Of a DNA stretch of 64,000 bases, positions 1 through 64,000 are shown piece after piece (the first letter of the stretch is position 1; every line of letters starts with the position of its first letter). The translations under genes and the position numbers were made by a program. Under the pieces are notes generated by a model that saw only the letters and a list, made by a program, of their open reading frames with translations, made no database searches and was not told where the DNA came from. Source of the stretch: an uncultured Bacillota bacterium (lineage in GTDB: Bacteria; Bacillota_I; Bacilli_A; RF39; UBA660). The stretch spans positions 2,521-66,520 of the forward strand of contig CAOJZV010000006.1 of the NCBI GenBank assembly GCA_948466255.1. The letters are read 5' to 3'.

Positions 1-1121
1 AGTGATTCGGTCATACCATATCCTTGAGATATTTTGGCATTACATCCATGCTTTTTTAAGTATTCATTTACTTTATTATTTAAAGATTCAGATAGACTAT
101 CTCCACCACATACTACATATCTGACATTTGATAAATCTAAATTTTTAACATTATTACAATTTGTAAGGGCTTCAAATAAAGTAGGGACACCAAAGATTAG
201 ATTTGGTTTTGTTTTTTGAATTAGTTTATCAAACTCTCTTGAGTTAAATTGAGGGATCAATATCACTTTAGCACCAAAACATAGTGGAGTATGTGTACAA
301 ACTCCTAAACCAAACCCATGGAATAATGGGAGAATTGTAAGCATGGCATCACCAAGTTTATACTGTGTAAGAAAGATTTTTGCTTGTTCAACAAGGGCGT
401 TAAAATTGCCATTACTTAAAACAATTCCTTTTGGATCACCAGTTGTTCCTCCAGAGTGTAATATAACAGCAGGGGTATCTTTTGATCCTTGAAATGTTTC
501 TATATTTTCTTTTGTTCTTCCATTTTTTATAAATTGTTTCCAAAAAACATATTTTCCTTCATTATTTTTTGGTTTTACAACTTTTCTTCCTTGCGTTAAT
601 TCATAGCCAACATTTAATAAAAGAGGCATTGAATCTTTTGCTGATACGATGATTACATTTTGAACATTAGTTTTATCCAAAATATTATTTATTTTTTCAT
701 AACAAAGATCTATTGTTACTAAAGCTTTGGCATGATTGTTTATTAGGTAATTTTTTATTTCCTCTTCAGCAGATAGTGGGTGTATCATATTTGCGATGGC
801 ACCTAATTTATTTAGGGCATAAAATGCAATTACAGCTTCTGGAGTGTTGGCCATACAAATGGTTACAACATCTTTTTCTCCTATACCTAGTTTTTTAAAG
901 GAATTTGCACATGTATTTATTTCCTTAAGTAATTTTTTATATGTTGTTTTTTTCCCAAAATATTCTAAAGCTGGCATTTTTGGATATGTGTTTGCAGTGT
1001 CTTCAAAATATTCATAAATTGTTTTGTTACTTACTTTGATGGTTTCATCACCTTTTTTATAATATTTGTGCCATGGAGCATTTGGCTTTTTTAGTCTTTT
1101 TATTTTGTCGATAAGTTCCAT
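1..1121 (-). CDS. AMP-dependent synthetase/ligase (acyl-CoA synthetase-like); the C-terminus runs off the window edge
   Basis: Absent from the ORF track because it is truncated. Manual minus-strand translation from the ATG (complement of 1119-1121) gives MELIDKIKRLKKPNAPWHKYY. It contains the AMP-binding signature LHSGGTTGDPKG, and GYGMTES sits at the window edge. Confidence 0.8.
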   Translation of the reverse strand, partial: MELIDKIKRLKKPNAPWHKYYKKGDETIKVSNKTIYEYFEDTANTYPKMPALEYFGKKTTYKKLLKEINTCANSFKKLGIGEKDVVTICMANTPEAVIAFYALNKLGAIANMIHPLSAEEEIKNYLINNHAKALVTIDLCYEKINNILDKTNVQNVIIVSAKDSMPLLLNVGYELTQGRKVVKPKNNEGKYVFWKQFIKNGRTKENIETFQGSKDTPAVILHSGGTTGDPKGIVLSNGNFNALVEQAKIFLTQYKLGDAMLTILPLFHGFGLGVCTHTPLCFGAKVILIPQFNSREFDKLIQKTKPNLIFGVPTLFEALTNCNNVKNLDLSNVRYVVCGGDSLSESLNNKVNEYLKKHGCNAKISQGYGMTES

Positions 1122-1124
1122 GTG

Positions 1125-1709
1125 TTACCTTCTTTCTATAATCATTGTATTAATTTTTTCTCTTAATTTGTCAGTTTCTTTGATAAAATCATTAGTTTGT
1201 ACAGTGTATGGCTTTTCAAAGGTTATGGTTATACCTTTTCCAAATATATTATATTTTCCTATAATACAAAAAGGAATAATTTCGCTTTCTGTTTGATAAG
1301 ACATTCTAATGGCACCTTTTTTAAACGGTAAGGTAGGTTCTTTTTTTTCTCTATTGATAGTGCTTTCTGGGAAAATACCAATTATTTCATTGGCTTCTAA
1401 AACTTTAATTGCCTCATTATAGGCTTCTTGATTTTGCTTTGCTTTTCTATCTACAGGAATTATTCCCATGTTTTTAAATATAATTCCTAATGGACCTTTT
1501 GTTAATTCTACTTTAGCTAAAAAATGTACTGTTCTTTTGGTACAAGAAATTAATAAAAGGCTGTCTAAAATATTTGTATGATTTCCTGCTAAAATTATTT
1601 TATCTTTTTTGGGAATATTTTCTTTTCCTATTATATGTGGATGAAAGAAAATTTTAAATAATATGGTTATTATGGGCCTTACTATTCTATATAAAAGTGG
1701 CTGTTTCAT
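1125..1709 (-). CDS. plsC: 1-acyl-sn-glycerol-3-phosphate acyltransferase family protein
   Basis: 194-aa ORF with the HX4D acyltransferase motif (NHTNILD) and a downstream FPE(S/G)T-like box (IFPESTINRE). It abuts the acyl-CoA ligase gene. Confidence 0.75.
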   Translation of the reverse strand: MKQPLLYRIVRPIITILFKIFFHPHIIGKENIPKKDKIILAGNHTNILDSLLLISCTKRTVHFLAKVELTKGPLGIIFKNMGIIPVDRKAKQNQEAYNEAIKVLEANEIIGIFPESTINREKKEPTLPFKKGAIRMSYQTESEIIPFCIIGKYNIFGKGITITFEKPYTVQTNDFIKETDKLREKINTMIIERR

Positions 1710-1987
1710 ACTATCACCTATTTATAATTATACATTAAATATAGTTAGATATCAATTAGCGAAGGGGGTTTAAATATTAAATATGTTTTTCTTTTTGATA
1801 AGTAATTATAATGGTTATTTATTTTACTTATTAAAGGGTTAAATGATTTAATGCTTAGAAACCTTAGTATTAATATGGATTTTATTGTATCGATTAGTTC
1901 TTTTCAATTAACAAAAATCAAATGAAAAATGATGATAATTAAAAAACAAGATAAAAGTTTTTTGCCTTTATATGTATTTAGTTAATA

Positions 1988-2016
1988 TTGACAATAGATA
2001 GTTTTTCCTTTAAAAT
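1988..2016 (+). promoter_or_regulatory. Putative sigma-A promoter of gpsB
   Basis: TTGACA (1988-1993), a 17-nt spacer, then TAAAAT (2011-2016), about 25 nt upstream of the gpsB start. Confidence 0.45.
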
Positions 2017-2041
2017 GTAAAATAGGAAAAGAGGGATGCTC

Positions 2042-2362
2042 ATGTATCAAGAAAGAATTATTCTTACACCAAAGGATATTTTAGAAAAAGAGTTTAAAAT
2101 CGATACAAGAGGATATAGACCACAGGAAGTTGATAAGTTTTTAGACACCATCATTAGTGATTATGAAGAAATGTTTGCACTTATGCGTGAATATGAAAGG
2201 GATAAAAAATCGTTAATTGATGAAAATATGCGTCTAAAACAGGAAATTAGAAGTTTACGTACTAAACTTGATGTAGCTTCTGAGACTAGTGGTGGCGTAA
2301 GCAATGTTGACTTACTTAGAAGATTATCTAATTTAGAAAAAATTATTTATGGCGATAAATAA
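2042..2362 (+). CDS. gpsB: Cell-cycle protein GpsB (DivIVA-domain)
   Basis: The N-terminus LTPKDILEKEFKIDTRGYRPQEVDKFLD is the DivIVA/GpsB lipid-binding domain, and a coiled coil follows. The second ATG (2042) is better spaced from the AGAGGG SD than the track start at 2036. Confidence 0.8.
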   Translation: MYQERIILTPKDILEKEFKIDTRGYRPQEVDKFLDTIISDYEEMFALMREYERDKKSLIDENMRLKQEIRSLRTKLDVASETSGGVSNVDLLRRLSNLEKIIYGDK

Positions 2363-2714
2363 TATTTTGACAAACGCTGCATTCTTTGTAATGTAGAGGA
2401 AAGTCCATACTTGCACAGTCTGTGATGACTGTAGTGATTGTGCATAGGGAAAAAATAACCTATGGCAGATTTTATCTGACGACGTTTGATGGCCTAAGGA
2501 ATTTTCTATGGCCTAGAACATAAAGTGCCGCAGTGACGAATCTTTTAGAAATAAAAGAGTGAAACGTGGTAAACTCCGCAAGCAAGCAACCCAAATTATG
2601 GTAGGGGAACCTAATAGAAGAGAATTAAGAATTTTCTATGGGACTGGTTTTACCGGTAGATAGATGTTTGTCACCTAGAAATAGGTACAGAATATGGCTT
2701 ATAAAATATTATTT
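2357..2714 (+). ncRNA. rnpB: RNase P RNA, type B (Bacillus-type)
   Basis: Universal GAGGAAAGTCC box at ~2395. Conserved blocks AAAGTGCCGCAGTGACGAA, GGTAAACTCC...CAACCCAAATTATGGTAGGGGAACC, GGTAGATAGATG and ACAGAATATGGCTTA are present. The P1 helix is AAATAATATTTT (2357-2368) paired with AAAATATTATTT (2703-2714). The ends are approximate. Confidence 0.9.
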
Positions 2715-2739
2715 TGTTTATAATAAGGAAGGTAAGGAT

Positions 2740-3207
2740 ATGAAGGAAATTGGAGAGCAGTTAAAAACGGCTCGTGAGGGCATCGGTGTTTCAATTGAAG
2801 AAGTAGCCGAAGATTTAAAAATTAGACCAACGCAAATTGAAAATATCGAGGCAGGAAATTCTGAAGCTTTCGATGATGTATTTTATCTGAAATATTTTAT
2901 TCGCGATTATGCAAAATATTTAGGGTTAAATAAAGAAGATTTAGTGGATGAATTTAATGAATATTTATTTGATTATACTTCTAGACTTTCTTTAGACGAT
3001 ATAAAAATGGCAACTAAAGAAAAGAAACCAGCTAAGGCGGTTAAGTCACCATATACTATTGATAAAAGAAATAAAGCTAAAATGATTCCGTTTTTAGTTT
3101 ATGGTTTGATTGTAGCTTTAATAGTGGTTATTGTTTATTTTGTTATTACGTTAAATATAGTAGATGATGATTTTGAGGAAGGGACTGTCATAACTGACAG
3201 AGGTTAG
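2740..3207 (+). CDS. rodZ: RodZ-like cytoskeleton protein (XRE-type HTH plus one TM helix)
   Basis: MKEIGEQLKTAREGIGVSIEEVAEDLKIRPTQIENIEAGN is the RodZ/YmfM HTH, and a C-terminal TM helix follows. The gene order rodZ-pgsA-recA-rny matches Bacillus. The track start at 2638 would overlap rnpB, so the ATG at 2740 with a GGAAGGTAAGG SD is preferred. Confidence 0.75.
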   Translation: MKEIGEQLKTAREGIGVSIEEVAEDLKIRPTQIENIEAGNSEAFDDVFYLKYFIRDYAKYLGLNKEDLVDEFNEYLFDYTSRLSLDDIKMATKEKKPAKAVKSPYTIDKRNKAKMIPFLVYGLIVALIVVIVYFVITLNIVDDDFEEGTVITDRG

Positions 3208-3215
3208 GAGGATTT

Positions 3216-3818
3216 ATGAACACACCTAATAAATTAACAATGTTTAGAATATTTTTGACATTTGTAATAATTGCACTTTTATTATTTCCGTTTTCAGCAA
3301 TGGATATAAATGTTACTCAATTATTTATTAATGAATCATTAAGAGTAGATATTAGATATTTAATTGCGGGTATTTTATTTATTATTGCATCTTTAACTGA
3401 TTTTGTTGATGGCTATATTGCAAGGAAATATAATATGGTTACTGATTTTGGAAAAATGATGGATGCGATTGCGGATAAAATTTTAGTAAATGCGATTTTA
3501 ATTATTTTATGTGCACAAGGATTTATTCATCCAATTATTCCTGTAGTAATTATTTTAAGAGATACTTTTGTAGATAGTATTAAAATGGTTGCTGGTAATA
3601 AGGGTAATGTTGTTGCTGCTAGTAAACTTGGTAAGGTTAAAACGGCTACAATGATGGTAGGGTTAGTTTTAACTTTATTCTATAATTTACCATTTGAACT
3701 TTGGAATCTTAGGGTTTCTGATTTCTTATTAATTTTAGCAACTATCTTATCAGTTATTTCAGGAATTCAATATTATTTAGCAAATAAACATTTATTATTT
3801 GAAGATATGAGGGCCTAA
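3216..3818 (+). CDS. pgsA: CDP-diacylglycerol--glycerol-3-phosphate 3-phosphatidyltransferase
   Basis: CDP-alcohol phosphatidyltransferase motif DGYIARKYNMVTDFGKMMDAIADK in a multi-TM protein. Confidence 0.85.
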   Translation: MNTPNKLTMFRIFLTFVIIALLLFPFSAMDINVTQLFINESLRVDIRYLIAGILFIIASLTDFVDGYIARKYNMVTDFGKMMDAIADKILVNAILIILCAQGFIHPIIPVVIILRDTFVDSIKMVAGNKGNVVAASKLGKVKTATMMVGLVLTLFYNLPFELWNLRVSDFLLILATILSVISGIQYYLANKHLLFEDMRA

Positions 3819-3856
3819 GGCCTTTTTTCTTTTGGAAAAATTTACTAGACACTTTT

Positions 3857-3870
3857 TGAACAAATGTTCG
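3857..3870 (+). promoter_or_regulatory. LexA operator (Cheo box) upstream of recA
   Basis: TGAACAAATGTTCG matches the Gram-positive SOS box CGAAC-N4-GTTCG at 13 of 14 positions. It lies immediately upstream of the recA promoter. Confidence 0.75.
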
Positions 3871-3879
3871 GAAAAAGTA

Positions 3880-3908
3880 TTGACATTTGTTTTTAGATAG
3901 TATAAAAT
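3880..3908 (+). promoter_or_regulatory. Putative recA promoter
   Basis: TTGACA (3880-3885), a 17-nt spacer, then TAAAAT (3903-3908). Confidence 0.5.
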
Positions 3909-3945
3909 GTAATCATAGGAGTTTCAAAGTAAGGAGGAAAATAAA

Positions 3946-4965
3946 ATGGCAAAGACTGCTGATACTGATCAAAATTTAAAACAGGTTTTATCTGATATAG
4001 AAAAACAATTTGGGAAAGGGTCAATTATGCGTTTAGGAGATGATGAAAAACGTGAAATTGATGTTGTACCTAGTGGAAGTATTGCGCTTGATGTTGCGCT
4101 TGGAATCGGAGGTTATCCAAAAGGGAGAATTATAGAAATATATGGACCTGAATCTAGTGGTAAAACTACTTTCGCATTACATGCGATTGCAGAAGCTCAA
4201 AAACAAGGTGGAAAGGTTGCATTTATTGATGCAGAGAACTCATTAGATCCCCAATATGCTGAAAGATTAGGAGTTAATATTAATGATTTATTATTATCGC
4301 AACCTGATAATGGTGAACAAGCTTTAGAAATTGCTGAAGCTTTAGTTAGAAGTGGGGCAATTAGTGTTATTGTAATTGATTCTGTTGCAGCTTTAGTTCC
4401 ACAAGCTGAAATTGAAGGTGAAATGGGTGATTCCCACGTTGGACTTCAAGCTAGACTTATGAGTCAAGCTTTAAGAAAATTAGCTGGAATTATCAACAAA
4501 ACTGGAACTGTGGCTATATTTATTAACCAATTACGTGAAAAAGTGGGAGTTATGTTTGGGAATCCAGAAGTTACTCCTGGTGGACGTGCACTTAAATTCT
4601 ATTCTTCTATAAGACTTGAAATTAGAAGAAGTGAACAAATTAAAATGGGAACTGATATTATTGGTAATAAAACTAATATTAAAGTGGTTAAAAATAAAAT
4701 GGCCCCTCCATTTAAAACTTGTTCTGTAGATATTATGTATGGAACTGGTATTTCTATGGAAGGTGAACTTATTGATTTAGGTGCCGAGGCTAATATTTTA
4801 GAAAAATCTGGTGCATGGTATGCATATAAAGGTGAAAAAATTGGCCAAGGTAAAGAAAATGTTAAAGAATATTTGAAATCTAATCCTAAAGTTAAGGAAG
4901 AAATTAATAAAAAGGTTCGTGAATATTTTAATATTACTAAAGCAAGTGAAAAAGAAAGTAAATAG
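3946..4965 (+). CDS. recA: Recombinase RecA
   Basis: Walker [10 protein letters not shown], plus [14 protein letters not shown] and the rest of the canonical RecA sequence over its full length. Confidence 0.98.
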
Positions 4966-4973
4966 TTTTAAGC

Positions 4974-4999
4974 AATATGTTTATACATATTGTTTTTTA
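4974..4999 (+). terminator. Intrinsic terminator after recA
   Basis: CAATATG / CATATTG stem with a 6-nt loop, followed by T6. Confidence 0.6.
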
Positions 5000-5130
5000 T
5001 TTATGCTTTTTTTAATTATTGTTAATAAATGGCTTGTTCTGTTATTTATTTTTCTTGACTTATTTAGTAATCCCTTATAAAATAGAATTAGGTGATGAAA
5101 TATGTCACTTATAGTTATGGAGGTAATAAT

Positions 5131-6684
5131 ATGACAAATAGTATTTTCTCCATTTTGCTAGTTATAATTGGACTTTTTGTAGGTATTATCTTAATGATAA
5201 TTTTAAGTTATGTAAAAGGGTCAAATGCTTCTAGAAAAGCAACTGCATCTATTGAAAAAGCTAAAAAAGAAGCTGATAAAATTAAACGTGATGGTATTTT
5301 AGAAGCTAAAGAAGAAGCACATAGATTAAAAACTGAACTTGATAAAGAAATTAAAGAGAAAAAACAAGAAATGAAGGAATCTGAAGAACGCCTTTTGTCT
5401 CGTGAAGAAAGCATGGATAGAAGAGATCAAATGCTTCAAAATCGTGAGCAATTACTTGATGAAAAAGAAAATAATTTAAACCAAAAACAAAAAGATATTC
5501 AAGACAAGCAAGTGGAGCTTGATAATGCAAAAAATGAACAAATAAAAGAACTTGAAAAAATTGCAGGGTATTCTAAGAAGGAAGCCCGCGAAGTTATTAT
5601 GAAAAAGGTTGAAGAAATGATGGATTTAGAAATTTCTTCATACATTAAAGAACGTGAAGCTGAAGCTAAATTAGACGCAGATAAAAAAGCTAAAACAATG
5701 ATGGTTTCAGCTATGCAAAAGTATGCATCTGATGTAGCTAATGAACAAACTGTTACAGTAGCTACTTTACCTAACGATGAAATGAAAGGTCGTATTATTG
5801 GTAGAGAAGGTAGAAATATTCGTACTATTGAGGCTGTTACTGGTGTTGATTTGATTATTGATGATACTCCTGAAGCTATTGTTTTATCTAGCTTCGACCC
5901 TTATCGTAGGGAAATTGCTAAAATAACTTTAGATACTCTTATTAAAGATGGACGTATTCATCCAGGTAGAATTGAAGAAGTTTATGATAAAACAGTTAAA
6001 GAAATGAAAGCTAAATTACTTGAATTAGGTGAAAATGCTTTATTTGAACTTGGTATTACTAAAATGGATCCTGAAATCATTGAGTTGCTTGGAAAACTTA
6101 ATTTTAGAACTAGTTATGGGCAAAATGCTTTACAGCATTCTTTAGAAGTCGCTACTTTATCTGGGCTACTTGCAGCTGAATTAGGTGAAAATGTTAGCTT
6201 AGCTAAAAGAGCTGGATTATTACATGATATCGGAAAAGCTATTGATCATGAGGTTGAAGGTAGTCATGTAGAAATTGGGGTTAAAATTGCGACTAAATAT
6301 GGCGAAAGTGATGATGTTATTAATGCAATTGCTTCTCACCATGGTGATACTGAAGCTACTAGTGTTATTTCAGTTTTAGTTGCTATTGCTGATGCTTTAT
6401 CAGCATCACGTCCTGGCGCTAGAAATGATTCTTTAGAAAATTATATTCAAAGATTAAATGAACTTGAAAATATTGGTAATGAAATTCCTGGAGTTGAAAA
6501 GTCATTTGCTGTCCAAGCAGGAAGAGAATTACGTGTAATTGTTAAACCAGAAGATATTAATGATTTAGAAAGCTTTAAAGTGGCTAGAGAAGTTAAAGAT
6601 AAAATTGAATCTACATTACAATATCCTGGAACAATAAAAGTTGTAGTTATTAGAGAAACTAGAGCAACAGAAGAAGCTAAATAA
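5131..6684 (+). CDS. rny: Ribonuclease Y
   Basis: N-terminal TM helix, a long coiled coil, a KH domain ([12 protein letters not shown]) and an HD domain (LLHDIGKA...HH). The start at ATG 5131 follows a GGAGG SD. Confidence 0.95.
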
Positions 6685-6700
6685 TAGCTTCTTTTTCTTT
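6671..6700 (+). terminator. Intrinsic terminator after rny
   Basis: AAGAAGC / GCTTCTT stem spanning the stop codon, followed by a T-run. Confidence 0.5.
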
Positions 6701-6878
6701 ACGTTTTTAGACTTTGACAGTTATAGTTTGCTTTCTTCACAATTATATTACCTTTGCGTTTTTAATATCATAACTTCTTTGATGTAAAGATTATGAAATG
6801 TAAATTAATTAGATAATAAAAATTTAGCATGATATATAGAATTTAAAAAGGAAAAAAGAACATATATTAGTTCTTTTT

Positions 6879-7259
6879 TTAATTTTCTGGATTTTCAAGG
6901 GCAGTTGCGCCATCACCCATAAAAGCAACATATAAAACTATAATGGCGGATAGTAAACTTAAAATACCGGCATCTATTTGTAAATTGGCGGTTTTTAAAT
7001 CTAGATTATGTTCTTCTTTTATACCTTTATCTATATAGTTGATGTATAAAAATCCAATTGAGATTATGAGCGCTAATGTTCTGTTTAATTTTAAAAGGTC
7101 TTCAGATGTTTTGTTTGTATATAATGGTTTTTTCTTTTCGTGAATCAAGATTTGATTATAAGTTAAAGTTAGTGAAACTATAAGAGTAAAAATAAATAAT
7201 AGTGAAAGTCCAAATTGCCATCTTAATAGTTTTGCTTCTTCTAAATCATAATTTGTCAT
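6879..7259 (-). CDS. Hypothetical membrane protein
   Basis: 126-aa ORF with 3 predicted TM segments. Its start overlaps the stop of the upstream deacetylase gene by 4 nt. No recognisable motif. Confidence 0.5.
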   Translation of the reverse strand: MTNYDLEEAKLLRWQFGLSLLFIFTLIVSLTLTYNQILIHEKKKPLYTNKTSEDLLKLNRTLALIISIGFLYINYIDKGIKEEHNLDLKTANLQIDAGILSLLSAIIVLYVAFMGDGATALENPEN

Positions 7260-8476
7260 TCGTTTTCTCTAAGTTGTTTTAATTCTAAAAGTTCACTGAC
7301 AGTCACAAACTTATAACCTTTATCTTTTAAAGCTTTAACTACCGAATCAATGGCATTTGCGGAATATTCGTGATTATCGTGCATTAATATTATACTGCCA
7401 TCTTTTACATTAGGAATTATATTATTTATTATTTTTTCTTTCTTTTTTACTTTCCAGTCAGATGAATCAACATCCCAAAGTATAAAGGTTAGGTCCGTGT
7501 ATGACTTTAATCTATCTGAATATCCACCATAAGTTGGCCTAAATACTTTTGGGGATATGCCAGTTATCTTTTGTACTTTTTCTTGGGTTTTGTTTAATTC
7601 TTCTTGAAATTCTTGTTTTGATAATCTGTTTAGCCATTTGTGATTATAAGAATGGTTCCCTATTTCATTACCTTCATTTACCATTCTTTGTAATGTTTCA
7701 TTATAAAACTCTACTTTATTACCAATAACAAAGAAAGTTCCGCAGGCATCATATTTTTTTAATGTATCTAATATTTTTGTGGTATATTTACTTGGGCCAT
7801 CATCAAAGGTTAATGCTACAACTTTATCATCATAGTCAATATTCTTCTTTTTAATTTTAATATAGTTATCTGTATTTTCTGTTTTATCTATATCTATTAA
7901 TAATTTCAAAGAATTTAAAGGGATATCTAAATATATTAATTCTTGTCTATTATCTTTTGATGTTTGCATACCTAAATAGAGGGTTAAATTTTCATCATCA
8001 AAAGTAAAATAATCATAGCTAACATTAGTAAGAGATTCTATATCGCTATCTCTATATTTTTCTAATAATTGTTTTTTAATATTATAATCTAAAGCATCTA
8101 GATCTTTGATTATATCTTCCATAGTTAAAAAACTTTTGGTTTTTTTATTATAGGTAAAGGTTTTGATTTTATTTATTTTTTTATCTGCATTTATTTCTGT
8201 ATTTAAACTAACATTAACTATATCATCATTTAGTTCTTTATATGTATATGAAATATTTAATTCTGGATTTTTATAATTTTTGTATTCTTTTTTAAAATTG
8301 GTGCGAGTTTTATTTATGTATGAAGTTATGGCATCATCTAGAATGTTTATTCCAGTTACAGGGTAGTTAATGGCAATTAATTCGTCATCACTTATAGTGG
8401 TTTTTATTTCTTTTTTATTACAGCCAGTTATTAGTAATATAGCTAAGCATAGAAATAGTAACATTGTTTTTTTCAT
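7256..8476 (-). CDS. Polysaccharide deacetylase (NodB) family lipoprotein
   Basis: Lipobox LLITGC follows the MKKTMLLFLCLAI signal. The C-terminal NodB domain contains FDDGPSKYTTKILDTLKKYDACGTFFVIG and HSYNH. Confidence 0.8.
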   Translation of the reverse strand: MKKTMLLFLCLAILLITGCNKKEIKTTISDDELIAINYPVTGINILDDAITSYINKTRTNFKKEYKNYKNPELNISYTYKELNDDIVNVSLNTEINADKKINKIKTFTYNKKTKSFLTMEDIIKDLDALDYNIKKQLLEKYRDSDIESLTNVSYDYFTFDDENLTLYLGMQTSKDNRQELIYLDIPLNSLKLLIDIDKTENTDNYIKIKKKNIDYDDKVVALTFDDGPSKYTTKILDTLKKYDACGTFFVIGNKVEFYNETLQRMVNEGNEIGNHSYNHKWLNRLSKQEFQEELNKTQEKVQKITGISPKVFRPTYGGYSDRLKSYTDLTFILWDVDSSDWKVKKKEKIINNIIPNVKDGSIILMHDNHEYSANAIDSVVKALKDKGYKFVTVSELLELKQLRENE

Positions 8477-8928
8477 AAAATTCACCTAAATAATTATATG
8501 CTTGTCAGATAGGATTATGTACGTATAAAAAGCGAACATTTTACCTTTTGAGTTGTAATATAATAAGTCTCTTTTGGTTTTTTCTTTTTTTACGAAAAAA
8601 TTAGTTTTTAGTTTTTTTGCTTTTTGTCAAAAATGGATTTTTTTCTTTTTTTAAAAGTAACATTTTGTTATTGAAAATAGCTATTTTCTTTGAAATTAAA
8701 GGGTAAAGTGGATAAAAATGGCATTTTTGGTGTTTTTGCCAAAAAACAAAAAAATTAAAAAATGACAAGTTTACATTTTTTAAAAAAATAAATTTTTACG
8801 ATTTTTGTTAGAAATAAAGGGCTTGTGAAAGAGGGTGAAAAAAAGTTTGAAAAAAGCGAACATTTTCTATTGACGTTTAGTCTAAAAAGTGGTTATAATT
8901 GTATTACAAGATAGGGAGGACATGAAGT

Positions 8929-11229
8929 ATGGTTGATACAGAAGAAACTTTAGCAACTTTGAAAGTTGTAAAACGTAATGGAAAAAAAGTAGAATGGAAT
9001 GGGACTAAAATTGCAGTAGCAATAAAAAAAGGATTCGACAGTGTTAAAACTGAAGATGAAGAAAATAAATATACTGAAAAAGATATTAATAAAATATTTA
9101 ATGCAGTTGTAAAAAGAATTGAAAAAGAATATTTAGCTGATGAAAAAATTAAAATTGAACAAATTCAAGATTTAATTGAAGAAGAACTTCATAAAAAAGG
9201 ATATGAAGATGTTTATAAATCATTTTCTGAATACCGCGTGCGAAGAAATATGTCTAGACAAATGTTCTTTGGTGAAAAAAAACAACATAAATTCTTAAAA
9301 GCGATTGAAAATTTAGGTTTAAAATCAGCGCATGAGGAAGATGCGAAAAGGGAAAATGCTAATGTTGATGGTGATACAGCAATGGGAACTATGCTTCAAT
9401 ATGGAAGTACTGTTTCTAAAGAATTTGCGAAAGCTTATTTAATGAAACCTAAATTTGCTGAGGCTCATGACAATGGTGATATTCATATTCATGATATGGA
9501 CTTTATGCCAATGGGAACTACTACTTGTTGCCAAATCGATTTAAAGAAATTATTTGATAAAGGTTTTTCTACTGGACATGGTCATTTAAGAGAACCTCAA
9601 GGTATTATGAGTTATTCTGCATTAGCTGCTATTGCTATTCAGTCTAACCAAAACGACCAACACGGTGGGCAAAGTATTCCAGCATTTGATTATTATTTAG
9701 CGCCTGGTGTACTTATTACTTTTAAAAAACAATTTAAACAAGCAATTTGTGATTATTTAGATTTTACTGAATTTGGTAATTTTATCAATATGGATAGAAT
9801 TGCTAAAGATATTGATAAAATAAAATCTATTGAAGTTGATTTAAATGAATTTGATGGATACGCTAAAGGCTCTGAAGAAGTTAAACGTTTATTTAAAGTT
9901 GCTTATAAAAAAGCTTTAGCAAAAACTGATAGGGAAACTTATCAAGCTATGGAAGCATTTATTCACAATTTAAATACAATGCATTCTCGTGCCGGAGCTC
10001 AAGTTCCATTTTCATCTATTAACTTTGGAACTGATACTTCAGCTGAAGGTAGAATGGTAGTTCGTAATTATTTACTTGCTACTGATTCTGGGCTTGGTAA
10101 TCATGAAACACCAATTTTCCCAATTTCTATATTTAAGGTTAAAGAAGGGGTTAACTATAATCCAGAAGATCCTAACTATGATTTATTTAAATTATCTTGT
10201 GAGGTTTCTGCTAAGAGATTATTCCCTAACTTCTCATTTATAGATTCTACATTTAATAAAGCTACTTATAATCCAGATGATTATAGAACTGAAGTTGGTT
10301 ATATGGGATGTAGAACAAGAGTACTTGCTGATATAACATCGCCTGATAATCAAATTACTCCAGGAAGGGGTAACTTATCATTTACTTCAATTAACTTACC
10401 TAGATTAGGTATCAAACATGGACAAGTTAGTGGTGAACTTGATATGGATGCATTTTATGCTGAACTTGGAGAATTAATGGATTTAGTTAAAGATCAATTA
10501 CTTGAAAGATTTGAAATTCAATGTTCAAGACATGTTTATAATTTCCCATTCTTACTTGGGCAAGGTGTTTGGATTGACAGTGAAAGATTAAAACCTGGTG
10601 ATAGATTAAGAAAAGTTTTAAAACACGGTACTTTAACAGTTGGGTTTATCGGCCTTGCTGAATGTTTAGTAGCTTTAACTGGTAAACATCATGGTCAAAG
10701 TGAAGATTCTCAAAAATTAGGTTTAGAAATTATTGAATTTATGAGAAAAAGAACTGATGAGTACGCTCAAAAATATAATTTAAATTTCTCTTTAATTGCT
10801 ACACCTGCTGAAGGCTTATCTGGAAGATTTACTAATATAGATAAAGCAGTTTATGGTAAATTAAAAGGAATTACTGATAGAGATTATTATACTAATTCAT
10901 TCCATGTTCCTGTTTATTATAATATTTCAATAGCTAGGAAACTTGAATTAGAAGGACCTTACCACAACCTTACAAATGGTGGTCATATTAGTTATGTTGA
11001 ACTTGATGGTGATACGGCTATGAATACTGATGCATTTGAAAAAATTGTAAGACTTATGCATGATAATAATATTGGGTATGGAGCAATCAATCACCCAGTT
11101 GATAGAGATCCAGTATGTGGATATACAGGGGTTATTGGAGATGTTTGTCCAGGATGTGGACGTAGAGAAGGCGAAGGCGTTCCAATTGAAAGAGTTAAAA
11201 ATGCAGATTTAACTTGTTGCGGAAGATAG
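8929..11229 (+). CDS. nrdD: Anaerobic ribonucleoside-triphosphate reductase (class III RNR) body, lacking the glycyl-radical motif
   Basis: N-terminal ATP-cone (VVKRNGKKVEWNGTKI) and an NrdD core (GTTTCCQIDL, NLSFTSINLPRLG, ATPAEGLSGRF, CPGCG Zn-ribbon). The ORF ends at TAG 11227-11229 before any RxxGY motif. Confidence 0.9.
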   Translation: MVDTEETLATLKVVKRNGKKVEWNGTKIAVAIKKGFDSVKTEDEENKYTEKDINKIFNAVVKRIEKEYLADEKIKIEQIQDLIEEELHKKGYEDVYKSFSEYRVRRNMSRQMFFGEKKQHKFLKAIENLGLKSAHEEDAKRENANVDGDTAMGTMLQYGSTVSKEFAKAYLMKPKFAEAHDNGDIHIHDMDFMPMGTTTCCQIDLKKLFDKGFSTGHGHLREPQGIMSYSALAAIAIQSNQNDQHGGQSIPAFDYYLAPGVLITFKKQFKQAICDYLDFTEFGNFINMDRIAKDIDKIKSIEVDLNEFDGYAKGSEEVKRLFKVAYKKALAKTDRETYQAMEAFIHNLNTMHSRAGAQVPFSSINFGTDTSAEGRMVVRNYLLATDSGLGNHETPIFPISIFKVKEGVNYNPEDPNYDLFKLSCEVSAKRLFPNFSFIDSTFNKATYNPDDYRTEVGYMGCRTRVLADITSPDNQITPGRGNLSFTSINLPRLGIKHGQVSGELDMDAFYAELGELMDLVKDQLLERFEIQCSRHVYNFPFLLGQGVWIDSERLKPGDRLRKVLKHGTLTVGFIGLAECLVALTGKHHGQSEDSQKLGLEIIEFMRKRTDEYAQKYNLNFSLIATPAEGLSGRFTNIDKAVYGKLKGITDRDYYTNSFHVPVYYNISIARKLELEGPYHNLTNGGHISYVELDGDTAMNTDAFEKIVRLMHDNNIGYGAINHPVDRDPVCGYTGVIGDVCPGCGRREGEGVPIERVKNADLTCCGR

Positions 11230-11241
11230 GAGGATATAAAA

Positions 11242-11403
11242 ATGAAAGCAGAAGAAAAAAAAGTTGGCGAAGGAGTTAAATTCGAAAGAATTAGAAGAAT
11301 TACTGGTTATTTAGTAGGAACTACTGATAAATTTAATAACGGTAAAAGAGCCGAAGAACAAGATAGAGTTAAACATGATGCTTCTAAAATAATTTCAAAA
11401 TAA
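11242..11403 (+). CDS. Stand-alone glycyl-radical domain peptide of NrdD (53 aa)
   Basis: Not in the ORF track because it is under 60 aa. Translation: MKAEEKKVGEGVKFERIRRITGYLVGTTDKFNNGKRAEEQDRVKHDASKIISK. This is the class III RNR C-terminal motif (RxxGY...FNxGKxxE...RVKH). An AGGAGG SD lies 8 nt upstream. The ORF is in the same frame as nrdD and its TAA overlaps the nrdG ATG (TAATG). Confidence 0.75.
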   Translation: MKAEEKKVGEGVKFERIRRITGYLVGTTDKFNNGKRAEEQDRVKHDASKIISK

Positions 11404-11954
11404 TGAAAATTCGTTTAGCTAGTGATTTACAATCAGATAGTATTGTAGATGGTGAAGGAATTAGGACAGTTATTTGGACGCAAGGTTGCTCTCATAACTG
11501 TCCTGGTTGCCATAATCCGGCCACTCATGATTTTAATGGCGGATTTTTAACTGATACTGATGAAATAAATAAGGAATTATCTTTATTAAAAGCTCAAACA
11601 GGCATTACTTTTTCTGGTGGTGATCCACTATTTCAAGTGGAAGCTTGCACAGAAATAGCAAAACATGCTAAAAAAATTGGTATGAATGTTTGGTGCTATA
11701 CAGGATTTACTTTTGAAGAGTTAATTAAATCTAAAAAGAATATAGAGTTTCTTAAATATGTTGATGTATTAGTTGATGGTAAGTTTATCATGGCAGAAAG
11801 AAGCTTAAATGTTGATTTTAGAGGTTCACGTAATCAACGTATTATTGATGTACCAGCTTCATTAGAAGAAAGTAGGGTAGTTTTAATACCTAAATATATT
11901 GGTGAAAGATATGTTGATGTAAGCATTCCTAAAAAAGAACATATTTATATATAA
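11403..11954 (+). CDS. nrdG: Anaerobic RNR activating protein (radical SAM)
   Basis: CxxxCxxC cluster motif GCSHNCPGCHNP. Size and position are typical of NrdG. Confidence 0.9.
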   Translation: MKIRLASDLQSDSIVDGEGIRTVIWTQGCSHNCPGCHNPATHDFNGGFLTDTDEINKELSLLKAQTGITFSGGDPLFQVEACTEIAKHAKKIGMNVWCYTGFTFEELIKSKKNIEFLKYVDVLVDGKFIMAERSLNVDFRGSRNQRIIDVPASLEESRVVLIPKYIGERYVDVSIPKKEHIYI

Positions 11955-11973
11955 AAGCCTTATGGCTTTTTTT
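11954..11973 (+). terminator. Intrinsic terminator after nrdG
   Basis: AAAGCC-TTAT-GGCTTT hairpin followed by T7. Confidence 0.7.
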
Positions 11974-11979
11974 GTATGC

Positions 11980-12022
11980 GATTTGCATTTTCTAAGAAAA
12001 TTGTTATAATACTATGCAAATC
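11980..12022 (+). promoter_or_regulatory. Strong promoter of the islet operon, bracketed by a 9-bp inverted repeat
   Basis: TTGCAT (11983-11988), a 16-nt spacer, then an extended -10 TGTTATAAT (12002-12010). The arms GATTTGCAT (11980-11988) and ATGCAAATC (12014-12022) are perfect inverted repeats. Confidence 0.5.
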
Positions 12023-12035
12023 AAGGGGGTATTTT

Positions 12036-12146
12036 ATGATTGCGTTAACTGATGTGGAAAGAAAGATATTGAAATATAAAATGTTATGCTTTGGATATGA
12101 TGAATATGAAACTACTTTTTTGAAACAGATGAGTATAAAAGATTGA
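12036..12146 (+). CDS. Possible 36-aa leader ORF of the islet operon
   Basis: ATG follows a GGGGG SD. Translation: MIALTDVERKILKYKMLCFGYDEYETTFLKQMSIKD. There is no homology evidence, so it may be non-coding. Confidence 0.25.
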   Translation: MIALTDVERKILKYKMLCFGYDEYETTFLKQMSIKD

Positions 12147-12154
12147 GGATAGAT

Positions 12155-13015
12155 ATGTTAGATAATCTACCTGTTTTAAATGATGAACGTCTAAAATTTA
12201 AATTTTGTGATAAAAGTGAAGTGCTTAGTGCTGGGAGATATGTTTTGGATAAACATTGTGATGGAATAGATTTAAAAATTCCATATACTAATGGTGATGA
12301 TTTAGAAACACAAATAATTAGCCGTTTTGGAGAAAAACCTTCAGTGGAAAGTTATGATGAAATTATTGAATATATAAAAAATAATATTGAACTAGTTAGG
12401 GTAACCGATATACCTTTATATTTAGATAGTTATAAAGAACGAAATGGATCTACTACAACAACGTGCTTTTATTCAAGTAAAGATTTAGAAGAATCCTTTT
12501 TTGAAAAGCTTCCGGTTTGTACACATAGAATTAGTATTTTTGGCCCATGCGATGAGTTTGCAAAAACCACATATGTTCATGAAATGTATCATGCTTTACT
12601 GAATAGGAATAAAGGTAGTTTGAGAAATTTGTTGAATAAAGAATTCTTATCGATTTTTATGGAAAAAGTAGCAGCTTATGATTTAGATAATTCTGGCAAT
12701 TTGTTTGAATTAAGAAATCTTTATAGACTGCTTTCAATAAAGGAAAACATAATTGAAAAAACTCGTGAAGAATTTAATACCCGAAATGCAGAAAGTATTA
12801 CGAAAAATGAGAGCTATATAATATCGGGATTATTGGCTACTGATTTATTTAATACATATTTGAGAGGTTCAAATAAGCTAAAAAAAGAAATTGATTTATC
12901 AATTAATGAAGTTTTAATGGGTAATGGCGTTATTGAAGATGTTATTGATAAATATGAAGTGACTTTAGAAAAAGGTTCTAAAATAATGAAAAAGCAGATA
13001 AAACATTTTAGTTAG
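12155..13015 (+). CDS. Hypothetical protein with an HExxH zinc-metallopeptidase motif
   Basis: VHEMYHAL motif in a ~286-aa soluble protein. ATG 12155 follows a GAGGA SD. The family was not recognised. Confidence 0.55.
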   Translation: MLDNLPVLNDERLKFKFCDKSEVLSAGRYVLDKHCDGIDLKIPYTNGDDLETQIISRFGEKPSVESYDEIIEYIKNNIELVRVTDIPLYLDSYKERNGSTTTTCFYSSKDLEESFFEKLPVCTHRISIFGPCDEFAKTTYVHEMYHALLNRNKGSLRNLLNKEFLSIFMEKVAAYDLDNSGNLFELRNLYRLLSIKENIIEKTREEFNTRNAESITKNESYIISGLLATDLFNTYLRGSNKLKKEIDLSINEVLMGNGVIEDVIDKYEVTLEKGSKIMKKQIKHFS

Positions 13016-13321
13016 GATTATAATTAAAGATAGTATTGCATTTATACTGTCTTTTTTGTAAAAAACATTTAAAATAGTTGATTTATTATGTGGATATTTG
13101 ATATACTAAAACTGGTTAAAGGGCTAGTACAGACTTTGATTTAGTTTGTGCTATTTTTTTGTATATAATGAATTATATACAAAAATAAATAATGATTAAT
13201 TTGTTTAAAATATAAAAAAAATAGAAAAATTTATCAGATTACGAAGTATTTGTAAGATCTATCAACTTAGTTTTTAACGAGGTTTTATAGTTGTAAAGTT
13301 GGGGGTGGTATTATTAAAAAT

Positions 13322-14725
13322 TTGAATAAACTTTTTGAAGGAATAAAAGCAATTAATCATGCCGTTTGTGAAACATCAAAAAGGCAAAGACTTTCTATTA
13401 ATAATGATGAATTTAATTCTGATTCTATTATACAAATATTAGAACACATAAATTATATTAAAAGTTTTTCTTTATCTGATACTCAGTTAAAAATTATTAT
13501 TAATACTCCTAAAGTAACAGATGATGCAATTTTGTTAATTTTTGAATCAATAATTTATTATGTATTAAAACATGAAATTTGTGAGATAAGTTATACTTTT
13601 GTATTAAACAAACAATTAATTGGGTATAAAATGTTTAAAATGAGCAATTTATATAAATATAACACTAAAGTTATTGATAAAGATAGTTTCATAATGGATT
13701 ATGAACAAGATTATGTGTTTAAAAAACATTATAGAAAGGTTTGTAAATATTCTTTCGAAAATGTGTATAATGAATATTTATCAGTTATTCTTACTGATAT
13801 ATCTTCGTTTTTTAAAAACTGTAATATTTATGAAAAATATGCTGATGACTTATCCGAAGCTATTGCGGAAATTATTGGCAACGCTTTAGAACATTCTAAT
13901 GACAATTGTATTTTGGATATTAAAGTTTTATATGATGATTATAAAAAATATAAATTTATTAATGTTACAACTTTATCTATAGGAGATGTTTTTGTGGGGA
14001 ATAAAATAATTAATTATGTTGAAAATCCAAATAATAATTGTTATAATAGTAGTAATCAGATTGTTTTGGATGCATATAATAATCATAAAAGTAAATTCGA
14101 TGAATTATATGATTTGTCGTCTTTCGCACTTGTTTCTGCTTTTCAGAAATATGTTACTACACGGTTTGATTCTGTTAGCTCTGGTGGAACTGGATTAACA
14201 ACATTAATTCAACAATTAATCGATAAATCAGATGGTGATTATTGTTATTTGCTGACAGGAGACAATGTTATATATTTTAAGGATGAATATTTAAAACTAA
14301 CAGATGATGGTTTGATAGGATTTAATAAGTCAAACGATTATATTGAACAACCACCTAGTGATGATGTGGTAAAAAAAGTAAAAAACAAGCTTAATGTAAC
14401 AATATATAGCTTACAATTTATGTTAAAGGAGGATGAACCTATGAATAGAATAGAATTAGATTTTAATAAAACGATAACTGGTTTGGCTGGTAATCTTTAT
14501 GGGGTTACTGAATATAATAAACAAGCTAAGGATAAATTTGATTGGAATGGTATGAATGAGATTATTTTCCCAAATCATATTACAAAAGTTAGTATTTCTT
14601 TTGTTCAAGGATTCTTTAAAGAGATACTAGAAAAAATTAATAAAGAAGATATTGATGATTATGTTACAATTAAAACTTCGGCAGACGAATTAACTGAAAA
14701 GATAATAGGAAATATAAAATTTTAA
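13322..14725 (+). CDS. GHKL/histidine-kinase-like ATPase fused to a C-terminal STAS-like (DUF4325-like) domain
   Basis: N-box EIIGNALEHS and G2-like SSGGTGLTTL. The C-terminal ~90 aa (IELDFNKT...IIFPNHITKVSISFVQGFFKEI) resembles, from memory, the STAS-like DUF4325 module. The start codon is uncertain: TTG 13322 lies 13 nt after GGGGGTGG. Confidence 0.5.
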   Translation: MNKLFEGIKAINHAVCETSKRQRLSINNDEFNSDSIIQILEHINYIKSFSLSDTQLKIIINTPKVTDDAILLIFESIIYYVLKHEICEISYTFVLNKQLIGYKMFKMSNLYKYNTKVIDKDSFIMDYEQDYVFKKHYRKVCKYSFENVYNEYLSVILTDISSFFKNCNIYEKYADDLSEAIAEIIGNALEHSNDNCILDIKVLYDDYKKYKFINVTTLSIGDVFVGNKIINYVENPNNNCYNSSNQIVLDAYNNHKSKFDELYDLSSFALVSAFQKYVTTRFDSVSSGGTGLTTLIQQLIDKSDGDYCYLLTGDNVIYFKDEYLKLTDDGLIGFNKSNDYIEQPPSDDVVKKVKNKLNVTIYSLQFMLKEDEPMNRIELDFNKTITGLAGNLYGVTEYNKQAKDKFDWNGMNEIIFPNHITKVSISFVQGFFKEILEKINKEDIDDYVTIKTSADELTEKIIGNIKF

Positions 14726-14726
14726 T

Positions 14727-15182
14727 ATGACTATTTTTGAGATTATATATGTTATTTTATTAGTTTTAACTTTAGGCATGTCTATAATTTCTCTTAAGGT
14801 TTCTTTAGCTGTTAGCCAAAAAGATCAGGCAATAAAAATAAGAGAAAAATATTATGATGAAATTTTTAGTGAAATGATAACAAAAAAAATTCCTTATCTA
14901 TATAATAAATTTGTGAATAAGGAAATTGGCAATATAAATGTTAGTATTTCTTCTAAATTTGAAAAAGAAATCGGTTTTTTTAGAGAAAAAATTAGATTTT
15001 TGGAATTTAATTACCCTAATTTTTATAAAGAACTTGATTCGCAGCTAATAGATCTTGATGATAAAGTTGTTTTACTTAGTACTAAACCAGAAAATGTTCA
15101 AAGACTTATTCCTGAGTTTTATGATGGAATTTCAAATGTATATAGACTTGTTGAAAGATTTTATACAAAACATAAATTGTAG
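14727..15182 (+). CDS. Hypothetical small protein with an N-terminal TM helix
   Basis: 151 aa, with the start 1 nt after the stop of the upstream gene. N-terminal hydrophobic helix IIYVILLVLTLGMSIISL. No known motif. Confidence 0.5.
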   Translation: MTIFEIIYVILLVLTLGMSIISLKVSLAVSQKDQAIKIREKYYDEIFSEMITKKIPYLYNKFVNKEIGNINVSISSKFEKEIGFFREKIRFLEFNYPNFYKELDSQLIDLDDKVVLLSTKPENVQRLIPEFYDGISNVYRLVERFYTKHKL

Positions 15183-15316
15183 TAATTATTAATATTTTTA
15201 TATTCGTTATTTTAAAAGTAATTGTATAATTGCTTTTTTATATGCAGGTATATTTTAAGGAATTTAAATAAAAATTAAAAATTTAAATAAAAACTATTCC
15301 ATTTTTCGACAAAATG

Positions 15317-15387
15317 TGCTACAATGTAATTGCAGTATGATTTATGTTTTTAGCTGTAGACAGCCTGTAGTTTGGGCTGTTTTTTTG
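15317..15387 (+). promoter_or_regulatory. trpS leader: extended -10 promoter followed by an intrinsic terminator
   Basis: TGCTACAAT (15317-15325), then an ACAGCC/GGCTGT hairpin (15360-15380) followed by T7. This lies about 50 nt upstream of the trpS SD. No T-box sequence is present. Confidence 0.4.
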
Positions 15388-15438
15388 TTTTGATTTATGT
15401 TATACTTATTTATAGTTTAATTAAAGGAGAAATGTTTT

Positions 15439-16419
15439 ATGAAAAAAGTGTTAACTGGCTTGCAACCAACAGGAGAAATAACTTTAGGAAATTATATAGG
15501 TGCGATTAAACCAATGACTAAATTACAAGATGAGTATGATTCTTATTTATTTGTTGCGGATATGCATTCTATAACTGTAGCTCAAAATCCTAAAGAACTT
15601 AGAAATAATATTAAAAAATTACTTGCTTTATATTTAGCTTGCGGAATTGATCCAAATAAAAATACTATTTATATTCAATCAGAAAATGAATATCATACAA
15701 ATATTTCTTGGCTTTTAGAATGTACTACTTACTTTGGTGAACTATCTAGAATGACACAATTTAAAGATAAAAGTAAGAAAAATGCTAATTTTAGCTGTGG
15801 ATTATTTACTTATCCAGTGTTAATGGCTGCTGATATTTTAGCTTATGACATTGATTATGTTCCAGTTGGAATCGATCAAAAACAACATGTTGAACTTACT
15901 CGTGATATTGCAGATAGATTTAATAAAAAATATGGCGATACTTTTAAACTTCCAGAGCCACTTATTAGTGAATCAGGAACCAAAATTATGGATTTAACTG
16001 ATCCTATTCATAAAATGAGTAAATCAGGAGATAATGAAAAAGGTATTATTCGTATGTTAGATGAACCAGAAGTAATTCGTAAGAAAATTATGGGAGCAGT
16101 TACTGATAGTGAAGCTACTGTTAAATTTGATATGGAAAATAAATCTGGAGTATCTAATTTAATGAATATTTATTCAGCAATTACTGGTAAAACTAATGAA
16201 GAAATAGAAAAAGAATTTGAAAATTGCAATTACGGTGAATTTAAAAGAAGTGTGGCTGATGTAGTTGTAGCTGAAATAAGCGCGATTCAAGAAAAATATT
16301 ATAAAATTATCAACGGAAATGAACTTGATGAAATCTTAGATAAAGGAATTAATATAACTAGAAAGATTGCTAAAGAAAAATATGAAGATATGAAAAATAA
16401 AATGGGATTAGGTAGATAA
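15439..16419 (+). CDS. trpS: Tryptophan--tRNA ligase
   Basis: Class I motifs: TGEITLGNYIG in the HIGH region and KMSKS. Size is typical at 326 aa. Confidence 0.95.
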   Translation: MKKVLTGLQPTGEITLGNYIGAIKPMTKLQDEYDSYLFVADMHSITVAQNPKELRNNIKKLLALYLACGIDPNKNTIYIQSENEYHTNISWLLECTTYFGELSRMTQFKDKSKKNANFSCGLFTYPVLMAADILAYDIDYVPVGIDQKQHVELTRDIADRFNKKYGDTFKLPEPLISESGTKIMDLTDPIHKMSKSGDNEKGIIRMLDEPEVIRKKIMGAVTDSEATVKFDMENKSGVSNLMNIYSAITGKTNEEIEKEFENCNYGEFKRSVADVVVAEISAIQEKYYKIINGNELDEILDKGINITRKIAKEKYEDMKNKMGLGR

Positions 16420-16541
16420 TAAAGTTTCTTAATAAATTAAGGGACTTTTTTCTTTACGAATTTTGTCATTTAAAGTTGCATTTTTTTTAAAACCTGCTAT
16501 AATACGTTTATGTAGTATGTTGTATTATAGGGGGAATTTAA

Positions 16542-18473
16542 ATGAACAAATTACAAAAAACAGGTTATCCTTCAATGGATAGAAATCATGAGGATTGTTT
16601 TGGCTCTGATTTTTTAGAAACAGAAATGCCAAAAACTACTTTATATGATTATATATATGAAGAAAATAAAAATCGTTTGGAGTTGCCAGCTATCAATTAT
16701 TTTGATAATAAAATTTCTTATAGAAAGTTTTTAGAAAATAGTGATACGGTAGCAAGAGCATTAAACCACTATGGGGTAAAAAAAGGTGATACTGTAACTG
16801 TAGTAGCTCCTAGTTTACCAGAAACCTTTTATATTCTTTTGGGAGCTAGTAGAATAGGCGCAATAGCTAATTTTGTTGATCCAAGATATGGAGAAAAGGC
16901 GATTGAACATAAAATTAAAGATTCAAAATCTAAAATTGTAATCGCATTTGACGGTGCTGTAAAAACTTTTAATAGAAGAACAAAACAATATAAAAAACAA
17001 CACGTTTTAGATAAAATAGGTAATATTTTAAAGAATACTGATGTGGAAGCTGTTATTAGTTTACCAGCTAGTAACTCTATTGGCTTAATATCAATCATAA
17101 AAAATGATACTATAAGAGCTGCAATGTTTGATAGACAAAAAAGTGAATTTAAGGATACTTATTCATGGAAAGAATTTTTCAAAACGGGAAGTTTTAGTCG
17201 TAATTTAGTGTTCCCAGAGCATGAGATTGATATTCCAGTAGCTGTTGTATCAACTGGTGGATCTACTGGAACACCTAAAAGTGCTTTATTTTCAAATGAA
17301 AACATTATCAGTGCAACAATGCAATGTCGTTTGACGGGGATATTCCCAGAAGAGGCAAGATGGTATGATATTATGCCACCTTCAATTGCATATGGTTTAG
17401 CTGATGGATCAATTTTGCCTTTCTCATTAGGTAATGAGGTTAGAATTAATCCAGATCCAACTGCAATGAGTTTAAGAAATCCAAAACAATTACAAATGGT
17501 AGAGGATTTAGTGAGGTTTGATCCACATACATTAGCATGTGCACCAAACCATGTACTAGCTATTTTAAATAGCAAAGAATGGAAGAATAATCCACATAGT
17601 ATGATTAATTTTATAGTTGGTGGAGATTCATTAAATAAAGAGCAAATACGTAGATGTGATGAAATGTTACAAAATTTGAAACGTCCTTCTAATTTTGATA
17701 AAGAGCGTTTACTTGGTGAACGTGAAGATATATTAACAATTAATACTGGATGGGGTGCTACTGAAACTACTGCTGCTGCTAGTGTGGCAAGAGGTAGTGA
17801 AAAAGTAAAAGAAGGAACGGTTGGACAAACTTTACCTTATGAAGTTGTAAGTACATTTAGAAAAAATGAAGAAACAGGAGAATATGAAGAATTACCTTAT
17901 GTACCTAATGACCAAATAGAAAATGTTACAGAAGATCAGATTGCAGAACTTTGTGTATCTGGACCAAATGTGATGTTAGGTTATCTTAACAATCCAGATG
18001 AAACAGCTAAGGCTATTATTGAACATCAAGATGGAACAAAATGGGCACACAGTGGGGATTTAGGATTTATAGATGAAGATGGTTATGTTCACTTTATTGA
18101 TAGGGAAAAATATATTAGTGTTAGACATGATGGATTTAAAGTTACTCCAGTTGAAATAGAAGATGTAATTTTAAAAGATGATAGAATTGATGCGTGTAAA
18201 GCAGTTATATTTGATGACCCTGAAGAAGATAGAGGAACTGTTATAAAAGTTTACTACACTTTAAGAGATGCTAGTAGTGACATAAAAGATGTTGAAGAAA
18301 CTGCAAACTTAATGTGTGAAATGGAACTTGCTGATTATAAATGTCCTGTGGACTATGAATGTATGGAAAAATTGCCAATTACTAATTCAGGAAAAATTGA
18401 TGTTATGACTTTAAAAGCTGATGCTGAAGCAAAAGCTAGAAAAGGAAAACAATATATTAAAAAAAATATATAG
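16542..18473 (+). CDS. AMP-dependent synthetase/ligase (acyl-CoA/acyl-AMP ligase family), long form
   Basis: STGGSTGTPK AMP-binding motif, plus GWGATET and SGDLGFIDEDGY. 643 aa. Confidence 0.8.
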   Translation: MNKLQKTGYPSMDRNHEDCFGSDFLETEMPKTTLYDYIYEENKNRLELPAINYFDNKISYRKFLENSDTVARALNHYGVKKGDTVTVVAPSLPETFYILLGASRIGAIANFVDPRYGEKAIEHKIKDSKSKIVIAFDGAVKTFNRRTKQYKKQHVLDKIGNILKNTDVEAVISLPASNSIGLISIIKNDTIRAAMFDRQKSEFKDTYSWKEFFKTGSFSRNLVFPEHEIDIPVAVVSTGGSTGTPKSALFSNENIISATMQCRLTGIFPEEARWYDIMPPSIAYGLADGSILPFSLGNEVRINPDPTAMSLRNPKQLQMVEDLVRFDPHTLACAPNHVLAILNSKEWKNNPHSMINFIVGGDSLNKEQIRRCDEMLQNLKRPSNFDKERLLGEREDILTINTGWGATETTAAASVARGSEKVKEGTVGQTLPYEVVSTFRKNEETGEYEELPYVPNDQIENVTEDQIAELCVSGPNVMLGYLNNPDETAKAIIEHQDGTKWAHSGDLGFIDEDGYVHFIDREKYISVRHDGFKVTPVEIEDVILKDDRIDACKAVIFDDPEEDRGTVIKVYYTLRDASSDIKDVEETANLMCEMELADYKCPVDYECMEKLPITNSGKIDVMTLKADAEAKARKGKQYIKKNI

Positions 18474-18562
18474 AATAATGAATAATATTCATTATTTTTT
18501 CTTTGTAAAAATTTACATCCGAATTGATAAATGTTATAATGATAATATAGGAGGTATAGGAT

Positions 18563-20398
18563 ATGGTTATTGGTATATCGGTAATATTATGCTGTTTATT
18601 ATATAGTTTTGTGCTTGCTGTAATATATTTTTCAAAAACAAGACTTAAAACAATTGATAATAAAGTATATAGTATTTTAGTAATTATAAATATATTTGGA
18701 TTAATTTTAGAATTACTTTGTTGCTATTTTACATACATGAATGGGACCTCAAATTTTAATAGTTTTATGTGTTTTTTCTGTAATAGATTGTTTATTATTT
18801 ATATGCTTACATGGCTAACAGTTTTTACTTTTTATATTTTTTCTATTACATTTGGTAGTAAAAACAAATCAAATGCAGATAGGGAAAAAAATCAGAAAAA
18901 AAATATTAAAATTGCAGTTATTATATATTTGTTTTGTTTGATACTTTCTTTAGTATTGCCATTGGAATGTTTTAGTGATGGGAAGTATGTCTATAGTTAT
19001 GGCCCTGCAACTAATATGCTGGTTGTATTTGGCGGGCTTAGTATTTTATTTGATATATTTTGTGTGATAAAAAACAGAAAATTTATTAATAAGAAACAAT
19101 CCTTACCATTATTTGTATTAATTTTATTGATGATTGGCGTTTTAATTATTAGAAATATAAATCCAGGTATAATTTTAATTAATTCTACATTTGCCTTTAT
19201 AACTTTCTTTATGTATTTTACAATTGAAAATCCCGATGTTCAAATGATTGGTGAGCTTTATAAAAATAGAAAAATAATTGAAAAATCGAATGAAGATACA
19301 TCTAAATTTATTTTTAGAATGACTCAGGATATTAAAAAACCGTTAAAGGATATCATCTCAATCAGTCATGATATGATTAGTATAGATAATGTTGATGAAT
19401 TAATATCTGCTAGTAAATATATAAATAATTATGCGAACCAAATTGATTATTTAATGAATAAGGCTTTAAATATTTCTAATATGGATACACAAAGTATTAA
19501 AGTATTTGATACTAGGTATAATGTTAAAAATTTATTTAAAGAAGTTTCATTTAGAGCTAAAGAAGATATAAAACCTAATCTTGAATTTGATTTTAATATT
19601 AGTGATAATATTCCAACGTATTTATATGGTGATTCTATAAAATTAAAACAGGCTGTTTCGTCAGTTATAAATATTGCGAATGATTTTACAAAAGAAGGAT
19701 TTATTTCATTAGATGTAAGTTCGATTGTAAGATATAATATGTGTAGATTAATTATTACTATTGAAGATTCTGGTAAAGGAATTGGAATCGATAGAATAAA
19801 TCAAATCTTAAGTTTAACTGGTGATGATTTAAAAGATATAGCTGACACAAATTCTGATGATAGAAATTTAGATATTTTAGCTGTTAAAAAGGTTGTTAAT
19901 ATGTTAGGTGGCTCTTTAATGATAAAGAGTGAAGAAGGTGTTGGAACTACTGTAACTATTATTCTTGAACAAAAAGTAGTTGAGACAAAAGAAACTGAGC
20001 TTTCTAAAAAATTAGAAAGTTATGAACAATCTTTATATGGTGAGAAACAAGTTTTAATTGTTGATGACGATGAAAAAGAACTTGATAAAATTGAAAAGCA
20101 AATTAGTTCTGATGGCATTATGGTTAGTTCATCAGTATATGGAAGAGATGTTATTGAAAAAATTAGATCTAAATTAAAATATGATTTAATTATCTTAGAT
20201 GATGAACTTGGGGAGACTAGTGCTTTAGAAGTTCTTAAAGAGTTACAACAAATTAAAAACTTTAAAACACCAGTAGTAGTTATGATTAATGATAATAAAG
20301 AAGGAATTAAACTTCAGTATTTAAAAGATGGATTTGCTGATACAATAAGTAAATCAAAACTTGAATCAGAAATTGATAGAATTATGAAAAGATTTTAA
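18563..20398 (+). CDS. Hybrid sensor kinase-like protein (multi-TM, degenerate H-box, HATPase, receiver)
   Basis: About 6 TM helices at the N-terminus. The H-box position reads FRMTQDIKKPL, with Q where His is expected. N, G1 and G2 boxes are present (DSGKGIG, GGSLMIKSEEGVGTT). The C-terminal receiver has VLIVDDDE and DLIILDD. Confidence 0.75.
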   Translation: MVIGISVILCCLLYSFVLAVIYFSKTRLKTIDNKVYSILVIINIFGLILELLCCYFTYMNGTSNFNSFMCFFCNRLFIIYMLTWLTVFTFYIFSITFGSKNKSNADREKNQKKNIKIAVIIYLFCLILSLVLPLECFSDGKYVYSYGPATNMLVVFGGLSILFDIFCVIKNRKFINKKQSLPLFVLILLMIGVLIIRNINPGIILINSTFAFITFFMYFTIENPDVQMIGELYKNRKIIEKSNEDTSKFIFRMTQDIKKPLKDIISISHDMISIDNVDELISASKYINNYANQIDYLMNKALNISNMDTQSIKVFDTRYNVKNLFKEVSFRAKEDIKPNLEFDFNISDNIPTYLYGDSIKLKQAVSSVINIANDFTKEGFISLDVSSIVRYNMCRLIITIEDSGKGIGIDRINQILSLTGDDLKDIADTNSDDRNLDILAVKKVVNMLGGSLMIKSEEGVGTTVTIILEQKVVETKETELSKKLESYEQSLYGEKQVLIVDDDEKELDKIEKQISSDGIMVSSSVYGRDVIEKIRSKLKYDLIILDDELGETSALEVLKELQQIKNFKTPVVVMINDNKEGIKLQYLKDGFADTISKSKLESEIDRIMKRF

Positions 20399-20417
20399 GC
20401 CTTAATGGCTTTTTTTC
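20397..20417 (+). terminator. Intrinsic terminator
   Basis: AAGCC-TTAAT-GGCTT hairpin followed by T7. Confidence 0.65.
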
Positions 20418-20660
20418 TTTACACTTTTGCAAATATTGTCAGTCTTTGAAGAAAATTACTTATTATATATTTTTTAAATATGTTACTTTTGACATACATA
20501 GTTATTTATTTAGATGATGTTAACTAGTTTACATACTTTTTCATAAATGTAAAACAAAGTAAGAATAGTTAATATAAATAATGTTATAATAAATATAAGG
20601 ATAATCTATGAAAAATTATAGAAATATGTTAAAATGTTAATATATGGAGGAGCGGTTAGG

Positions 20661-21986
20661 ATGAAAAGAGCTAGTTATGTTGATAAGTCTGGTAATACTA
20701 TTGATCATACTTTTGAAAGTAAAAAAACCTTTTTAAATATCTTTTTTGTCATTGGTACTATTGTTCCTTTGATACTTATTGGGTTAATTATTTATACAAT
20801 GGTTGATAATAGTAAATGTGATAAAATTTATAATAGTATTAAAACAGCTACATTAGAATATATGAAGGATAATGATAAAATGCCAGAATATGAGGGTGAT
20901 AGTGCAAGTATTAATATAGATAAACTATATTCAGGTAAATATTTAAGCAGTCTGAATACGGATAATTTAGTGTGCTCTGGAAAAGTGAAAGCTACTAAAT
21001 ATAAAAATGAAATTATTTATACTTTAGATGTTAACAATTGTAATACTTGTTCAACTAATAAAAGATATGGTTCTTGGAGTGAAGAACTTAGTTATTATCC
21101 TGCAGGTAAAAGTATAGTTGATGTTATTCCATATTATAATTTCTATGAAAGAGAAGTTTTAACTACTGATTGGTCTAAAAATTATGAGGCTGATGAAATA
21201 AGTGAAAAAGAATCTAAATATGGAGTTAAAATGCCTAAAGATACTGAAGATAATGGTATGCCTAAAGTACCTACAGAAGGTGAAATTGTTGAGGTGCAAA
21301 CGTTAGAGACACCAATGTATCGTTATAAAGATAAACAATGGCTTTGGTATGATCAACCCTTAAATTATTCAGATTTTTCTTCTGAACAGCCTAGTGGTTT
21401 TTCTACTAAAGACGAAAATACTAGAATTTATACCGAATGGTCTGAATATTCATTAAATTATCCAGGAGAAAAAACTTATCGTGAAATAAAGCAAACAACA
21501 GGATATAAATTTTATTATGAAAAAGATGGTAAAAAAATATATGCTAATAATGGTAAATATACGGCACCTGAAGATGTAGATGAATCTAAATATGATCAGC
21601 GTGATAGTGATACTAGTACTTTATACCAATATCGAGATTCTAAGTGGCGTTGGTATAATGGTCAAAAAAGAAGATATTCTTCTTATCGTTCAGTTCAACC
21701 TGAAAGTTATCCTTACCGTGATGATGCAACTATGCAAGAAACCCCTTATAGTGGTTGGGAAGAAAATTCTTCAATTAATTCGAGTAATGCCGGATATAGA
21801 ACTGAAGAAACTAAAATCCTAACTAAATTTCGTTATGTTTATGAAATTTTATCTTTGCCGGTTTTAAAAAAGCCAGTAACTTTAGATAAATTTGAAAAAG
21901 AAGTAGCTATGACACCTAGTGATTTTGCTAGTTTAGAAGAATACAAATTAGAAGTGACTTATAAATTTAAATATAGAAAAAGATGA
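20661..21986 (+). CDS. Hypothetical membrane-anchored/secreted protein with W-x-W-Y repeats
   Basis: ATG 20661 follows a GGAGGAG SD. It has one TM helix (FFVIGTIVPLILIGLIIYTMV). Motifs YRYKDKQWLWYD and YQYRDSKWRWYNG recur. No family was recognised. Confidence 0.55.
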   Translation: MKRASYVDKSGNTIDHTFESKKTFLNIFFVIGTIVPLILIGLIIYTMVDNSKCDKIYNSIKTATLEYMKDNDKMPEYEGDSASINIDKLYSGKYLSSLNTDNLVCSGKVKATKYKNEIIYTLDVNNCNTCSTNKRYGSWSEELSYYPAGKSIVDVIPYYNFYEREVLTTDWSKNYEADEISEKESKYGVKMPKDTEDNGMPKVPTEGEIVEVQTLETPMYRYKDKQWLWYDQPLNYSDFSSEQPSGFSTKDENTRIYTEWSEYSLNYPGEKTYREIKQTTGYKFYYEKDGKKIYANNGKYTAPEDVDESKYDQRDSDTSTLYQYRDSKWRWYNGQKRRYSSYRSVQPESYPYRDDATMQETPYSGWEENSSINSSNAGYRTEETKILTKFRYVYEILSLPVLKKPVTLDKFEKEVAMTPSDFASLEEYKLEVTYKFKYRKR

Positions 21987-22002
21987 TTTTAAAATCATCT
22001 TT
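21978..22002. repeat. Left copy of the 25-bp direct repeat (terminator palindrome) flanking the IS
   Basis: AAAAGATGATTTTAAAATCATCTTT is identical to 23028-23052. It contains the perfect palindrome AAAGATGATTTT/AAAATCATCTTT. Confidence 0.9.
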
Positions 22003-23027
22003 CCTAAATTGAAATTTCAACCGCACCAGTAAGGTGTGGTTTTTGATATAATAAAAGAGCCCCACCCGGCAAGGAGGACTCATATATGTATTATACACAA
22101 TTAACAGAAAAAAAGAAAGTAGAAATTGATATATTATTAAAACAAGGATTATCAATGAGAAAAGTAGCTTCGATACTTGGAATAAGCCATTCAACTATAT
22201 CTAGATACAAAGCAGGAGTATATAAAAAGAGAACAATAAATATAAAGGAAAAATATAAAATATTTATAGATTATTTGTATACTCATTATGATAGAAAAAC
22301 ATCATCTATAGAGGTATGTATATTTATGTTTAAAAAAAGATATCGTGGCGTGAAATGTCCATCAGTTAAACAAGTATACAATTGGATAAATGAAGGAAAA
22401 ATAAATATTGATAAAAATTATATGTGTTATAAAAGACGTAAAAATAAAATAAGAAACGGAATGATGTCACACACAAAATGGAATCTTGATAACAAAACAG
22501 TTTTACCAATAAGTTTAAGACCAAAATATATTAATAAGAGGGATGAACCAGGACATTTAGAAATAGATTCGATTTTAGGTAAAAAGAATGAACAGGCATC
22601 AATAATATCTATTGTAGATAGATGTACAAGAAGATTATGGCTTATAAAAGCAGAATACAAAAATGAATATTATATAAACAAATTAATATATGAATACATA
22701 ATAAAAAACGAAATAGAAACAAAATCAATAACGGTAGATAATGGATTAGAATTTCAAGCATTGGGAATAGCGGCAAAAAAATTGGGAGTAAAGTTATATA
22801 AGTGTGATCCATATTGTTCATTTCAAAGAGGAACAAATGAAAGAACCAATGCGTTGGTAAGAAGATTTATACCAAAAGGAGATACTATGAAAACAAAATC
22901 ACAGATATATTTAGATGATATTTGTTTTAATATAAATAGTATGCCTAGAAAAATATTTGACTTTAAATCATCTTTTGAGGTAGAATTAAATTATATTTAA
23001 AGTGGTGCGGTTGAAATTACAAAAAAG
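22003..23027 (+). mobile_element. IS30-family insertion sequence
   Basis: Single DDE transposase ORF. The 22-bp terminal inverted repeats are TTGAAATTTCAACCGCACCAGT (22009-22030) and the reverse complement of 23001-23022, with 2 mismatches. The element is flanked directly by 25-bp direct repeats. Confidence 0.85.
22086..23000 (+). CDS. IS30 family transposase
   Basis: N-terminal HTH (LKQGLSMRKVASILGISHSTISR) and a DDE domain (GHLEIDSILGK..., ITVDNGLEF, FQRGTNERTNALVRRFIPKG). Confidence 0.9.
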   Translation: MYYTQLTEKKKVEIDILLKQGLSMRKVASILGISHSTISRYKAGVYKKRTINIKEKYKIFIDYLYTHYDRKTSSIEVCIFMFKKRYRGVKCPSVKQVYNWINEGKINIDKNYMCYKRRKNKIRNGMMSHTKWNLDNKTVLPISLRPKYINKRDEPGHLEIDSILGKKNEQASIISIVDRCTRRLWLIKAEYKNEYYINKLIYEYIIKNEIETKSITVDNGLEFQALGIAAKKLGVKLYKCDPYCSFQRGTNERTNALVRRFIPKGDTMKTKSQIYLDDICFNINSMPRKIFDFKSSFEVELNYI

Positions 23028-23052
23028 AAAAGATGATTTTAAAATCATCTTT
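23028..23052. repeat. Right copy of the 25-bp direct repeat flanking the IS
   Basis: Identical to 21978-22002. Confidence 0.9.
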
Positions 23053-23498
23053 TATAGTGGAAAATCATGAACATCTGCATTAAAATAATTATCATTACGA
23101 TTTATTTCATAAATTGTTTTAATAGTATCTAAAATATCTTTATCATATTCATTTGTGTTTAAAATATCTGATAAAGATAATACACCGATTATATCTTTGT
23201 TTTTAGTAACAACTAATCTTTTTATCTTGTGCTTTTTCATTAATTTTAAAGCATCTATTACATCTTTATCTTGGTCTATAGTTATAACTTTTTTAGAAGC
23301 ATAACTTTTTATTTGTGATAATTGATTAGCCATATCACAAACTAAATCACGGTCAGTTACAACTCCAAACAATTTATCTTTTTCCATAATTAAGATAAAG
23401 CCAACATCCCAAGCATTCATTAAATTTGATACAAACAAAATATTATCATCTGGATCACAAGTTATTAATTTTTTTGACATTATTTCTTTTATTTTCAT
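23052..23498 (-). CDS. CBS domain pair protein
   Basis: IKEIMSKKLITCDPDDNI and GVVTDRDLV repeats typical of tandem CBS domains. 148 aa. Confidence 0.75.
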   Translation of the reverse strand: MKIKEIMSKKLITCDPDDNILFVSNLMNAWDVGFILIMEKDKLFGVVTDRDLVCDMANQLSQIKSYASKKVITIDQDKDVIDALKLMKKHKIKRLVVTKNKDIIGVLSLSDILNTNEYDKDILDTIKTIYEINRNDNYFNADVHDFPL

Positions 23499-23554
23499 CT
23501 TCTCACCCTTTTATATTTTGGACTGAAATTATTTTAATATTCATAAAATAGAAT

Positions 23555-24328
23555 ATGGGAAGAATAAGATTAAAAAGAAAAATACATTTAGGTACTATGA
23601 ATAGATTTACAATTTTTATTGTAAGTTTTGTTTTGATTATTATTTGTATTATTATTGGTTTTAAATATATTAATAAAAAAGCATCACCTATAATTATGAA
23701 TTATGCGGAGATGGAAGCTAAAAAATTATCAAGCATAGTTATCAATAAGGCTATATCAAAACATATTACAGAAAAAGTTAGCGGGGAGGATTTATTTGAA
23801 ATAACTAAAGATAGTAATGGCGAAATTAGAGCGATTGATTTTAATACAACATTAATTAATAAATTTTTAACGGAAACTACTAATAGTGTTCAAATGAATT
23901 TAAGGAATATTGAAAAAGGTGATTTAGAAGCGATAGAATTTTCGGATAGTGTTTTAACGACTTATGATAAGGAAGATTTAGAAAAAGGAATTATATATGA
24001 GGTGACAACAGGAGTATTATTTGGAAATCCATTACTTGCTAATTTGGGGCCTAAAGTACCAGTTAAAATTAGTTTAATTGGTGATGCAACTAGCAACGTT
24101 AGTGCTGAAGTAAAAGATTATGGGATTAATAGTGCGCTTATTCAGGTTTATGTTAATTTAAAAATTAATGAAAGAGTTATTTTACCTTTTTATGATAAAG
24201 ATATAGAAATAAAAACAAAGGCGCCAGTGGCCTTAAAAGTTATTACAGGGACCGTTCCAAAATATTATTCTAACGGACTTAGTCAAGATAGTCCTTCTGT
24301 CGTAGTTCCAACGGAAGAAAAAGAGTAA
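23555..24328 (+). CDS. yunB: Sporulation protein YunB
   Basis: N-terminal TM helix plus GNPLLANLGPKVPVKISLIGDATSNVSAEVKDYGINSALIQVYVNLKINERVILPF, which matches my recollection of the conserved YunB core. The start is uncertain. Confidence 0.65.
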   Translation: MGRIRLKRKIHLGTMNRFTIFIVSFVLIIICIIIGFKYINKKASPIIMNYAEMEAKKLSSIVINKAISKHITEKVSGEDLFEITKDSNGEIRAIDFNTTLINKFLTETTNSVQMNLRNIEKGDLEAIEFSDSVLTTYDKEDLEKGIIYEVTTGVLFGNPLLANLGPKVPVKISLIGDATSNVSAEVKDYGINSALIQVYVNLKINERVILPFYDKDIEIKTKAPVALKVITGTVPKYYSNGLSQDSPSVVVPTEEKE

Positions 24329-24366
24329 TATTTAGAGAAATGTGTTATAATGTAAGTGGTGATATT

Positions 24367-24648
24367 ATGAAAAAATATACTATAAACGAAAAAGAATATG
24401 AATTAATAAAAGATTATCGTGATGGTTTTGATTTATCTGAGGTTACTGATAAATTTACAGATTATTTTGATAATTATGATTATATATTAGGTGACTGGGC
24501 TTATGGAAAACTTAGATTAAAAGGTTTTTGTGATAAGGATAATAGTCTTTTTAAGGATATAAATGATTATTCAACTATTGAGAATTATATTAAGGATAAT
24601 TGTGCTTATAATTGTAAATATTTTATTTTAAAGAAACTTAGTAAATAA
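24367..24648 (+). CDS. yutD: YutD-like protein (DUF1027)
   Basis: YELIKDYRDGFD...DYILGDWAYGKLRLKGF matches the YutD family signature. ATG 24367 is preferred over the track start. Confidence 0.65.
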   Translation: MKKYTINEKEYELIKDYRDGFDLSEVTDKFTDYFDNYDYILGDWAYGKLRLKGFCDKDNSLFKDINDYSTIENYIKDNCAYNCKYFILKKLSK

Positions 24649-24690
24649 GATATTATTGTAATAATTTAATTAATGTGTTATATTATATTT

Positions 24691-24793
24691 AGTGAGGAAA
24701 TTCCTCATAAAAAAGGGAAACATTGTAACATATCAATGTCTGCCTAAATTGTTTTTAGTAAGACACTTTGCTTATGCAAGGTGTCATTTTTTT
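24691..24793 (+). ncRNA. Putative antisense (antitoxin) sRNA, copy 1
   Basis: Promoter TTGTAA (24656-24661), 17 nt, TATATT (24679-24684). Terminator hairpin GACACTTTGC-TTAT-GCAAGGTGTC (24762-24785) followed by ATTTTTTT. It is complementary to the 3' UTR of the minus-strand peptide mRNA. The ends are predicted only. Confidence 0.35.
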
Positions 24794-24794
24794 A

Positions 24795-24878
24795 TTAATT
24801 AAGGCACTTCCAAAGAAGGCCAATCAACAAAATGATAATTACAAGCAATACTAGGATTATAAAATCTTTTTTTGTCAT
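24795..24878 (-). CDS. 27-aa hydrophobic peptide (candidate type I toxin), copy 1
   Basis: Translation: MTKKDFIILVLLVIIILLIGLLWKCLN. An AAGGAGGG SD sits 8 nt upstream and is half-buried in a CCTTTCAG/CTGAAAGG hairpin. Promoter TTGACC-17-TATATT on the minus strand (complement of 24958-24986). Confidence 0.45.
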   Translation of the reverse strand: MTKKDFIILVLLVIIILLIGLLWKCLN

Positions 24879-25195
24879 AATATCAAGCCCTCCTTTCAGG
24901 AACCCCCTGAAACTGAAAGGCAGACACCGATAGCGGTTAAAATGTTTCCGAGTAATTAATATAAACTAGTTATAAACAAAGGTCAAACAACAATTTTGGC
25001 ATTTTTGAAGCATTTTTTCATACAAAAAAACCAAATCTGTTATAGACAAATTTGGCAAATTCATAAGGTTTATTTCTTCAAAAAAGGAAAGTTGGTAGTT
25101 TTATTTATATTATGGAAATTTTATGAAAAGGTGGTTAGGTGGTGGAAAAAAGATAGTAAAAATGTTATAATGGATAAAGATAGGAGGCCTTTAAA

Positions 25196-26285
25196 ATGGA
25201 ATTTAAAGAACTATTAGTAATTTATAGTGATTATAAAAATAGAATAAATGATTTATGGAGGTCTCTTTGACTCTAATTCTAAACAAAAAAGAATGGATGA
25301 ATTAGATAAAATAATGAAGGAAGATAACTTTTGGAATGATAAAAGAAAAAGCGAAACAGTTATTTCTGAATATAATTATTTAAAAAAATTATTAGAAGAA
25401 ACTAGTAATTTGAAAGAAGAAATTGAATTTCATAATGATTCTTTAGGAAATTCTGAGCTTGAAAGTGACGAATCAAATTGGGCTTTAGATGAATATAAAA
25501 ATTTAGGCCAAAGATTAGATGAACTCGAACTTCAAATTTTACTTAGTGGACAGTATGATAAAAATGATGCGGTATTAGAAATACATTCAGGAGCAGGTGG
25601 AACTGAAGCTTGTGACTGGGCAAATATGCTTTATCGTATGTATACAAGATGGTGTGAAAAGAAAGGTTATAAGATAGAAGTTATTGATGAACAGCCTGGA
25701 ACTGAAGTTGGAATTAAAAGTGTTTCTTTAATTGTTAAAGGTCTTAATGCTTTTGGTTATCTTCAAGGTGAAAAGGGAATTCATAGGCTTGTTAGAATTT
25801 CACCGTTTGACAGCAATTCAAGAAGACATACTTCTTTTGCAGCGGTTGAGGTAACACCAGTAATAGATGATGATGCTGATCTTGAAATTGATGAAAAAGA
25901 TATTAGAGTAGATGTTTATCGTAGTTCTGGCGCAGGTGGACAGGGCGTTAATACAACCGATAGTGCAGTTAGGATAACACATTTACCAACAAAAATAATT
26001 GTTACGTGTCAAAATGAACGTAGTCAAATTCAAAATAAAGAAAAGTGTATGCAAATACTTAAAAGTAAATTATTGAAAATAAAAGCAGAAGAAAAGGAAG
26101 CTGAAATGAAAGAATTAAAAGGTGAATTAAAAGAAATTAATTTTGGCTCACAAATTAGAAGTTATGTTATGTGTCCATATACTTTAGTTAAAGATCATCG
26201 AACTAACGCTGAAGATGTTAATGTATCTAAAGTATTGGATGGGGATATAGATTTATTTATAAAAGAATATTTAAAGGAGAAGTAG
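25196..26285 (+). CDS. prfB: Peptide chain release factor 2, requires a programmed +1 frameshift at 25265-25271
   Basis: ORF0 ([24 protein letters not shown]) ends at CTT TGA C (25265-25271), preceded by the SD-like GGAGG (25257-25261). The +1 frame continues [12 protein letters not shown] and carries the SPF and GGQ motifs ([16 protein letters not shown]). Confidence 0.95.
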
Positions 26286-26287
26286 AT

Positions 26288-27166
26288 ATGCTACTAAAAA
26301 ATACTTTTGATGATAAAAAAATCGTTAAAGAAGTTTATAGTAATGATCGTTTAAAAAGATATACCTTATTTTTTCTAGGCGTTTTAATTCAGGCTATAGC
26401 TTTTAATGTATTTATTTTACCAAGCCATATGTCTTTTGGCGTCAGTGGTATTGCTGTCGTTTTAAAGCAATTAATTGGTGTTAATCCATCGTTTGTTATT
26501 TTGCTTGCTAATATACTTTTAGTAATTGCGAGTTTTGTTTATTTAGGAAAATCAGTAACAAGTAAAACTATTGTTGGTTCAATACTATATCCATTATTAG
26601 TTGAATTTACAGTATTTTTACCTGGGGTAATAAATTTGGGTGATACTGAGCCAGTTATTATTGCATTATCAGGAGCAGTATTATATGGTATTGGATGTGG
26701 CTTTGTATTTAAAACTGGATATACAACCGGGGGCTCTGATGTTTTAAAACAAATTATTTCACAATACGGAAAAAAATCAATGGGACAAGCAACATTATAT
26801 GTTGAGGGTTGCGTTGTTACATTATGTTTATTTGTGTTTGGTTGGCAAGCATTTATATATTCAATTATTTCTTTGTATGTAATTAGTGTTCTTACAGATA
26901 AAGTAATACTTGGAATATCAAAGTATAAGACTTTTCAAATTGTAACACATAAAGAAAAAGAGGTTAAACAATTTATTTTAAATCAATTACATCATGGTGT
27001 AACTATTTTAGAAAGTCATGGTGGATATACCGGGAAGGAAAAGAAAATAATTCTTTGTACAATTCCTACAAAAAGGTATTTCTTATTAAAAGAAGGTATT
27101 TTAAAAATTGACAATAAAGCATTCTTTATTGTTACAGATACCTATGAAGTTGAAGGCGGAGGATAG
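26288..27166 (+). CDS. YitT family membrane protein (DUF2179 C-terminal domain)
   Basis: 5-TM N-terminal part and a C-terminal GVTILESHGGYTGKEKKIILCTI module typical of YitT/YqfU proteins. Confidence 0.7.
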   Translation: MLLKNTFDDKKIVKEVYSNDRLKRYTLFFLGVLIQAIAFNVFILPSHMSFGVSGIAVVLKQLIGVNPSFVILLANILLVIASFVYLGKSVTSKTIVGSILYPLLVEFTVFLPGVINLGDTEPVIIALSGAVLYGIGCGFVFKTGYTTGGSDVLKQIISQYGKKSMGQATLYVEGCVVTLCLFVFGWQAFIYSIISLYVISVLTDKVILGISKYKTFQIVTHKEKEVKQFILNQLHHGVTILESHGGYTGKEKKIILCTIPTKRYFLLKEGILKIDNKAFFIVTDTYEVEGGG

Positions 27167-27181
27167 AAAGAAGGATGATTT

Positions 27182-27865
27182 ATGGAATTAATTAGATTAA
27201 CTAATGTTAAAAAAACATATAAAACTGGGGTAACTGCGATTCAGGATTTAAATTTATCTATTAATAAAGGTGAATTTGTATTTATTATAGGTTCAACTGG
27301 ATGTGGGAAGAGTACCCTTATAAAAATGCTTTATCGCGAGGAAAAACCAAACTCTGGTCAAATTATTGTTGGTGGAGTAGATGTTGGGAAATTAAGAAAT
27401 GGTAAGGTTTATAAAATAAGAAGAAAGATTGGGGTAGTATTTCAAGACTTTAAATTATTACCTAAATCTACTGTTTATGAAAATGTAGCTTTTGCTTTAG
27501 AAATTTTTGGTGTACCTAAGGCAGAAATTCATTCTAAAGTTGTTAAAGTTTTGGATCTTGTTGGACTTAAACATAAAATTAAAAGTTATCCTAATGAACT
27601 TTCGGGTGGAGAACAACAACGTGTAGCAATAGCTCGCGCGATTGTTAATGGACCTAAACTATTAATTTGTGATGAGCCTACAGGTAACTTAGATCCAAAT
27701 ACTAGTATGGAAATTATGAAAGTTTTAGAAGAAATTAATAAACTTGGAACAACTATAATTATGGTTACTCATAGTATTGATATTGTTAAGGAACTAAATA
27801 AAAGGGTTATTGTTTTAGACTCAGGAAGAGTACTTAAAGATTATGCAGAAGGGACGTATAGATAA
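27182..27865 (+). CDS. ftsE: Cell division ATP-binding protein FtsE
   Basis: Walker [13 protein letters not shown] signature LSGGEQQRV and Walker [13 protein letters not shown]. It lies directly upstream of ftsX. Confidence 0.9.
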
Positions 27866-28764
27866 TGAAGACATTTAGAATTATTGGAAGAAATTTTAGG
27901 GATGCCTTTAAAGGTGTATTTAGGAACTTTTCTTTATCACTTGCTTCAATATCATGTATTACAATAACCCTTATTGTTGTAGCTGTTTCAATTATACTTT
28001 CTTATAATGTTGATAATTTTACTAATTTAGTTGAAAAAGATGTTACGATTGTTTCATTTTTAGATAATGATTTAAGTGATGAAAAAATAGATGAAATTAA
28101 AGATCAAATTAGTGTAATTAATAATGTAGATAAATATGAATTTATTTCTAAAACAGATATTACTAAAGATATGATGGAATCTTCTGATGTTTTTGAAAGT
28201 ATTATGAAAAACTGGTCTGATGAAGAAAATCCAATTCAAAATACTTTCCAAGTTAAAGTTAAAAACATTGAAGATATTGACAATGTAGCAAAGGAAATTA
28301 AACAAATTGATGGTGTTACACTTGTTAAATATGGTGAAGGTATGGTTGAACAATTAATTTCTGTATTCGATATTGTTCATAAAGTTTGTGTAATTTCAGT
28401 AATTGCTTTAGTTTTAGTTACTGCCTTCTTAATTTCTAATACAATTAAAATTACAATTAATTCAAGGCAAAGAGAAATAAGTATTATGAGACTTATTGGG
28501 GCATCTAACTTAAATATTAGAATTCCATTTATTATTGAAGGTTTAATATTAGGTGCTTTAGGAGCCATTATTCCTATTATTGGAACTATTTATGGCTATA
28601 ATGCTCTTTATCATAATTTTAATGGACAATTATTCAGTCCATTCATTAAACTTATTCAACCTACACCTTTTGTATATACTATTTCATTAATTTTACTAGG
28701 AATTGGTATTTTAGTAGGTATGTTTGGCTCTTGGAGAGCTGTTAGAAAACACTTAAAGATTTAA
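27865..28764 (+). CDS. ftsX: Cell division permease-like protein FtsX
   Basis: 4-TM FtsX topology with a large extracellular loop. The start overlaps the ftsE stop. Confidence 0.85.
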   Translation: MKTFRIIGRNFRDAFKGVFRNFSLSLASISCITITLIVVAVSIILSYNVDNFTNLVEKDVTIVSFLDNDLSDEKIDEIKDQISVINNVDKYEFISKTDITKDMMESSDVFESIMKNWSDEENPIQNTFQVKVKNIEDIDNVAKEIKQIDGVTLVKYGEGMVEQLISVFDIVHKVCVISVIALVLVTAFLISNTIKITINSRQREISIMRLIGASNLNIRIPFIIEGLILGALGAIIPIIGTIYGYNALYHNFNGQLFSPFIKLIQPTPFVYTISLILLGIGILVGMFGSWRAVRKHLKI

Positions 28765-28783
28765 TTTATTTAAATCTTTTTTT
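28755..28783 (+). terminator. Intrinsic terminator after ftsX
   Basis: AAAGATTTAA / TTAAATCTTT 10-bp stem followed by a T-run. It overlaps the stop codon. Confidence 0.65.
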
Positions 28784-28844
28784 GTTATATAAAAGTAGCA
28801 AAAAAATGCGCACATCTTTTTACGAATTTTCTTCTTAAAAACAC

Positions 28845-28875
28845 TTGCCAAAACTAGGGGGGGGGGGGGTATAAT
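28845..28875 (+). promoter_or_regulatory. Promoter with a G13 homopolymer in its spacer (candidate phase-variable switch)
   Basis: TTGCCA (28845-28850), a 19-nt spacer AAACTA+G13 (G tract at 28857-28869), then TATAAT (28870-28875). A GGTGA SD and ATG 28903 follow. Confidence 0.6.
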
Positions 28876-28902
28876 ATATTTAAGATAAACCAAGGTGATA
28901 AA

Positions 28903-29766
28903 ATGAGAAGAAGAAAAAGAAGAAAACAAAGAAAAATAATAATAATATCAAGTTTAATATTATTATTTATAATAACCGTAGGATATGCAGCATTTCAAAC
29001 AAATATAAATATAACAGCTAAAGGGAATATAAAAGTATTATTTCAAAAAGTTAAATTTAAGACACAACTTTTAGAAAATAATACTTTTGAAAATGGAATT
29101 AGTAATTGGGATAAATACGGATGTAGCTCAGGAGGTTATGAAGTAAGTTCTACAGTTAAATATAATGGATATAATTCGATGCGAGTATTTGAAAATAGTG
29201 GCTCACAAGTTAGTTGTTGGAATGGGATAGCACAAAAATTAAATAGATCGTATGATACAACTAAAACATATGAGACATCGGCCTATGTTTATCGTGATTC
29301 AACTAGTACCTATGGTGATTTGAATAATAAAATAAGAATTTATCATAATATGCTTAAAGATGGTGCTTCTGTTTCAGGATGGCTTTATATGAATAATAGT
29401 AAGAGTAGTGCTATTGAAATTACTAAAAATAGGTTAATTGATAAAACTTGGGTATATATTGAGGATTTCAACAAGGGTATAATTTCTGGCGTAAAAGGGG
29501 ATGCAATTTGGGGATATAGATTTGATTATAGTGCAACGGCTGTAAGAGATTCAGCTAGTTCTGTATGGATTGCACTGCCTAAATTTTTTGAAGTTGAGGA
29601 AAAGGAAATAAGAAAATTTTCTAAAATAGGGCAATTACCAAGTGCAAATAAAGCAGGCTACACTTTTGCCGGTTGGTATACTGAAGAAAGTGGTGGAGAA
29701 AAAATTGATGAAAATTTTAAAGTGACTGAGGATATAATTTTATATGCTAGATTTACTAAAAATTAG
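28903..29766 (+). CDS. Secreted/surface protein: basic N-terminus plus signal-anchor, CBM-like central domain, C-terminal Listeria-Bacteroides (Flg_new) repeat
   Basis: MRRRKRRKQRK followed by a hydrophobic helix. The central NNTFENGISNWDKYG segment resembles CBM4/9-type sugar-binding modules. The C-terminus AGYTFAGWYTEESGGEKIDENFKVTEDIILYARF is the TIGR02543-type repeat. Confidence 0.65.
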   Translation: MRRRKRRKQRKIIIISSLILLFIITVGYAAFQTNINITAKGNIKVLFQKVKFKTQLLENNTFENGISNWDKYGCSSGGYEVSSTVKYNGYNSMRVFENSGSQVSCWNGIAQKLNRSYDTTKTYETSAYVYRDSTSTYGDLNNKIRIYHNMLKDGASVSGWLYMNNSKSSAIEITKNRLIDKTWVYIEDFNKGIISGVKGDAIWGYRFDYSATAVRDSASSVWIALPKFFEVEEKEIRKFSKIGQLPSANKAGYTFAGWYTEESGGEKIDENFKVTEDIILYARFTKN

Positions 29767-29778
29767 TAAATCTTTTTT
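29749..29778 (+). terminator. Intrinsic terminator of the surface-protein cassette
   Basis: AGATTTACTAA / TTAGTAAATCT 11-bp stem spanning the stop codon, followed by T6. Confidence 0.65.
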
Positions 29779-29823
29779 GTTATATTATTTTATTTTTATA
29801 CATATAATTACGTGGGTGATATT

Positions 29824-30606
29824 ATGGGATTTAATGTAGGAGATTTAGTTACGCGTAATTCTTATGGCAATGATGTGGTTTTTAGAATTACTGCTATAAA
29901 TGGGGATGATGTTATATTAAAAGGAATGAATATTAGACTTGTAGCAGATGCAGATATGTCTGATTTAAAAAAACATTCAAATGAGGATGTAGAAGATGAG
30001 CAGGAATTTTTAAGCAGGCTAGAAACTGTTCCTGATTTAAATCGTAATGATTATTTTTATTTACCAGGAAAAATTCTTCATATTGATAGCGATACGGATT
30101 ATTTAAAAAGGTGTTTAGATTATTATAAAAAAATAAATATTTGGGCAATGGGTATTAATGAAAAAGAAGATAGAATTGCTGATAACATAATAGATTTGCT
30201 TGAAGAATATAAACCAAATATTGTAGTTATTACTGGGCATGATGCTTATTATAAACGTAAAGGAAAACAAGATGATATTAATGCTTATAAAAGTAGTTCT
30301 TATTTTGCTGATGCAATTAAGAAAGCAAGAGAATATGAAGCTAGCCATGAAAAATTAATTATTATTGCAGGGGCTTGTGGATCATACTATGAAGAGTTAA
30401 TAAAATCAGGGGCTAATTTTGCCTCTAGTCCTAAAAGAGTTAATATTCACGCTTTAGACCCTGCAATTGTAGCCGCTAAAATGAGTTTATCTGATATAAA
30501 TAAAGATATTGATTTAAAAAGCATTTTAGAAAAAACTAAGTATGGTAAAGATGGTATTGGGGGAATTATTACGAAAGGAACAATGCATGTTGGATATCCT
30601 AGATAA
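29824..30606 (+). CDS. yabG: Sporulation-specific protease YabG (peptidase U57)
   Basis: VVITGHDAYYKRKG and IIAGACGSYYEELIKSGANFASSP, the conserved YabG blocks. A GTG at 29812 is an alternative start. Confidence 0.85.
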   Translation: MGFNVGDLVTRNSYGNDVVFRITAINGDDVILKGMNIRLVADADMSDLKKHSNEDVEDEQEFLSRLETVPDLNRNDYFYLPGKILHIDSDTDYLKRCLDYYKKINIWAMGINEKEDRIADNIIDLLEEYKPNIVVITGHDAYYKRKGKQDDINAYKSSSYFADAIKKAREYEASHEKLIIIAGACGSYYEELIKSGANFASSPKRVNIHALDPAIVAAKMSLSDINKDIDLKSILEKTKYGKDGIGGIITKGTMHVGYPR

Positions 30607-30625
30607 AGGTGTATGTGATAATAGT

Positions 30626-30835
30626 ATGATTAGAAAGGCTTTAAGTAGCTATATTGGTAAAGTGGTCACTATTAACTATAATTTAGGTAGAAATAAATAT
30701 GAGTCTTATAAAGCTGAAATAAAAAAATTATATAATCAAGTATTTTTAGTCGAGGTATTAGATGAAAATAAAAGCATAAAATCTTTCTCATATGCTGATA
30801 TTATTACAAAAACAATTAAAATTTTGGATAAATAG
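30626..30835 (+). CDS. veg: Veg protein (DUF1021)
   Basis: IGKVVTINYNLGRNKYESYKAEIKKLYNQVFLVEVLDENKSIKSFSYADIITKTIKI aligns with B. subtilis Veg (SYSYADILTETVEL). An alternative start at 30587 overlaps the yabG end. Confidence 0.8.
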   Translation: MIRKALSSYIGKVVTINYNLGRNKYESYKAEIKKLYNQVFLVEVLDENKSIKSFSYADIITKTIKILDK

Positions 30836-30901
30836 TTGTTTTTTCAGTAAAAATATTGTATACTGAAGATGTAATATAAGGTCCAGAAGGGAGAGGTTAA
30901 C

Positions 30902-31168
30902 TTGAAAATTACATCAGTAAACGTTAGAAAAATAGAAAAGGAAAATTCACGTATCCGTGGAATCGCATCTGTAGTTTTAGATGATTGCTTTGCTGTTCAC
31001 GGTATTAGAATCATTGAAGGGGATGCTGGATTATTTATCGCTATGCCTAGTCGTAAAACTACTAACGATGAATATCACGATATTGCACATCCAATAACAC
31101 AAGATTGCCGTAAAATGTTTGAAGATGCAATCACTGAAGAATATAATAATTTAAAAGAAGATGAATAG
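30902..31168 (+). CDS. spoVG: Septation/sporulation regulator SpoVG
   Basis: MKITSVNVRKIEKENSRIRGIASVVLDDCFAVHGIRIIEGDAGLFIAMPSRK is canonical SpoVG. The start is TTG, after a GGGAGAGG SD. Confidence 0.92.
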   Translation: MKITSVNVRKIEKENSRIRGIASVVLDDCFAVHGIRIIEGDAGLFIAMPSRKTTNDEYHDIAHPITQDCRKMFEDAITEEYNNLKEDE

Positions 31169-31209
31169 TCTTCTTTTTTCTTGCATATAATTTTCTAGGA
31201 GGGAACATT

Positions 31210-31497
31210 ATGGACAAGATGGATGCAATTTCTTCATTAACGCATTCTATTACGCTTAATGAAAGAAAAAATATAATTATAACAGGTGTTAAAAAAATTG
31301 ATAGTTTTGATGAAGATGAATTTTATTTGGAAACAACGATGGGGGACTTAATAATTAAAGGTGAAGAACTCGAAATAATTAAACTTGATACTTATCAAGG
31401 TAATGTTTCCATTAAAGGTAAAGTAGATAGTTTAAACTATACAGAAAATGGAAAAAAGGATAAGGAAAGCGGAGTATTTACAAAGTTATTTAAATAA
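31210..31497 (+). CDS. yabP: Sporulation protein YabP
   Basis: ITLNERKNIIITGVKKIDSFDEDEFYLETTMGDLIIKGEELEIIKLD matches the YabP family. Confidence 0.85.
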   Translation: MDKMDAISSLTHSITLNERKNIIITGVKKIDSFDEDEFYLETTMGDLIIKGEELEIIKLDTYQGNVSIKGKVDSLNYTENGKKDKESGVFTKLFK

Positions 31498-31769
31498 TGG
31501 ATTTATCTATTCAAATTATAACTTTGCTTTTTTCCTTTTTATTTGGAATCTTTTTTTCTTTATTTGTAGGTGTAAACTATAAAATTATTTATAATGATAA
31601 AAAATGGATAAAATTAATAGGAACTTTTCTAGTAGTATTGATTAGTATCCTTGTATATTTTGTTTTGCTTAGGAAAATAAATTATGCGGCTTTTCATCCT
31701 TATCTTTTACTTGCTATTGTTCTTGGTTATTACCTAGAGAAAATAATTGCCAATCATTTTAAAAAATGA
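31497..31769 (+). CDS. yabQ: Spore cortex biosynthesis protein YabQ
   Basis: 90-aa, 3-TM protein immediately after yabP with start/stop overlap. The call rests on position and topology. Confidence 0.65.
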   Translation: MDLSIQIITLLFSFLFGIFFSLFVGVNYKIIYNDKKWIKLIGTFLVVLISILVYFVLLRKINYAAFHPYLLLAIVLGYYLEKIIANHFKK

Positions 31770-31797
31770 TATACTTTTATTAGAATATGGTGATGAT

Positions 31798-32247
31798 ATG
31801 GCAAATAAAAAGATGAGTAAGTCGTCAAAAAGACGTTTAACGGTTATTACCCCAATTGTTATTTTAGCAATTGGGTATTGTGCATTTACTCTTATTACAA
31901 CTGCTATATCAATTTATAAGTTAAATGTTGAAGAGGCTGAATTAAAAGAAGAGCTTAATAATTTGAAAGGTGATTCTAAAGATTTAAAGAATGAAATAAA
32001 TAGATTACAAGATAAAGATTATGTAGCTAGATATGCAAGAGAAAATTATTTATATACTAGAGATGGTGAATATGTAATTAAGGCCCTTGATGAAGATGAA
32101 AAGAAAAAAGAAAATAAATTTGAAATTAAGGATGAATATATAATGGGCGGATGTATTTTATTAGGTACATTAGTATTGTTTTATATAATTTTGAAAGTTA
32201 AAAAAAGTAAGAAAAAGAAAAAACTTAAGAAGAAAAGAAAAAAGTAA
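31798..32247 (+). CDS. divIC: Septum formation initiator DivIC/FtsB family, with an extra C-terminal TM helix and polylysine tail
   Basis: N-terminal TM helix plus the coiled coil LNVEEAELKEELNNLKGDSKDLKNEINRLQDKDYVARYARENY. It sits in the syntenic position after yabQ. ATG 31798 follows a GGTGATGA SD. Confidence 0.75.
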   Translation: MANKKMSKSSKRRLTVITPIVILAIGYCAFTLITTAISIYKLNVEEAELKEELNNLKGDSKDLKNEINRLQDKDYVARYARENYLYTRDGEYVIKALDEDEKKKENKFEIKDEYIMGGCILLGTLVLFYIILKVKKSKKKKKLKKKRKK

Positions 32248-32487
32248 TATAAAAAATTTATATATTTACCAACTTTCCCTTTTTGTAGGTTAAAGTTTTA
32301 CAAATTTACCAAATTTGTCTATAACAGATTTGGTTTTTTGGTATGAAAAAGTGTTTCAAAAATGCTAAATTTGTCATTTGACCTTTATTTATAACTAGTT
32401 TATATTATTTTCTCGGAAACATTTGTAACCGCTGTCGGTGTCTACCTTTCATTTTTTCAGGGGGTTTCCTGAAAGGAGGGGTTTGGT

Positions 32488-32571
32488 ATGCTTACAAAAA
32501 AAGATTTTATAATCCTAGTACTGTTAGTTATTATCATTTTACTGATTATCCTTCTTTTAAAGAATGGGTAG
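32488..32571 (+). CDS. 27-aa hydrophobic peptide (candidate type I toxin), copy 2
   Basis: Translation: MLTKKDFIILVLLVIIILLIILLLKNG. The SD AAGGAGG (32473-32479) is partly paired in a CCTTTCA/TGAAAGG hairpin (32445-32451 with 32470-32476). Promoter TTGACC (32378-32383), 17 nt, TATATT (32401-32406). Confidence 0.45.
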   Translation: MLTKKDFIILVLLVIIILLIILLLKNG

Positions 32572-32574
32572 TTA

Positions 32575-32679
32575 ATAAAGAAAGACACCCCGCTTTAAGC
32601 AGAGTGTCTTTCTGGTCAAAAAACTAGGTAGACATTGATATGTTACAATGTTTCCTTTTTTATGAGGAATTCCCCCATT
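32575..32679 (-). ncRNA. Putative antisense (antitoxin) sRNA, copy 2
   Basis: Minus-strand promoter TTGTAA (complement of 32709-32714), 17 nt, TATATT (complement of 32686-32691). The AAAGACAC...GTGTCTTT hairpin (32581-32611) acts as a bidirectional terminator. The ends are predicted only. Confidence 0.35.
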
Positions 32680-32718
32680 AATTAAAATATATCATATTTG
32701 TTAAAATATTACAACATT

Positions 32719-33297
32719 TTATAGTTTAAAATCTTTTGTGTCGTCATCACTCATATTTTTACCATCGAAATATAATTTTGGTTTAAATTTAAATATTAAC
32801 GCAATGATATTAGATGGAAATCTTTTAACTAACTTATTATAGTCAGTAATGATATCGTTATAATATTTTCTAAATGCAACTATTTCAGCTTCTGATTCAC
32901 TTAATGAAATATCGATTTTAGTAAACACTTCACTTTTTTTAAGTTCTGGATGTTCTTCTTTGTGTTTATTAAATTCTTTGATACCTTCATATAATCTTCT
33001 ATCTAAATCAAAATTTGATAACTTTCTAGATCTTAATTTAACAATAATTGTTAAAATATCGCCTTCAATTTTGGTATTAGCTTTAATGATATCGATTGAT
33101 TTATTAAGTAAATCAAATCTTGTTCTTAATGTTGAATCAATATTAGCTTCAGCTTCATTTATTCTAATAATATAGTTTTGAAAATTATTATATGTACCTG
33201 CAATTAATAATCCCAAAATAAAGATAATAAAAAAACTTGCTAATGTAATGATTAATGTTGTCATACTACCACCTAAAATCATTATAGCAAATTTCAT
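32719..33297 (-). CDS. lemA: LemA family protein
   Basis: N-terminal TM helix, then YNNFQNYIIRINEAEANIDSTLRTRFDLLNKSIDIIK, the LemA signature. Confidence 0.75.
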   Translation of the reverse strand: MKFAIMILGGSMTTLIITLASFFIIFILGLLIAGTYNNFQNYIIRINEAEANIDSTLRTRFDLLNKSIDIIKANTKIEGDILTIIVKLRSRKLSNFDLDRRLYEGIKEFNKHKEEHPELKKSEVFTKIDISLSESEAEIVAFRKYYNDIITDYNKLVKRFPSNIIALIFKFKPKLYFDGKNMSDDDTKDFKL

Positions 33298-33305
33298 TAT
33301 CTATT

Positions 33306-33668
33306 TCAATTATTTGGGTAAAATTCTGAACTAGAAATAATTCTTTCATCAAATTTAATATAGTTGATATAAATCATTAAAATTAAATACCATTCTCCTG
33401 TTGTTGGATCACTTAAAATAATATGATCTCTTCCAGATTGTTCAATGATACCTTTGAAAATGCGATCACGCCATTCTGTCGAATCAGGATATGAGGCATA
33501 TATTTCTACTTGTTTTCCTCTATTTAATCTTAAGATGTTTTCAATATATGATTGTTCAAACTGAGTGTCTGGGAAGTTTTGCTGTATTTCTTGATTTGGT
33601 ACCTGATTTCCTCCTGTATAAAGTGGAGTCCCTGGAAATGCATTTTGGTTTACAAAATTATTATTCAT
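33306..33668 (-). CDS. gerQ: Spore coat protein GerQ
   Basis: Q/N/P-rich N-terminus, then EQSYIENILRLNRGKQVEIYASYPDSTEWRDRIFKGIIEQSGRDHIILSDPTTGEWYLILMIYINYIKFDE, which matches GerQ/YwdL. Confidence 0.85.
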   Translation of the reverse strand: MNNNFVNQNAFPGTPLYTGGNQVPNQEIQQNFPDTQFEQSYIENILRLNRGKQVEIYASYPDSTEWRDRIFKGIIEQSGRDHIILSDPTTGEWYLILMIYINYIKFDERIISSSEFYPNN

Positions 33669-33745
33669 ATAATCATCCTTTCTTTAAAATATATTTAATG
33701 GAAGTATGAAATATGATATAATATGTATAATAAGGAAGTGAAATT

Positions 33746-34327
33746 ATGAAAGTTTCAGTAGGAGTTTCAGCTAGGCATGTTCATTTAACAAAAGATGTTT
33801 ATATGAAGTTATTTGGTAATGATAATTTGGAAGTTATGAGATATTTAGATCAACCGACACAATTCGCATCTACGAGTGTGGTAAATATAAGATGCGGGGA
33901 AAATGAAATATCTAATGTACGTGTTTTAGGTCCTTTTCGTGATTATAATCAAGTAGAGGTATCTAGAACTGATGCCTATAAATTAAAAGTTAATCCACCA
34001 GTAAGAGAATCTGGTAATGTAAGTGGAAGTGTTCCAATTACGATAATTGGTCCAATAGGTGAAGTTAATTTAAATGAAGGTTTGATTGTTGCTAATAGAC
34101 ATATACATATAACGCCTTCTGACGTTTTAAAATATGGATTAGATAATCTTGATGAAGTGTGTATAAAAATAGATGGTGAAAAGGGTGGCGTTTTAAAAAA
34201 TGTATATTTAAAACCTGATAAGAATGCTGGATTTAGATTACATTTAGATACTGATGATGCGAATGCGTTTAATCTTAAAAATGATGATGAAGTAGAAATT
34301 TTGATAGAAAGAGGGAATGAAAAATGA
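33746..34327 (+). CDS. pduL: Phosphate propanoyltransferase PduL
   Basis: Duplicated PduL motifs: VGVSARHVHLTKD and NRHIHITPSD. Confidence 0.85.
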   Translation: MKVSVGVSARHVHLTKDVYMKLFGNDNLEVMRYLDQPTQFASTSVVNIRCGENEISNVRVLGPFRDYNQVEVSRTDAYKLKVNPPVRESGNVSGSVPITIIGPIGEVNLNEGLIVANRHIHITPSDVLKYGLDNLDEVCIKIDGEKGGVLKNVYLKPDKNAGFRLHLDTDDANAFNLKNDDEVEILIERGNEK

Positions 34328-35100
34328 AATTAAAAGATAAAGTTGCGGTTGTAACAGGTGGAGCTATGGGAAATGGTCTTGGAATTGCTAAAGTATTTTT
34401 AAGAGAAGGTGCTACTGTAGCTATATTAGATTATTCTGATAGACTTGGTGAAACTATTAATGAATTAGGTTCTTTAGGCAATGTATGTGGTTTTCATGTG
34501 GATATTCGTGATGTAAAAAAAGTAAATGATTGTATGAAAGCTATTAATGATAAATATGGTCATATTGATATTGTTGTTAATAACGCAGGTGTGGCTAAAT
34601 TAGAAACATTTATGGATATGACTGATGAAGTTAGAGATTTTCACTTTGATATTAATATTAAGGGTACTTGGAATGTTACTAAGGCAGCTGTACCTTATAT
34701 GAATGGTGGTTCTATTGTTAATTTATCAAGTGTTACTGGCCCAATGGTAGCTGATAGTGGGGAAGTTGCTTATGCGACTACTAAAGCTGCTTTAATTGGT
34801 TTTACTAAGGGCTTAGCTGCAGAATTAGTTGAAAAGAATATTAGAGTTAATGCGATTATGCCAGGTTATATTATGACTCCTATGGTTGAAGGAATTGCTA
34901 AAGATACTGATAGTGAAAATCCTCAAAGTGTAGTTGATGGTATTGCGTCTGGAATTCCAATGAAAAGATTAGGTACTATTGAAGAGTTAGGAGAACTTGC
35001 AGCATTTTTAGCTAGTGACGAAGCTAGTTATATTACTGGTCAAGGTATTGTTATTGATGGTGGATCTACACTACCTGAAACAATGTCTGTTGGTGTTTAA
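34324..35100 (+). CDS. SDR family oxidoreductase
   Basis: TGGAMGNGLG Rossmann motif, NNAG, and a Y-x3-K catalytic pair (YATTKAA). Confidence 0.85.
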   Translation: MKLKDKVAVVTGGAMGNGLGIAKVFLREGATVAILDYSDRLGETINELGSLGNVCGFHVDIRDVKKVNDCMKAINDKYGHIDIVVNNAGVAKLETFMDMTDEVRDFHFDINIKGTWNVTKAAVPYMNGGSIVNLSSVTGPMVADSGEVAYATTKAALIGFTKGLAAELVEKNIRVNAIMPGYIMTPMVEGIAKDTDSENPQSVVDGIASGIPMKRLGTIEELGELAAFLASDEASYITGQGIVIDGGSTLPETMSVGV

Positions 35101-35129
35101 AAGAATCAAACGAAATTCGTTTGATTCTT
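35101..35129. terminator. Bidirectional intrinsic terminator between convergent genes
   Basis: AAGAATCAAACGAA-ATT-CGTTTGATTCTT hairpin flanked by an A-run and a T-run. Confidence 0.75.
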
Positions 35130-37091
35130 TTATTCTGTTTTTACAGTTGGGATTATATCATCTAAAGCATATTTATTACTAGTCGGTTCTGTTCCTTTAA
35201 TATAATATAAAACTTTAGCTTTATTTTCATTACTTGCTACTTTTCCACTAATTGGATCTATGGCAACACCAACGACATTATTTGGTGTTTCATACCAATT
35301 ATCTTCCTTATCTTTTAAATAGTTTTCCATAATATCTACCCAAGTATTTTTTATGTTTGAACTATCGGTATTATTAACAGCTTTATTATCATCGTATCCG
35401 GTCCAAAGTCCAACTAATAAATCTTTGTTATATCCAAAAATTAAATTATCAGTATCAGTAGTTCCACTTTTAATTGCATATTTTTTAGTCATTTTGGGAG
35501 ATATGTTATAACATGTTGGAATGTTGTAATCAACAAATTCTTTGGCATATGTCGTAGTTAATAGTTCATTTAAAATATAAACTGTATTTTTATTTAAAAC
35601 ATTTTCTGGACTTGGTTCATATTCATATAAAACATTGCCTTTCATATCGGTTACTTTACTTATGAAAAATGGTTTTATTTTATTTCCTTCATTGGCTAAT
35701 GTGGAATATCCTGTCATCATTTCCATCATATTTATTTCTTCGGCACCTAAAGCAAGAGAAGGTAGTTCATCCACCTTTTTATTTATACCGACTCTTTTTA
35801 ACATATTAACTAAATTATTTTCCCCTAAAAATAAATGTGTTTTAACGGCGTATATATTATCGGAGTAGGCTATTGCAGCAGCCATACTAATTGGTGATTT
35901 AGGGTACTCATTATTGTAGTTTTTAGGCGTGTATGTTTTATTACCTTCAAAAGTAAATGTTGTTTTTTCACTTGTAAATGTTGTTGAAGGGGTAAATCCA
36001 TTTTCTAAAGCTGAATAATAAAGAAATGGTTTTATAGTAGAGCCTACTTGTCTGGTAGCTGTAGTAGCTCTATTATACTGACTTTTATTATAATCTCTTC
36101 CACCAGTTAGGGCTAAAACTTTTCCAGTTTTAGGGTCCATAACGACACCAGCCAGTTGAATATTTTTATTGGTTATGTTTTTATTCGCACTTTCTTCTAA
36201 GATTTTTTGAGCATTTGTATCTAAATTTGTATATATTTTTAGGCCTCCAGTATCTAAGAAAGAAGCAGGAATTGAATCAATTTTTTCAAGTTCATCCATA
36301 ACTGCATCTTGATAGTACCTCATCATTTTTAAGGTATCTTTTTCTTCTTCGGATTTATATACTAGAGATGTATTATAAGCCTTGCTTGCTTCTTCACTAG
36401 TGATATATTTATTTTCAACCATTGAATTTAAAATTATCTTTTGTCTAGCTTTTGCTTCAGTTTGATTAGTAAGTGGGGAATATTTGTTAGGGTTTTTAGG
36501 AATTCCTGCAAGCATACTAGCTTCGGCTAAAGTTAAATCTTTAGAACTTTTTCCAAAATAATATTTAGATGCATTTTCAATTCCAAATATTCCACCATAA
36601 TTTATGGTATTTAAATAACCTTCTAAAATATCGTCTTTTTTATAATGGGCTTCTAGTCTAATGGTAAGCCAAGCTTCTTTGATTTTTCTTTCCCAGGTTT
36701 TATCAAAATCTAAAAATAAGTTTTTGGTATATTGTTGAGTGATTGTGGATGCACCTTGAAGAGTTTCTCCTTCTTTAACATTTATAAATAAGGCTTTTAT
36801 TATTCTTAAAAAATCAAAACCTTTATGATTATAGAAGTTTTTGTCTTCTATTGATATGGTCGCATTAATAAGATTAGGTGAAATTTCATTTAGGCTAATC
36901 CAATCTTCACTGGCTGTACCTGTGTATAATTTTTCTTTATTGTCATATAAATAATATCCGTTGGCCCCATCTATCGCAAGTTTTGGAGTGATTTTGGCAT
37001 ATATGTATAATCCGAAATATAGAGCTACAAATATTAATAATATTGCTGTGATTATAAATAAAGCTTTAATTCCGCGTTTTTGTTTTTTCAT
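35130..37091 (-). CDS. Class A penicillin-binding protein (transglycosylase plus transpeptidase)
   Basis: GT51 motifs (SIEDKNFYNHKGFD, GASTITQQY) and transpeptidase motifs STIKP, SDN and KSGTT. Confidence 0.92.
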   Translation of the reverse strand: MKKQKRGIKALFIITAILLIFVALYFGLYIYAKITPKLAIDGANGYYLYDNKEKLYTGTASEDWISLNEISPNLINATISIEDKNFYNHKGFDFLRIIKALFINVKEGETLQGASTITQQYTKNLFLDFDKTWERKIKEAWLTIRLEAHYKKDDILEGYLNTINYGGIFGIENASKYYFGKSSKDLTLAEASMLAGIPKNPNKYSPLTNQTEAKARQKIILNSMVENKYITSEEASKAYNTSLVYKSEEEKDTLKMMRYYQDAVMDELEKIDSIPASFLDTGGLKIYTNLDTNAQKILEESANKNITNKNIQLAGVVMDPKTGKVLALTGGRDYNKSQYNRATTATRQVGSTIKPFLYYSALENGFTPSTTFTSEKTTFTFEGNKTYTPKNYNNEYPKSPISMAAAIAYSDNIYAVKTHLFLGENNLVNMLKRVGINKKVDELPSLALGAEEINMMEMMTGYSTLANEGNKIKPFFISKVTDMKGNVLYEYEPSPENVLNKNTVYILNELLTTTYAKEFVDYNIPTCYNISPKMTKKYAIKSGTTDTDNLIFGYNKDLLVGLWTGYDDNKAVNNTDSSNIKNTWVDIMENYLKDKEDNWYETPNNVVGVAIDPISGKVASNENKAKVLYYIKGTEPTSNKYALDDIIPTVKTE

Positions 37092-37241
37092 GAAATCACT
37101 CCATTTCTATCTTTATTATTGGAAGAAATTACAAAAATTATAAGTTAAAAATAATAATATAAACGAAAAAGAATGTCTAATATTTTTATGTATTGTAAAA
37201 AATGTGATATGTGGTATAATTTTGTCATTGGAAGTGGTGTA

Positions 37242-37610
37242 ATGGGGAAAATAAATATAAATTATTCTTTGAAAAATGATGGTGAAATTCATTCCTTTAT
37301 TGGTAAAGGTATAAAAAATGGTAATAAAATTACTTTTAATGATGATGGAATTATGACAACTATTACTCTTGGTGAAAATATTTTTATTGAAAGAAAAAAA
37401 GATTATTTAATAAAATTGGGTTTTTGTATAAATAATTTTATGAAAGGGACATATATTATTCCTGAAGGAAGTTTAGATGTAGTAACTGATACAAAGGAGA
37501 TTATTTTTAATGAAAATAACATTAAGATAATTTATTCATTAAATATAAATGGAGCCTTTGCAGGAAATTTTGAATTAAATTTTAATTATAGTATTGACAG
37601 TAGTGAATAA
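37242..37610 (+). CDS. Hypothetical beta-rich protein, possibly DUF1934 (YwiB-like)
   Basis: About 120 aa. The size and beta-strand-like alternating pattern match my recollection of DUF1934. This is a weak call. Confidence 0.35.
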   Translation: MGKININYSLKNDGEIHSFIGKGIKNGNKITFNDDGIMTTITLGENIFIERKKDYLIKLGFCINNFMKGTYIIPEGSLDVVTDTKEIIFNENNIKIIYSLNINGAFAGNFELNFNYSIDSSE

Positions 37611-37654
37611 TATGATACAATGTTTTAAGATTATTACTCAAGGGAGGAAGTTTT

Positions 37655-38110
37655 ATGAAGCTAAATAGGATGTCAAAAGAGGAATTGGAATTATATTCTT
37701 ATATTGATTTAACTAGAATGATTTTAGAAGAGGAAAAGAAGACCCTTAATACACCAACTATTTTTAGAAAGATTTGTGATTTGCTAGAACTTTCTGATGA
37801 TGAATATACTGATAAAATTGGTGATTACTATACTTCTTTAACTACGGATAAAGATTTTGTTTTATTAGATGATGGTAATTGGGATTTACGTGATCGCCAA
37901 CCAGTTTCAGCAATTCTTTCTGAAGATGATGATGTTTATGAAGAAGACGATTTAGAAGATATAGAAGAAGCTGAAGAAGATATGGAAGAAATCGTATCTG
38001 AAGATGATGACGATGATGCAGAGTTAGATTTAGATGATATTGATGATGAAGATGATGACGATTTAGAAGATGATTTAACAATTATTGATGAGGAAGAATT
38101 GGAAGACTAA
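37655..38110 (+). CDS. rpoE: DNA-directed RNA polymerase delta subunit
   Basis: HARE-HTH N-terminal domain (ELELYSYIDLTRMILEEEKKTLNTPTIFRKICDLLELSDDEY) plus a long D/E-rich acidic tail. Confidence 0.88.
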   Translation: MKLNRMSKEELELYSYIDLTRMILEEEKKTLNTPTIFRKICDLLELSDDEYTDKIGDYYTSLTTDKDFVLLDDGNWDLRDRQPVSAILSEDDDVYEEDDLEDIEEAEEDMEEIVSEDDDDDAELDLDDIDDEDDDDLEDDLTIIDEEELED

Positions 38111-38189
38111 TTCTTTTTCTTTTTGGTTATATAGTTTGATTTAGTTAATAAAATATAGTATAATGAAAAACGGTTAAAAGGTGATATAA

Positions 38190-39245
38190 ATGAAAGAAAG
38201 ATTAGAAGTTATTGAAGAAAGATATAATGAACTTGCGGCTGAACTTAGTAAGCCTGAAGTTTTGAGTGATATTAAAAAAACTTTAGAATTAACTAAAGAA
38301 CAAGCTTCTTTAAAAGATGCCTATGAGGCTTATCAAAAATATAAACAAATAACTAGTGATTTAGCTGAAGCCAATGAGCTTGTAAAAGATAGTGAGTTAG
38401 GTGAATTTGCGAAAGAAGAAATTACTAGATTAAATGAAGAGCTTGCAGAGTTAGAAGCTAATATTGAAATTATTTTACTTCCAAAAGATCCTAATGATGA
38501 TAAAAACGTTATCGTTGAAATTAGAGGAGCCGCTGGTGGTGATGAAGCTAATATATTTGCTGGAGATTTATATCGCATGTATAGTAAATATGCGGAAAAG
38601 GAAGGTTGGAAGCTTGAGGTTTTAAGTGAAGAACATTCTGATATGGGAGGTTTTCCTTTAGTAGAGTTTATGGTTAAAGGCGACAGTGTTTATTCTAAAC
38701 TTAAATATGAAAGTGGAGCTCATAGAGTTCAAAGAGTTCCAGTAACTGAAACGCAAGGAAGAGTTCATACATCTACTGCCACAGTAGTAGTTATGCCAGA
38801 AGCTGAAGATGTAGATGTTGAAATTAAACCTGGTGATTTACGTATTGATGTTTATCGTAGTACGGGTGCGGGCGGACAATGTGTAAATACTACTGATAGT
38901 GCTGTTCGTATTACGCATATGCCTTCAGGTATTGTTGTTACTTGTCAAAATGAACGTAGTCAACTTCAAAATAAGGAAAAATGTATGCAAATGCTTAGAA
39001 CTAGACTTTATGAAGAGGAAAGACGTAAGCAAGAAGAGGAACTTGGCAACGAAAGACGTAATAAAATTGGTACCGGTGATAGATCTGAAAAAATAAGAAC
39101 TTATAATTATCCTCAAAACAGGGTTACTGATCATCGTATTGGTTATACTACTAAAAATTTAGATAGAGTTATGGAAGGGAATTTAGAGGATATTATTACA
39201 GCTTTAATTACTGAAGATCAAAATAGAAAGTTACGCGGGGAATAA
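38190..39245 (+). CDS. prfA: Peptide chain release factor 1
   Basis: PVTETQGR (PxT motif) and the GGQ motif (TGAGGQCVN). Confidence 0.95.
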
Positions 39246-39961
39246 TGACTGATAAAGAGTATTTAGAAAAACATTTGGATAGTGATAAATTAGAAGAAGG
39301 TTTGAAACGTTTAGAATTAGGTGAGCCTTTACAATATATTATTGGCAATGTTAATTTTTGTGGAAATATAATTAATGTTAATTCTAACGTTTTAATACCT
39401 AGATTTGAAACAGAATTATTAGTTGAAAAAACTATTAATTATATAAAAAAATATTTTAATAAAAAAGTTAAAATTATAGATTTAGGGACAGGATCTGGAG
39501 CGATTGCTATAAGTCTTAAAAAAAAGCTAGATGCTGTAGTGGATGCGATTGATATTTCTGATGTAGCGTTAGAAATAGCTAGGGAAAATGCAAAAGAAAA
39601 TAATACCCAAATTAATTTTTATGAAAGTGATATGTTTAATGATGTTAATGATAAATATGATGTGATTATTAGTAATCCACCATATATTTCTTATGATGAA
39701 GAAATAGAAGATGTTGTTAAAGACAATGAACCAGCAATAGCTTTATTTGCTGATAATCATGGCCTTGAATTTTATGAGAAAATTTTATCTAAAGCTTCTA
39801 AGCATATTTGTGATAGGGCTATTATTGCATTTGAAATAGGAAGATACCAAGGAGAAGCTATTAGCGAAATGGCTAAAGAATATTTTCCTGATTCAAAAAT
39901 CAGTGTGGAAAAGGACTTACCTGGTACAGATAGGTTTGTATTTATATTCATTAATTTATAA
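39245..39961 (+). CDS. prmC: Release factor glutamine N5-methyltransferase PrmC/HemK
   Basis: SAM motif DLGTGSGAI and catalytic NPPY. It overlaps the prfA stop. Confidence 0.88.
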   Translation: MTDKEYLEKHLDSDKLEEGLKRLELGEPLQYIIGNVNFCGNIINVNSNVLIPRFETELLVEKTINYIKKYFNKKVKIIDLGTGSGAIAISLKKKLDAVVDAIDISDVALEIARENAKENNTQINFYESDMFNDVNDKYDVIISNPPYISYDEEIEDVVKDNEPAIALFADNHGLEFYEKILSKASKHICDRAIIAFEIGRYQGEAISEMAKEYFPDSKISVEKDLPGTDRFVFIFINL

Positions 39962-40037
39962 GGCACTTTGTGTCTTTTTTTCATAGACATTTTTTGTTCT
40001 TAATGATATAATAATTATTGAAATGCGAGGGGAAATT

Positions 40038-41438
40038 ATGGACATTATTAATTTAGAAGAAAAGCGAAATAAATTATTAGATAAATACCGTAATTTGTTT
40101 ATTCAAAATACGGGTTTTACTGGTAATATGTTAAATTCTTATGTTGATAATTTGATTACAGTTGGTGAACAACAATATGGAGATAATTTTACTGAGGATA
40201 TTTTAAAAGAAAAAAGAGATGATTCTATTCTTTGGCTTATGAATGAGGTTTCAAAACATGGTGGAATATCATTTAATAATATTCATAATAAGGTTAAAGA
40301 AACAATGCAAGAAACAGTAAATACAGTTTCAGCTATAGCTAATCAAAAGGCTATTCAAGAACAGGTAAGTGAAAATGATCAAATATTAGAACTTATTGAC
40401 AAAATGAATGAATATGAATTCGAAGAGTATTTAAGTGAATTATCTTGGAGTCCAAGTAATCGTGCTAAATTTAACGGTATTGTTTCTTATAAATTAAAAC
40501 AAGAGCCTAATGCTAGTGAGCTTGAAATTTCAAAAGAGGTTTTAAAATCTATGGCTGATGAAATTGAACTCATTTTCCCTAAAGATGATATAAGTAAGCA
40601 AGAAAATATATCTAATGATGATGTATTAAATGGATATGTGATGGCGGAAAAATCTATTAATAATAATGAAGGGGTAACTGATGAGGATAAAAAAGTATGG
40701 CGAGATGCATTATGGAAAGATTTTGATAATTACGTAGAACAAAATCCTGAAGATAATAAAATAGATTCTCACGATATTTCTAAGCAGATTACCGAGCCTA
40801 TAGTAAAATTACCTGAAGTGCAAAAAACAGATTCTATTGCAAAAGAAAATACTTTAAAAATGGAAAATACGGTTATCCCTGCAACTGCTAAATTAGGTAA
40901 AAGAAAAGAAGCTCCTCAAACTTTAAAACAAAAATTTAAAGAAAAATGGAAGAATGCTTCATTTAAGAAAAAATTACTTATTGGGGCAGTGGCTATAGGA
41001 GCAATAATAGGTTTAGGTGTAATTGCTGCTACGGCAATTTCACAAATGGTTGCAACTCAAAGTTTTGATGCTAATTCAATTATGGCTACGAACAATATAG
41101 CTTCTAGCCTTACTAATGGTTTAGATTTAGGATCTATAGATTCAAGTGTGGTAGATTTTAGTTCTATTGGACAAGGTACGGAGGTACATACTACATTAAA
41201 TGAAGCTTTGACTGATACGAATACACTTACTAGTAATGAATGGATGAATGTTGATCATATGGAAGCTGTAAATACTGCTGGTGAAGTAGTTAATTTAGAT
41301 GGAATGACAGTAGACCAAGTTAATCAAACCTTAGATTCTGGCGACTATGGCGTTAGAGGATCATCAAATGGAGAATATCAAGGATGGTTTAGTGAGGAAA
41401 CTGTTAAAGATGCTATAAATCAAGGAAAGGGGTTATAA
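40038..41438 (+). CDS. Hypothetical single-pass membrane protein
   Basis: 466 aa with one TM helix (LLIGAVAIGAIIGLGVIAATAI) about two thirds of the way along. No motif recognised. Confidence 0.5.
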   Translation: MDIINLEEKRNKLLDKYRNLFIQNTGFTGNMLNSYVDNLITVGEQQYGDNFTEDILKEKRDDSILWLMNEVSKHGGISFNNIHNKVKETMQETVNTVSAIANQKAIQEQVSENDQILELIDKMNEYEFEEYLSELSWSPSNRAKFNGIVSYKLKQEPNASELEISKEVLKSMADEIELIFPKDDISKQENISNDDVLNGYVMAEKSINNNEGVTDEDKKVWRDALWKDFDNYVEQNPEDNKIDSHDISKQITEPIVKLPEVQKTDSIAKENTLKMENTVIPATAKLGKRKEAPQTLKQKFKEKWKNASFKKKLLIGAVAIGAIIGLGVIAATAISQMVATQSFDANSIMATNNIASSLTNGLDLGSIDSSVVDFSSIGQGTEVHTTLNEALTDTNTLTSNEWMNVDHMEAVNTAGEVVNLDGMTVDQVNQTLDSGDYGVRGSSNGEYQGWFSEETVKDAINQGKGL

Positions 41439-41442
41439 AATT

Positions 41443-41739
41443 ATGAAAAGTGGGCTATATACAATTATTGAATTTGATTCAAATGATAAATGGTTTGTAA
41501 TAGGTGAAACTATTTATCAAAATGAAAAATATAATTATTTAATTAGAGTAACTCCTGATGAAAGTGATTTTATAGAAGATTTTATGGTAGTAAAATGTTT
41601 TAATAATAATGGTGAAGAATATTTTGATGTTGTTAAAGATAAAAATATTTTGAAAGAGGTTACACCTTTATTAATTCCTAATATAGATGAATTACTTAAG
41701 AATCCAAAAGAGGCACTTAAAGAACTAATGAAATATTAG
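41443..41739 (+). CDS. Hypothetical small protein
   Basis: 98 aa, tightly linked to the upstream ORF. No confident family. Confidence 0.45.
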   Translation: MKSGLYTIIEFDSNDKWFVIGETIYQNEKYNYLIRVTPDESDFIEDFMVVKCFNNNGEEYFDVVKDKNILKEVTPLLIPNIDELLKNPKEALKELMKY

Positions 41740-41797
41740 TTCTTTTCTATTGTTTTATTTTGGATATTTTAGTATAATAGGTGTAGGGTGGTTTGGG

Positions 41798-44056
41798 ATG
41801 TATAAAAAATTAATTTTAGAATGTTTTAATGAAAATGATAGGAAGTTATCTTTTGCTGACCTTAAAAAGAAATTAGGAGTCAAAGGTGAGGGAGAAATAG
41901 CTTCTTTTTCTTGTGCTTTAGATGAGCTTAGATACGGTGGTGAATTATATTTAGGGAAAGATGATACTTACCGTATTTTTGATGAAAGCTTAGGCGTTAA
42001 ACAGGGGCAAATACATATAAATAAAGGTGGAATTGGTTTTGTTAGGGCCGATTATAAGGGAAAAGAAATTAGTTATATGATTAAAGGGAAAGATTTAAAT
42101 GGCGCCTTACCTAAAGATATAGTTATTATAAAACCAAGTGAGAAAAGTTATTATGGACATCAGATCGCTAAGGTCGAAGAAATTATAAAACGTGATAGTT
42201 TTTTAGAGGTATATGAATATATAGGTGAAGGATTATTTAAACCTTATGGACTTAACATTGATATGAATGTTTTAGTAAAAGAAAACGTTTGTAAACAAAT
42301 GGTCCCACAAACATTGGTTTTACTTGATGTTTCTACTGAGTCTGTTGTTTTAGATGATGAAACATATTTTTATGGTAATATTGAAAAAATTATTGGGCAT
42401 AAGGATGATCCTAAAATAGATGAACTTGCAATTAGTTATAAATTTGGTTTTGATCATAAATTTTCTGATAAAGTAATGGATGCGGCTAATAAAATTCCTA
42501 CAGAAGTTTTAGAAGAAGAATTGGAAGGCCGTGTTGATTTAAGGGATAAGATGGTATTTACTATTGATGGGAAGGATACAAAAGATATAGATGACGCTAT
42601 TTCTCTTGAAATGGATGGAGATAACTTAATTTTAAGAGTTAGTATTGCTGATGTATCTCATTATTTACTTAAGTATCCAGTTTTAATTGAGGAAGCTATT
42701 AAACGTGGAAATTCTGCTTATTTTGCTGATAGTGTAGTGCCTATGCTTCCACATGTTTTATCAAATGGAATTTGTTCATTAAATCCTGGTGCCACTAGAC
42801 TTACTAAAACTGCTGAACTTACATTTAATAGTGATGGTGAATTAATAGCTTCTGATGTTTATAAGAGTGTAATTAAATCTACAAAGAAAATGAATTATGA
42901 TGATGTTAATTCTATATTAGAAGACGGTATAGTTCCAGAAGGCTATGAAGAATTTGCTGGTAACTTGATTCTTATGGGGAGACTGTCTAAATTAGCTACC
43001 GCTAGTAGAAATGCTAAAGGTAATTTGAATTTTTCTGATTTAGAATTTAAAATTCATACAGCTATCAATGGAACTCCTACTGATTTAAATAGATGCTATC
43101 AATATAAAGGTGAAAAATTAATTGAAAATTATATGATTATGGCCAATATTGCAGTTACTGAAATTTATGGCTATTTGGGTCAACCATTTGTGTATCGTAC
43201 TCATGATAATCCAGATTTAATTAAATTACAAAAAACAGTTGAAATTTTAAAAGAACAAGGTATTTGTAATGAAAAAGTAATGAATAATTTACTTTCTAGG
43301 CTGGAAAAAGCTATAGAAAAAAATGCTGATATTAAGCCTATGGATTTACAACCTTTATTAAAAGATGCGCGAGAAAAGGATGTTATAGATGGAGTATCTA
43401 ATTTATTACTTCGCACAATGAAAAAGGCTGGATATTCTAATATTAATATTGGGCATTTTGGCCTTGCTGAAGAAGACTATTGTCATTTTACTTCACCTAT
43501 TAGAAGAGCTGCTGATTTAATGAATCATATTATTATTGATTTAGTTATGGAAATAAATCATGCTGATTCAGCCGATGAAATAATGGAAATTCAAGAAAAA
43601 TTAGATATGATTGCAAAAGCTCTTCCAGATATTTGTGAACATATTTCTGATAGGGAGATTGCTGCCGATGAAGCTGAAAGAGAAATTGAAGAATTAAAAA
43701 GTGTACAATATTTCATTAACCATATTGAAGAGTATGAGGGTCCTGTTTTAGCTGAGGTTTTAAACTCTAATAAATTTGGTTTAAGAATATTTGTAGGAGA
43801 CAAAATAAAAGCTATGATAGATGCTGAAGATTTAGTAGAACAAGGGTATACCTATATGCGTAATAGTCGTACTTATGTAAGAGCTAAAACTAAAGATTGT
43901 TTTAAACTCGGAACTAAGTTTTATGTTTTAGATCCTGAAGCTTCAAAAGAACATAAGATTATAAAATATAATATTGCTTATACACGTGATGAATTTGAAA
44001 AAATGGAAGAGAAAGTTTCTAAACAAAGGACTTTGGTAAAGAGAAGAGAACTATAG
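41798..44056 (+). CDS. rnr: Ribonuclease R
   Basis: RNB domain motifs (TIDGKDTKDIDDAIS, HFGL...YCHFTSPIRR) and a C-terminal S1-like region. ATG 41798 is preferred. Confidence 0.9.
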   Translation: MYKKLILECFNENDRKLSFADLKKKLGVKGEGEIASFSCALDELRYGGELYLGKDDTYRIFDESLGVKQGQIHINKGGIGFVRADYKGKEISYMIKGKDLNGALPKDIVIIKPSEKSYYGHQIAKVEEIIKRDSFLEVYEYIGEGLFKPYGLNIDMNVLVKENVCKQMVPQTLVLLDVSTESVVLDDETYFYGNIEKIIGHKDDPKIDELAISYKFGFDHKFSDKVMDAANKIPTEVLEEELEGRVDLRDKMVFTIDGKDTKDIDDAISLEMDGDNLILRVSIADVSHYLLKYPVLIEEAIKRGNSAYFADSVVPMLPHVLSNGICSLNPGATRLTKTAELTFNSDGELIASDVYKSVIKSTKKMNYDDVNSILEDGIVPEGYEEFAGNLILMGRLSKLATASRNAKGNLNFSDLEFKIHTAINGTPTDLNRCYQYKGEKLIENYMIMANIAVTEIYGYLGQPFVYRTHDNPDLIKLQKTVEILKEQGICNEKVMNNLLSRLEKAIEKNADIKPMDLQPLLKDAREKDVIDGVSNLLLRTMKKAGYSNINIGHFGLAEEDYCHFTSPIRRAADLMNHIIIDLVMEINHADSADEIMEIQEKLDMIAKALPDICEHISDREIAADEAEREIEELKSVQYFINHIEEYEGPVLAEVLNSNKFGLRIFVGDKIKAMIDAEDLVEQGYTYMRNSRTYVRAKTKDCFKLGTKFYVLDPEASKEHKIIKYNIAYTRDEFEKMEEKVSKQRTLVKRREL

Positions 44057-44287
44057 TGAAAAGTAGTTCTTTTTTTCTTGACATTTAAAGTTAAAATTTT
44101 ACATTTTTTTAAGTGCGTAAGAATTGTTATTTGATGATTTTGTTACCTTTACTGTTTATATATTTTAATTATTTGATGCGTAAAAAATACAATAACGTTT
44201 GTAAAGTTAAAAAATTACTTTAGAAAAAAATTAATTAAATCTTTACCCAAACAAGTGTGTGTGTTATAATCAAAATAGGTGATAATT

Positions 44288-47200
44288 ATGCAGGATAAAT
44301 TAACTATACTTTTAGATAAACTTAACTTACCAGAAGAAGGTAGAAAATACTTTACAGGTGGTAGTTTAGAAAAAATTATTTGTAATAAAAACCAAGATAA
44401 ATATGTTTTTTTGATTAATATAAATGAAGTATTACCTTTAGGCGTTTTTTTTGACTTTAATGATTTACTTCATAAAACTTTTAGTAGTGCGAAAAGTGTA
44501 GAAGCTAAGTTTACTGCACCAAAATATGATCTTGAAACTTTAACTGATTATTATCGTCATTATATGACTGAATATAGTAAGAATGCACCTCTACTTGAAA
44601 TTTTTGTTAATTGTAATTTAGTTTTAGAAGATAATAATTTAATTATAGAAGTGGCTAATAAGGCTGAAGAAATGAAATTTTCAAGTATTAAAGAAGATCT
44701 TGAAAAGAAATTAAATTATGCTGGATTTGATATGAAATTTAAAATAACTATCGATGAAGAAAAGGCTAAAGAAATTAGAATTGAAATTGAGAATGCAAAA
44801 ACTGCCGAAATTCCTGTAATACCTAAAAAAGAAAACCCAATTATTATGGGTAGTGAAATTAAAAGTAAAATGACTGATATTAGCTCACTTACTTTTGAAA
44901 TGGATAATGTTGCAGTTGAGGCTAAAATATTTGGTAAGGATTTATTTGAATCATCTAAATCTGATTTTAAAATTATTACTTTAAAATTATATGATGGTAC
45001 TGATAGTATGTACTGTAAAATTTTCTGTAGAGATGCTGGTGATTTTGCGAATTATAATAAACGTTTAAAAGAAGGTAATTGGTATAAAATTAAAGGTTAT
45101 ACTAAAAATGATAAATATTCTAATGAAATTGTTTTAAACGCTCGTGATATTAATATTTCTGATAAAAAGGATGAAGTTAGAATTGACGATGCCAAAGAAA
45201 AAAGAGTGGAGTTACATGCTCACACTAAAATGAGTCAAATGGATGGTATTTGTGATGCTAAAACATTAGTTAAAACTGCTTATAATTGGGGGCATCGTGC
45301 GATTGCGATTACTGATCATAACGGGGTTCAATCTTTCCCTGATGTTTATCACACTGTATGTGATATTAATAAGAAAAAAGAAGGAGAACCTTTTAAAGCT
45401 TTATATGGTGTCGAGCTTACTTTAATTGATGATACTGTAGATATAGTTTTAAGACCAACTGATGATGATTTAATGAAGACTACTTATGTGGTATTCGATT
45501 TTGAAACAACTGGATTTAATGCGGGTGGTGCTGATTCTATTATTGAAGTTGGTGCGGTTAAAATTTGTAATGGTGAAATTGTTGATAGATTTTCTGAACT
45601 TATTAACCCAGGTAGGAAACTACCAGCTAAAATTACAGAAATAACTAATATTACTGACGACATGTTAGTGGGTAAAGATAATGAAGAAACAGTTATTAAA
45701 CGTTTTATAGAGTGGTTTGGGGATTTACCTATGGTTGCTCATAATGCTAAATTTGATGTGTCTTTCTTAAAAATGGCTTATAAAAAGTATAATTTAGGTG
45801 AATTTACTAATACAGTAATTGATACTTTAGAGTTATCTCGTACTATGGATAATAATTTTGCTCGTCATAGTTTATCAGCTTTAGTTAAGAGATATGATGT
45901 TCCTTGGGATGAAAATGCTCACCATAGAGCTGATTACGATGCGGAGGGAACAGCTTTAGTACTTCATAAAATGCTTAAAAAACTTGAGGGTATGAATTAT
46001 GAAAAGATTTCTGATTTAGACAGATTAGTATCTAAAGATGAAATTCATAAATATGGTAATGCTTATCATGTTAATTTAATTGCTTTAAATAGAGTGGGGC
46101 TTAAGAATTTATTTAAGATTGTTTCGCTTGCTAATACTAAATATATGTATAAAACTCCGCGTATTTTGCGTAGTGAGATTGAAAATCATCGTGAGGGAGT
46201 ACTTGTTGGTAGTGGATGTTATGAAAGTGAAATATTTAAACAAGCTCGTAGTAAATCTGATGAAGAACTTTCTAATTTAATTAATTTCTATGACTATGTT
46301 GAAGTTCAACCGGTTTCAGTTTATGATCATTTAATTCAAATGAATGATTTTGGAACTAAAGCTGAACTTATTAGTCATTTAATGAAAATTATTAGAGTTA
46401 CTAAAGAAGCTGGTAAGTTAATAGTAGCGACTGGCGATGTTCATCATATTAATCCTGATGATCGTATTTACCGTGAGATTATTGTTAATCAAAAAGTACC
46501 TGGCGGTGGAAGACATCCACTTGCGAGGAAAGGAATTAATCAAATTCCAAATCAATATTTTAGGACAACTGAAGAAATGCTTGAAGATTTTAGTTTTTTA
46601 AGCGAAGAAGAAGCTAGGGAAATTGTTATTGAAAACCCTAATAAAATAGCCGATATGGCTGAAGTTATTGAGGTTATTATTGAAACTGGTGGGATTCCTT
46701 TCGCCCCTAAAATTGAACATTGTTCTGAAGATACTATTGATATGGTTTATGATAGGGCAAAAGAAATTTATGGTTATCCACTTCCTTATTTAATTGAAGA
46801 AAGACTGGCTTCTGAATTATATGGTAATGAACCTTTTAATGCAATTAAGTATGAACTTGATGAAGAAGGGGTTTCTAAAGAAGATTATGATAAAGAACTT
46901 TATAGTAGGTTACACAAAGTAATGCGTGGTTATACTCCAGCGGTAAGAGAACTTATGGCTAGAGTTATTAAAAAACAAAATCCAGATGTGGAAGATATAG
47001 ATAAAGAAATAGATAATAAATTAACGGCTATTGTAGGGGCTAATTTCGATGTTATTTATTTAATTGCTCAAAAGTTAGTTAAAAAATCTAATGATGATGG
47101 TTATTTAGTTGGTTCCCGTGGATCAGTTGGATCATCTTTAGTAGCTACAATGATGGGTATTTCAGAGGTTAATCCACTTCCACCGCATTATGTTTGTCCA

Positions 47201-48811
47201 AAATGCAGGAAGACTATTTTTGAAAAAGACGGTGAGTCTTTAGGTAGTTTATATGGCTGTGGTTATGATATGCCAGATATGGATTGTCCTGAATGCGGTG
47301 AGAAGATGCGTAAAGAAGGTCATGACATGCCATTTGCGACTTTCCTTGGACTTCATGCCGATAAAGTACCAGATATTGATTTGAATTTCTCGGATTTAAA
47401 TCAAGCTGCGGCTCACGAATATACTAAGGTATTATTCGGTGAAGATAATGTTTATCGTGCTGGAACGATTGGTACAGTGGCAGATAAAACAGCTTTTGGT
47501 TATGTTAAAGGGTACTGTGAAGATAAAGGAATTATGATGCGTACAGCTGAAGTTGAACGTTTAGCTGCTGGATGTACGGGTGTTAAAAGAACTACTGGTC
47601 AACACCCTGGAGGTATCGTTGTTATACCTGGATATATGGATGTATTTGATTTTACGCCTTTCCAATATCCAGCTGATGATGTTACTTCAGCATGGCGAAC
47701 TACTCACTTTGATTATCATGCGATTGACCAAGATGTTCTTAAATTAGATATTTTAGGGCACTCTGGACCAACTAAACTTCGTTTAATTCAAGATTTAACG
47801 GGTATTGATGTTACAACTGTGCCTTTAGACGATAAGGATACAATGGAAATCTTTAATTCTACTAAATCTTTAGGTGTAAGACCTGAACAAATTTTATCTG
47901 AAGTTGGAACTTTAGGTATTCCTGAATTTGGAACGCCATTTACTATTGGAATGGTTAAGAAAACTAGACCAAAAACTTTTGCAGAGTTAGTTAAAATATC
48001 AGGACTTTCTCATGGTACTGATGTTTGGAATGGTAATGCGGAAGATTTAATTGATAACGGAATTGTTCCATTTAGTGAGGTTATCGGATGTCGTGACGAT
48101 ATCATGGTATATCTTATGTATAATGGACTTCCAGCAATTAAGGCGTTTAAAATTATGGAATTTGTTCGTAAGGGAAAAGCTAGTAAGATTCCTGAAGAAT
48201 GGGCATTACATAAAAAAGATTTACAAGAAGCAGGAATTGAAGATTGGTATATAGATTCATGCGAAAAGATTAAATACATGTTCCCGAAAGCTCACGCGGT
48301 TGCGTATGTTATTAATGCATTTAGACTTGCTTATTTTAAGGTTCATAGACCTGGGGTTTATTATTACGCTCAGTTTTCAGTAGAGTACACTGATTTTGAT
48401 ATTGAAGCGATGATAAAAGGTTATGAAACTGTTAAAATGAGAATGGAAGAAATTAGTGACAAAGGTTATTCAGCTACTAATAAAGAAAGTAATATCCTTG
48501 AATCTTTAAAACTTGCTTTAGAAGCTTTAGCTCGTGGTATTAAATTCGCACCTATTGATATTAATAAGAGTGATGCTTTATACTTTGTTTTATCAGAGGA
48601 TGAAAAAACTTTAATCCCACCTTTTAGAACTATTGATGGTCTAGGGGATGTAGTTGCGAAAAACATTGTAGCTGAAAGAGAAAAAGCGCCATTTTTATCT
48701 ATCGAAGATTTACAAAAACGTGCGAAAATTTCTAGTACATTAATTGAAAAAATGAGAATGATGGGCATTTTAGATGGTATGGATGAATCTAGTCAATTAA
48801 GTTTATTTTAA
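44288..48811 (+). CDS. polC: DNA polymerase III PolC-type alpha subunit
   Basis: PHP domain (HAHTKMSQMDG), DEDD exonuclease (VVFDFETTG...HNAKFDVSF), Zn finger (CPKC...CPEC) and polymerase core (GQHPGGIVV). Confidence 0.97.
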   Translation: MQDKLTILLDKLNLPEEGRKYFTGGSLEKIICNKNQDKYVFLININEVLPLGVFFDFNDLLHKTFSSAKSVEAKFTAPKYDLETLTDYYRHYMTEYSKNAPLLEIFVNCNLVLEDNNLIIEVANKAEEMKFSSIKEDLEKKLNYAGFDMKFKITIDEEKAKEIRIEIENAKTAEIPVIPKKENPIIMGSEIKSKMTDISSLTFEMDNVAVEAKIFGKDLFESSKSDFKIITLKLYDGTDSMYCKIFCRDAGDFANYNKRLKEGNWYKIKGYTKNDKYSNEIVLNARDINISDKKDEVRIDDAKEKRVELHAHTKMSQMDGICDAKTLVKTAYNWGHRAIAITDHNGVQSFPDVYHTVCDINKKKEGEPFKALYGVELTLIDDTVDIVLRPTDDDLMKTTYVVFDFETTGFNAGGADSIIEVGAVKICNGEIVDRFSELINPGRKLPAKITEITNITDDMLVGKDNEETVIKRFIEWFGDLPMVAHNAKFDVSFLKMAYKKYNLGEFTNTVIDTLELSRTMDNNFARHSLSALVKRYDVPWDENAHHRADYDAEGTALVLHKMLKKLEGMNYEKISDLDRLVSKDEIHKYGNAYHVNLIALNRVGLKNLFKIVSLANTKYMYKTPRILRSEIENHREGVLVGSGCYESEIFKQARSKSDEELSNLINFYDYVEVQPVSVYDHLIQMNDFGTKAELISHLMKIIRVTKEAGKLIVATGDVHHINPDDRIYREIIVNQKVPGGGRHPLARKGINQIPNQYFRTTEEMLEDFSFLSEEEAREIVIENPNKIADMAEVIEVIIETGGIPFAPKIEHCSEDTIDMVYDRAKEIYGYPLPYLIEERLASELYGNEPFNAIKYELDEEGVSKEDYDKELYSRLHKVMRGYTPAVRELMARVIKKQNPDVEDIDKEIDNKLTAIVGANFDVIYLIAQKLVKKSNDDGYLVGSRGSVGSSLVATMMGISEVNPLPPHYVCPKCRKTIFEKDGESLGSLYGCGYDMPDMDCPECGEKMRKEGHDMPFATFLGLHADKVPDIDLNFSDLNQAAAHEYTKVLFGEDNVYRAGTIGTVADKTAFGYVKGYCEDKGIMMRTAEVERLAAGCTGVKRTTGQHPGGIVVIPGYMDVFDFTPFQYPADDVTSAWRTTHFDYHAIDQDVLKLDILGHSGPTKLRLIQDLTGIDVTTVPLDDKDTMEIFNSTKSLGVRPEQILSEVGTLGIPEFGTPFTIGMVKKTRPKTFAELVKISGLSHGTDVWNGNAEDLIDNGIVPFSEVIGCRDDIMVYLMYNGLPAIKAFKIMEFVRKGKASKIPEEWALHKKDLQEAGIEDWYIDSCEKIKYMFPKAHAVAYVINAFRLAYFKVHRPGVYYYAQFSVEYTDFDIEAMIKGYETVKMRMEEISDKGYSATNKESNILESLKLALEALARGIKFAPIDINKSDALYFVLSEDEKTLIPPFRTIDGLGDVVAKNIVAEREKAPFLSIEDLQKRAKISSTLIEKMRMMGILDGMDESSQLSLF

Positions 48812-48813
48812 AA

Positions 48814-48837
48814 CAGCTTTTTAGCTGTTTTTTTGTG
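48814..48837 (+). terminator. Intrinsic terminator after polC
   Basis: AACAGCT-TTTT-AGCTGTT hairpin followed by a T-run. Confidence 0.7.
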
Positions 48838-48937
48838 AAAAAAATTAATTTTTTTCGTTTTTAACAAGGAATTTGCCTTATAAATCTCGTATATTACATT
48901 AGAGGGGCAAATTTTAGTAAAAATAAGGAGATGAAAT

Positions 48938-49834
48938 ATGAATTATTATGCAGAAATAAAAGATACATTAATTAAAAATGAAATGTATAGGCAAGCTAAA
49001 GACTATTCAAAAAACAAAAATGATTTAAATAGTTATTATAAAGTAGGTAAATTATTAGTTGAGGCTCAAGGTGGAGAGTCAAGAGCCAAATATGGAAATA
49101 AACTAATTAAAGAATATTCAGAGAAATTAACTAGAGAACTTGGAAAAGGCTATGATGTATCAAATTTAAAGAGAATGCGACAATTTTATTTAACTTTTCC
49201 AAAAGGTGGGACATTGTCCCACCTTTTGGAGGGATTGTCATGGAGTCATGTATATAAAATTTTATCAATAAAAGATGAAAATGCTAGAAATTATTATATT
49301 TCCATAATTAAATCTCAAAATATTCCAGTTCGTGAACTTAGAGAAAGAATCAAATCTAAAGAATATGAAAGGATAGGTTATAAGGAGGAATTATCTGAGC
49401 CAAAAGTAAACACTTTAATAAAAGAGCCTATTGTTATTAAATCTAAAAATATACCTGAAAAGGTAACAGAATATGCACTTCATAATTTAATTTTAGAAAA
49501 TATGGAAGGTTTTCTTAAAGAACTTGGCATAGGTTTTGCTTATATTGGACATGAGGTAAAAATTAAAATAGGTAAGGATAATCATTCGATAGATTTTCTA
49601 TTATTTAATTATAAATTTAATTGTTTTGTAGTAGTAGAAATAAAAGTAACTGAATTTAAAGCTGAGTATATTGGACAAGTTATGAAATATATAAACTATG
49701 TAGATGAAAACATAAAAGAAACATCTAATGATAAAACAGTAGGAGTTATTATTTGTAAAGATATAAATGGATATGTTTTAAAATATTGTACAGATGATAG
49801 AATTTTTACAACAACTTATCAATTAATAGGTTAG
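48938..49834 (+). CDS. DUF1016 / YhcG-family PD-(D/E)XK nuclease
   Basis: N-terminal NLKRMRQFYLTFP...LSWSH motif and a C-terminal restriction-endonuclease-like core (IDFLLFNYKFNCFVVVEIKV). Confidence 0.75.
   Translation: MNYYAEIKDTLIKNEMYRQAKDYSKNKNDLNSYYKVGKLLVEAQGGESRAKYGNKLIKEYSEKLTRELGKGYDVSNLKRMRQFYLTFPKGGTLSHLLEGLSWSHVYKILSIKDENARNYYISIIKSQNIPVRELRERIKSKEYERIGYKEELSEPKVNTLIKEPIVIKSKNIPEKVTEYALHNLILENMEGFLKELGIGFAYIGHEVKIKIGKDNHSIDFLLFNYKFNCFVVVEIKVTEFKAEYIGQVMKYINYVDENIKETSNDKTVGVIICKDINGYVLKYCTDDRIFTTTYQLIG
49199..49229. repeat. Perfect 31-nt palindrome (terminator-like) inside the DUF1016 CDS
   Basis: CCAAAAGGTGGGACA-T-TGTCCCACCTTTTGG. The 15-nt arms are exact reverse complements with a GC-rich core, in an otherwise AT-rich gene. 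Confidence 0.9.
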
Positions 49835-49857
49835 GATGTTTTATATGAATTAGTATA

Positions 49858-50015
49858 ATCAAATTAGGAGAGGAAAAAAAGTGCAGACAGTGTCTGCACA
49901 ATTATTCTCATTAAATATAAGAAATTTAAAATATATGAAAATTTTATTTAATGATTAAAAAGGGTCACGCGCTGCGTGACCAATTGAGTTGGAGTCATTA
50001 CAAAGAACTATTTTA
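49858..50015 (+). pseudogene. Fragments of a second DUF1016 gene
   Basis: 49878-49903 reads KVQTVSAQL and 49964-50012 reads GHALRDQLSWSHYKELF followed by a stop. Both match the FP...LSWSHY segment of DUF1016 proteins. There is no start codon and no C-terminal nuclease domain. Confidence 0.5.
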
Positions 50016-50097
50016 AATATTATGTTTGTATTAACTTATGGTCTTATTAATGTTTAAATAATAGGTTATATGTGTTAAAATGGATATAGGTGATAAT

Positions 50098-52680
50098 ATG
50101 AAAAAAATAATACTAGTTGATGGAAATAACCTTTTGTTTAGAAGTTATTATGCAACCGCATATAATGGTAATTTTATGAATAATAGTAAAGGTTTTCCTA
50201 CAAATGCTTTATTCGGTTTTACTAATATGATGAATAAAATTATTAATGAAGAAAATCCTGAATATATTATTGTGGCATTTGATAAAGGGAAAACTTTTAG
50301 ACATGAAAAATATGATGTTTATAAAGATGGTAGAACAGAAACACCTAACGAACTTAAAATGCAATTTCCTATTGCTAAAGAGTTGTTAACAGCTATGGGA
50401 ATTAAGTATTATGAAATAGATAATTATGAAGCTGATGATATTATCGGAACTTTTAGCGAGTATTGTAATAAAGATTCTGAATATGTGGGAACAATTATCA
50501 GTAGTGATAAAGATTTATTACAACTTATTTCAGATGATGTAGATATTAAATTATTAAAACAAAAAGATTATATTCGTTATAATAAAGATTCTTTTGAGGA
50601 AGAATATGGAATTAAACCTATTAATGTAATTGATTTAAAAGCTTTAATGGGTGATGCTTCTGATAACATTCCAGGAGTTAAAGGAGTAGGTGAAAAAACT
50701 GCTCTTAAATTACTTCATGAATATAAAACTTTAGATGGTATTTATGAAAATATTGATAAAATTTCGGGTAAATTAAAAGAAAAATTAGTTAATGATAAAG
50801 ATAATGCTTATATGAGTTATGATCTTGCAACTATTGTTAAAGATGTACCAGTAGAAATTGATATTAATGATATTAAATATAAAGATGCAGATATGGACAA
50901 GTTAAATAGTATGTATGAAGAACTTGAGTTTTATTCATTTCTTAAGAAAAATAAAAAGAAATCTGAAGAAAAACCTTTAGATATTAAAATAATTAAGAAT
51001 ATAAATGAACTTAATATTAATGGTGATGTAGCCGTTTGTTTAGAGGTGTTTGGTGCTAATTACCATACGGCTTCAATTATTGGTATGGGTGTTTATAATA
51101 AAGAGATAAGTGCATTTATTCCTTTGGAAGTATTAAAACAAAACCCTTCATTTTTAAGAGAAAATATTAAATACACTTATGATGTTAAAAAGGTGATAGT
51201 AGCTTTAAAACATTTAGGTATTGAAGTAGATAATTTTGTTTTTGATACAATGATGGCAGGTTCTTTACTTGATTATAATGTAAAAGATGACATGGCTTAT
51301 TTAGCTAATGAAGTAGATTATAAGTTAGATTTTTATGAATCTATTTACGGTAAATTTATTCATTTAAAAATGCCTGATGAAGAAGTGGTCGCAAAATCAT
51401 CTATTGCAAGAGCTAAATTTATTTATGATACTAAAGAAATGTTTGAAGACAAATTAAAAGCGGAAGAGGTTATGAATTTATTTGAAAAAATAGAATTGCC
51501 TTTAGCTTCTGTGTTAGCTGATATGGAATTTACTGGAGTAAAAGTGGATAAAGATAAACTTATATCTATGGGTGAAGATATCCAGGTTAAATTAGAAATT
51601 TTAACAAATGAAATTTATAATATGGCTGGATGTGAGTTTAATATTTCTTCTCCTATGCAGCTTTCTGAAATTTTATTTGAAAAATTAGGCCTTCCACATG
51701 GCAAGAAAACTAGCAATGGGTATTCAACTGCCGCTGATGTACTTCATAAAATAAAAGATAAACATCCAATTGTAAATGCAGTTTTAGAATATAGAGGTTT
51801 AGCTAAACTTTATAGTACGTATATTGAAGGTTTGCAAAATTATATTATAGATGGCAAAATTCATACTATTTATACTCAAAATCTAACTCGTACCGGTAGA
51901 CTTTCTTCAATTGAACCAAATCTACAAAACATTCCAATTAGGGATGAAATTGGAAGATCTATCAGAAAAGCTTTTGTGCCTGTTTATGATTATATTTTAG
52001 GTGCGGATTATTCACAAATTGAGCTTCGTATTTTAGCTCATATTGCTGATGTTCCAGCACTAGAAGAAGCATTTAAATCTGGTATGGATATTCATGCGAA
52101 AACAGCTAGTGATATTTTTAAAGTTTCAGCTGACTTGGTTACTCCTGAAATGCGTAGAGTAGCAAAAGCTGTTAACTTTGGAATCATATATGGAATTAGT
52201 GGCTTTGGGTTAGGTGAAAACTTAGATATTAGAGCTAATGATGCTAGAAAATTTATTGATACATATTTAGAAACTTATCCGGGCATTAAAGAATATATGG
52301 ATGATACAATTAATCATGCAAAAGAAAATGGTTATGTTAGAACTTTATTTAATCGAAAGCGTAATATTCCTGAGCTTAAAAATCCAGTTTATATGATTAG
52401 ACAAAGTGGTGAAAGAATTGCTTTAAATACACCAATTCAAGGTACTAGTGCGGATATTATTAAACTTGCAATGATAAAGGTTTATAATGCTTTTAAAGAA
52501 AAGAAACTTAAAAGTAAGATGATTATTCAAGTTCACGATGAATTAATATTTGATGTTTTAGAAGAAGAACTAGAAATTGTTAAAGAAATAGTTACTGACA
52601 TTATGGAAAATGTTTATGAACTTGAAGTTCCATTAAAAGTAGATGTTAACTATGGTAAAAATTGGTTCGAAGCTAAGTAA
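50098..52680 (+). CDS. polA: DNA polymerase I
   Basis: 5'-3' exonuclease domain (LVDGNNLLFRSYYA, GDASDNIPGVKGVGEKTA) and polymerase motifs A (ADYSQIELR), B (RRVAKAVNFGIIYG) and C (QVHDELIF). Confidence 0.97.
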   Translation: MKKIILVDGNNLLFRSYYATAYNGNFMNNSKGFPTNALFGFTNMMNKIINEENPEYIIVAFDKGKTFRHEKYDVYKDGRTETPNELKMQFPIAKELLTAMGIKYYEIDNYEADDIIGTFSEYCNKDSEYVGTIISSDKDLLQLISDDVDIKLLKQKDYIRYNKDSFEEEYGIKPINVIDLKALMGDASDNIPGVKGVGEKTALKLLHEYKTLDGIYENIDKISGKLKEKLVNDKDNAYMSYDLATIVKDVPVEIDINDIKYKDADMDKLNSMYEELEFYSFLKKNKKKSEEKPLDIKIIKNINELNINGDVAVCLEVFGANYHTASIIGMGVYNKEISAFIPLEVLKQNPSFLRENIKYTYDVKKVIVALKHLGIEVDNFVFDTMMAGSLLDYNVKDDMAYLANEVDYKLDFYESIYGKFIHLKMPDEEVVAKSSIARAKFIYDTKEMFEDKLKAEEVMNLFEKIELPLASVLADMEFTGVKVDKDKLISMGEDIQVKLEILTNEIYNMAGCEFNISSPMQLSEILFEKLGLPHGKKTSNGYSTAADVLHKIKDKHPIVNAVLEYRGLAKLYSTYIEGLQNYIIDGKIHTIYTQNLTRTGRLSSIEPNLQNIPIRDEIGRSIRKAFVPVYDYILGADYSQIELRILAHIADVPALEEAFKSGMDIHAKTASDIFKVSADLVTPEMRRVAKAVNFGIIYGISGFGLGENLDIRANDARKFIDTYLETYPGIKEYMDDTINHAKENGYVRTLFNRKRNIPELKNPVYMIRQSGERIALNTPIQGTSADIIKLAMIKVYNAFKEKKLKSKMIIQVHDELIFDVLEEELEIVKEIVTDIMENVYELEVPLKVDVNYGKNWFEAK

Positions 52681-52707
52681 TTAGAATATAATGATATAGG
52701 TGGTAAA

Positions 52708-53562
52708 GTGAATAAAGTAACAAAAGTGTTGATATACAGTTTTATAACAAATATTATTTTAGCTTTAATTAAAATTGTTTCTGGTGTAGTAGGAGCTTGC
52801 GGGGCATTAATTGCCGATGGCGTTCATTCATTAAGTGATACATTTACTGATGTGTTTGCTATTTTGGGCCATAAGCTTTCGATGAAACCAGCTGATAATG
52901 AACATCCTTTTGGACATGGAAAAATAGAATATATTACTTGTATTGTAATTGGCTTTGTTATTATGACAATGGGTTTTATAATTATTTATAATGGTATTTT
53001 TAATAAACCGGTTGTTCCAAATATATTAACGGTAGTTGTTTCTGTGTTTGTTATTGTGGCAAAACTGGTTTTATCACGTTATATTTTAAATCGTGGTAAA
53101 AAATATGGTAGTAATATTTTGGTTGCTTCAGGTAAGGAAAGTTTAACTGATGTTATTAGCTCTGTAGTAGTTTTAATTTCTATTTTGATTTCGCAATTAG
53201 GAAATGTATTTGTATACGCGGATATGGTCGCAATGATTATTATAGGTATACTAATTTTAAAAATTGCTTATAATATTCTTAGTGAAAATTTTAGCAGTCT
53301 TTTAGGTAAACGAGTTATTGATAATGATTATATAGAAAAGCTAGAAGAAATTATTTATATGGAACCCGAAATAAAAGGCATAGATACTTTAATAGTGTTA
53401 AAATATGGTTCTATTTATCAATTAAATCTTGAAGTTTCAATGGATGCAAATATTGTTTTAAAAGATGCACATGATGTATTAGATAATATAGAAGAAAATT
53501 TAAAAAAATATGATCCCAAATTAGTCCATATTATTATTCATGTGAGTCCATACAAATATTGA
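52708..53562 (+). CDS. Cation diffusion facilitator family transporter
   Basis: 6 TM helices, with ADGVHSLSDTFTD in TM2 and a C-terminal cytoplasmic domain. The start is GTG, after an AGGTGG SD. Confidence 0.8.
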   Translation: MNKVTKVLIYSFITNIILALIKIVSGVVGACGALIADGVHSLSDTFTDVFAILGHKLSMKPADNEHPFGHGKIEYITCIVIGFVIMTMGFIIIYNGIFNKPVVPNILTVVVSVFVIVAKLVLSRYILNRGKKYGSNILVASGKESLTDVISSVVVLISILISQLGNVFVYADMVAMIIIGILILKIAYNILSENFSSLLGKRVIDNDYIEKLEEIIYMEPEIKGIDTLIVLKYGSIYQLNLEVSMDANIVLKDAHDVLDNIEENLKKYDPKLVHIIIHVSPYKY

Positions 53563-53589
53563 CTTTAGTAGTTAATCGTGATAATATTA

Positions 53590-53805
53590 TTTTATAAATC
53601 AATGAGGAAGAATAGTAGTATAAATTAATATTAATAGAGAGTTAGTGTTTGGTGGAAACTAACAATATTGTTTATATGAATCTACTTCTGAGTGGAAATT
53701 AATCATTTCCCGGTCTTGGCCGTTATCTTTAATTAAGACTATGAATTAGGATGGTACCGTGATAATTCACTCCTAAAATACATGGTCTTTTTGTTTTATT
53801 TTTGG
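53590..53805 (+). promoter_or_regulatory. T-box riboswitch leader, probable Ser (UCU) specifier
   Basis: Stem I elements are present: AGTAGTA at ~53614, AGAGA at 53636-53640, and a GGTGGAAAC distal loop at 53651. The candidate specifier is GAA-TCT-A at 53678-53684. The T-box sequence AATTAGGATGGTACCGTG spans 53744-53761. A T-rich tract sits at 53788-53803. Confidence 0.75.
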
Positions 53806-53814
53806 GAGGTTTTT

Positions 53815-54303
53815 ATGGAACAATTAATGGATGTAATAGAAGAACTTGAAAAGAAAAAGGCACATCTTCTTGAACAAAAGGAAAGAAATATAAAGGAAAT
53901 AGAAAAATGTGATGATAAAATAGCTTATTTAAGTTATATAATTACTCAATATAATTGGGGACAAAAGGTTAGAAGAGAACATATAAGAAGTTGTAAAACA
54001 TTACTTGATATGAATGTTTCACATAATAATAATCTTTTATCATTTTATTCATTTGATGGTAATTTGGATGCATATATAGAATCTAGAATTTCTAGGTTAG
54101 AAGAAGAAAATGAAGAACTTGAAAGTTCTAAAAGTGTAGTTGCTGTTCAAATACTGGCTTATAGAAAGAAAAAAATTCTTTTAAATAGTGAAAATAGGGA
54201 TATTGGTTTGAAGATATTAGACATTGATAGTGAAATAGAATTTAAAAAGGCTGGAAGATTTAGTGATAAAATTTATAAAAAAGAAAGAGGGAATCAAAAA
54301 TGA
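53815..54303 (+). CDS. Hypothetical coiled-coil protein between the T-box leader and serS
   Basis: ATG 53815 follows a GGGAGG SD. 162 aa, heptad-rich (EELEKKKAHLLEQKERNIKEIEK, RLEEENEELESSK). Its stop overlaps the serS start (ATGA). Confidence 0.55.
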   Translation: MEQLMDVIEELEKKKAHLLEQKERNIKEIEKCDDKIAYLSYIITQYNWGQKVRREHIRSCKTLLDMNVSHNNNLLSFYSFDGNLDAYIESRISRLEEENEELESSKSVVAVQILAYRKKKILLNSENRDIGLKILDIDSEIEFKKAGRFSDKIYKKERGNQK

Positions 54304-55583
54304 TAGATATTAAATTAATAAGGGAAAATAGAGAATTAGTAAAAGAAAATATTAAAAAGAAATTTCAAGATAAAAAACTTCCTTTAGTAGATGAAGTATA
54401 CGAACTTGATAAAGAGTGCCGTGAGGCTAAACAAGAAGGAGACAAATTAAGGGCCCTAAAAAATGAAAAAAGTGCTTTAATAGGTTCTTTAATGCGTGAA
54501 GGAAAAAGGGATGAGGCTGAAAAAATTAAAGCTGAAGTAAGTGATTATGGTAATAAGATTTTGGCTTTAGAAAATAAAGAAGAAGAACTTTCTAAAAAAA
54601 TTAAAGAAGACATGATGGTTATTCCAAATATTATGGATGATTCTGTTCCTGTTGGTGAAGACGATAGTAAAAATGTAGAAAATAAAAAATATGGTGAGCC
54701 AGTCGTACCTGATTTTGAAATTCCATATCATGCAGATATTTGTGAAAAATTATGTGGTTTAGATAAAGAAAGTGCTGGTAGAACTAGTGGAAATGGATTT
54801 TATTATTTAATTGGAGATATTGCTAGACTACATTCAGCTATGCTTAGTTATGCTAGAGATTTTATGATTGATAGAGGATTCACTTATGCTATTCCACCAT
54901 TTATGATTAGAAGTGATGTTGTTACAGGCGTTATGAGTTTTGAGGAAATGGATGCGATGATGTATAAAATAGAAGGTGAAGACTTATATTTAATTGGTAC
55001 TAGTGAACATTCTATGATTGGTAAATTTAAAGACCAAATTATTAAAGAAGACGAACTTCCAATCGCAATGACTTCTTATTCACCTTGTTTTAGAAAAGAA
55101 GTAGGAGCTCATGGACTTGAGGAAAGAGGCTTATATCGTGTTCATCAATTTGAAAAACAAGAAATGGTTGTTTTGTGTAAATCCGAAGAGGGTATGGACT
55201 GGTATAATAAAATGTGGCAGTATACTGTGGATTTCTTTAGAAGTTTAGATGTACCTGTAAGAACTTTAGAATGCTGTAGTGGAGATTTAGCAGATTTAAA
55301 GGTTAAATCTTGTGATGTTGAGGCATGGAGTCCAAGACAGAAAAAATATTTTGAAGTTGGATCTTGTTCTATTTTAGGTGATGCACAAGCACGTAGACTT
55401 GGAATTCGTATGAAAACAGAAGAAGGAAATAAGTATGTAACTACTTTAAATAATACTGTTTTAGCTACTCCGCGTGGTTTAATTGCTGTACTTGAAAATA
55501 ATTATAATGAGGATGGAAGTGTTAATATTCCAGAAGCTTTAAGACCTTACATGGGTGGGAAAGCAAAAATTGAAATTAAATAA
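54300..55583 (+). CDS. serS: Serine--tRNA ligase
   Basis: N-terminal coiled-coil arm and class II motifs (FRKE...G..R.HQFEK, TLNNTVLATPRGLIAVLEN). Confidence 0.92.
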   Translation: MIDIKLIRENRELVKENIKKKFQDKKLPLVDEVYELDKECREAKQEGDKLRALKNEKSALIGSLMREGKRDEAEKIKAEVSDYGNKILALENKEEELSKKIKEDMMVIPNIMDDSVPVGEDDSKNVENKKYGEPVVPDFEIPYHADICEKLCGLDKESAGRTSGNGFYYLIGDIARLHSAMLSYARDFMIDRGFTYAIPPFMIRSDVVTGVMSFEEMDAMMYKIEGEDLYLIGTSEHSMIGKFKDQIIKEDELPIAMTSYSPCFRKEVGAHGLEERGLYRVHQFEKQEMVVLCKSEEGMDWYNKMWQYTVDFFRSLDVPVRTLECCSGDLADLKVKSCDVEAWSPRQKKYFEVGSCSILGDAQARRLGIRMKTEEGNKYVTTLNNTVLATPRGLIAVLENNYNEDGSVNIPEALRPYMGGKAKIEIK

Positions 55584-55606
55584 AATAGCTTATTTAAGCT
55601 ATTTTT
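55584..55606 (+). terminator. Intrinsic terminator after serS
   Basis: AATAGCTTA / TAAGCTATT hairpin followed by T5. Confidence 0.55.
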
Positions 55607-55634
55607 AGTGTAAAATATTATCAAGGAGGTAAAT

Positions 55635-56360
55635 ATGCGAGTTGGAATTTTTGATTCTGGTATTGGAGGCCTTACCGTTCTTAATTGTTTAATTGAAAGT
55701 TATCCTAATAATGAATATATATATTTTGGGGATACTTTAAATTTACCTTATGGAACAAAAAGTTTAGAGCAGCTAAGGGAGTATGCAGATAAAATTATTA
55801 ATTTTTTAATTAGTAAAAGGGTGGATATTATTGTTATAGCTTGTGGGACAATTAGTTCTAATTTATATGAAGAAATAAAAGAAAAATATTCTATTCCTAT
55901 TATTGATGTTTTAACCCCAACAGTTAAATATATTAAAGAAAATAACCTGAATAATGTTGGTGTTTTTGCTACGCCAATGACTATCAAAAGTGGGGCGCTT
56001 AATAGTGTGGTTAATAATTCTATATCTTGTCCTTTATTTGTCCCTTTAATTGAAAGTGGAAAAATAAATACTAAAGAATGTGATGAAGCTGTTATTGATT
56101 ATTTAAAAAGGCTCGGTGATTGTGAATATATAATTTTGGGATGTACACATTATCCAGTTTTAGAGAAAGTTATTAATAAGCATAGTAATTCTAAATTAAT
56201 TAATATGGGGCAGTGTGTTTCAAATTATATTAATATAAGTAATGAGGGAAAACTAAAAGTTACTTTATATTTTTCATTATTATCGGATGAGCTTTTAAAA
56301 AACATTTCAACAATTATTAAAACACCTTATGAAATAAAACAACAAGTTTTGTCAAATTAA
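55635..56360 (+). CDS. murI: Glutamate racemase
   Basis: IGIFDSGIGGLTVL, and the catalytic Cys motifs IACGT and GCTHYP. Confidence 0.92.
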   Translation: MRVGIFDSGIGGLTVLNCLIESYPNNEYIYFGDTLNLPYGTKSLEQLREYADKIINFLISKRVDIIVIACGTISSNLYEEIKEKYSIPIIDVLTPTVKYIKENNLNNVGVFATPMTIKSGALNSVVNNSISCPLFVPLIESGKINTKECDEAVIDYLKRLGDCEYIILGCTHYPVLEKVINKHSNSKLINMGQCVSNYINISNEGKLKVTLYFSLLSDELLKNISTIIKTPYEIKQQVLSN

Positions 56361-56425
56361 CTTACAAATTTGTAAGTTAATTTTATATTTATTTTGATAT
56401 AATGGTAATAGATGGAGGCGATGTT

Positions 56426-56641
56426 ATGAATAGTAGAATAAAACAAATTATATTATTTATAATTGGGGTTGTAATTATAATAGCCTTATTATTTATATTT
56501 TTCTATGCCTTTATATTTTTGGTTATTATAGGATTAATTTATTATATATATAGAAAAATTTTTAAAAGGCCAAAAAAGGTTAATATAGTAAATGATGATA
56601 ATAAAAAAATAAATCCTGTAATTATTGATATGGAAGATTAA
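56426..56641 (+). CDS. Hypothetical small membrane protein
   Basis: 71 aa with two hydrophobic helices. ATG follows a GGAGG SD. Confidence 0.45.
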   Translation: MNSRIKQIILFIIGVVIIIALLFIFFYAFIFLVIIGLIYYIYRKIFKRPKKVNIVNDDNKKINPVIIDMED

Positions 56642-56740
56642 CTTTACAGTTTTGAAAAAATTGTAAGTCTTTGGACTTTATGACTTTGTTATTTGATTTT
56701 AGGGGTGTTTTGCTATATAATGTTTATACGAGGTGATATT

Positions 56741-57220
56741 TTGAATATTGATATTACTAAATTGAAATCAGGTTTAGATGATTATATTACCATTGATGAA
56801 ACTTATTCTTTTTCTGAAGAAGAACTTAAAAATAGTTCAATTTTAAAACTTGATAATGTTAAAATTAATGGAGAAATCACAAAAAATAGTATAGATGATT
56901 ATGTAATTAATATAATGGTAAAGGGAACAATGGTTTTACCTTGCAGTGTTTCTTTAAAGCCTACTAATTATGATTTTCAGGTTCAAATTGATGGAAATAT
57001 AGCTGAAATCATGGCAGAATTTAATGAAAATTTCGAAAACAATCAAAAAACTCTTGATATTTTGCCAATAATATGGGAAAATATATTGATGGAAATTCCC
57101 ATTCGAATTGTTAGTGATGACATTAGTGATGTTAAAACTGAAGGAGAAGGTTGGGAACTTATTACCGATGATAAAGAAATGGTAAATCCAAATTTAGCTA
57201 AATTAAAAGATTTATTATAG
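56741..57220 (+). CDS. yceD: YceD/DUF177 family protein (ribosome-associated, upstream of rpmF)
   Basis: Conserved position directly upstream of rpmF and an acidic C-terminus. The putative TTG start follows a GAGGTGA SD and is uncertain. Confidence 0.6.
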   Translation: MNIDITKLKSGLDDYITIDETYSFSEEELKNSSILKLDNVKINGEITKNSIDDYVINIMVKGTMVLPCSVSLKPTNYDFQVQIDGNIAEIMAEFNENFENNQKTLDILPIIWENILMEIPIRIVSDDISDVKTEGEGWELITDDKEMVNPNLAKLKDLL

Positions 57221-57232
57221 GAGGTGTTAAAA

Positions 57233-57418
57233 ATGGCAGTACCAGCTAGAAAAGTTAGTAAAACTAGAGGTAGAAAACGTCGTACACATTATAAAATAGA
57301 CGAAAAAACTGTAACAGTTTGTCCAAAATGTGGAGCTACTGTAAAACCACATAGAGTTTGTAAAACTTGTGGAACTTATAAAGGAAAAGAAGTTATTGAA
57401 ACCGAAACAGCTGAATAG
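57233..57418 (+). CDS. rpmF: 50S ribosomal protein L32
   Basis: [21 protein letters not shown] plus a CPKCG...CKTCG zinc ribbon. Confidence 0.95.
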
Positions 57419-57460
57419 GCTGTTTTATTATTATAAAAAATCCACAATAATTTGTGGACT

Positions 57461-58591
57461 TTAATTTGTGTAACGCATATTTTCGTTTGAAATATTAAAT
57501 ATTAATCCCATAGCTATCATGTAACTAAGTAGACTAGATCCACCATAGCTAATAAATGGGAGAGTTATTCCGGTAATCGGTAATAGACCAAAGGTCATAC
57601 CAATATTTTGAATTTGTTGATAAATAAGCATACCAGTTACACCAGCTATTACATATTTATTAATTAATTTATTAGTTTTAACAGCTAGCATAATTAATCT
57701 AATATCAAAAAATGCTATTAAGGCTAGTAAAAAAGCTGAACCAATAAAACCAAAATGACTAGCAAATACTGCAAATATAAAGTCAGTTTGGGCTTCTGGA
57801 AAGTAAATAGGATTAACGTTCCAGCCATAACCTAATAGTCCTGCTGATCCAATGGCACTTAGACTTTGTTCTAATTGATAACCGCTTTGGTTTGACCAGT
57901 CTAATAATCTATCAACTCTTAAGAAGAAACTTGTTCCGAAAATATTTATAAATAAATCTTGGCTTATAAAATAAATTCCTAAAACTAATAAAACTAGGCC
58001 ACCTAAAATTCCAAAAAGAATTGCAAACCATCTATATCTAATTCCAGAAACAAATAACATAACTAAAGTAATTAAAATATAGATCATTACAACTCCAGTG
58101 TCTGGTTGTAAAAAGGTTAATATACTTGGAATTAAAACAATTACTATTGTTTTAATTAAAAAATAAAATTCTTCTCTTAAACTTGGATTGGGAAAATCTT
58201 CATTAAATTTTGAAATTAGGGTAGCAACTGAAATGATTAATATAATTTTCATAAATTCACTTGGTTGAATTGTACCAATTCCTTTAATTTCATACCAGCA
58301 TGTCGCATCATTGATATTTACTCCGAAGAAGAATAAACCAATCAAGGAAAGAATTCCAATTCCATATAATACCCAAACTATTCGGTATATGTGCGTATTA
58401 CCTATGGTCATTACTAGATAGGCTATAATAAATCCAGCTATATACCACATTATTTGTTTACCCATTAAATCATTCATATAACTTGGTAATATACTATTTG
58501 CACCATAAAGTGTAAGAACACTAACTATGGCAAATAATATAATTGGGATAAGAATGGTTTTATCAATTTTATATTTTGATATATTTTTCAT
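57461..58591 (-). CDS. SEDS family protein (FtsW/RodA/SpoVE)
   Basis: 10-TM protein with the C-terminal signature GLLPITGITLPFISYGGSS. Confidence 0.88.
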   Translation of the reverse strand: MKNISKYKIDKTILIPIILFAIVSVLTLYGANSILPSYMNDLMGKQIMWYIAGFIIAYLVMTIGNTHIYRIVWVLYGIGILSLIGLFFFGVNINDATCWYEIKGIGTIQPSEFMKIILIISVATLISKFNEDFPNPSLREEFYFLIKTIVIVLIPSILTFLQPDTGVVMIYILITLVMLFVSGIRYRWFAILFGILGGLVLLVLGIYFISQDLFINIFGTSFFLRVDRLLDWSNQSGYQLEQSLSAIGSAGLLGYGWNVNPIYFPEAQTDFIFAVFASHFGFIGSAFLLALIAFFDIRLIMLAVKTNKLINKYVIAGVTGMLIYQQIQNIGMTFGLLPITGITLPFISYGGSSLLSYMIAMGLIFNISNENMRYTN

Positions 58592-58696
58592 GTTATCACC
58601 AATAAATATAATACACTAACTTTAATAATTATACAATAATTCGAAAAAAAGTTTCAAAAAAAAGAAAAATATAGTATAATTAAATAGGTGATATAA

Positions 58697-59008
58697 ATGA
58701 TTTGGCAATATTTAATAATAATAGTGGTTTTACTTTTAATTGCGTTTGCAATAGTAAAATCAAAGAAAAAAGATTTTAAATTAGAGGCAAATAAGTTAGT
58801 ACAATTTTTGGGTGGGAAAGCTAATATTATTGATTATGAAGTTAACAATTCAAGATTTGTAGCTACTCTTCACAATATTGATTTAGTTAATAAAGAAGCT
58901 ATTCAAAAAATGGGCGCTCAAGGTATTGTAGAAATAGATAATCAACTTAAAATTATTTTTGGTGATGAATCTAGACAGTTAAAAAAACATATTGATGCTT
59001 TAAAATAG
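58697..59008 (+). CDS. Membrane-anchored protein with a degenerate PTS EIIB-like domain
   Basis: N-terminal TM helix, then LVQFLGGKANIIDYEVNNSRFVATL...GAQGIVEIDNQLKIIFG. This resembles a glucose-type EIIB fold but lacks the catalytic Cys (NNSR in place of CxTR). Confidence 0.5.
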   Translation: MIWQYLIIIVVLLLIAFAIVKSKKKDFKLEANKLVQFLGGKANIIDYEVNNSRFVATLHNIDLVNKEAIQKMGAQGIVEIDNQLKIIFGDESRQLKKHIDALK

Positions 59009-59100
59009 ATTATTATCTATTTTTTTTGACCATTTTTTACATAGCCTTACAAAATTCGACAAAATCCGACATTGATAATATTTTATAATTTTGGTAAGAG

Positions 59101-60339
59101 GTGAATTATGTGACTATTATTGATGGACTATTTTTAGATGTTCTTCATGTTTTAATTCCTTTTCTATTTTATTTATTTTATATTGCATATAAAAATTCTT
59201 TTGATGATAAAGAAAATGAATTGGCTGTTATAATAACGATTTTTTCATCATTATATATAATTTTAAAATATAATGCCCCAATTTTTAATGGTGTACCAAT
59301 GTTTTTAGTTAGTTTACCACTATTAATTTCTTGTTTCAAAAAAAATGATATTGCAGTTTATATGTCTTCTATAATTGCAGTTTATTATTATTATAAATTT
59401 TATGATGGTTTTGTATTTTTAATTTTACTTGAGTTTTTATTATATTTTTTAATTTATAAATTTTTATTTAATAAAATTAAACCATGGAAATTTGCCTTTT
59501 TGTATACATTAATATTATTAATTTTTAATTGTATAATCGCTTTCTTTATATACAATTCGGTTAATTACTATTTGGAGATTATACTTGTTAGTTTGATATT
59601 CTTTGTGACATCAACTTTAATAGTATATTTATTAGCTAAAACTGAGGAATTGTTAAATGCTAGAATAACTGCTAAAGAAATTGAGCATGATAAACAAATT
59701 AAAAATACTTTATTTCAGATTACTCATGAAATTAAAAACCCTATTGCGGTGTGTAAAGGATATTTAGATATGTTTGATGTAGAAAATCCTAAACATGCAA
59801 AAAAATATATTCCAATTATGAGGGAAGAAATTGAGAAGACTTTATTTTTACTTGAAGACTTTTTATCTATGAATAAACTAAAAATAAATAAAGATTTATT
59901 AGATGTTAATTATTTGCTTGCTAATTTTATTAAAACTTATGAGCCTTATTTTAATGAAAATAAAATAAAAGCTGATATTAAAATTACAGATAATGAGGTA
60001 TATTTAAATGGTGATTATAATAGGTTATTTCAGGTTTTTACTAATATAATGAAAAATAGTATTGAAGCACTGAGTGATAATCCACAAATAAATGTTTGGA
60101 CAGAAATCAAAGATAACAAATTTTATATTTATTTTAAAGATAATGGTGAGGGGATACCTGCTGACATTTTAGAAAAAATAAAAGAACCTTTTTTTACTAC
60201 TAAAATGAAAGGAACTGGTTTAGGAGTTTCTTTATCTAATGAAATTATTGAAGGTCATGATGGTAAATTATTGTATGATTCTAAAATGGGTGAGTATACT
60301 TTGACAACTATTATTTTACCAGTCGTAGATTGGGATTAA
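59101..60339 (+). CDS. Sensor histidine kinase (multi-TM)
   Basis: An intact H-box (ITHEIKNPIAV) and N/G1/G2 boxes (NIMKNSIEA, DNGEGIP, GTGLGVS). Confidence 0.85.
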   Translation: MNYVTIIDGLFLDVLHVLIPFLFYLFYIAYKNSFDDKENELAVIITIFSSLYIILKYNAPIFNGVPMFLVSLPLLISCFKKNDIAVYMSSIIAVYYYYKFYDGFVFLILLEFLLYFLIYKFLFNKIKPWKFAFLYTLILLIFNCIIAFFIYNSVNYYLEIILVSLIFFVTSTLIVYLLAKTEELLNARITAKEIEHDKQIKNTLFQITHEIKNPIAVCKGYLDMFDVENPKHAKKYIPIMREEIEKTLFLLEDFLSMNKLKINKDLLDVNYLLANFIKTYEPYFNENKIKADIKITDNEVYLNGDYNRLFQVFTNIMKNSIEALSDNPQINVWTEIKDNKFYIYFKDNGEGIPADILEKIKEPFFTTKMKGTGLGVSLSNEIIEGHDGKLLYDSKMGEYTLTTIILPVVDWD

Positions 60340-60366
60340 AAAATAAGAAGCAACTAAATTTGCTTC

Positions 60367-61317
60367 TTATTTTAGTTCTAAGTAATACTCATTGTTAAAA
60401 TCATGATTAGTAGTATCTAAACTTAATAATTTATTAGTATCTATTAAGAAAAATTTGTGGAGTAGCATATTACTTTTATCACTGGTTACAGGGTCATCCC
60501 AAGTTAAATCTAAATGGAGCCATTTTCCGTTTAAATAAACTAAGTTCCATATGTGATTTATATTTGAAATTTTATAGTTTTTAATTCCCAAATCATCAAG
60601 AATTAATTTCATGGCATCACTATATCCGCTACAAAGGGCTTTACCTTCTAATAAAGGTCCGTTTGCTTTGTGTGAATTATATTTATAATTTGTGTCATCA
60701 CCCTTTTCTATTTGGGCAGCTCTTTCTTCATCATAAACCGAGTGATTAATTATGTAATCATGGAAGGCTTTGATTTTTTCTTCATCAGTCATACTATCCT
60801 TTATTACTTCGCATTTAATTTCTTCTAATTTTGTATTTATATTTTGAATATCTTCAGCGCTATATAATTTATCTAATGTGATAGTTGCTTTTCCATATGT
60901 ATTAGTTGTTACATATAATTTTTGATAGCTATTATATGGTGAGACCATATTATTAATGACTGATAAAAGTATTTGATCTTTTGAAATTTCTTTTAAATCA
61001 TTTAAACAATTATCATAGTCTTTTGAACAATAAAATGAATATGAATCTTTTCCAGAATTTAATATTGTATATATGGCATTTAAGATACCTTGTTTATCTT
61101 TTACGTGAAAATCATTTGTATTTTGAACAAAACTAAAATCAAAGCTTTTGGTATATTTGTTATCGTCTGGTTTATTTACTTTTGTATATTCGGTTACATT
61201 TTCCATAACAAAGGTTACGATTTCAGTCCTATAGAATATACATATAACCAATAGTATCAGAAGCATGATTGTTGATATATGGAATTTATAGTGCTTCATA
61301 TTATCACCTTTTTTCAC
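60367..61317 (-). CDS. Transglutaminase-like cysteine protease domain protein
   Basis: N-terminal signal-anchor, and the C-terminal core GKALCSGYSDAMKLILDDLGI...HIWNLVYLNGKWLHLDLTWDD (Cys-His-Asp). Confidence 0.75.
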   Translation of the reverse strand: MKKGDNMKHYKFHISTIMLLILLVICIFYRTEIVTFVMENVTEYTKVNKPDDNKYTKSFDFSFVQNTNDFHVKDKQGILNAIYTILNSGKDSYSFYCSKDYDNCLNDLKEISKDQILLSVINNMVSPYNSYQKLYVTTNTYGKATITLDKLYSAEDIQNINTKLEEIKCEVIKDSMTDEEKIKAFHDYIINHSVYDEERAAQIEKGDDTNYKYNSHKANGPLLEGKALCSGYSDAMKLILDDLGIKNYKISNINHIWNLVYLNGKWLHLDLTWDDPVTSDKSNMLLHKFFLIDTNKLLSLDTTNHDFNNEYYLELK

Positions 61318-61668
61318 TTTCTTTAATATGATATGTTTTTTTCTAATAAAATTATAACATAGTTTTTGTTCTTATAATATATACTTTTTATAATTTATTG
61401 AAAAGTATTTTACATATATATTTGTTATTAGATATAATGTGATATTTTTTTACAAATATTTAATATATTGTTGATTATTTTGCTTTACAAATTTACCAAA
61501 TTGGTAATTTTTTCTTACTAAAAGGGGAATTTGGTAAATTGTAACAAAAAAGAAGGAAATTGATGTACAAAAATTGTATATTTATTTGAAAGAGTATTTT
61601 TTATTCTTTCAAATGACAAGGGATTTCATATATAAAAGAATAAAGGAGGTATTAGAAGGAGGGAATAG

Positions 61669-62535
61669 ATGGCAAGAATTAAATGTATTGATAAAGATGG
61701 TAACATTTTTTATAAAGCAGGAGCAGATGGAATGTTTAAAACAATATTTGGCGATGAACAAGATAAAGAACTTTTAGAAAAGTTATTAGAAGTAACTTTA
61801 GATGAAAAAGTAAAAGTAGAAAGAATACTTAATCCTGGTATATTAAAAACCAATGTGAGAAGCAAAGATAAAACTTTAGATTTACTTGTAAGAGGTTCAG
61901 ATGATACTTTATATAATATAGAAGTAAACATGTCATATTATAAACATTTAAATAGGAGAAATGCCGCTTTTGTGTTTAGTAAATATTCAGAAGATTTAAA
62001 GGTAAGTGATTCATATACAAATATGAATAAAATAATTCAAATAAATTTAACTAGCGAATTATCTGAAGAAGGTGAATTAATAAATGAATATAAATTAATT
62101 GATGAGAATACTAAAAAAGAATACATTGATAATTTTGTAATATATGAATTTAACTTGGATAAGTTAAAGGAAGTATGTTATAATAAAGATGAATTTGGAA
62201 AGTATAAAATATTAGTTTCACTTATATGTGATGATGTTGAACTGCATGATATATGTAGAGGAGATAAACTCTTAGAGAAACTCGAAAGGAAGGTTATAGA
62301 TATGAATAAAGATCCTGAATTTATAGAATTTATGAGTGAAGAAGAGGAAATGGAAAAGCTTCAAAAAACATTGATGGAAAATGCCAGAGAAGAAGGAACT
62401 CTTCAAGGGATTGAACAAGGTTCAAAAGAAAAACAATTACAAATTGCCAAAAATATGCTTGCAAAAAATATGGATATTGATTTAATATCAGAAGTTACTA
62501 ATTTATCAAAAGAAGAGATTGAAACTTTAAAATAG
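61669..62535 (+). CDS. Rpn family recombination-promoting nuclease / putative transposase (PDDEXK_2)
   Basis: N-terminus DGMFKTIFGDEQDKELLEKLLEVTL and DLLVRGSDDTLYNIEVN (D...E.K core). The C-terminal repeat region is EGIEQGSKEKQLQIAKNMLAKNMDIDLISEVTNLSKEEIE. Confidence 0.7.
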   Translation: MARIKCIDKDGNIFYKAGADGMFKTIFGDEQDKELLEKLLEVTLDEKVKVERILNPGILKTNVRSKDKTLDLLVRGSDDTLYNIEVNMSYYKHLNRRNAAFVFSKYSEDLKVSDSYTNMNKIIQINLTSELSEEGELINEYKLIDENTKKEYIDNFVIYEFNLDKLKEVCYNKDEFGKYKILVSLICDDVELHDICRGDKLLEKLERKVIDMNKDPEFIEFMSEEEEMEKLQKTLMENAREEGTLQGIEQGSKEKQLQIAKNMLAKNMDIDLISEVTNLSKEEIETLK

Positions 62536-62569
62536 GTTTCAATCTCTTTTGTTCATAAAAAAAATCAAA

Positions 62570-62833
62570 TTATTGCATTTGATTTACTTTTTTAGTTAGT
62601 CTTGACTTTTCGCGGGCACATTTATTTTTAGCCACTACATTTGCTCCAGTTGCTTTATCGATTCTTTTGATTGCAACTCTTAAAGCTTCTTCTGCACCGT
62701 TTTTGTCTTTAGCTAAAACTGCTTTTTCAACATTTTTAACTGCAGTTTTCATGCTTGCAGCATAACTGTTATTACGGATATGTTTTTTCGCATTAACAAG
62801 TACTCTTTTTTTCGCATTTTTCATATTGGCCAT
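62570..62833 (-). CDS. rpsT: 30S ribosomal protein S20
   Basis: MANMKNAKKRVLVNAKKHIRNNSYAASMKTAVK is canonical S20. Confidence 0.95.
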   Translation of the reverse strand: MANMKNAKKRVLVNAKKHIRNNSYAASMKTAVKNVEKAVLAKDKNGAEEALRVAIKRIDKATGANVVAKNKCAREKSRLTKKVNQMQ

Positions 62834-62940
62834 ATAATTTCACCTCCAAGCCACACTCGTAAATACATTTTAACAAAAAATAAAGAAAAAAGCAAATAAA
62901 ATATGGTATTTTTGGTAAAAATAGTTAATGGGTGATGAAA

Positions 62941-63945
62941 ATGGGACATGAAATAGATTTAAACAAATTTGAAATCAGGACAGATTTGACGATTGAATTA
63001 GCTACAGAAGGAATCAAATCTAGAGAAATAGGGGATGTTAAAGTAACAGATATTACTTTAAATGAATCACAGGGAAAAGAAATCAATAAGAAAGCTGGTA
63101 GATATATTACTCTTGAATTCCCTGATATTACAGATTATGATAATAGTGAAAAAATCAAAACTATTTTTAGTGAAGAACTTTCAAAATTGTTTGAAACTAT
63201 TAAAGTTAATGAGGAAAGTACTTGTTTAGTAATTGGACTTGGAAACGAAAAAACTGCTCCTGATGCAGTTGGGCCCTTAACTATTGCTAAAACTATTGTG
63301 ACTAATCATTTATATGTTTACGGTCAGTTAGAGGAAGGATTTAGACGCGTTTGGGCAATTTCTCCTGGTGTAATGGGGGAGACTGGAATGGAAACTAGTG
63401 ATTTGATTAAAGGTATTGTAGCTACTATTAAACCTGATTTTGTTATTACTGTTGACGCATTAGCTAGTGGTTCTATAGAGAGAGTAAACAAAACTATTCA
63501 AATGACTGATGCTGGAATAAATCCTGGAAGTGGAGTTGGTAATAAAAGAAAGGAAATTAGTAAAGATAATATAGGTGTTCCTGTGATTGCGATTGGAATT
63601 CCAACTGTTGTTGATGCAGCTAGTATTGTAAGTGATACTATTAATTATATGTATAAACATTTTGCTTATAATAAGGAGAATTACGATAATCCAGCTCAAA
63701 AATTAAAATTTGGAGTTAATTATTTGAAAAAAGAAGTTAATATTTTAGATGATGATAAAAAAAATTTATTTGGAATTGTTGGCTCTTTGAATGATTTTGA
63801 AGTGAAGTCTTTAATTTATGAAATTTTAAATCCTATTGGATATAATTTAATGGTTACTCCTAAAGAAGAGGATTTCGTTGTGGAAAAAATATCTGATGTT
63901 ATTAGTGGAGGAATTAATAAATCACTTCACAAAAATGTTGAATAA
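62941..63945 (+). CDS. gpr: Germination protease GPR
   Basis: IRTDLTIE, VIGLGNEKTAPDAVGP, TVDALASGSIERVNKTIQMTDAGINPGSGVGNKR and VPVIAIGIPTVVDA. It is divergent from rpsT, as in Bacillus. Confidence 0.9.
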   Translation: MGHEIDLNKFEIRTDLTIELATEGIKSREIGDVKVTDITLNESQGKEINKKAGRYITLEFPDITDYDNSEKIKTIFSEELSKLFETIKVNEESTCLVIGLGNEKTAPDAVGPLTIAKTIVTNHLYVYGQLEEGFRRVWAISPGVMGETGMETSDLIKGIVATIKPDFVITVDALASGSIERVNKTIQMTDAGINPGSGVGNKRKEISKDNIGVPVIAIGIPTVVDAASIVSDTINYMYKHFAYNKENYDNPAQKLKFGVNYLKKEVNILDDDKKNLFGIVGSLNDFEVKSLIYEILNPIGYNLMVTPKEEDFVVEKISDVISGGINKSLHKNVE

Positions 63946-64000
63946 GATACTTCGGTATCTTTTTTTTGCTGAAATTTTAAAACTTGGCAGAATTTTACAC

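Follow-up and report, generated by a model that had tools for sequence, protein, structure and literature searches.

The nrdD gene in the window (the whole 64,000-nt stretch of DNA that we analysed) is a conserved two-gene class III ribonucleotide reductase, composed of a 766-aa body and a 53-aa peptide with the radical glycine, and it lies beside the activase gene nrdG. Ten codons are repeated at the break between the two ORFs, and these are probably the remnant of an old duplication of the radical domain rather than a full 96-base repeat. To the overall explanation, by which this conserved two-gene NrdD was born by tandem duplication of the radical domain and decay of the upstream copy, we assign a probability of about 0.68.

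The radical glycine is encoded by a separate small ORF

The locus is composed of the following features (positions are those of the window):

8929-11229, + strand: nrdD large ORF, 766 aa, with ATP-cone, catalytic barrel, zinc ribbon and a short tail; its TAG is at 11227-11229
11146-11163, + strand: second half of the zinc ribbon, CPGCGR, aligning with CPKCGSH of Prevotella copri NrdD (PDB 8P23)
11170-11199, + strand: upstream core copy, GEGVPIERVK, at the 3' end of the large ORF; matches 11266-11295 at 23/30 nt
11200-11226, + strand: remaining tail, NADLTCCGR, where Leu stands in place of the radical Gly
11227-11241, + strand: junction, where the TAG overlaps the Shine-Dalgarno sequence (T-AGGAGG, 11228-11233) and 8 nt separate this sequence from the ATG
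11242-11403, + strand: small ORF, 53 aa, with a K/E-rich leader (MKAEEKKV) and the glycyl-radical domain
11266-11295, + strand: downstream, intact core copy, GEGVKFERIR, running into RRITGYL
11403-11954, + strand: nrdG activase (TIGR02491, 159 bits, cut-off 126; PF13353)

The large ORF matches Pfam PF03477 and positions 1-531 of 562 in PF13597 (631 bits), as well as NCBIfam NF005497 at profile positions 3-713 of 746 (1013.5 bits, cut-off 764); the latter match stops at column 713, and the glycyl-radical loop is absent from this ORF. The radical motif, RRITGYL...DRVKH, sits on the 53-aa ORF and not on the barrel polypeptide, with the radical Gly codon (GGT) at 11305-11307. This small ORF matches PF13597 at positions 532-562 (E 1.9e-8) and NF005497 at positions 710-744. 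The NrdD chain is interrupted after the zinc ribbon and before the radical loop, and the radical glycine therefore resides on a separate protein. The two ORFs are in frame, separated by a single TAG, with 12 nt between the stop of the first and the ATG of the second, and the nrdG ATG overlaps the TAA of the small ORF by one base (TAATG, as read from the sequence). The sequences, coordinates and translations given in the original prediction were correct, and its placement of a Leu in the upstream copy where the radical Gly sits was confirmed in the tail.

The repeat at the break spans ten codons

The break had been proposed to lie in a 96-nt (32-codon) tandem duplication. When 11170-11265 was aligned in register with 11266-11361, 45/96 nt were identical, as compared with 31 +/- 5 identities per 96 nt for in-frame pairs within the same gene, where 0.3% of random pairs reach 45. 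All of this signal was carried by the first 30 nt (23/30, P ~ 5e-6), for which the proposed duplication holds; over the remaining 66 nt, identity was at background (22/66, 33%; P = 0.45), and similarity over the remaining 22 codons was likewise weak at the protein level (P = 0.16). Comparing the two cores as proteins gave a BLOSUM score of 35 (P ~ 1.5e-5), and no similarity was detectable between the tail in this window and the radical domain beyond the core in pairwise Smith-Waterman alignment (p = 0.9). Codons 11-32 in this window are best described as a chance resemblance, with no duplication detectable. A shared GGA at codon 18 and the KAEE/KRAEE pair, both previously counted towards the repeat, are not above chance, because the remaining nucleotides and codons match at background; the KAEE/KRAEE pair is also out of register. 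An 11-of-12-nt match between the copies is present as claimed, yet it reflects conserved amino acids rather than a recent copy, with dS ~ 1 in the genus.

Both cores align to columns 583-590 of NF011292, and on NF005497 the two ORFs overlap, the large ORF extending up to column 713 and the small ORF starting from column 710. As for copy number among orthologues, one-piece relatives hold a single core copy (L021, L022, L078, L088 and P0128-P0241 read CP.CGR.E.DGVKFERIRRITGYL), at the position that the downstream copy occupies here, and split relatives hold two copies in all cases. Since the cores share profile columns and the one-piece relatives are single-copy, the overlap at the break is a real duplication. 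GEGVPIERVK and GEGVKFERIR both descend from a single ancestral segment, which in one-piece enzymes connects the zinc ribbon with the glycyl-radical loop.

The offset between the core copies ranges from 91 to 105 nt across 20 congeners, is 96 nt in two only (this one and one other) and is often not a multiple of three; gaps between the copies are far larger in Clostridia than in the genus. Given the ten similar codons and this variable period, a 96-nt unit in this window is not supported; nor is a local or recent event, as the tail family is common to several phyla.

An alternative is that no duplication took place: the upstream segment would be an unrelated linker, and coding sequence rich in A+T and in Lys/Glu would have produced the resemblance by chance. 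The background-level match of 66/96 nt and 22/32 codons, the variation of the period within the genus and the weak HMM scores of the tails are in line with this view. For the core, however, it is contradicted: similarity over the ten codons far exceeds chance (P ~ 1e-5), the two copies align to the same profile columns, exactly one copy is present at that position in one-piece relatives, and the 83 distinct tails examined all start with a core of the type G-E-x-V-x-x-E-[KR]-[LIV] or with a near variant. We regard the absence of any duplication as quite improbable.

It had further been suggested that the first Cys of the zinc ribbon was replaced and that the degenerate copy supplies a Cys pair. 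The Asp found in place of this Cys (DRDPVCG) also occurs in 104/120 one-piece relatives, the Cys pair of the tail is absent or single in most congeners, and 33/83 distinct tails are wholly free of Cys; completion of the zinc site by tail cysteines was rejected on these grounds.

The split is conserved and under purifying selection

We found the split at the same place in 20/20 congeners, which are independent assemblies of different species. The small ORF lies in a different frame (+1 or +2) in 8/20 of these, the stop of the large ORF is TAG in 19/20 and TAA in one, the gap between stop and ATG varies from 7 to 21 nt and falls in all three frames, and GGAAGATAGGAGG is kept at the junction in 17/20. 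Genus-level dN/dS values of 0.10 for the tail core and 0.07 for the small ORF, obtained at dS ~ 1 where synonymous sites are saturated within the genus, indicated that purifying selection acts on both pieces. A class I/II reductase (PF02867) was not found in the 6 congeners tested, including two single-contig genomes, and the sole NrdD found in this assembly (68% complete) is without a radical loop. The split is evolved rather than the product of a random nonsense hit, as had been argued originally. The accompanying idea, that the break arose within a redundant decayed copy, held in that the break lies inside the duplicated core; the history of decay is plausible, with the similarity seen here limited to ten codons.

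Alternatively, the TAG might mark no real break. It could reflect a nonsense mutation of recent date or a pseudogene, an error in the assembly, or a stop codon bypassed by readthrough or recoding, the product then being a single chain that contains an internal repeat. The arrangement in this window, where a single TAG separates two ORFs that are in frame, is what such a reading would lead one to expect. It is contradicted by the recurrence of the break in 20 independent assemblies, the shifted frame in eight congeners and the TAA in one, the conservation of a perfect Shine-Dalgarno sequence and ATG, the selection on both parts, and the lack of another reductase in the six congeners tested; moreover, TAG terminates 10/36 long ORFs in the window. 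We consider the chance that the break is not genuine to be very small.

Tandem radical domains and vestiges in long tails

Three one-piece NrdDs (P0122, P0123 and P0124) contain two complete radical domains in tandem, with periods of 39-47 codons. Such enzymes are rare: each of the three is the lone member of its cluster, and all of them lie on short contigs. In L119 the tandem copies are nearly identical in nucleotide sequence and lie in frame within a one-piece gene, and in L120 the copies differ by 20 synonymous codons as opposed to only 9 non-synonymous ones. The existence of in-frame tandem copies within one-piece genes, nearly identical in the case of L119, means that duplication in place does happen.

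Split relatives with long tails retain collinear vestiges of the whole domain, including the Tyr and EE.DR. Aligning a long-tail profile with the radical-domain profile by hhalign gave a probability of 83% (E 9e-6) over 34 collinear columns, from GEGV to EE.DR, and with the core removed, 0/300 column shuffles reached the real score. In pairwise Smith-Waterman alignments, the long tails gave p values of 0.0065-0.3 against the radical domain beyond the core, and a radical-domain HMM, which is too strict for decayed sequence, recovered only the core from the 83 distinct tails, at <10 bits. The tandem NrdDs and the long-tail vestiges support a duplication of the radical-domain segment followed by decay of its upstream copy, a history that is plausible.

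Under the preferred explanation, the 3' end of nrdD that codes for the radical domain would first have been duplicated in tandem; the upstream copy would then have degenerated, its radical motif disappearing, and within this degenerate stretch an ATG would have appeared along with a stop codon lying inside a Shine-Dalgarno sequence; the downstream copy would have turned into a separately translated subunit. This order of duplication, decay and split is one that we infer, and both duplication and split would have occurred long before the origin of this genus. The decayed copy in the window is shortened to 19 residues, and therefore only its first ten codons are recognisable. Presumably, NrdG activates the small peptide and docking takes place in trans, and the upstream strand may have been retained for structural reasons or for docking. 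We modelled the read-through fusion with AlphaFold2, reading the TAG as Q and using an alignment of 134 rows. Mean pLDDT was 82.6, and it dropped below 50 in two stretches, the tail end with the linker (residues 759-776) and the radical loop (791-803); due to this low confidence at the tail and the radical loop, the model is uninformative on docking.

Split and one-piece enzymes are interleaved among relatives

The layout of a large ORF with a tail followed by a small ORF occurred in 72 of the best 80 genome loci, including that of Succinivibrio dextrinosolvens DSM 3072, and the split layout is present in many Clostridia, Bacilli, Succinivibrio and Bilophila. Small radical-domain proteins of 29-93 aa form >7,900 clusters at 90% identity. 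A FastTree phylogeny of NrdD bodies, built from 110 rows and containing some long branches, intermingles split and one-piece forms and requires at least 7 changes from one to the other, on which basis we rejected a single clean origin of the split. Re-fusions, transfers or repeated origins must thus be part of the history, and the tree does not resolve it into one simple path. In favour of the preferred explanation, the tandem-domain enzyme P0122 is sister to the long-tailed split L048 (support 93).

An interleaved tree is also compatible with capture, in which a free-standing and possibly mobile radical-domain minigene was inserted between nrdD and nrdG, after which the resident domain was no longer needed, degenerated and became truncated. 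In that case, the junction overlap would consist of what remains of the resident copy, next to the incoming one. Consistent with capture, the genome of Bilophila wadsworthia holds one linked and five unlinked small radical-domain ORFs, with one of the unlinked ORFs adjoining a C5 DNA methylase, and extra unlinked copies occur in the genomes of Desulfovibrio, Crickella and Peptococcaceae. In this genome, however, the copy is single and the junction carries no sign of a mobile element, with its 12-nt gap and with nrdG translationally coupled. The small ORF opens with GEGV.FER, as seen directly after the zinc ribbon in one-piece genes, which fits a local copy of the 3' end, and in-frame tandem duplications such as that of L119 exist within one-piece genes. 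Capture, we judge, is unlikely.

A joint reading, to which we give a rather low chance, would combine these elements: the upstream core would be more than a scar and serve as a docking element, recurrent tandem duplication would make splits, and recombination would reverse them. The body would keep its own core in order to dock the free radical peptide, much as oxygen-cleaved pyruvate formate-lyase accepts YfiD. Tandem duplication as in P0122-P0124, possibly 'two-shot' enzymes, would be the recurrent route from one piece to two, and recombination between the direct copies would be the way back, explaining the interleaved tree. Simple recombination between the two core copies is made less likely by the one-piece forms nested among the split Bacilli, as these read E.DGVKF and not EGEGVKF.

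Comparison with known systems

The enzyme resembles the one-piece NrdD/NrdG systems (Prevotella copri, PDB 8P23; phage T4 and E. coli; NF005497/TIGR02487) in its ATP-cone, barrel, MGCR finger loop and zinc ribbon, as well as in the presence of the RRITGYL...DRVKH radical domain and an adjacent nrdG, with very high family scores. Unlike in one-piece NrdD, the chain here is cut between zinc ribbon and radical loop, and the ten connecting codons are found on both pieces. The first zinc Cys is replaced by Asp, a difference shared by one-piece members of this subfamily. In the descriptions known to us, each glycyl-radical enzyme is a single chain with a radical domain of its own, and a full-text literature search retrieved no description of a split NrdD or of a class III spare part. 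The radical domain of an anaerobic ribonucleotide reductase is here a separate gene product, in a layout that also exists in cultured Succinivibrio and Bilophila.

GrcA/YfiD of E. coli and Y06I of phage T4, autonomous glycyl radical cofactors that act as 'spare parts' for pyruvate formate-lyase, are likewise small free-standing proteins with only a glycyl-radical domain, and no free-standing radical domains other than such spare parts are known to us. The YfiD strand overlaps one that is retained in oxygen-cleaved pyruvate formate-lyase, and its removal impairs rescue (PMC13450708), a parallel to the core overlap at the nrdD split. In contrast to these proteins, the small ORF is of the NrdD type, matching PF13597 only and not the PFL-type PF01228, and its large-ORF partner, unlike those of spare-part systems, is without a radical domain of its own; the small ORF is therefore a regular subunit and not a reserve. 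Spare parts are known only for formate lyases, according to reviews (PMC13450708, PMC8683613), and whether other glycyl-radical enzymes have them is still open according to a 2026 review (PMC13450708).

In Pseudomonas aeruginosa, the class II ribonucleotide reductase is likewise split, with two adjacent genes, NrdJa/NrdJb, encoding its catalytic chain (Crona et al. 2015, cited in PMC9669993). NrdJa/NrdJb belongs to another class, is split at another point and is without a radical-bearing minipeptide. The 10-residue core at the nrdD junction offers a specific mutation target for how a free radical peptide docks into the body, and the junction overlap, the tandem-domain enzymes and the long-tail vestiges provide a concrete, testable path to such a split.

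Gene fission by duplication and complementary degeneration is a general evolutionary model. The nrdD case resembles it in that a duplicated segment flanks the break, one of the copies is decayed, and relatives hold full tandem-duplicate intermediates. It differs from the general model in that the unit comprises only the last ~40-47 codons of the gene, and in that the product is a cofactor-bearing peptide of 5-6 kDa.

Organization of the split gene

In the window, nrdD is broken behind its zinc ribbon, and the glycyl-radical domain is carried by a separate small ORF that is followed by nrdG:

8929-11229, + strand: large ORF, 766 aa, with ATP-cone, NrdD barrel and zinc ribbon; 3' end CPGCGRREGEGVPIERVKNADLTCCGR-TAG
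11242-11403, + strand: small ORF, 53 aa, MKAEEKKVGEGVKFERIRRITGYLVGTTDKFNNGKRAEEQDRVKHDASKIISK, starting 12 bases past the large ORF
11403-11954, + strand: nrdG, beginning on the final base of the small ORF's stop codon

The TAG of the large ORF, a common stop in the window (it closes 10/36 long ORFs), occurs within T-AGGAGG, eight bases 5' of the small-ORF ATG. The stop thus falls within the small ORF's ribosome-binding site, and the three genes form one tightly packed unit. The small-ORF stop and the nrdG start share one base (TAATG, 11401-11405), an overlap implying that translation of the radical peptide would be coupled to that of its activase. When compared with Pfam and NCBIfam profiles, the large ORF covered columns 3-713 and the small ORF columns 710-744 of NF005497, a 746-column NrdD model; in NF011292 the large ORF ended at column 590 and the small one began at 583, placing GVPIERVK and GVKFERIR on an identical eight columns.

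The repeat is confined to a 10-codon core

The original prediction placed the break inside a 96-nt (32-codon) tandem duplication. An in-register alignment of 11170-11265 with 11266-11361 gives 45 identities in 96 bases, as compared with 31 +/- 5 for in-frame pairs from the same gene, 0.3% of which reach 45. The first 30 bases, encoding the cores GEGVPIERVK and GEGVKFERIR, account for 23 of these identities (P about 5e-6; BLOSUM score 35 at the protein level, P about 1.5e-5), whereas the remaining 66 bases match at the background rate (22 identical, P = 0.45; P = 0.16 for the corresponding 22 codons). The 10-codon overlap is therefore real, but codons 11-32 do not belong to a detectable repeat, and the shared GGA at codon 18 and the pairing of KAEE with KRAEE, the latter also out of register, are no better than chance.

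Nor is 96 nt a conserved unit, since the GEGV-to-GEGV distance varies between 91 and 105 nt in 20 congeneric species and equals 96 nt solely in the window's species and one other. The two copies of the 30-nt core are identical at 19-23 positions in every congener, and synonymous sites are saturated, so that conserved amino acids and codon bias suffice to explain this level, and the 11/12 nucleotide match is no mark of a recent copy. The first Gly codon of the upstream core (11170-11172) stands out against this saturation elsewhere: it is GGC, as in 14/19 congeners of this A+T-rich genus.

The split is conserved and widespread

Of 41 related genomes searched, those of 20 congeneric species contained the gene (69-93% identity), which is broken at the same place in every one. 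The large ORF invariably ends in ...GEGVP[IM]ER[IV]KN..L...GR, followed by TAG in 19 species and TAA in one; GGAAGATAGGAGG is kept in 17/20, and the gap to the small-ORF ATG ranges from 7 to 21 nt. In 8/20 species the small ORF lies in frame +1 or +2. The conserved junction, together with these frame shifts, rules out a recent nonsense mutation, an assembly error or read-through, bearing out the proposal that the split evolved rather than arose as a random nonsense hit. Within the genus (dS about 1), the tail core has a dN/dS of 0.10 and the small ORF one of 0.07, as compared with 0.05 in a control stretch of the body; purifying selection at this level suggests that the tail core still has a role.

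Six congeners yielded no class I/II reductase (PF02867); two of them are single-contig genomes with no NrdD besides the split one, and the two-piece enzyme is therefore probably the only ribonucleotide reductase of these congeners. Some congeners encode a second, one-piece NrdD of another subfamily, which shares about 32% identity with that of the window and contains the motif RRTCGYIG (loci L027, L028 and L029 in genomes G015, G004 and G001, and G021:C23:100932-103028). In G001, G004 and G015 this paralogue was the sole NrdD found.

Relatives of the 53-aa protein, 29-93 aa long, made up more than 7,900 clusters, at 90% identity, among the matches listed. In 72 of the best 80 genome loci a truncated nrdD precedes the small ORF, 6 have a small ORF with no zinc-ribbon motif within 500 nt upstream, and 2 are one-piece. 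Hosts of the split form include uncultured gut Bacilli, Oscillospiraceae, Lachnospiraceae, Butyricicoccus, Mogibacterium, Holdemanella, Scatolibacter and Succinivibrio dextrinosolvens DSM 3072, the last with the same three-gene operon. The record titles of several metagenome bins, L033, L035, L042 and L069 (Muribaculaceae), L039 (Rickettsiales) and L105 (thaumarchaeote), are at odds with the Bacilli- or Clostridia-type nrdD loci of these bins, and the organism labels are probably wrong.

All 83 distinct large-subunit tails examined open with G-E-x-V-x-x-E-[KR]-[LIV] or a close variant, and then fall into classes:

Short, Cys-containing: Bacilli, the window's tail included
...ELRKKYP..P.F.G.E: many Clostridia
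Long: 40-50 residues

Judged by this shared motif, the overlap is old and general to the split family, and not an event of the window's genus.

A probable decayed duplication of the radical domain

The orthologue check suggested with the original prediction shows a difference in copy number, split genes having two copies and the nearest one-piece relatives exactly one, right behind the zinc ribbon. Examples of the single-copy form are CPGCNRTEEDGVLFERIRRITGYL from the same order and CPKCHREEDSVKFERIRRITGYL from the same class, and many database proteins read CPGCGR.E.DGVKFERIRRITGYL.

A search with the junction region retrieved three one-piece NrdDs with two complete tandem radical domains, a structure confirmed in their DNA:

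L119:1501-4038: P0122, period 47 codons
L120:1501-3975: P0124, period 39 codons
L121:1481-4021: P0123, period 47 codons

Duplication of exactly this segment thus occurs in nature, repeatedly, with units of 39-47 codons that include DRVKH, rather than 32. The two copies are nearly identical in nucleotides in L119; they differ at 20 synonymous and 9 non-synonymous codons in L120, and at 14 and 9, respectively, in L121. As these differences are mostly synonymous, both domains of L120 and L121 appear to have been held by selection for some time, and such proteins may be enzymes that have a second radical domain built in.

Past the core, the window's own tail shows no detectable resemblance to the radical domain (p = 0.9). 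The long tails of seven split relatives are, however, collinear with it from GEGV to EE.DR (e.g., GEGVPLEKLKKLGLYKNYNSTTIGYHGDQNEEADR), with Tyr at the motif's Tyr position and, in L056, a retained G-Y. Profiles of long tails and radical domains aligned over 34 columns (hhalign probability 83%, E = 9e-6); the real score was attained by 0/300 column shuffles with the core removed, and by 2/300 when the core was kept and the remainder shuffled. In a tree of the body, the tandem P0122 is sister to the long-tailed split locus L048 (support 93). These lines of evidence support the general form of the earlier idea, if not its 32-codon unit: the break most likely lies inside an old radical-domain duplication whose upstream copy has decayed.

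The same overlap would be expected had a mobile radical-domain minigene been captured, with subsequent decay of the resident domain. Bilophila wadsworthia ATCC 49260 (G041) has, besides a truncated nrdD and its linked small ORF (L090, C35:2225-4942), five unlinked small radical-domain ORFs (C33:34113, C75:16940, C115:4807, C28:43225 and C15:61279), and the existence of unlinked ORFs there and in other genomes speaks for such a capture, which we nevertheless consider unlikely. One of the five adjoins a C5 DNA methylase, and extra unlinked small ORFs also occur in Desulfovibrio (G042), Crickella (G043) and a Peptococcaceae genome (G044).

Split and one-piece forms are interleaved in the body tree, with well-supported branches forcing at least 7 changes, a pattern that may reflect repeated origins, re-fusions or transfer. 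Five one-piece NrdDs (P0125, P0126, P0127, P0132 and P0208) carry a 25-110-residue insert between zinc ribbon and radical domain, which in P0125 bears the ELRKKYP tail motif of split Clostridia. The fused P0125 and P0126, with their tail-like inserts, nest within split clades, suggesting secondary re-fusion through stop loss.

Cysteines of the zinc ribbon and tail

It had also been proposed that the zinc ribbon lost its first Cys and that the tail supplies a CC pair. The first Cys is indeed Asp in the window (RDPVCGY, vs RCLDCGY...CPKCG in P. copri NrdD), but so it is in 104/120 one-piece relatives, and the replacement is thus unrelated to the split. Three congeners have the CC pair in their tail, most have just one Cys there and two have none, and 33/83 distinct tails are Cys-free, which rules out the tail as an obligatory zinc ligand. 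In several lineages (L037, L051, L058, L071, L086, L096, L099 and L107) Cys pairs end both tail and small subunit, as in ..NCDCNR* and ..GICSCTK* of L037, and could clasp the two chains together through a shared metal or a disulfide; the window's small ORF has no such end.

Comparison with known systems

In our working model, synthesis of the small peptide would keep pace with that of the body and activase, NrdG would set the radical on the peptide's Gly22, and the peptide's loop would enter the barrel like the covalently attached domain of one-piece enzymes. An AlphaFold model of the read-through fusion had low confidence at the tail and radical loop and was uninformative on docking. Full-text literature searches turned up no account of a split NrdD; among class II reductases, Pseudomonas aeruginosa has a split one (cited in PMC9669993), and reviews of 2021 and 2026 know free radical-domain proteins only for formate lyases (PMC8683613, PMC13450708).

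Apart from having its radical domain on a separate chain, the two-piece enzyme is in all respects a class III reductase. A strand that oxygen-cleaved pyruvate formate-lyase retains overlaps with one of YfiD, and removal of this strand impairs rescue (PMC13450708); the retained tail core parallels it. Unlike GrcA/YfiD, however, the small protein has no PF01228 match, and so is not a member of that family, and its partner itself lacks a radical domain, making the small protein a regular subunit rather than a reserve.

Follow-up and report, generated by a model that had tools for sequence, protein, structure and literature searches.

A resident HExxH gene beside an apparently acquired kinase-STAS-membrane-protein cassette downstream of nrdG in an uncultured Bacillota bacterium

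The window analysed here is a 64,000-nt stretch of an uncultured Bacillota genome. Its segment from 11980 to 15182, between nrdG and trpS, holds two unrelated elements side by side: an HExxH gene and an acquired cassette. The three ORFs of the original prediction lie where it had put them (12143-13015; 13322-14725, 467 aa; 14727-15182, 151 aa), as do the terminator and the gap of about 300 bp that follow the first of them (hairpin 13125-13153; gap 306 bp, 13016-13321). We name the cassette genes A, B and C, with A and B fused here into the 467-aa ORF. The features of the locus are:

11953..11970, + strand: terminator-like hairpin of nrdG
11980..12022, + strand: promoter-like site of the HExxH gene, TTTGCA-17-TATAAT with TG (11982-12010), inside an inverted repeat
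12036..13015, + strand: HExxH gene (gluzincin-like), resident, split by a frameshift, outside the cassette
13019..13321, + strand: lineage-specific segment, left end and upstream region of the cassette
13078-13107, within 13019..13321, + strand: promoter-like site upstream of the cassette
13125-13153, within 13019..13321, + strand: terminator-like hairpin in the gap between HExxH gene and cassette
13156-13185, within 13019..13321, + strand: perfect 14+14 palindrome
13322..14440, + strand: gene A part of the fused ORF
14426..14432, + strand: Shine-Dalgarno sequence AAGGAGG of gene B, kept inside the fused ORF
14441..14725, + strand: gene B part of the fused ORF
14727..15182, + strand: gene C, 151 aa, putative effector
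15358..15382, + strand: terminator-like hairpin in the interval between cassette and trpS

The AT-richness noted earlier is borne out for the cassette, whose GC content of 23.8% lies below the window median of 27.9% and ranks 10th from the bottom among 311 segments of the same size. The notion of a conserved nrdG-trpS junction into which 3.2 kb had been dropped has to be given up: every close relative has other genes past nrdG, and synteny with the nearest genome returns only at about 20634. A T-box or other riboswitch was considered for the two intergenic gaps and found no Rfam match.

The HExxH gene is part of a conserved nrdD-nrdG-HExxH block, which a close relative matches at 94.6% identity as far as base 13018; the homology continues past the HExxH stop and breaks off at that base. 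The gene has its own promoter-like and terminator-like sites, and its family is genus-restricted and multi-copy. The motif VHEMYHAL is indeed present in ORF 12143-13015 (290 aa from TTG, 286 from ATG). What had been taken for a 36-aa leader ORF (12036-12146) is the real N-terminus of the protein, to which homologues of 326-331 aa align; a T run shortened by 1 nt to T6 (12116-12121) causes a -1 frameshift, which splits the gene into this 36-codon piece and the 290-aa ORF. An independent strain has T7 at the same tract and an intact frame, and the T7-to-T6 change leaves the gene inactivated or N-terminally truncated in the window strain. The predicted promoter with its flanking 9-bp inverted repeat was recovered (perfect copies at 11980-11988 and 12014-12022 around TTTGCA-17-TATAAT); the repeat is possibly an operator, and it is not kept in the independent strain.

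The product of this gene is probably a cytoplasmic, zinc-peptidase-like protein of HExxH...E type, a genus-specific resident. H182, E183, H186 and E210 are invariant across 27 sequences of the family. The structural model (pLDDT 94.6) gave weak fold matches to M3/M4 peptidases (Foldseek E 0.12, prob 0.89); the protein had no Pfam match and no PDB sequence match, and the family profile matched PDB sequences at chance level only. Its only consistent fold neighbours are the M3-family gluzincin oligopeptidases (Pz-peptidase A, neurolysin), which share the invariant HExxH and the Glu 24 residues downstream. Unlike them, it is about half their size (326 aa), superimposes with TM of only 0.38-0.40, and belongs to a genus-restricted multi-copy family. 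We place the HExxH gene outside the cassette because of its membership in the nrdDG block, the breakpoint at 13018 and the lack of co-occurrence. It had been assigned to the same module as the other two ORFs, but it is missing from 16/16 cassette loci and the cassette is missing from 6/6 HExxH loci; the neighbourhood check proposed for the three genes never found an HExxH gene beside A, B or C elsewhere.

The element from about 13019 to 15182 is best read as a horizontally acquired cassette of a widespread unnamed family. A-B-C is a conserved unit: B directly follows A in 15/15 other loci with the contig continuing, and in 14/14 loci the gene after B encodes 143-166 aa with a single TM helix at the N-terminus. 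The cassette is rare and patchy (3/399 genomes of the phylum, 0/24 congeners), and a contig scan of genomes returned just 6 loci. Eight of the 10 annotated cassette neighbourhoods adjoin R-M, Abi, Thoeris-TIR, AIPR, Cas9 or SLFN-helicase genes, the named neighbours being the DpnII, Bsp6I and Dcm R-M systems, Mrr, AbiEi, ThsB-TIR, AIPR, Cas9, an SLFN helicase and Abi. Its mobile carriers include relaxase/resolvase elements, plasmids of Lactococcus and Enterococcus, and a prophage-like end. In the window the cassette has trpS, an AMP-binding ligase and a hybrid kinase for neighbours, none of them a defence gene.

Some candidate features of the cassette were discarded. (i) The palindrome at 13156-13185 is missing from the other loci, and is not a conserved operator. 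(ii) An 18-nt direct repeat flanking the cassette (13313-13330 / 15274-15291) is, by a rough estimate, at about chance level for the local composition. (iii) A 375-aa gene upstream of the cassette in locus L008 was shown not to be a paralogue of A.

Gene A encodes a GHKL kinase of ~378 aa where it is a free gene. In the window it comprises a ~168-aa N-terminal domain of alternating strands and helices, followed by a SpoIIAB-type GHKL kinase/ATPase domain. Searches of Pfam, NCBIfam, PHROGs and PADLOC with the single window proteins gave nothing usable; the GHKL and STAS-like domains called in the original prediction hold at the fold level. The AF2 model (numbered by residues of the A-B fusion; pLDDT 89.4, pTM 0.78) has SpoIIAB (prob 1.0, TM on target 0.65-0.69), SiaB and UsfX as its top PDB fold matches, these three spanning prob 0.96-1.0; the STAS partners RsbV and RsfB are also among the top matches, in a Foldseek listing that carries no assignment of the matched domain. 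Entries 1TID, 1L0O, 6M36/6M37, 8IH8 and 6KKO cover both domains. Fold matches in BFVD were phage DUF4325 proteins and one phage HATPase protein. Across the family alignment E183, N187 and H191 (N-box) and G289-x-G291-L292 (GGTGL) are invariant, and 15/30 A proteins weakly match Pfam HATPase_c. Kinase catalysis by A is putative only, because the G1 box (DxGxG) is degenerate. The N-terminal domain showed no profile similarity to B (hhalign probability 0.2) and, as a profile, no match among PDB sequences. A is best explained as a GHKL serine kinase of the anti-sigma-factor type (SpoIIAB/RsbW-like) whose N-terminal domain is a sensor. Its family counts 558 clusters at 50% identity, 312 of them at E<=1e-30, with uniform length throughout.

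Gene B elsewhere is a free gene for a DUF4325/STAS protein of ~95 aa (93-100) with an invariant Ser; in the window it is a 94-aa DUF4325/STAS domain in frame with A. Pfam DUF4325 (PF14213) is matched by 10/14 B proteins (best E = 5.7e-5), the window's own B not being among them, and at the fold level the latter strongly matches DUF4325 proteins of phages (prob 1.0, TM on target 0.72). As a word-index query B alone found a single relative, and profiles of A and B matched PDB sequences at chance level only, a search that covers VapS and CapS only if they are in the copy searched. S53 of B (residue 426 of the fusion) is invariant in 14/14 B proteins, and the AF2 model puts it at the start of helix 2 (residues 425-431). 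This serine stands at the canonical phospho-acceptor position, and we propose that A phosphorylates it. B ends with the last STAS helix, an extra tail not being evident.

The domains of the predicted ATPase/STAS fusion hold at that level, and the fusion is not the general architecture: it was found in this window alone, A and B being separate in all other loci examined. The same A-B junction occurs in contigs from two independent studies. The combined A+B alignment was anchored with read-through rows from L042 and L040, two loci whose A and B are in the same frame. In this lineage A probably lost its stop codon, which made A and B one polypeptide while retaining the ribosome-binding site of B; AAGGAGG at 14426-14432 lies 8 nt before B's ATG, inside the fused ORF, and free B could still be translated from this internal start. 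The fusion is evidence of the Rosetta-stone type for a physical pairing of A with B.

Gene C abuts the fused ORF as predicted, its ATG lying 1 nt past the preceding stop. Its 151-aa product has the single N-terminal hydrophobic helix expected of an N-terminally anchored protein, here a TM helix, and besides it some 110 aa of helical domain; the C family as a whole has ~150 aa (143-166) and one N-terminal TM helix. C had no match in Pfam, PADLOC or to PIN, and a toxin domain is not recognisable. We regard C as a putative effector; it could be an anchor or sensor instead.

The statement that the module matches no named system stands for catalogued systems: PADLOC-DB v2.0.0, lactococcal Abi included, gave no meaningful match for A, B or C, whether as the window copy or as the copies of Lactococcus, Enterococcus and Lachnospira. 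AbiR and other lactococcal Abi systems, considered because the cassette lies on plasmids and has GATC R-M neighbours, were rejected since none of the PADLOC models matches it. The statement fails for the literature, where VapKSC/CapKS is a close published analogue (PMC13373217). In VapKSC, the kinase VapK phosphorylates the STAS antitoxin VapS, which releases the PIN toxin VapC and protects against phage Bas42 (Chambers et al., EMBO J 2026, PMC13373217). [quoted passage not shown] DUF4325 genes have been coupled to a VapC subgroup (PMC5499597).

VapKSC is the closest described system to the cassette. Both have a co-directional kinase, small STAS protein and effector in the same order; the kinase is of the anti-sigma GHKL type (in A, by fold matches and the invariant N-box), and in both the second helix of the STAS partner carries a Ser that is absolutely conserved. 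Neither includes a phosphatase, and both lie near R-M and other defence genes. The differences are that C is a ~150-aa single-pass membrane protein whereas VapC is a PIN nuclease; that B, unlike VapS, has no evident C-terminal inhibitory tail; and that the N-terminal domain of A, with its strand/helix alternation and its hhalign result against B, is not demonstrably an ssDNA-binding STAS domain as in VapK. Unlike VapKSC, moreover, A and B are fused in the window, the sampled range of the cassette is Firmicutes, and similarity is not detectable at the sequence level. The cassette looks like an undescribed membrane-effector cousin of VapKSC.

By this analogy, and from the company the cassette keeps, we infer a membrane effector that is gated by a kinase, switched by a STAS protein and active in phage defence or abortive infection. 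In an uninfected cell, unphosphorylated B would keep C, or a contact between A and C, inactive. A cue from phage infection or DNA damage would activate A, which would phosphorylate the serine of B; the switched B would then release C, which may damage or depolarise the membrane and so abort the infection. No phosphatase gene accompanies the cassette, and the switch would therefore be one-way. Of the defence or abortive-infection module originally suggested, the ATPase and the small membrane protein are upheld by the comparative context, and the HExxH protease drops out as a member. As a whole, a two-element locus with an acquired kinase/STAS/membrane-protein cassette that works as a VapKSC-like phage-defence switch is the best explanation, and we hold it to be somewhat more probable than not.

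Carriage by plasmids, by relaxase/resolvase elements and at a prophage-like end would also suit a toxin-antitoxin or addiction module that keeps plasmids, prophages and islands stable, with C as toxin, B or A-B as antitoxin, and no dedicated anti-phage role. The genes are small and tightly coupled, and the analogue VapKSC is itself a TA system (PMC13373217). We nevertheless think this unlikely: beyond mobile elements, the cassette sits repeatedly amid defence genes specifically (R-M, Abi, TIR, AIPR, Cas9), and simple addiction needs no kinase sensor, although both roles are compatible.

Similarly improbable is an ordinary partner-switching module of the kind of SiaB/SiaC, SypE/SypA or the cyanobacterial Hep-layer system, which would regulate a membrane protein as part of a phage-independent stress or envelope response. 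The best structural matches for both domains are housekeeping pairs (SpoIIAB-SpoIIAA, RsbW-RsbV, SiaB-SiaC), with which the cassette shares the conserved kinase N-box and STAS serine; STAS switches are published to regulate non-sigma targets, and the cassette's neighbours in the window are metabolic or signalling genes. In contrast to these pairs, the cassette has no sigma-factor or PP2C partner, A has the extra ~168-aa N-terminal domain, the third gene encodes a membrane protein, and the whole is mobile and patchy. No SpoIIE/PP2C family gene was found in the cassette gene tables or neighbours examined, which argues against a reversible switch, and no sigma-factor gene adjoins A-B in the loci examined, the sole one lying ~4 kb off in locus L039. 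The extreme patchiness and the mobile-element location are also atypical of physiological regulators.

CapK and CapS raise a third alternative, that A and B are a transcriptional controller of neighbouring genes. CapS combines a STAS with a wHTH domain and acts as repressor of the immune operon downstream of it, an additional HTH lies at the N-terminus of CapK, and CapKS is frequently found directly downstream of R-M systems (PMC13373217). The cassette shares with this published relative the GHKL kinase, the STAS substrate and the position after R-M in several loci, and the window has its perfect palindrome upstream of A. Yet B is a bare STAS of 94 aa without a wHTH and is invariably followed by C rather than by an immune operon, the extra N-terminal HTH is a feature of CapK, and the palindrome is not kept in other loci, which makes such a controller very improbable. 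Least credible of all is the single three-component defence system of HExxH protease, ATPase/STAS protein and TM protein, which draws on the adjacency of the genes on one strand of an AT-rich stretch and is contradicted by the complete lack of co-occurrence (0/16 and 0/6) and by an HExxH gene that lies in the nrdDG block, on the near side of the homology breakpoint at 13018, with a promoter and a terminator to itself and a frameshift in its coding sequence.

To return to the kinase-gated membrane effector, we tentatively suggest, as a possibility short of even likelihood, that the triad is an unrecognised abortive-infection system widespread in Firmicutes, with at least several hundred clusters at 50% identity. 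In such a system a Ser kinase of the anti-sigma type, equipped with a new sensor domain, would flip a minimal DUF4325 switch and so unleash a small membrane-damaging effector. The natural A-B fusion of this mouse/rat-gut bacterium would then show that the switch can work in cis, as a single-chain kinase-substrate sensor. If this is true, bacterial immunity would have in partner-switching a general logic of sensing to which different effectors can be coupled, and the small membrane protein would be a second, commoner output of kinase/STAS chemistry, which is known from sporulation and stress sigma-factor control and was shown to gate a nuclease toxin only in 2026. The family is large and annotated as 'hypothetical' throughout, and copies are found on plasmids of dairy Lactococcus, a setting in which resistance to phages is of practical use. 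The single-chain fusion is a natural construct that supports a direct A-B interaction and could ease biochemical and structural work. The picture of the locus is corrected as well, the HExxH gene being an unrelated resident whose frameshift is variable among strains.

Between nrdG and trpS, at 11980-15182, all three open reading frames (ORFs) of the original prediction were found, together with a promoter-like site in its 9-bp inverted repeat and a terminator-like hairpin where it had reported them. Below, A denotes the GHKL kinase gene, B the DUF4325/STAS gene and C a gene with one N-terminal transmembrane (TM) helix.

Features in and around the nrdG-trpS interval
11403-11954: nrdG, 5' neighbour of the three ORFs
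11953-11970: terminator-like hairpin
11980-11988 and 12014-12022: perfect 9-bp inverted repeat around the promoter-like site
11982-12010: promoter-like site, TTTGCA-17-TATAAT with TG
12143-13015, plus strand: HExxH ORF, 290 aa from TTG, with VHEMYHAL inside
13125-13153: terminator-like hairpin
13322-14725, plus strand: A-B fusion ORF, 467 aa
14727-15182, plus strand: C ORF, 151 aa
15358-15382: terminator-like hairpin
15439-16419: trpS, 3' neighbour of the three ORFs

We are highly confident of the anatomy, namely a composite locus, a three-gene cassette (A-B-C), the fusion of A to B and the domain identities. The original observation was largely accurate but mis-assembled, and its interpretation is partly supported. 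The AT-richness is there (GC down to 0.21-0.27 over ~12750-15500); the cassette proper, at 23.8% GC (window median 27.9%), ranks 10th lowest among 311 same-size windows, with third-position GC equal to that of host genes. A perfect 14+14-nt palindrome, TTTTTGTATATAAT-GA-ATTATATACAAAAA, lies upstream of gene A at 13156-13185. Its arm length was reached in only 2/2000 composition-matched shuffles, it was not conserved in the other cassette loci, and it is a candidate operator or bidirectional terminator. An 18-nt direct repeat (17/18 identical; 13313-13330 and 15274-15291) on both sides of the cassette was dropped as an insertion scar, being by rough estimate near chance level in AT-rich DNA.

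A word-index search gave 53 homologues of the 467-aa protein, nearly all of 370-395 aa and covering its first 80% only. At all the other loci examined, a gene of its own (B, ~95 aa), in another frame or past a stop codon, encodes the C-terminal part; C comes next (143-166 aa, one N-terminal hydrophobic helix). The predicted GHKL-STAS fusion holds in the window, with both its domains, but A and B are split in all other loci examined. The L005 junction reads AAGGAGGATAAAAATGAAAGATAA, where A ends past the ATG of B and in a frame other than B's; in L042 and L040 the two genes share a frame, with nothing but a stop codon between them. In the window the sequence is AAGGAGGATGAACCTATG, A continuing directly into B's ATG (14441), with B's Shine-Dalgarno still present. 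The simplest origin would be stop-codon loss from an L042-like arrangement. Two other studies, one of them on rat gut, yielded contigs with the identical, gap-free junction, which shows the fusion to be real; no fusion-length member was found among the best 150 A-family representatives (242-403 aa). The in-frame fusion supports direct A-B pairing, and with the internal Shine-Dalgarno and ATG in place, free B may be produced alongside the fused protein.

Window proteins had no match at a meaningful level in Pfam, NCBIfam, PHROGs or PADLOC. Foldseek against the PDB matched an AF2 model of the fusion (pLDDT 89.4, pTM 0.78) to the anti-sigma-factor Ser kinases SpoIIAB (1TID, 1L0O; prob 1.0, TM on target 0.65-0.69), SiaB and UsfX, and also to the STAS partners RsbV and RsfB. 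Searched member by member, 10/14 B proteins hit Pfam DUF4325 ("STAS-like domain of unknown function"; best E = 5.7e-5) and 15/30 A proteins weakly hit HATPase_c, which with the structural matches bears out the GHKL and STAS-like calls. Among viral models (BFVD), the fusion resembled a phage HATPase protein as well as DUF4325 proteins, with TM 0.72 and 26% identity for that of Bacillus phage PBS1. Phages carry stand-alone DUF4325/STAS proteins structurally like B (A0A223LC21 of Bacillus phage PBS1, A0A8D9CC01 of a marine phage); speculatively, these might be decoy substrates against kinase-STAS defence switches.

The AF2 model of the fusion came from an alignment with A and B homologues placed on their own halves of the fusion and two read-through rows as anchors. 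Invariant residues of A are E183, N187 and H191 of the N-box and G289-x-G291-L292; the lowest-confidence part of the model, residues 281-290, is where the ATP lid is expected. Residues 1 to ~168 of A form a distinct alternating strand/helix domain in the model, which matched no PDB sequence and gave an hhalign probability of 0.2 against B. B has an invariant serine in I-S-F-V/I-Q-G-F (residue 426 of the fusion), placed by the model at the N-terminus of the second STAS-fold helix; the matching position is the phosphorylated one in SpoIIAA and CapS (PMC13373217). C changes faster than its partners: identity to the window's own copy is 15-39% for C, 22-50% for A and 34-69% for B (plus a near-copy of B, P0084, at 94%). 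As predicted for the 151-aa protein, an N-terminal TM helix is kept in all copies of C; basic residues follow it, so the helical domain of C is probably cytoplasmic.

At 50% identity the A family splits into 558 clusters (312 of them at E<=1e-30) among 1.84 billion representatives, but occurs in 0/24 congeners and in 3/399 genomes (3/172 genera) of the phylum. The cassette is rare, patchy and mobile.

Neighbours of other cassette copies
L005: DpnII-type R-M and Mrr; Cas9 ~3 kb off
L008: Bsp6I R-M, MazG-like, SLFN-type helicase
L039: relaxase, DUF3427 helicase, NUDIX, SLFN helicase, TnpV
L040: phage-like gene run with recombinase
L041: resolvase, relaxase, Dcm and Type II REase, ASCH
L042: AbiEi, ThsB-TIR, DpnII R-M, AIPR
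L. cremoris plasmid pG327 (L043, 3118-5015): intact A-B-C immediately 3' of hsdS; mREase-like gene next
E. faecium Inc18 plasmid: Fic and an Abi gene nearby
L. eligens ATCC 27750 megaplasmid: an Abi gene nearby

The A/STAS/TM set stands among defence genes in most of the other loci, as the predicted defence-type module would have it, but the protease assigned to that module is a separate resident gene. For no copy does the annotation go beyond "hypothetical" or "DUF4325 domain-containing", and PADLOC models matched none of them; the original prediction, too, had matched the islet to no named system. The family is sizeable and uncharacterised, with a putative mechanism open to test and a unique natural single-chain variant; the pG327 triad offers a convenient culturable model. 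The triad is also on three other L. cremoris plasmids; like pG327, these are small, mobilizable plasmids of dairy lactococci. In genome G027 (L004), the split A-B-C copy has as neighbours a DUF4062-domain protein (4134-5117, minus strand; E = 3e-28) along with a number of large proteins that lack annotation, and these surroundings may be another uncharacterised island.

The only literature found linking GHKL, STAS and anti-phage function was Chambers et al., EMBO J 2026 (PMC13373217). There, CapK (HTH-STAS-GHKL), activated by ssDNA, phosphorylates a conserved Ser of CapS, a STAS-wHTH repressor; in VapK-VapS-VapC the same switch frees a PIN toxin and protects against phage Bas42 by ~2 logs; CapKS is frequently right downstream of R-M systems; and transmembrane effectors have 0 occurrences in the text (PMC13373217). 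DUF4325 genes have been linked to one subgroup of VapC (PMC5499597). Among the annotations tabulated for Francisella prophage KIRK is an unremarked run of HP-293, DUF4325-112 and TM-125 adjoining cI. The cassette has in common with VapKSC the gene order, kinase type, STAS serine and lack of a phosphatase, but the defining PIN toxin is missing, as is the wHTH of CapS from B, so by analogy it would work like VapKSC and CapK/CapS, but it is a member of neither.

We lean toward a kinase-gated conflict system in which C is the effector. The N-terminal domain of A would sense an infection- or damage-derived cue, activated A would phosphorylate Ser53 of B (residue 426), and altered partner binding by B would free C to act on the membrane, and abortive infection would follow. 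Lacking a phosphatase, such a switch would be one-way. In an alternative wiring A would hold C, and unphosphorylated B would displace it. The chief contextual caveat to a kinase-gated conflict system is that the cassette's flanks in the window itself hold no defence genes. A pure addiction module is unlikely, as is a partner-switch regulator unrelated to phages, and a CapKS-like transcription controller, with B devoid of that wHTH, is highly improbable. The original three-component system including the protease is hardly credible: the HExxH protein belongs with the nrdD-nrdG block and stands outside the neighbouring system. The same nrdD-nrdG-HExxH order occurs in a close human-gut relative, L046 (94.6% nt identity over window 9214-13018), where homology ends at 13018, three bases past the HExxH stop codon, and APH-like, NUDIX, MazG-like and RelA/SpoT genes follow.

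The HExxH gene (12036-13015) is a separate, resident, FRAMESHIFTED gene. Homologues of the product have 326-331 aa, against 290 aa in the window, and their first ~36 residues align to 12036-12146; what had been called a possible 36-aa leader ORF is the gene's own start, frameshifted. Protein P0055 has ...YETNFFKTDEYKRLRIDM where the window has ...YETTFLKQMSIKD and a stop, then RIDM in the next frame, and a genome search likewise gives an HExxH gene with one internal stop. Contigs of run X4, from an independent study, have one extra T after 12115 (T7, against T6 at 12116-12121 in the window), restoring ...YETTFFETDEYKRLRIDM... in the HExxH frame; the break is thus a strain-specific homopolymer frameshift. 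The gene is broken in the window and run X1 and intact in X4, which could reflect plain decay or, the genome being small and AT-rich, on/off switching by strand slippage.

The HExxH family is restricted to the host genus (16/24 congeners, 0/16 more distant genomes), often as tandem pairs; the window's genome has a paralogue at another site. Contexts are unrelated, one having def and an ABC-F gene as neighbours, another being a Mob_Pre/resolvase element with an HTH_3 gene alongside. On one such element (L025, 5001-6463) the copy is convergent with a double-HTH_3 gene, recalling ImmA/ImmR-type protease-repressor pairs, but the fold looks M3-like, not M78-like. H182, E183, H186 and E210 are invariant, and for the AF2 model of an intact relative (pLDDT 94.6) the only consistent fold neighbours are M3/M4 gluzincins, at weak scores (Pz-peptidase A: E 0.12, prob 0.89; neurolysin: TM 0.40). 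We read the product as a putative compact cytoplasmic gluzincin-like peptidase.

Nor is nrdG-trpS a conserved junction split by an islet. In the closest species a GNAT gene and a different trpS type (G046), or lysS (G007), lie 3' of nrdG, and synteny with G007 is back only from window 20634. The region past nrdDG-HExxH is thus a recombination-prone breakpoint, where the cassette is one among several lineage-specific items; the stretch up to 20633 also carries trpS, an AMP-binding ligase and a hybrid kinase/receiver gene. Over window 11955-20633, content 3' of nrdDG(-HExxH) differs among G046, G007, L046 and the window. No T-box was detected upstream of trpS (15439-16419), the sole copy in a genome 68% complete. 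This trpS is only 33-38% identical to that of most congeners, with a full-length close homologue (62-69% identity) in only 4/30 congeners sampled, an apparent xenologous replacement of a housekeeping synthetase.

Follow-up and report, generated by a model that had tools for sequence, protein, structure and literature searches.

Putative type I toxin-antitoxin-like cassettes form the inverted intergenic repeats around prfB-divIC in an uncultured Bacillota bacterium

Two diverged intergenic repeats in opposite orientation, arms A and B, enclose a 7.2-kb block of genes from prfB to divIC within the 64-kb stretch of DNA that we analysed (the window). We consider it probable that each arm is a chromosomal type I toxin-antitoxin-like cassette and that the two are old paralogues that came to lie in opposite orientation around the prfB-divIC block by chance. 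The first-pass annotation described the repeat and missed the nature of the unit, which is a putative cassette of the type I toxin-antitoxin kind, composed of a peptide mRNA and a cis-antisense RNA. On this reading, the cassette spreads by local and dispersed duplication and is not functionally tied in any specific way to the genes between the arms.

Arm A (24656-25097, plus strand) aligns with the reverse complement of arm B (32267-32714) at 82.4% identity over 455 columns, 20 of them gap columns (blastn, E=2.8e-122). At a window GC of 28%, this similarity is far above that expected by chance between AT-rich sequences, and it bears out the initial estimate of an inverted repeat with about four fifths identity and small indels. 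The arms were also aligned with MAFFT; they form collinear inverted blocks of 78-91% identity, and their longest common perfect runs are 31, 27 and 26 nt. No third full arm copy was found by blastn in the 64-kb window. The two promoters (as promoter-like sites), three hairpins and 27-codon ORF said to be kept in both arms are all present. The parts are as follows, with their basis in brackets.

24656..25097, minus (sense of the peptide, the putative toxin): arm A, whole duplicated unit (blastn against arm B)
25030..25056, minus: T0 A, intrinsic-terminator-like hairpin and T-run upstream of the peptide-gene promoter (terminator scan)
24958..24986, minus: P_tox A, predicted peptide-mRNA promoter, TTGACC-17-TATATT (sigma-70-type)
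24919..24949, minus: 5' arm A of the long-distance helix, extreme 5' end of the predicted peptide mRNA, GGAAACAUUUUAACCGCUAUCGGUGUCUGCC (MFE fold, covariation)
24886..24920, minus: anti-SD/Shine-Dalgarno (SD) hairpin A, CCUUUCAG...CUGAAAGGAGGG (folds; L010 compensatory variant)
24888-24893, minus: SD of arm A (within the anti-SD hairpin)
24795..24878, minus: 27-codon ORF A, hydrophobic 27-aa peptide MTKKDFIILVLLVIIILLIGLLWKCLN (ORF and peptide family)
24715..24744, minus: 3' arm A of the long-distance helix, predicted 3' end of the peptide mRNA (folds, duplex energy, covariation)
24709-24714, minus: U-run directly after 3' arm A (sequence)
24691..24793, plus: predicted antisense (antitoxin) RNA A, ~103 nt, three stem-loops (terminator scan, fold, stem covariation)
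24762-24785, plus: terminator hairpin of antisense RNA A, then T7 (terminator scan)
24656..24684, plus: P_as A, predicted convergent promoter, TTGTAA-17-TATATT, TG extension (promoter scan position, family conservation)
32267..32714, plus (peptide sense): arm B, paralogous unit (blastn against arm A)
32308..32334, plus: T0 B, hairpin and T-run directly 3' of divIC (sequence scan)
32378..32406, plus: P_tox B, predicted, TTGACC-17-TATATT (sequence scan)
32415..32446, plus: 5' arm B of the long-distance helix (fold z=-5.8)
32488..32571, plus: 27-codon ORF B, peptide MLTKKDFIILVLLVIIILLIILLLKNG (ORF and peptide family)
32627..32655, plus: 3' arm B, then U-run (folds, duplex energy)
32572..32679, minus: predicted antisense RNA B, ~109 nt (fold)
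Within 32579-32613, minus: terminator hairpin of antisense RNA B (compensatory stem changes relative to arm A)
32686..32714, minus: P_as B, predicted, TTGTAA-17-TATATT, TG extension (sequence scan)

The arms belong to a family of which about 30 more members were found in related MAGs from the gut and in metagenomes, including MAG loci L010, L020, L032, L034 and L041 and 16 metagenome contigs. Tandem arrays of two or three copies with a period of ~350 nt occur in L091, L092, L095 and L096. Core genes flank the other copies (rbfA|truB, queA, an M50 protease, uppP, a sigma factor and a release factor), and the cassette lies next to release-factor genes twice. All 17 pattern matches (17/17) encode a hydrophobic M-x-KKD[FL]LI peptide, and the ~25 peptides of the family, 24-29 aa long, have a short charged N-terminus (M-x-K-K-D) followed by 17-20 consecutive hydrophobic residues. 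Variability at codon positions 1, 2 and 3 is 0.20, 0.05 and 0.23, such that position 2 is almost invariant; the ORF shows apparent coding selection, with purifying selection for hydrophobicity. The peptide thus has the properties of a type I toxin in being small (<60 aa), hydrophobic, membrane-spanning and under coding selection. [quoted passage not shown]

The predicted promoters keep their place relative to the RNA structure. The -10 element of P_tox ends 5-8 nt before the 5' arm in 17/19 copies, the U-run directly follows the 3' arm in the 20 extracted copies, and a near-consensus P_as lies 20-27 nt beyond the U-run in 15 of these 20. L104 and L105 apparently have no antisense promoter and L020 has no obvious start codon; some copies may be decaying, or the system may tolerate the loss of one partner.

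The predicted peptide mRNA is ~245 nt long, and ~30 nt at its very 5' end pair with the ~30 nt at its 3' end, which are followed by the U-run. Every extracted transcript (20/20) folds with 14-29 such long-distance pairs, and the MFE fold of the arm A mRNA has a z-score of -7.2. Within arm A the two strands of the helix are also detected by blastn as inverted repeats (24716-24745 and 24918-24949, matching on opposite strands). The arm A duplex reaches -38 kcal/mol versus -10±3 for shuffled arms; across copies, cognate duplexes range from -33 to -38 kcal/mol, whereas diverged copies crossed with one another give -7 to -25 and shuffled arms again -10±3. Relative to arm A, the 5' arm B helix carries a G:C to A:U compensatory change. 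RNAalifold independently recovered both this 5'-3' helix and the antisense terminator hairpin. Over the long-range helix and terminator stem, 13 of the 26 pairs are altered in both partners (4.8±1.6 in shuffles) and 93.3% of cells are paired (87.1±0.6 in shuffles), neither value being reached in any of 500 shuffles; these shuffle statistics overstate independence because the sequences are mutually related, which is mitigated by slid controls, in which 32-46% of cells are paired. An SD is recognisable in 19 copies, and in every one of them the MFE fold places it in a paired region (mean P(unpaired) 0.09); a compensatory variant of the SD hairpin, CCUAUUU/AAAUAGG, is found in L010. The mRNA is thus predicted to adopt a structure that limits translation by sequestering the SD.

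Convergent to the peptide gene lies the gene for a predicted antisense RNA of ~105 nt, whose terminator adjoins the stop codon, so that the RNA would be fully complementary to the 3' region of the mRNA. Since the post-ORF hairpin is preceded on its 5' side by an A-run in every row of alignment A3, it should terminate the antisense strand only. At the level of sequence, this cis-antisense RNA gene is equipped with a promoter and a terminator of its own, and its product can pair with the mRNA: the overlap spans ~85 nt and includes the 3' arm, the complement of 3' arm A forms the central stem-loop of the antisense RNA, and the cognate duplexes reach -140 and -157 kcal/mol. When antisense binding is modelled by blocking the overlap, P(SD unpaired) falls from 0.18 to 0.004 in arm A and from 0.23 to 0.014 in arm B. 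This predicted tightening of the SD stem applies to both arms and to roughly half of the family but not to all copies, with a family mean of 0.09 against 0.08 and L102, L099 and L105 going the opposite way.

The closest architectural parallel is with the BsrE-G-H/as-Bsr systems of Bacillus subtilis, and the layout closely matches that of bsrG/SR4. In the bsrG mRNA, helix P1 forms between nt 1-35 and nt 232-262, and a 4-bp stem contains the SD; SR4 overlaps the bsrG 3' end, and its action opens P1, lengthens the SD stem to 8 bp and leads to decay by RNase III (PMC3834814). An antisense RNA overlapping the 3' side is the Gram-positive layout (PMC8594479). The cassette likewise has convergent genes, an antisense RNA overlapping the 3' part of the toxin mRNA and a small hydrophobic peptide. 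A P1-type helix of ~30 bp joins the first ~35 nt to the 3' region, the SD lies in a short adjacent stem, and the 3' arm of the helix is part of what the antisense RNA would target, with a longer SD stem predicted on binding in arms A and B. No homology of the peptide or the RNAs to these systems was found in Pfam or NCBIfam at E≤10, or in Rfam. BsrG has 38 aa, compared with the shorter peptides of 24-29 aa here, and the bsrG locus sits in a prophage-like region, whereas the loci here occupy core intergenic regions of reduced-genome gut Bacilli. Moreover, the U-run here directly follows the long helix, while bsrG has a separate terminator stem-loop, SL4, and the antisense RNA is ~105 nt long, as opposed to about 180 nt for SR4 by construct numbering (PMC3834814).

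By analogy with bsrG/SR4, it is appealing to propose that the long helix hides the 5' end of the mRNA and keeps the message stable and poorly translated. The antisense RNA would invade the 3' arm to form a long duplex for cleavage by RNase III, and the freed 5' arm would refold and, in arms A and B, lengthen the anti-SD stem. With the mRNA duplex cleaved and the anti-SD stem lengthened through the antisense RNA, the message for a putatively membrane-damaging peptide would be neither stable nor translated. Perhaps, though we regard this as rather doubtful, a single helix serves at once as intrinsic terminator of the toxin mRNA, protection of its 5' end and sole target of the antitoxin; as part of the same tentative joint reading, the antitoxin would mimic the mRNA's own 5' end and act by strand displacement. 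If so, the toxin gene would need its own 5' end in order to be terminated, and no such regulatory principle is known to have been described for bsrG, par, hok or aapA.

The par locus (Fst/RNA II) of Enterococcus and other Firmicutes also has convergent promoters, an SD hidden by a 5' stem-loop, a toxin RNA whose extreme 5' end is sequestered by an intramolecular helix, a peptide with a charged K/D N-terminus followed by a hydrophobic helix, and chromosomal copies between core genes (PMC7472228). However, the direct repeats DRa and DRb of par make the antitoxin complementary to the toxin translation start, whereas the repeats here are inverted, and the antisense RNA therefore resembles the 5' end of the mRNA rather than its complement. 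In addition, the par terminator is shared and bidirectional, while the post-ORF hairpin here serves the antisense strand only. PXXXG, the essential motif in the hydrophobic domain of Fst, is absent, there being no proline in any family peptide, and no Pfam family is hit at E≤10, which covers whatever Fst model the database may include. With PXXXG absent, the repeats inverted and the U-run of the post-ORF hairpin on the antisense strand only, we rejected membership in Fst/Ldr (par). The enterobacterial hok/Sok and Helicobacter pylori aapA1/IsoA1 systems share a long-distance 5'-3' lock of the full-length toxin mRNA and a sequestered SD (PMC5416894), but there the antitoxin binds the 5' untranslated region and the message becomes active through 3' processing, whereas here the DNA opposite the mRNA 3' end codes for the antisense RNA, whose target is the 3' arm itself. 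As the antisense gene is located past the 3' end of the ORF, membership in hok/Sok or AapA/IsoA was rejected as well. In their first appearance, as diverged intergenic repeats, arms A and B recall the LDR (ldr/Rdl) and Sib/Ibs loci of E. coli, which are likewise diverged repeated intergenic units, often in tandem, of ~0.3-0.5 kb. Part of the account by Kawano et al. reportedly presents E. coli type I loci as repeated intergenic units, and part of that by Fozo et al. is said to use tandem repeats as a search criterion for type I loci. These loci differ in phylum, in unrelated peptides and in an antisense RNA that lies fully inside the mRNA.

The block between the arms contains the genes listed by the first-pass annotation: a Pfam search of a contig identical to the window (L001) recognised PCRF/RF-1, YitT_membrane, ABC_tran, FtsX, CBM_4_9/Flg_new, Peptidase_U57 (YabG), VEG, SpoVG, YabP and DivIC, and the ORF at the yabQ position was recognised solely via tblastn to relatives. 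The search of related genomes that the annotation had called for revealed, beside the further copies, that both sites are empty in close relatives, where only 56-123 nt separate DivIC from LemA (arm B site; six species) and 153-206 nt separate YutD from PrfB (arm A site; three species). An orthologous arm A copy is found at the same site in L010, and since its 85% identity to arm A is on a par with that of the flanking genes (84.5-84.9%), arm A is old and vertically inherited. The suggestion that the module is mobile or duplicative holds in so far as empty sites, many contexts and tandem arrays define a discrete duplicative unit, while mobility as a transposable element is unsupported. It is very improbable that the arms are a non-autonomous, MITE-like element with the ORF and hairpins as incidental passengers. 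The unit is indeed discrete (~330-440 bp), species differ in whether a given site carries it, and there is an IS30-like transposase gene 1.6 kb away from arm A. However, a reading of the arm boundaries revealed no terminal inverted repeats, target-site duplications or adjacent recombinase, and the boundaries coincide with promoter hexamers. We rejected a transposable element on these boundaries, on the presence of just two window copies at 82% identity, and on the L010 orthology at flanking-gene divergence; the sequence inside the unit is constrained in its evolution by RNA structure and by coding, and no cassette matches were found on plasmid or phage records or in IMG/VR.

Even less credible is a genome switch in which the arms recombine to invert the 7.2-kb block, which the first-pass annotation had itself thought the less likely option. 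Inverted repeats do flank a defined block, and inversions in this region occur in other lineages of the clade (L027-L030, L033), though with other breakpoints. However, identity is 82% with no perfect run above 31 nt, and no invertase or recombinase gene lies beside either arm (ORFs, Pfam). The window arrangement is found across arm A in three independent assemblies of the species, from different samples, and across both arms in one (L001). Since relatives without the module (L015, L017) share its gene order and orientation, the present orientation is ancestral. With no adjoining recombinase and a single orientation at the assembly level, a site-specific invertible segment was rejected, and nothing in these data suggests that the two arms have a function as an inverted pair; the arms are apparently independent functional cassettes, also found singly elsewhere.

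It is also conceivable, albeit unlikely, that a cassette of the same anatomy is no toxin-antitoxin pair but encodes an innocuous small membrane protein, maybe with a housekeeping or sporulation-related role, and that the cis-antisense RNA adjusts the dosage of this protein. Purifying selection on its hydrophobicity, the location among core genes with two copies beside release-factor genes, the lack of homology to proven toxins in Pfam and NCBIfam, and the seeming survival of L104 and L105 without an antisense promoter would all fit such a protein. However, variable copy number, tandem arrays, presence or absence in close species and insertion sites that differ in every lineage are typical of type I toxin loci rather than of a conserved housekeeping gene, and heavy multi-layer repression (an SD buried in all copies, a 5'-3' fold-back and a dedicated antisense RNA) is the hallmark of toxic peptides.

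The T0 hairpin is common to arms A and B only and is not found upstream of most other family members. A 19-nt recurrence of the module noted at 61484-61502 is real but marginal, as it matches only the T0 part of arm B (61484-61505, 22 nt at 95%, blastn E=6e-4); a second weak match to this part covers 55 nt at 76% (E=5e-5). The T0 region matched by 61484-61505 lies outside the family-wide cassette.

Formal alignment bears out the two inverted, diverged copies of an intergenic module that the first-pass annotation had described around core division and sporulation genes: blastn of arm A (24656-25097) against the reverse complement of arm B (32267-32714) returns 82.4% identity over 455 columns, 20 of them gap columns (E=2.8e-122). 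The arms are 85.7% identical when gaps are excluded and match in collinear inverted blocks of 78-91% each (a MAFFT alignment was also made). Despite the 28% G+C of the window, the alignment puts this match far above compositional chance, and blastn finds no third full copy in the 64-kb window. The genes listed for the 7.2 kb between the arms agree with the annotation, since Pfam on the identical same-species contig L001 recovers PCRF/RF-1, YitT_membrane, ABC_tran, FtsX, CBM_4_9/Flg_new, Peptidase_U57, VEG, SpoVG, YabP and DivIC, and the ORF at the yabQ position, which is without Pfam annotation on L001, was identified by tblastn to relatives. The sub-elements attributed to the module (two promoter-like sites, three hairpins and a 27-codon ORF) are likewise present in each arm, in the following order:

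Parts of each arm, read in the ORF sense (minus strand in arm A, 24656-25097; plus strand in arm B, 32267-32714)
1st, both arms: T0, a terminator-like hairpin with a T-run
2nd, both arms: promoter TTGACC-17-TATATT
3rd, ~7 nt past the promoter: a 31-32-nt segment, GGAAACAUU...GUCUGCC
4th, both arms: an anti-SD/SD hairpin, CCUUUCAG...CUGAAAGGAGGG
5th: the ORF, encoding peptide MTKKDFIILVLLVIIILLIGLLWKCLN in arm A and MLTKKDFIILVLLVIIILLIILLLKNG in arm B
6th, both arms: a G+C-rich hairpin with an A-run before it
7th: a 30-nt segment complementary to the 5' segment, then a U-run
Last, opposite strand: convergent promoter TTGTAA-17-TATATT with a TG extension

Since the G+C-rich hairpin has a T-run on the antisense strand only, it would terminate a predicted antisense RNA of ~103-109 nt that starts from the convergent promoter. 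The predicted ORF-sense transcripts of the two arms fold with a ~30-bp helix that joins the very 5' end to the 3' end (z-scores of -7.2 and -5.8 against dinucleotide shuffles), the strands of which we call the 5' and 3' arms, and in both folds the SD lies inside a local stem. For arm A these strands map to 24919-24949 and 24715-24744, the predicted peptide mRNA is ~245 nt (minus strand, ~24950 to ~24709) and the predicted antisense RNA ~103 nt (plus strand, ~24691 to ~24793). The comparison establishes, at the sequence level, a putative cassette whose peptide mRNA is overlapped for ~85 nt of its 3' region by a convergent cis-antisense RNA; a co-evolving helix closes this mRNA and the SD is buried. 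The homology between arms A and B runs ~110 nt upstream of the peptide promoter, and this stretch, which includes T0 and a 56-nt internal direct repeat, is missing from the related MAG locus L010 and from most other copies; it may be what was first duplicated, or the product of gene conversion among the paralogues. T0 of arm B is predicted to double as the divIC terminator. A role for T0 as a family-wide insulator was rejected, as besides arms A and B an upstream hairpin of any kind occurs only in L032, L092 and L099.

Covariation strongly supports the RNA structure. Long-distance pairs form in 20 of 20 transcripts (14-29 per fold), and RNAalifold, run on a plain MAFFT alignment, recovers both the long helix and the antisense terminator. 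Half of the pairs (13/26) have changed on both sides, versus 4.8±1.6 in shuffles, with 93.3% of cells paired (87.1±0.6 in shuffles) and a covariation score of 0.318 (0.189±0.012); none of 500 shuffles attains the observed value of any of these three measures, and pairing falls to 32-46% when the partner is slid by 1-3 columns. The arm sequences of the five most diverged copies share only 16-27 of ~38 positions; their cognate 5'/3' arm duplexes reach -33 to -38 kcal/mol, duplexes across diverged copies -7 to -25 and shuffled arms -10±3. The SD is paired in every copy possessing one, and the anti-SD/SD variant CCUAUUU/AAAUAGG in L010 is fully compensated. Promoter positions are also kept: in 17 of 19 copies 5-8 nt separate the end of the ORF-strand -10 from the 5' arm, and 15 of 20 copies have a near-consensus convergent promoter, usually TG-extended, 20-27 nt past the U-run. 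Over the first 16 codons of the alignment, variability at the three codon positions is 0.20/0.05/0.23 and position 2 is always T, which marks selection for a hydrophobic helix that is translated.

The closest characterised system is bsrG/SR4 of B. subtilis, and by analogy the same logic would fit the cassette. Nucleotides 1-35 of the bsrG toxin mRNA pair with nucleotides 232-262 in helix P1, and its SD lies in a 4-bp stem that SR4 extends to 8 bp; SR4 overlaps the bsrG 3' region, reaches the 3' arm of P1, leaves nucleotides 1-33 single-stranded and triggers RNase III decay of the mRNA (PMC3834814). The predicted antisense RNA of the cassette holds a perfect complement of the 3' arm and thus resembles the mRNA's own 5' end; as in bsrG/SR4, it should displace the 5' arm from the long helix. 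When the overlap is blocked in silico, SD accessibility drops from 0.18 to 0.004 in arm A and from 0.23 to 0.014 in arm B, through a longer predicted anti-SD stem. It is only partly true that antisense binding always tightens the SD stem, however, since the family mean is 0.09 versus 0.08 on blocking, the SD being buried in both states, and the SD becomes more accessible in three of the copies (L102, L099 and L105). Thus, promotion of decay and exposure of the 5' end would be the more general effect of the antisense RNA, and translational tightening perhaps a copy-specific one. The predicted cross duplexes between the arms (asA-toxB -95, asB-toxA -91 kcal/mol) are weaker than the cognate ones (-140 and -157).

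A 3'-side overlapping antisense RNA is the Gram-positive layout, as in TxpA/RatA, BsrE-G-H, YonT and SprG/SprF (T1TAdb summary, PMC8594479). Convergent promoters, an SD stem-loop and a 5'-end helix are also found in par/Fst, but the direct repeats, bidirectional terminator and PXXXG motif that par/Fst requires (PMC7472228) are all absent from the cassette. Indeed, we rejected par-like direct-repeat pairing of the antisense RNA to the translation start because the cassette's repeats are inverted. The 5'-3' lock also recalls hok/Sok and aapA1/IsoA1, whose antitoxin, unlike the putative one of the cassette, acts at the 5' UTR (PMC5416894). The peptides have no match at E≤10 beyond noise in Pfam or NCBIfam, and in Rfam nothing passes the gathering thresholds and matches at E≤10 are noise (e.g. 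PyrR, 27.8 bits for a gathering score of 54). Literal peptide strings do not occur in the literature searched, and no report of the peptide family or of a matching RNA family was found in those libraries and that literature. Like the LDR and Sib repeats of E. coli, which turned out to be type I loci, the cassette was first noticed as a repeated intergenic unit whose copies have diverged and at times lie in tandem.

The cassette shows the generic type I toxin-antitoxin features that can be checked in silico, and by sequence it belongs to no known family. Comparative evidence supports a new family of bsrG/SR4-like type I cassettes, with putative toxin and antitoxin roles for the peptide and the RNA. 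Since the fold-back architecture recurs without sequence homology, it suggests a general solution among Gram-positive type I systems, for which the cassettes provide a compact natural variant set to test the design. The family, hitherto undescribed, numbers ~30 members from uncultured reduced-genome gut Bacilli (MAGs annotated "Tenericutes" or Bacilli), with a G+C of 23-31% in all contigs. Gene callers miss ORFs of 24-29 codons, and the copies were recovered by pattern and profile. A first, stricter codon-aware DNA pattern had no match in JGI metagenomes or IMG/VR; a relaxed one found 16 JGI metagenome contigs, all true loci, and in 17 of 17 pattern matches an SD precedes an ORF for a hydrophobic M-x-KKD[FL]LI... 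peptide of 24-29 aa. The exact SD-hairpin pattern has no match in 185,579 species-representative genomes, where neither the species nor the exact motif is represented, and its sole IMG/VR match (L009) was dismissed as a chance hit to a high-GC phage. Searching six-frame ORFs with a peptide profile added a diverged cassette in L032 (peptide MTKKDFLISSLIIIIFLLIILLFR) and a decayed one in L020, and a profile built on 20 extracted transcripts added copies in L034 (10696-10924) and L041. A small ORF at L034:9366-9430 (MNWKDFLILSLLIITFFIIINF), without arms or promoters, was excluded as doubtful. The same transcript profile showed two or three cassettes in tandem, repeating every ~350 nt, in L091, L092, L095 and L096. 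On contigs with enough flanking sequence, the adjacent genes are core ones: rbfA|truB, queA, an M50 site-2 protease, uppP/bacA, a sigma factor, a PCRF-domain release factor, a response regulator and ABC transporters.

The cassette lies directly upstream of, and divergent from, the release-factor gene prfB in the window (24656-25270) and in L010 (5680-6222), and likewise beside the PCRF-domain gene in a second, unrelated context (L034:10696-11347), which may be coincidence. The cassettes at L104:4027-4249 and L105:2296-2516 are closely similar to L098:1080-1302 and keep the peptide ORF, but the TTGTAA-17-TACTAT convergent promoter of L098 is apparently lost (best site score 7, misplaced), possibly by a short deletion. 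An ORF fragment at the start of contig L020 (22-141) ends in ...NLLVHND, resembling an intein C-terminal motif.

The odd repeat around essential genes can thus be explained by a peptide/antisense cassette, selfish or regulatory, that is present twice, and neither a genome switch nor a transposon need be invoked. Inversion of the 7.2-kb block through the arms had been raised, yet nothing points to it: relatives lacking the module have the same gene order and orientation, the window arrangement is found across arm A in three independent assemblies, one of which (L001) covers both arms, and the longest identical runs between the arms are only 31, 27 and 26 nt. We therefore rejected an inversion device and take the present configuration to be ancestral. 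Of the proposal that the module is mobile or duplicative, duplication holds and mobility is not shown: BLAST finds no cassette on plasmid or phage records, and in IMG/VR a 26-mer of the 3' arm has no match and the relaxed codon-aware pattern no locus. The exact YutD-like protein was found only on metagenome contigs (ENA, Logan) with the gene order of the window, and a YabG-based synteny scan of species-representative genomes gave 80 loci (best YabG identity 89%), all in low-GC gut MAGs of uncultured "Bacilli"/"Tenericutes", with Candidatus Coprosoma among them. The DivIC-LemA spacer, 472 nt in the window with arm B, is 56-123 nt in six relatives (L012, L015, L016, L017, L018 and L023), and the YutD-PrfB spacer is 600 nt versus 153-206 nt in L017, L021 and L030. 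Among mapped relatives, L010 alone carries the cassette at the arm A site; this copy is 85% identical to arm A, with flanking genes at 84.5-84.9%, and is therefore an orthologue. Together with the 85.7% identity between the arms, this indicates that both are old insertions or duplications. Arm B is restricted to this species among those sampled.

The region does rearrange within the clade, at breakpoints other than the arms: segments are inverted relative to one another in L027, L028, L029, L030 and L033 when compared with the window; for instance, relative to yabG-divIC the ftsEX-prfB and lemA-gerQ flanks are turned around in L029 and L030. An IS30-like transposase ORF (22086-23000; HTH_38 and a weak rve match) lies 1.6 kb upstream of arm A, and is also present in the same-species contigs L001-L004.

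The reported recurrence of a 19-nt piece of the module is real but marginal (61484-61505, 22 nt, 95%, E=6e-4) and concerns only the T0 part of arm B. It belongs to an inverted repeat, TTTACCAAATT...AATTTGGTAAA (61484-61545), between a transglutaminase-like gene (60367-61317, minus strand) and a PD-(D/E)XK 'transposase' family gene (61669-62535, plus strand); the repeat has 19-22 nt in common with T0, perhaps by chance, and may form a hairpin or an operator. Within 25196-25275, the window's prfB has a canonical programmed +1 frameshift site, GGAGG TCT CTT TGA C, and so appears as two overlapping ORFs (25196-25270 and 25248-26285). Finally, a G13 homopolymer (28857-28869) falls exactly within the spacer of a promoter-like site, TTGCCA-AAACTA-G13-TATAAT (28845-28877), just upstream of the CBM_4_9/Flg_new surface-protein gene (28903-29766); the tract is G14 in the same-species contigs L001 and L003 and G13 in L002, which looks like slipped-strand phase variation of promoter spacing.
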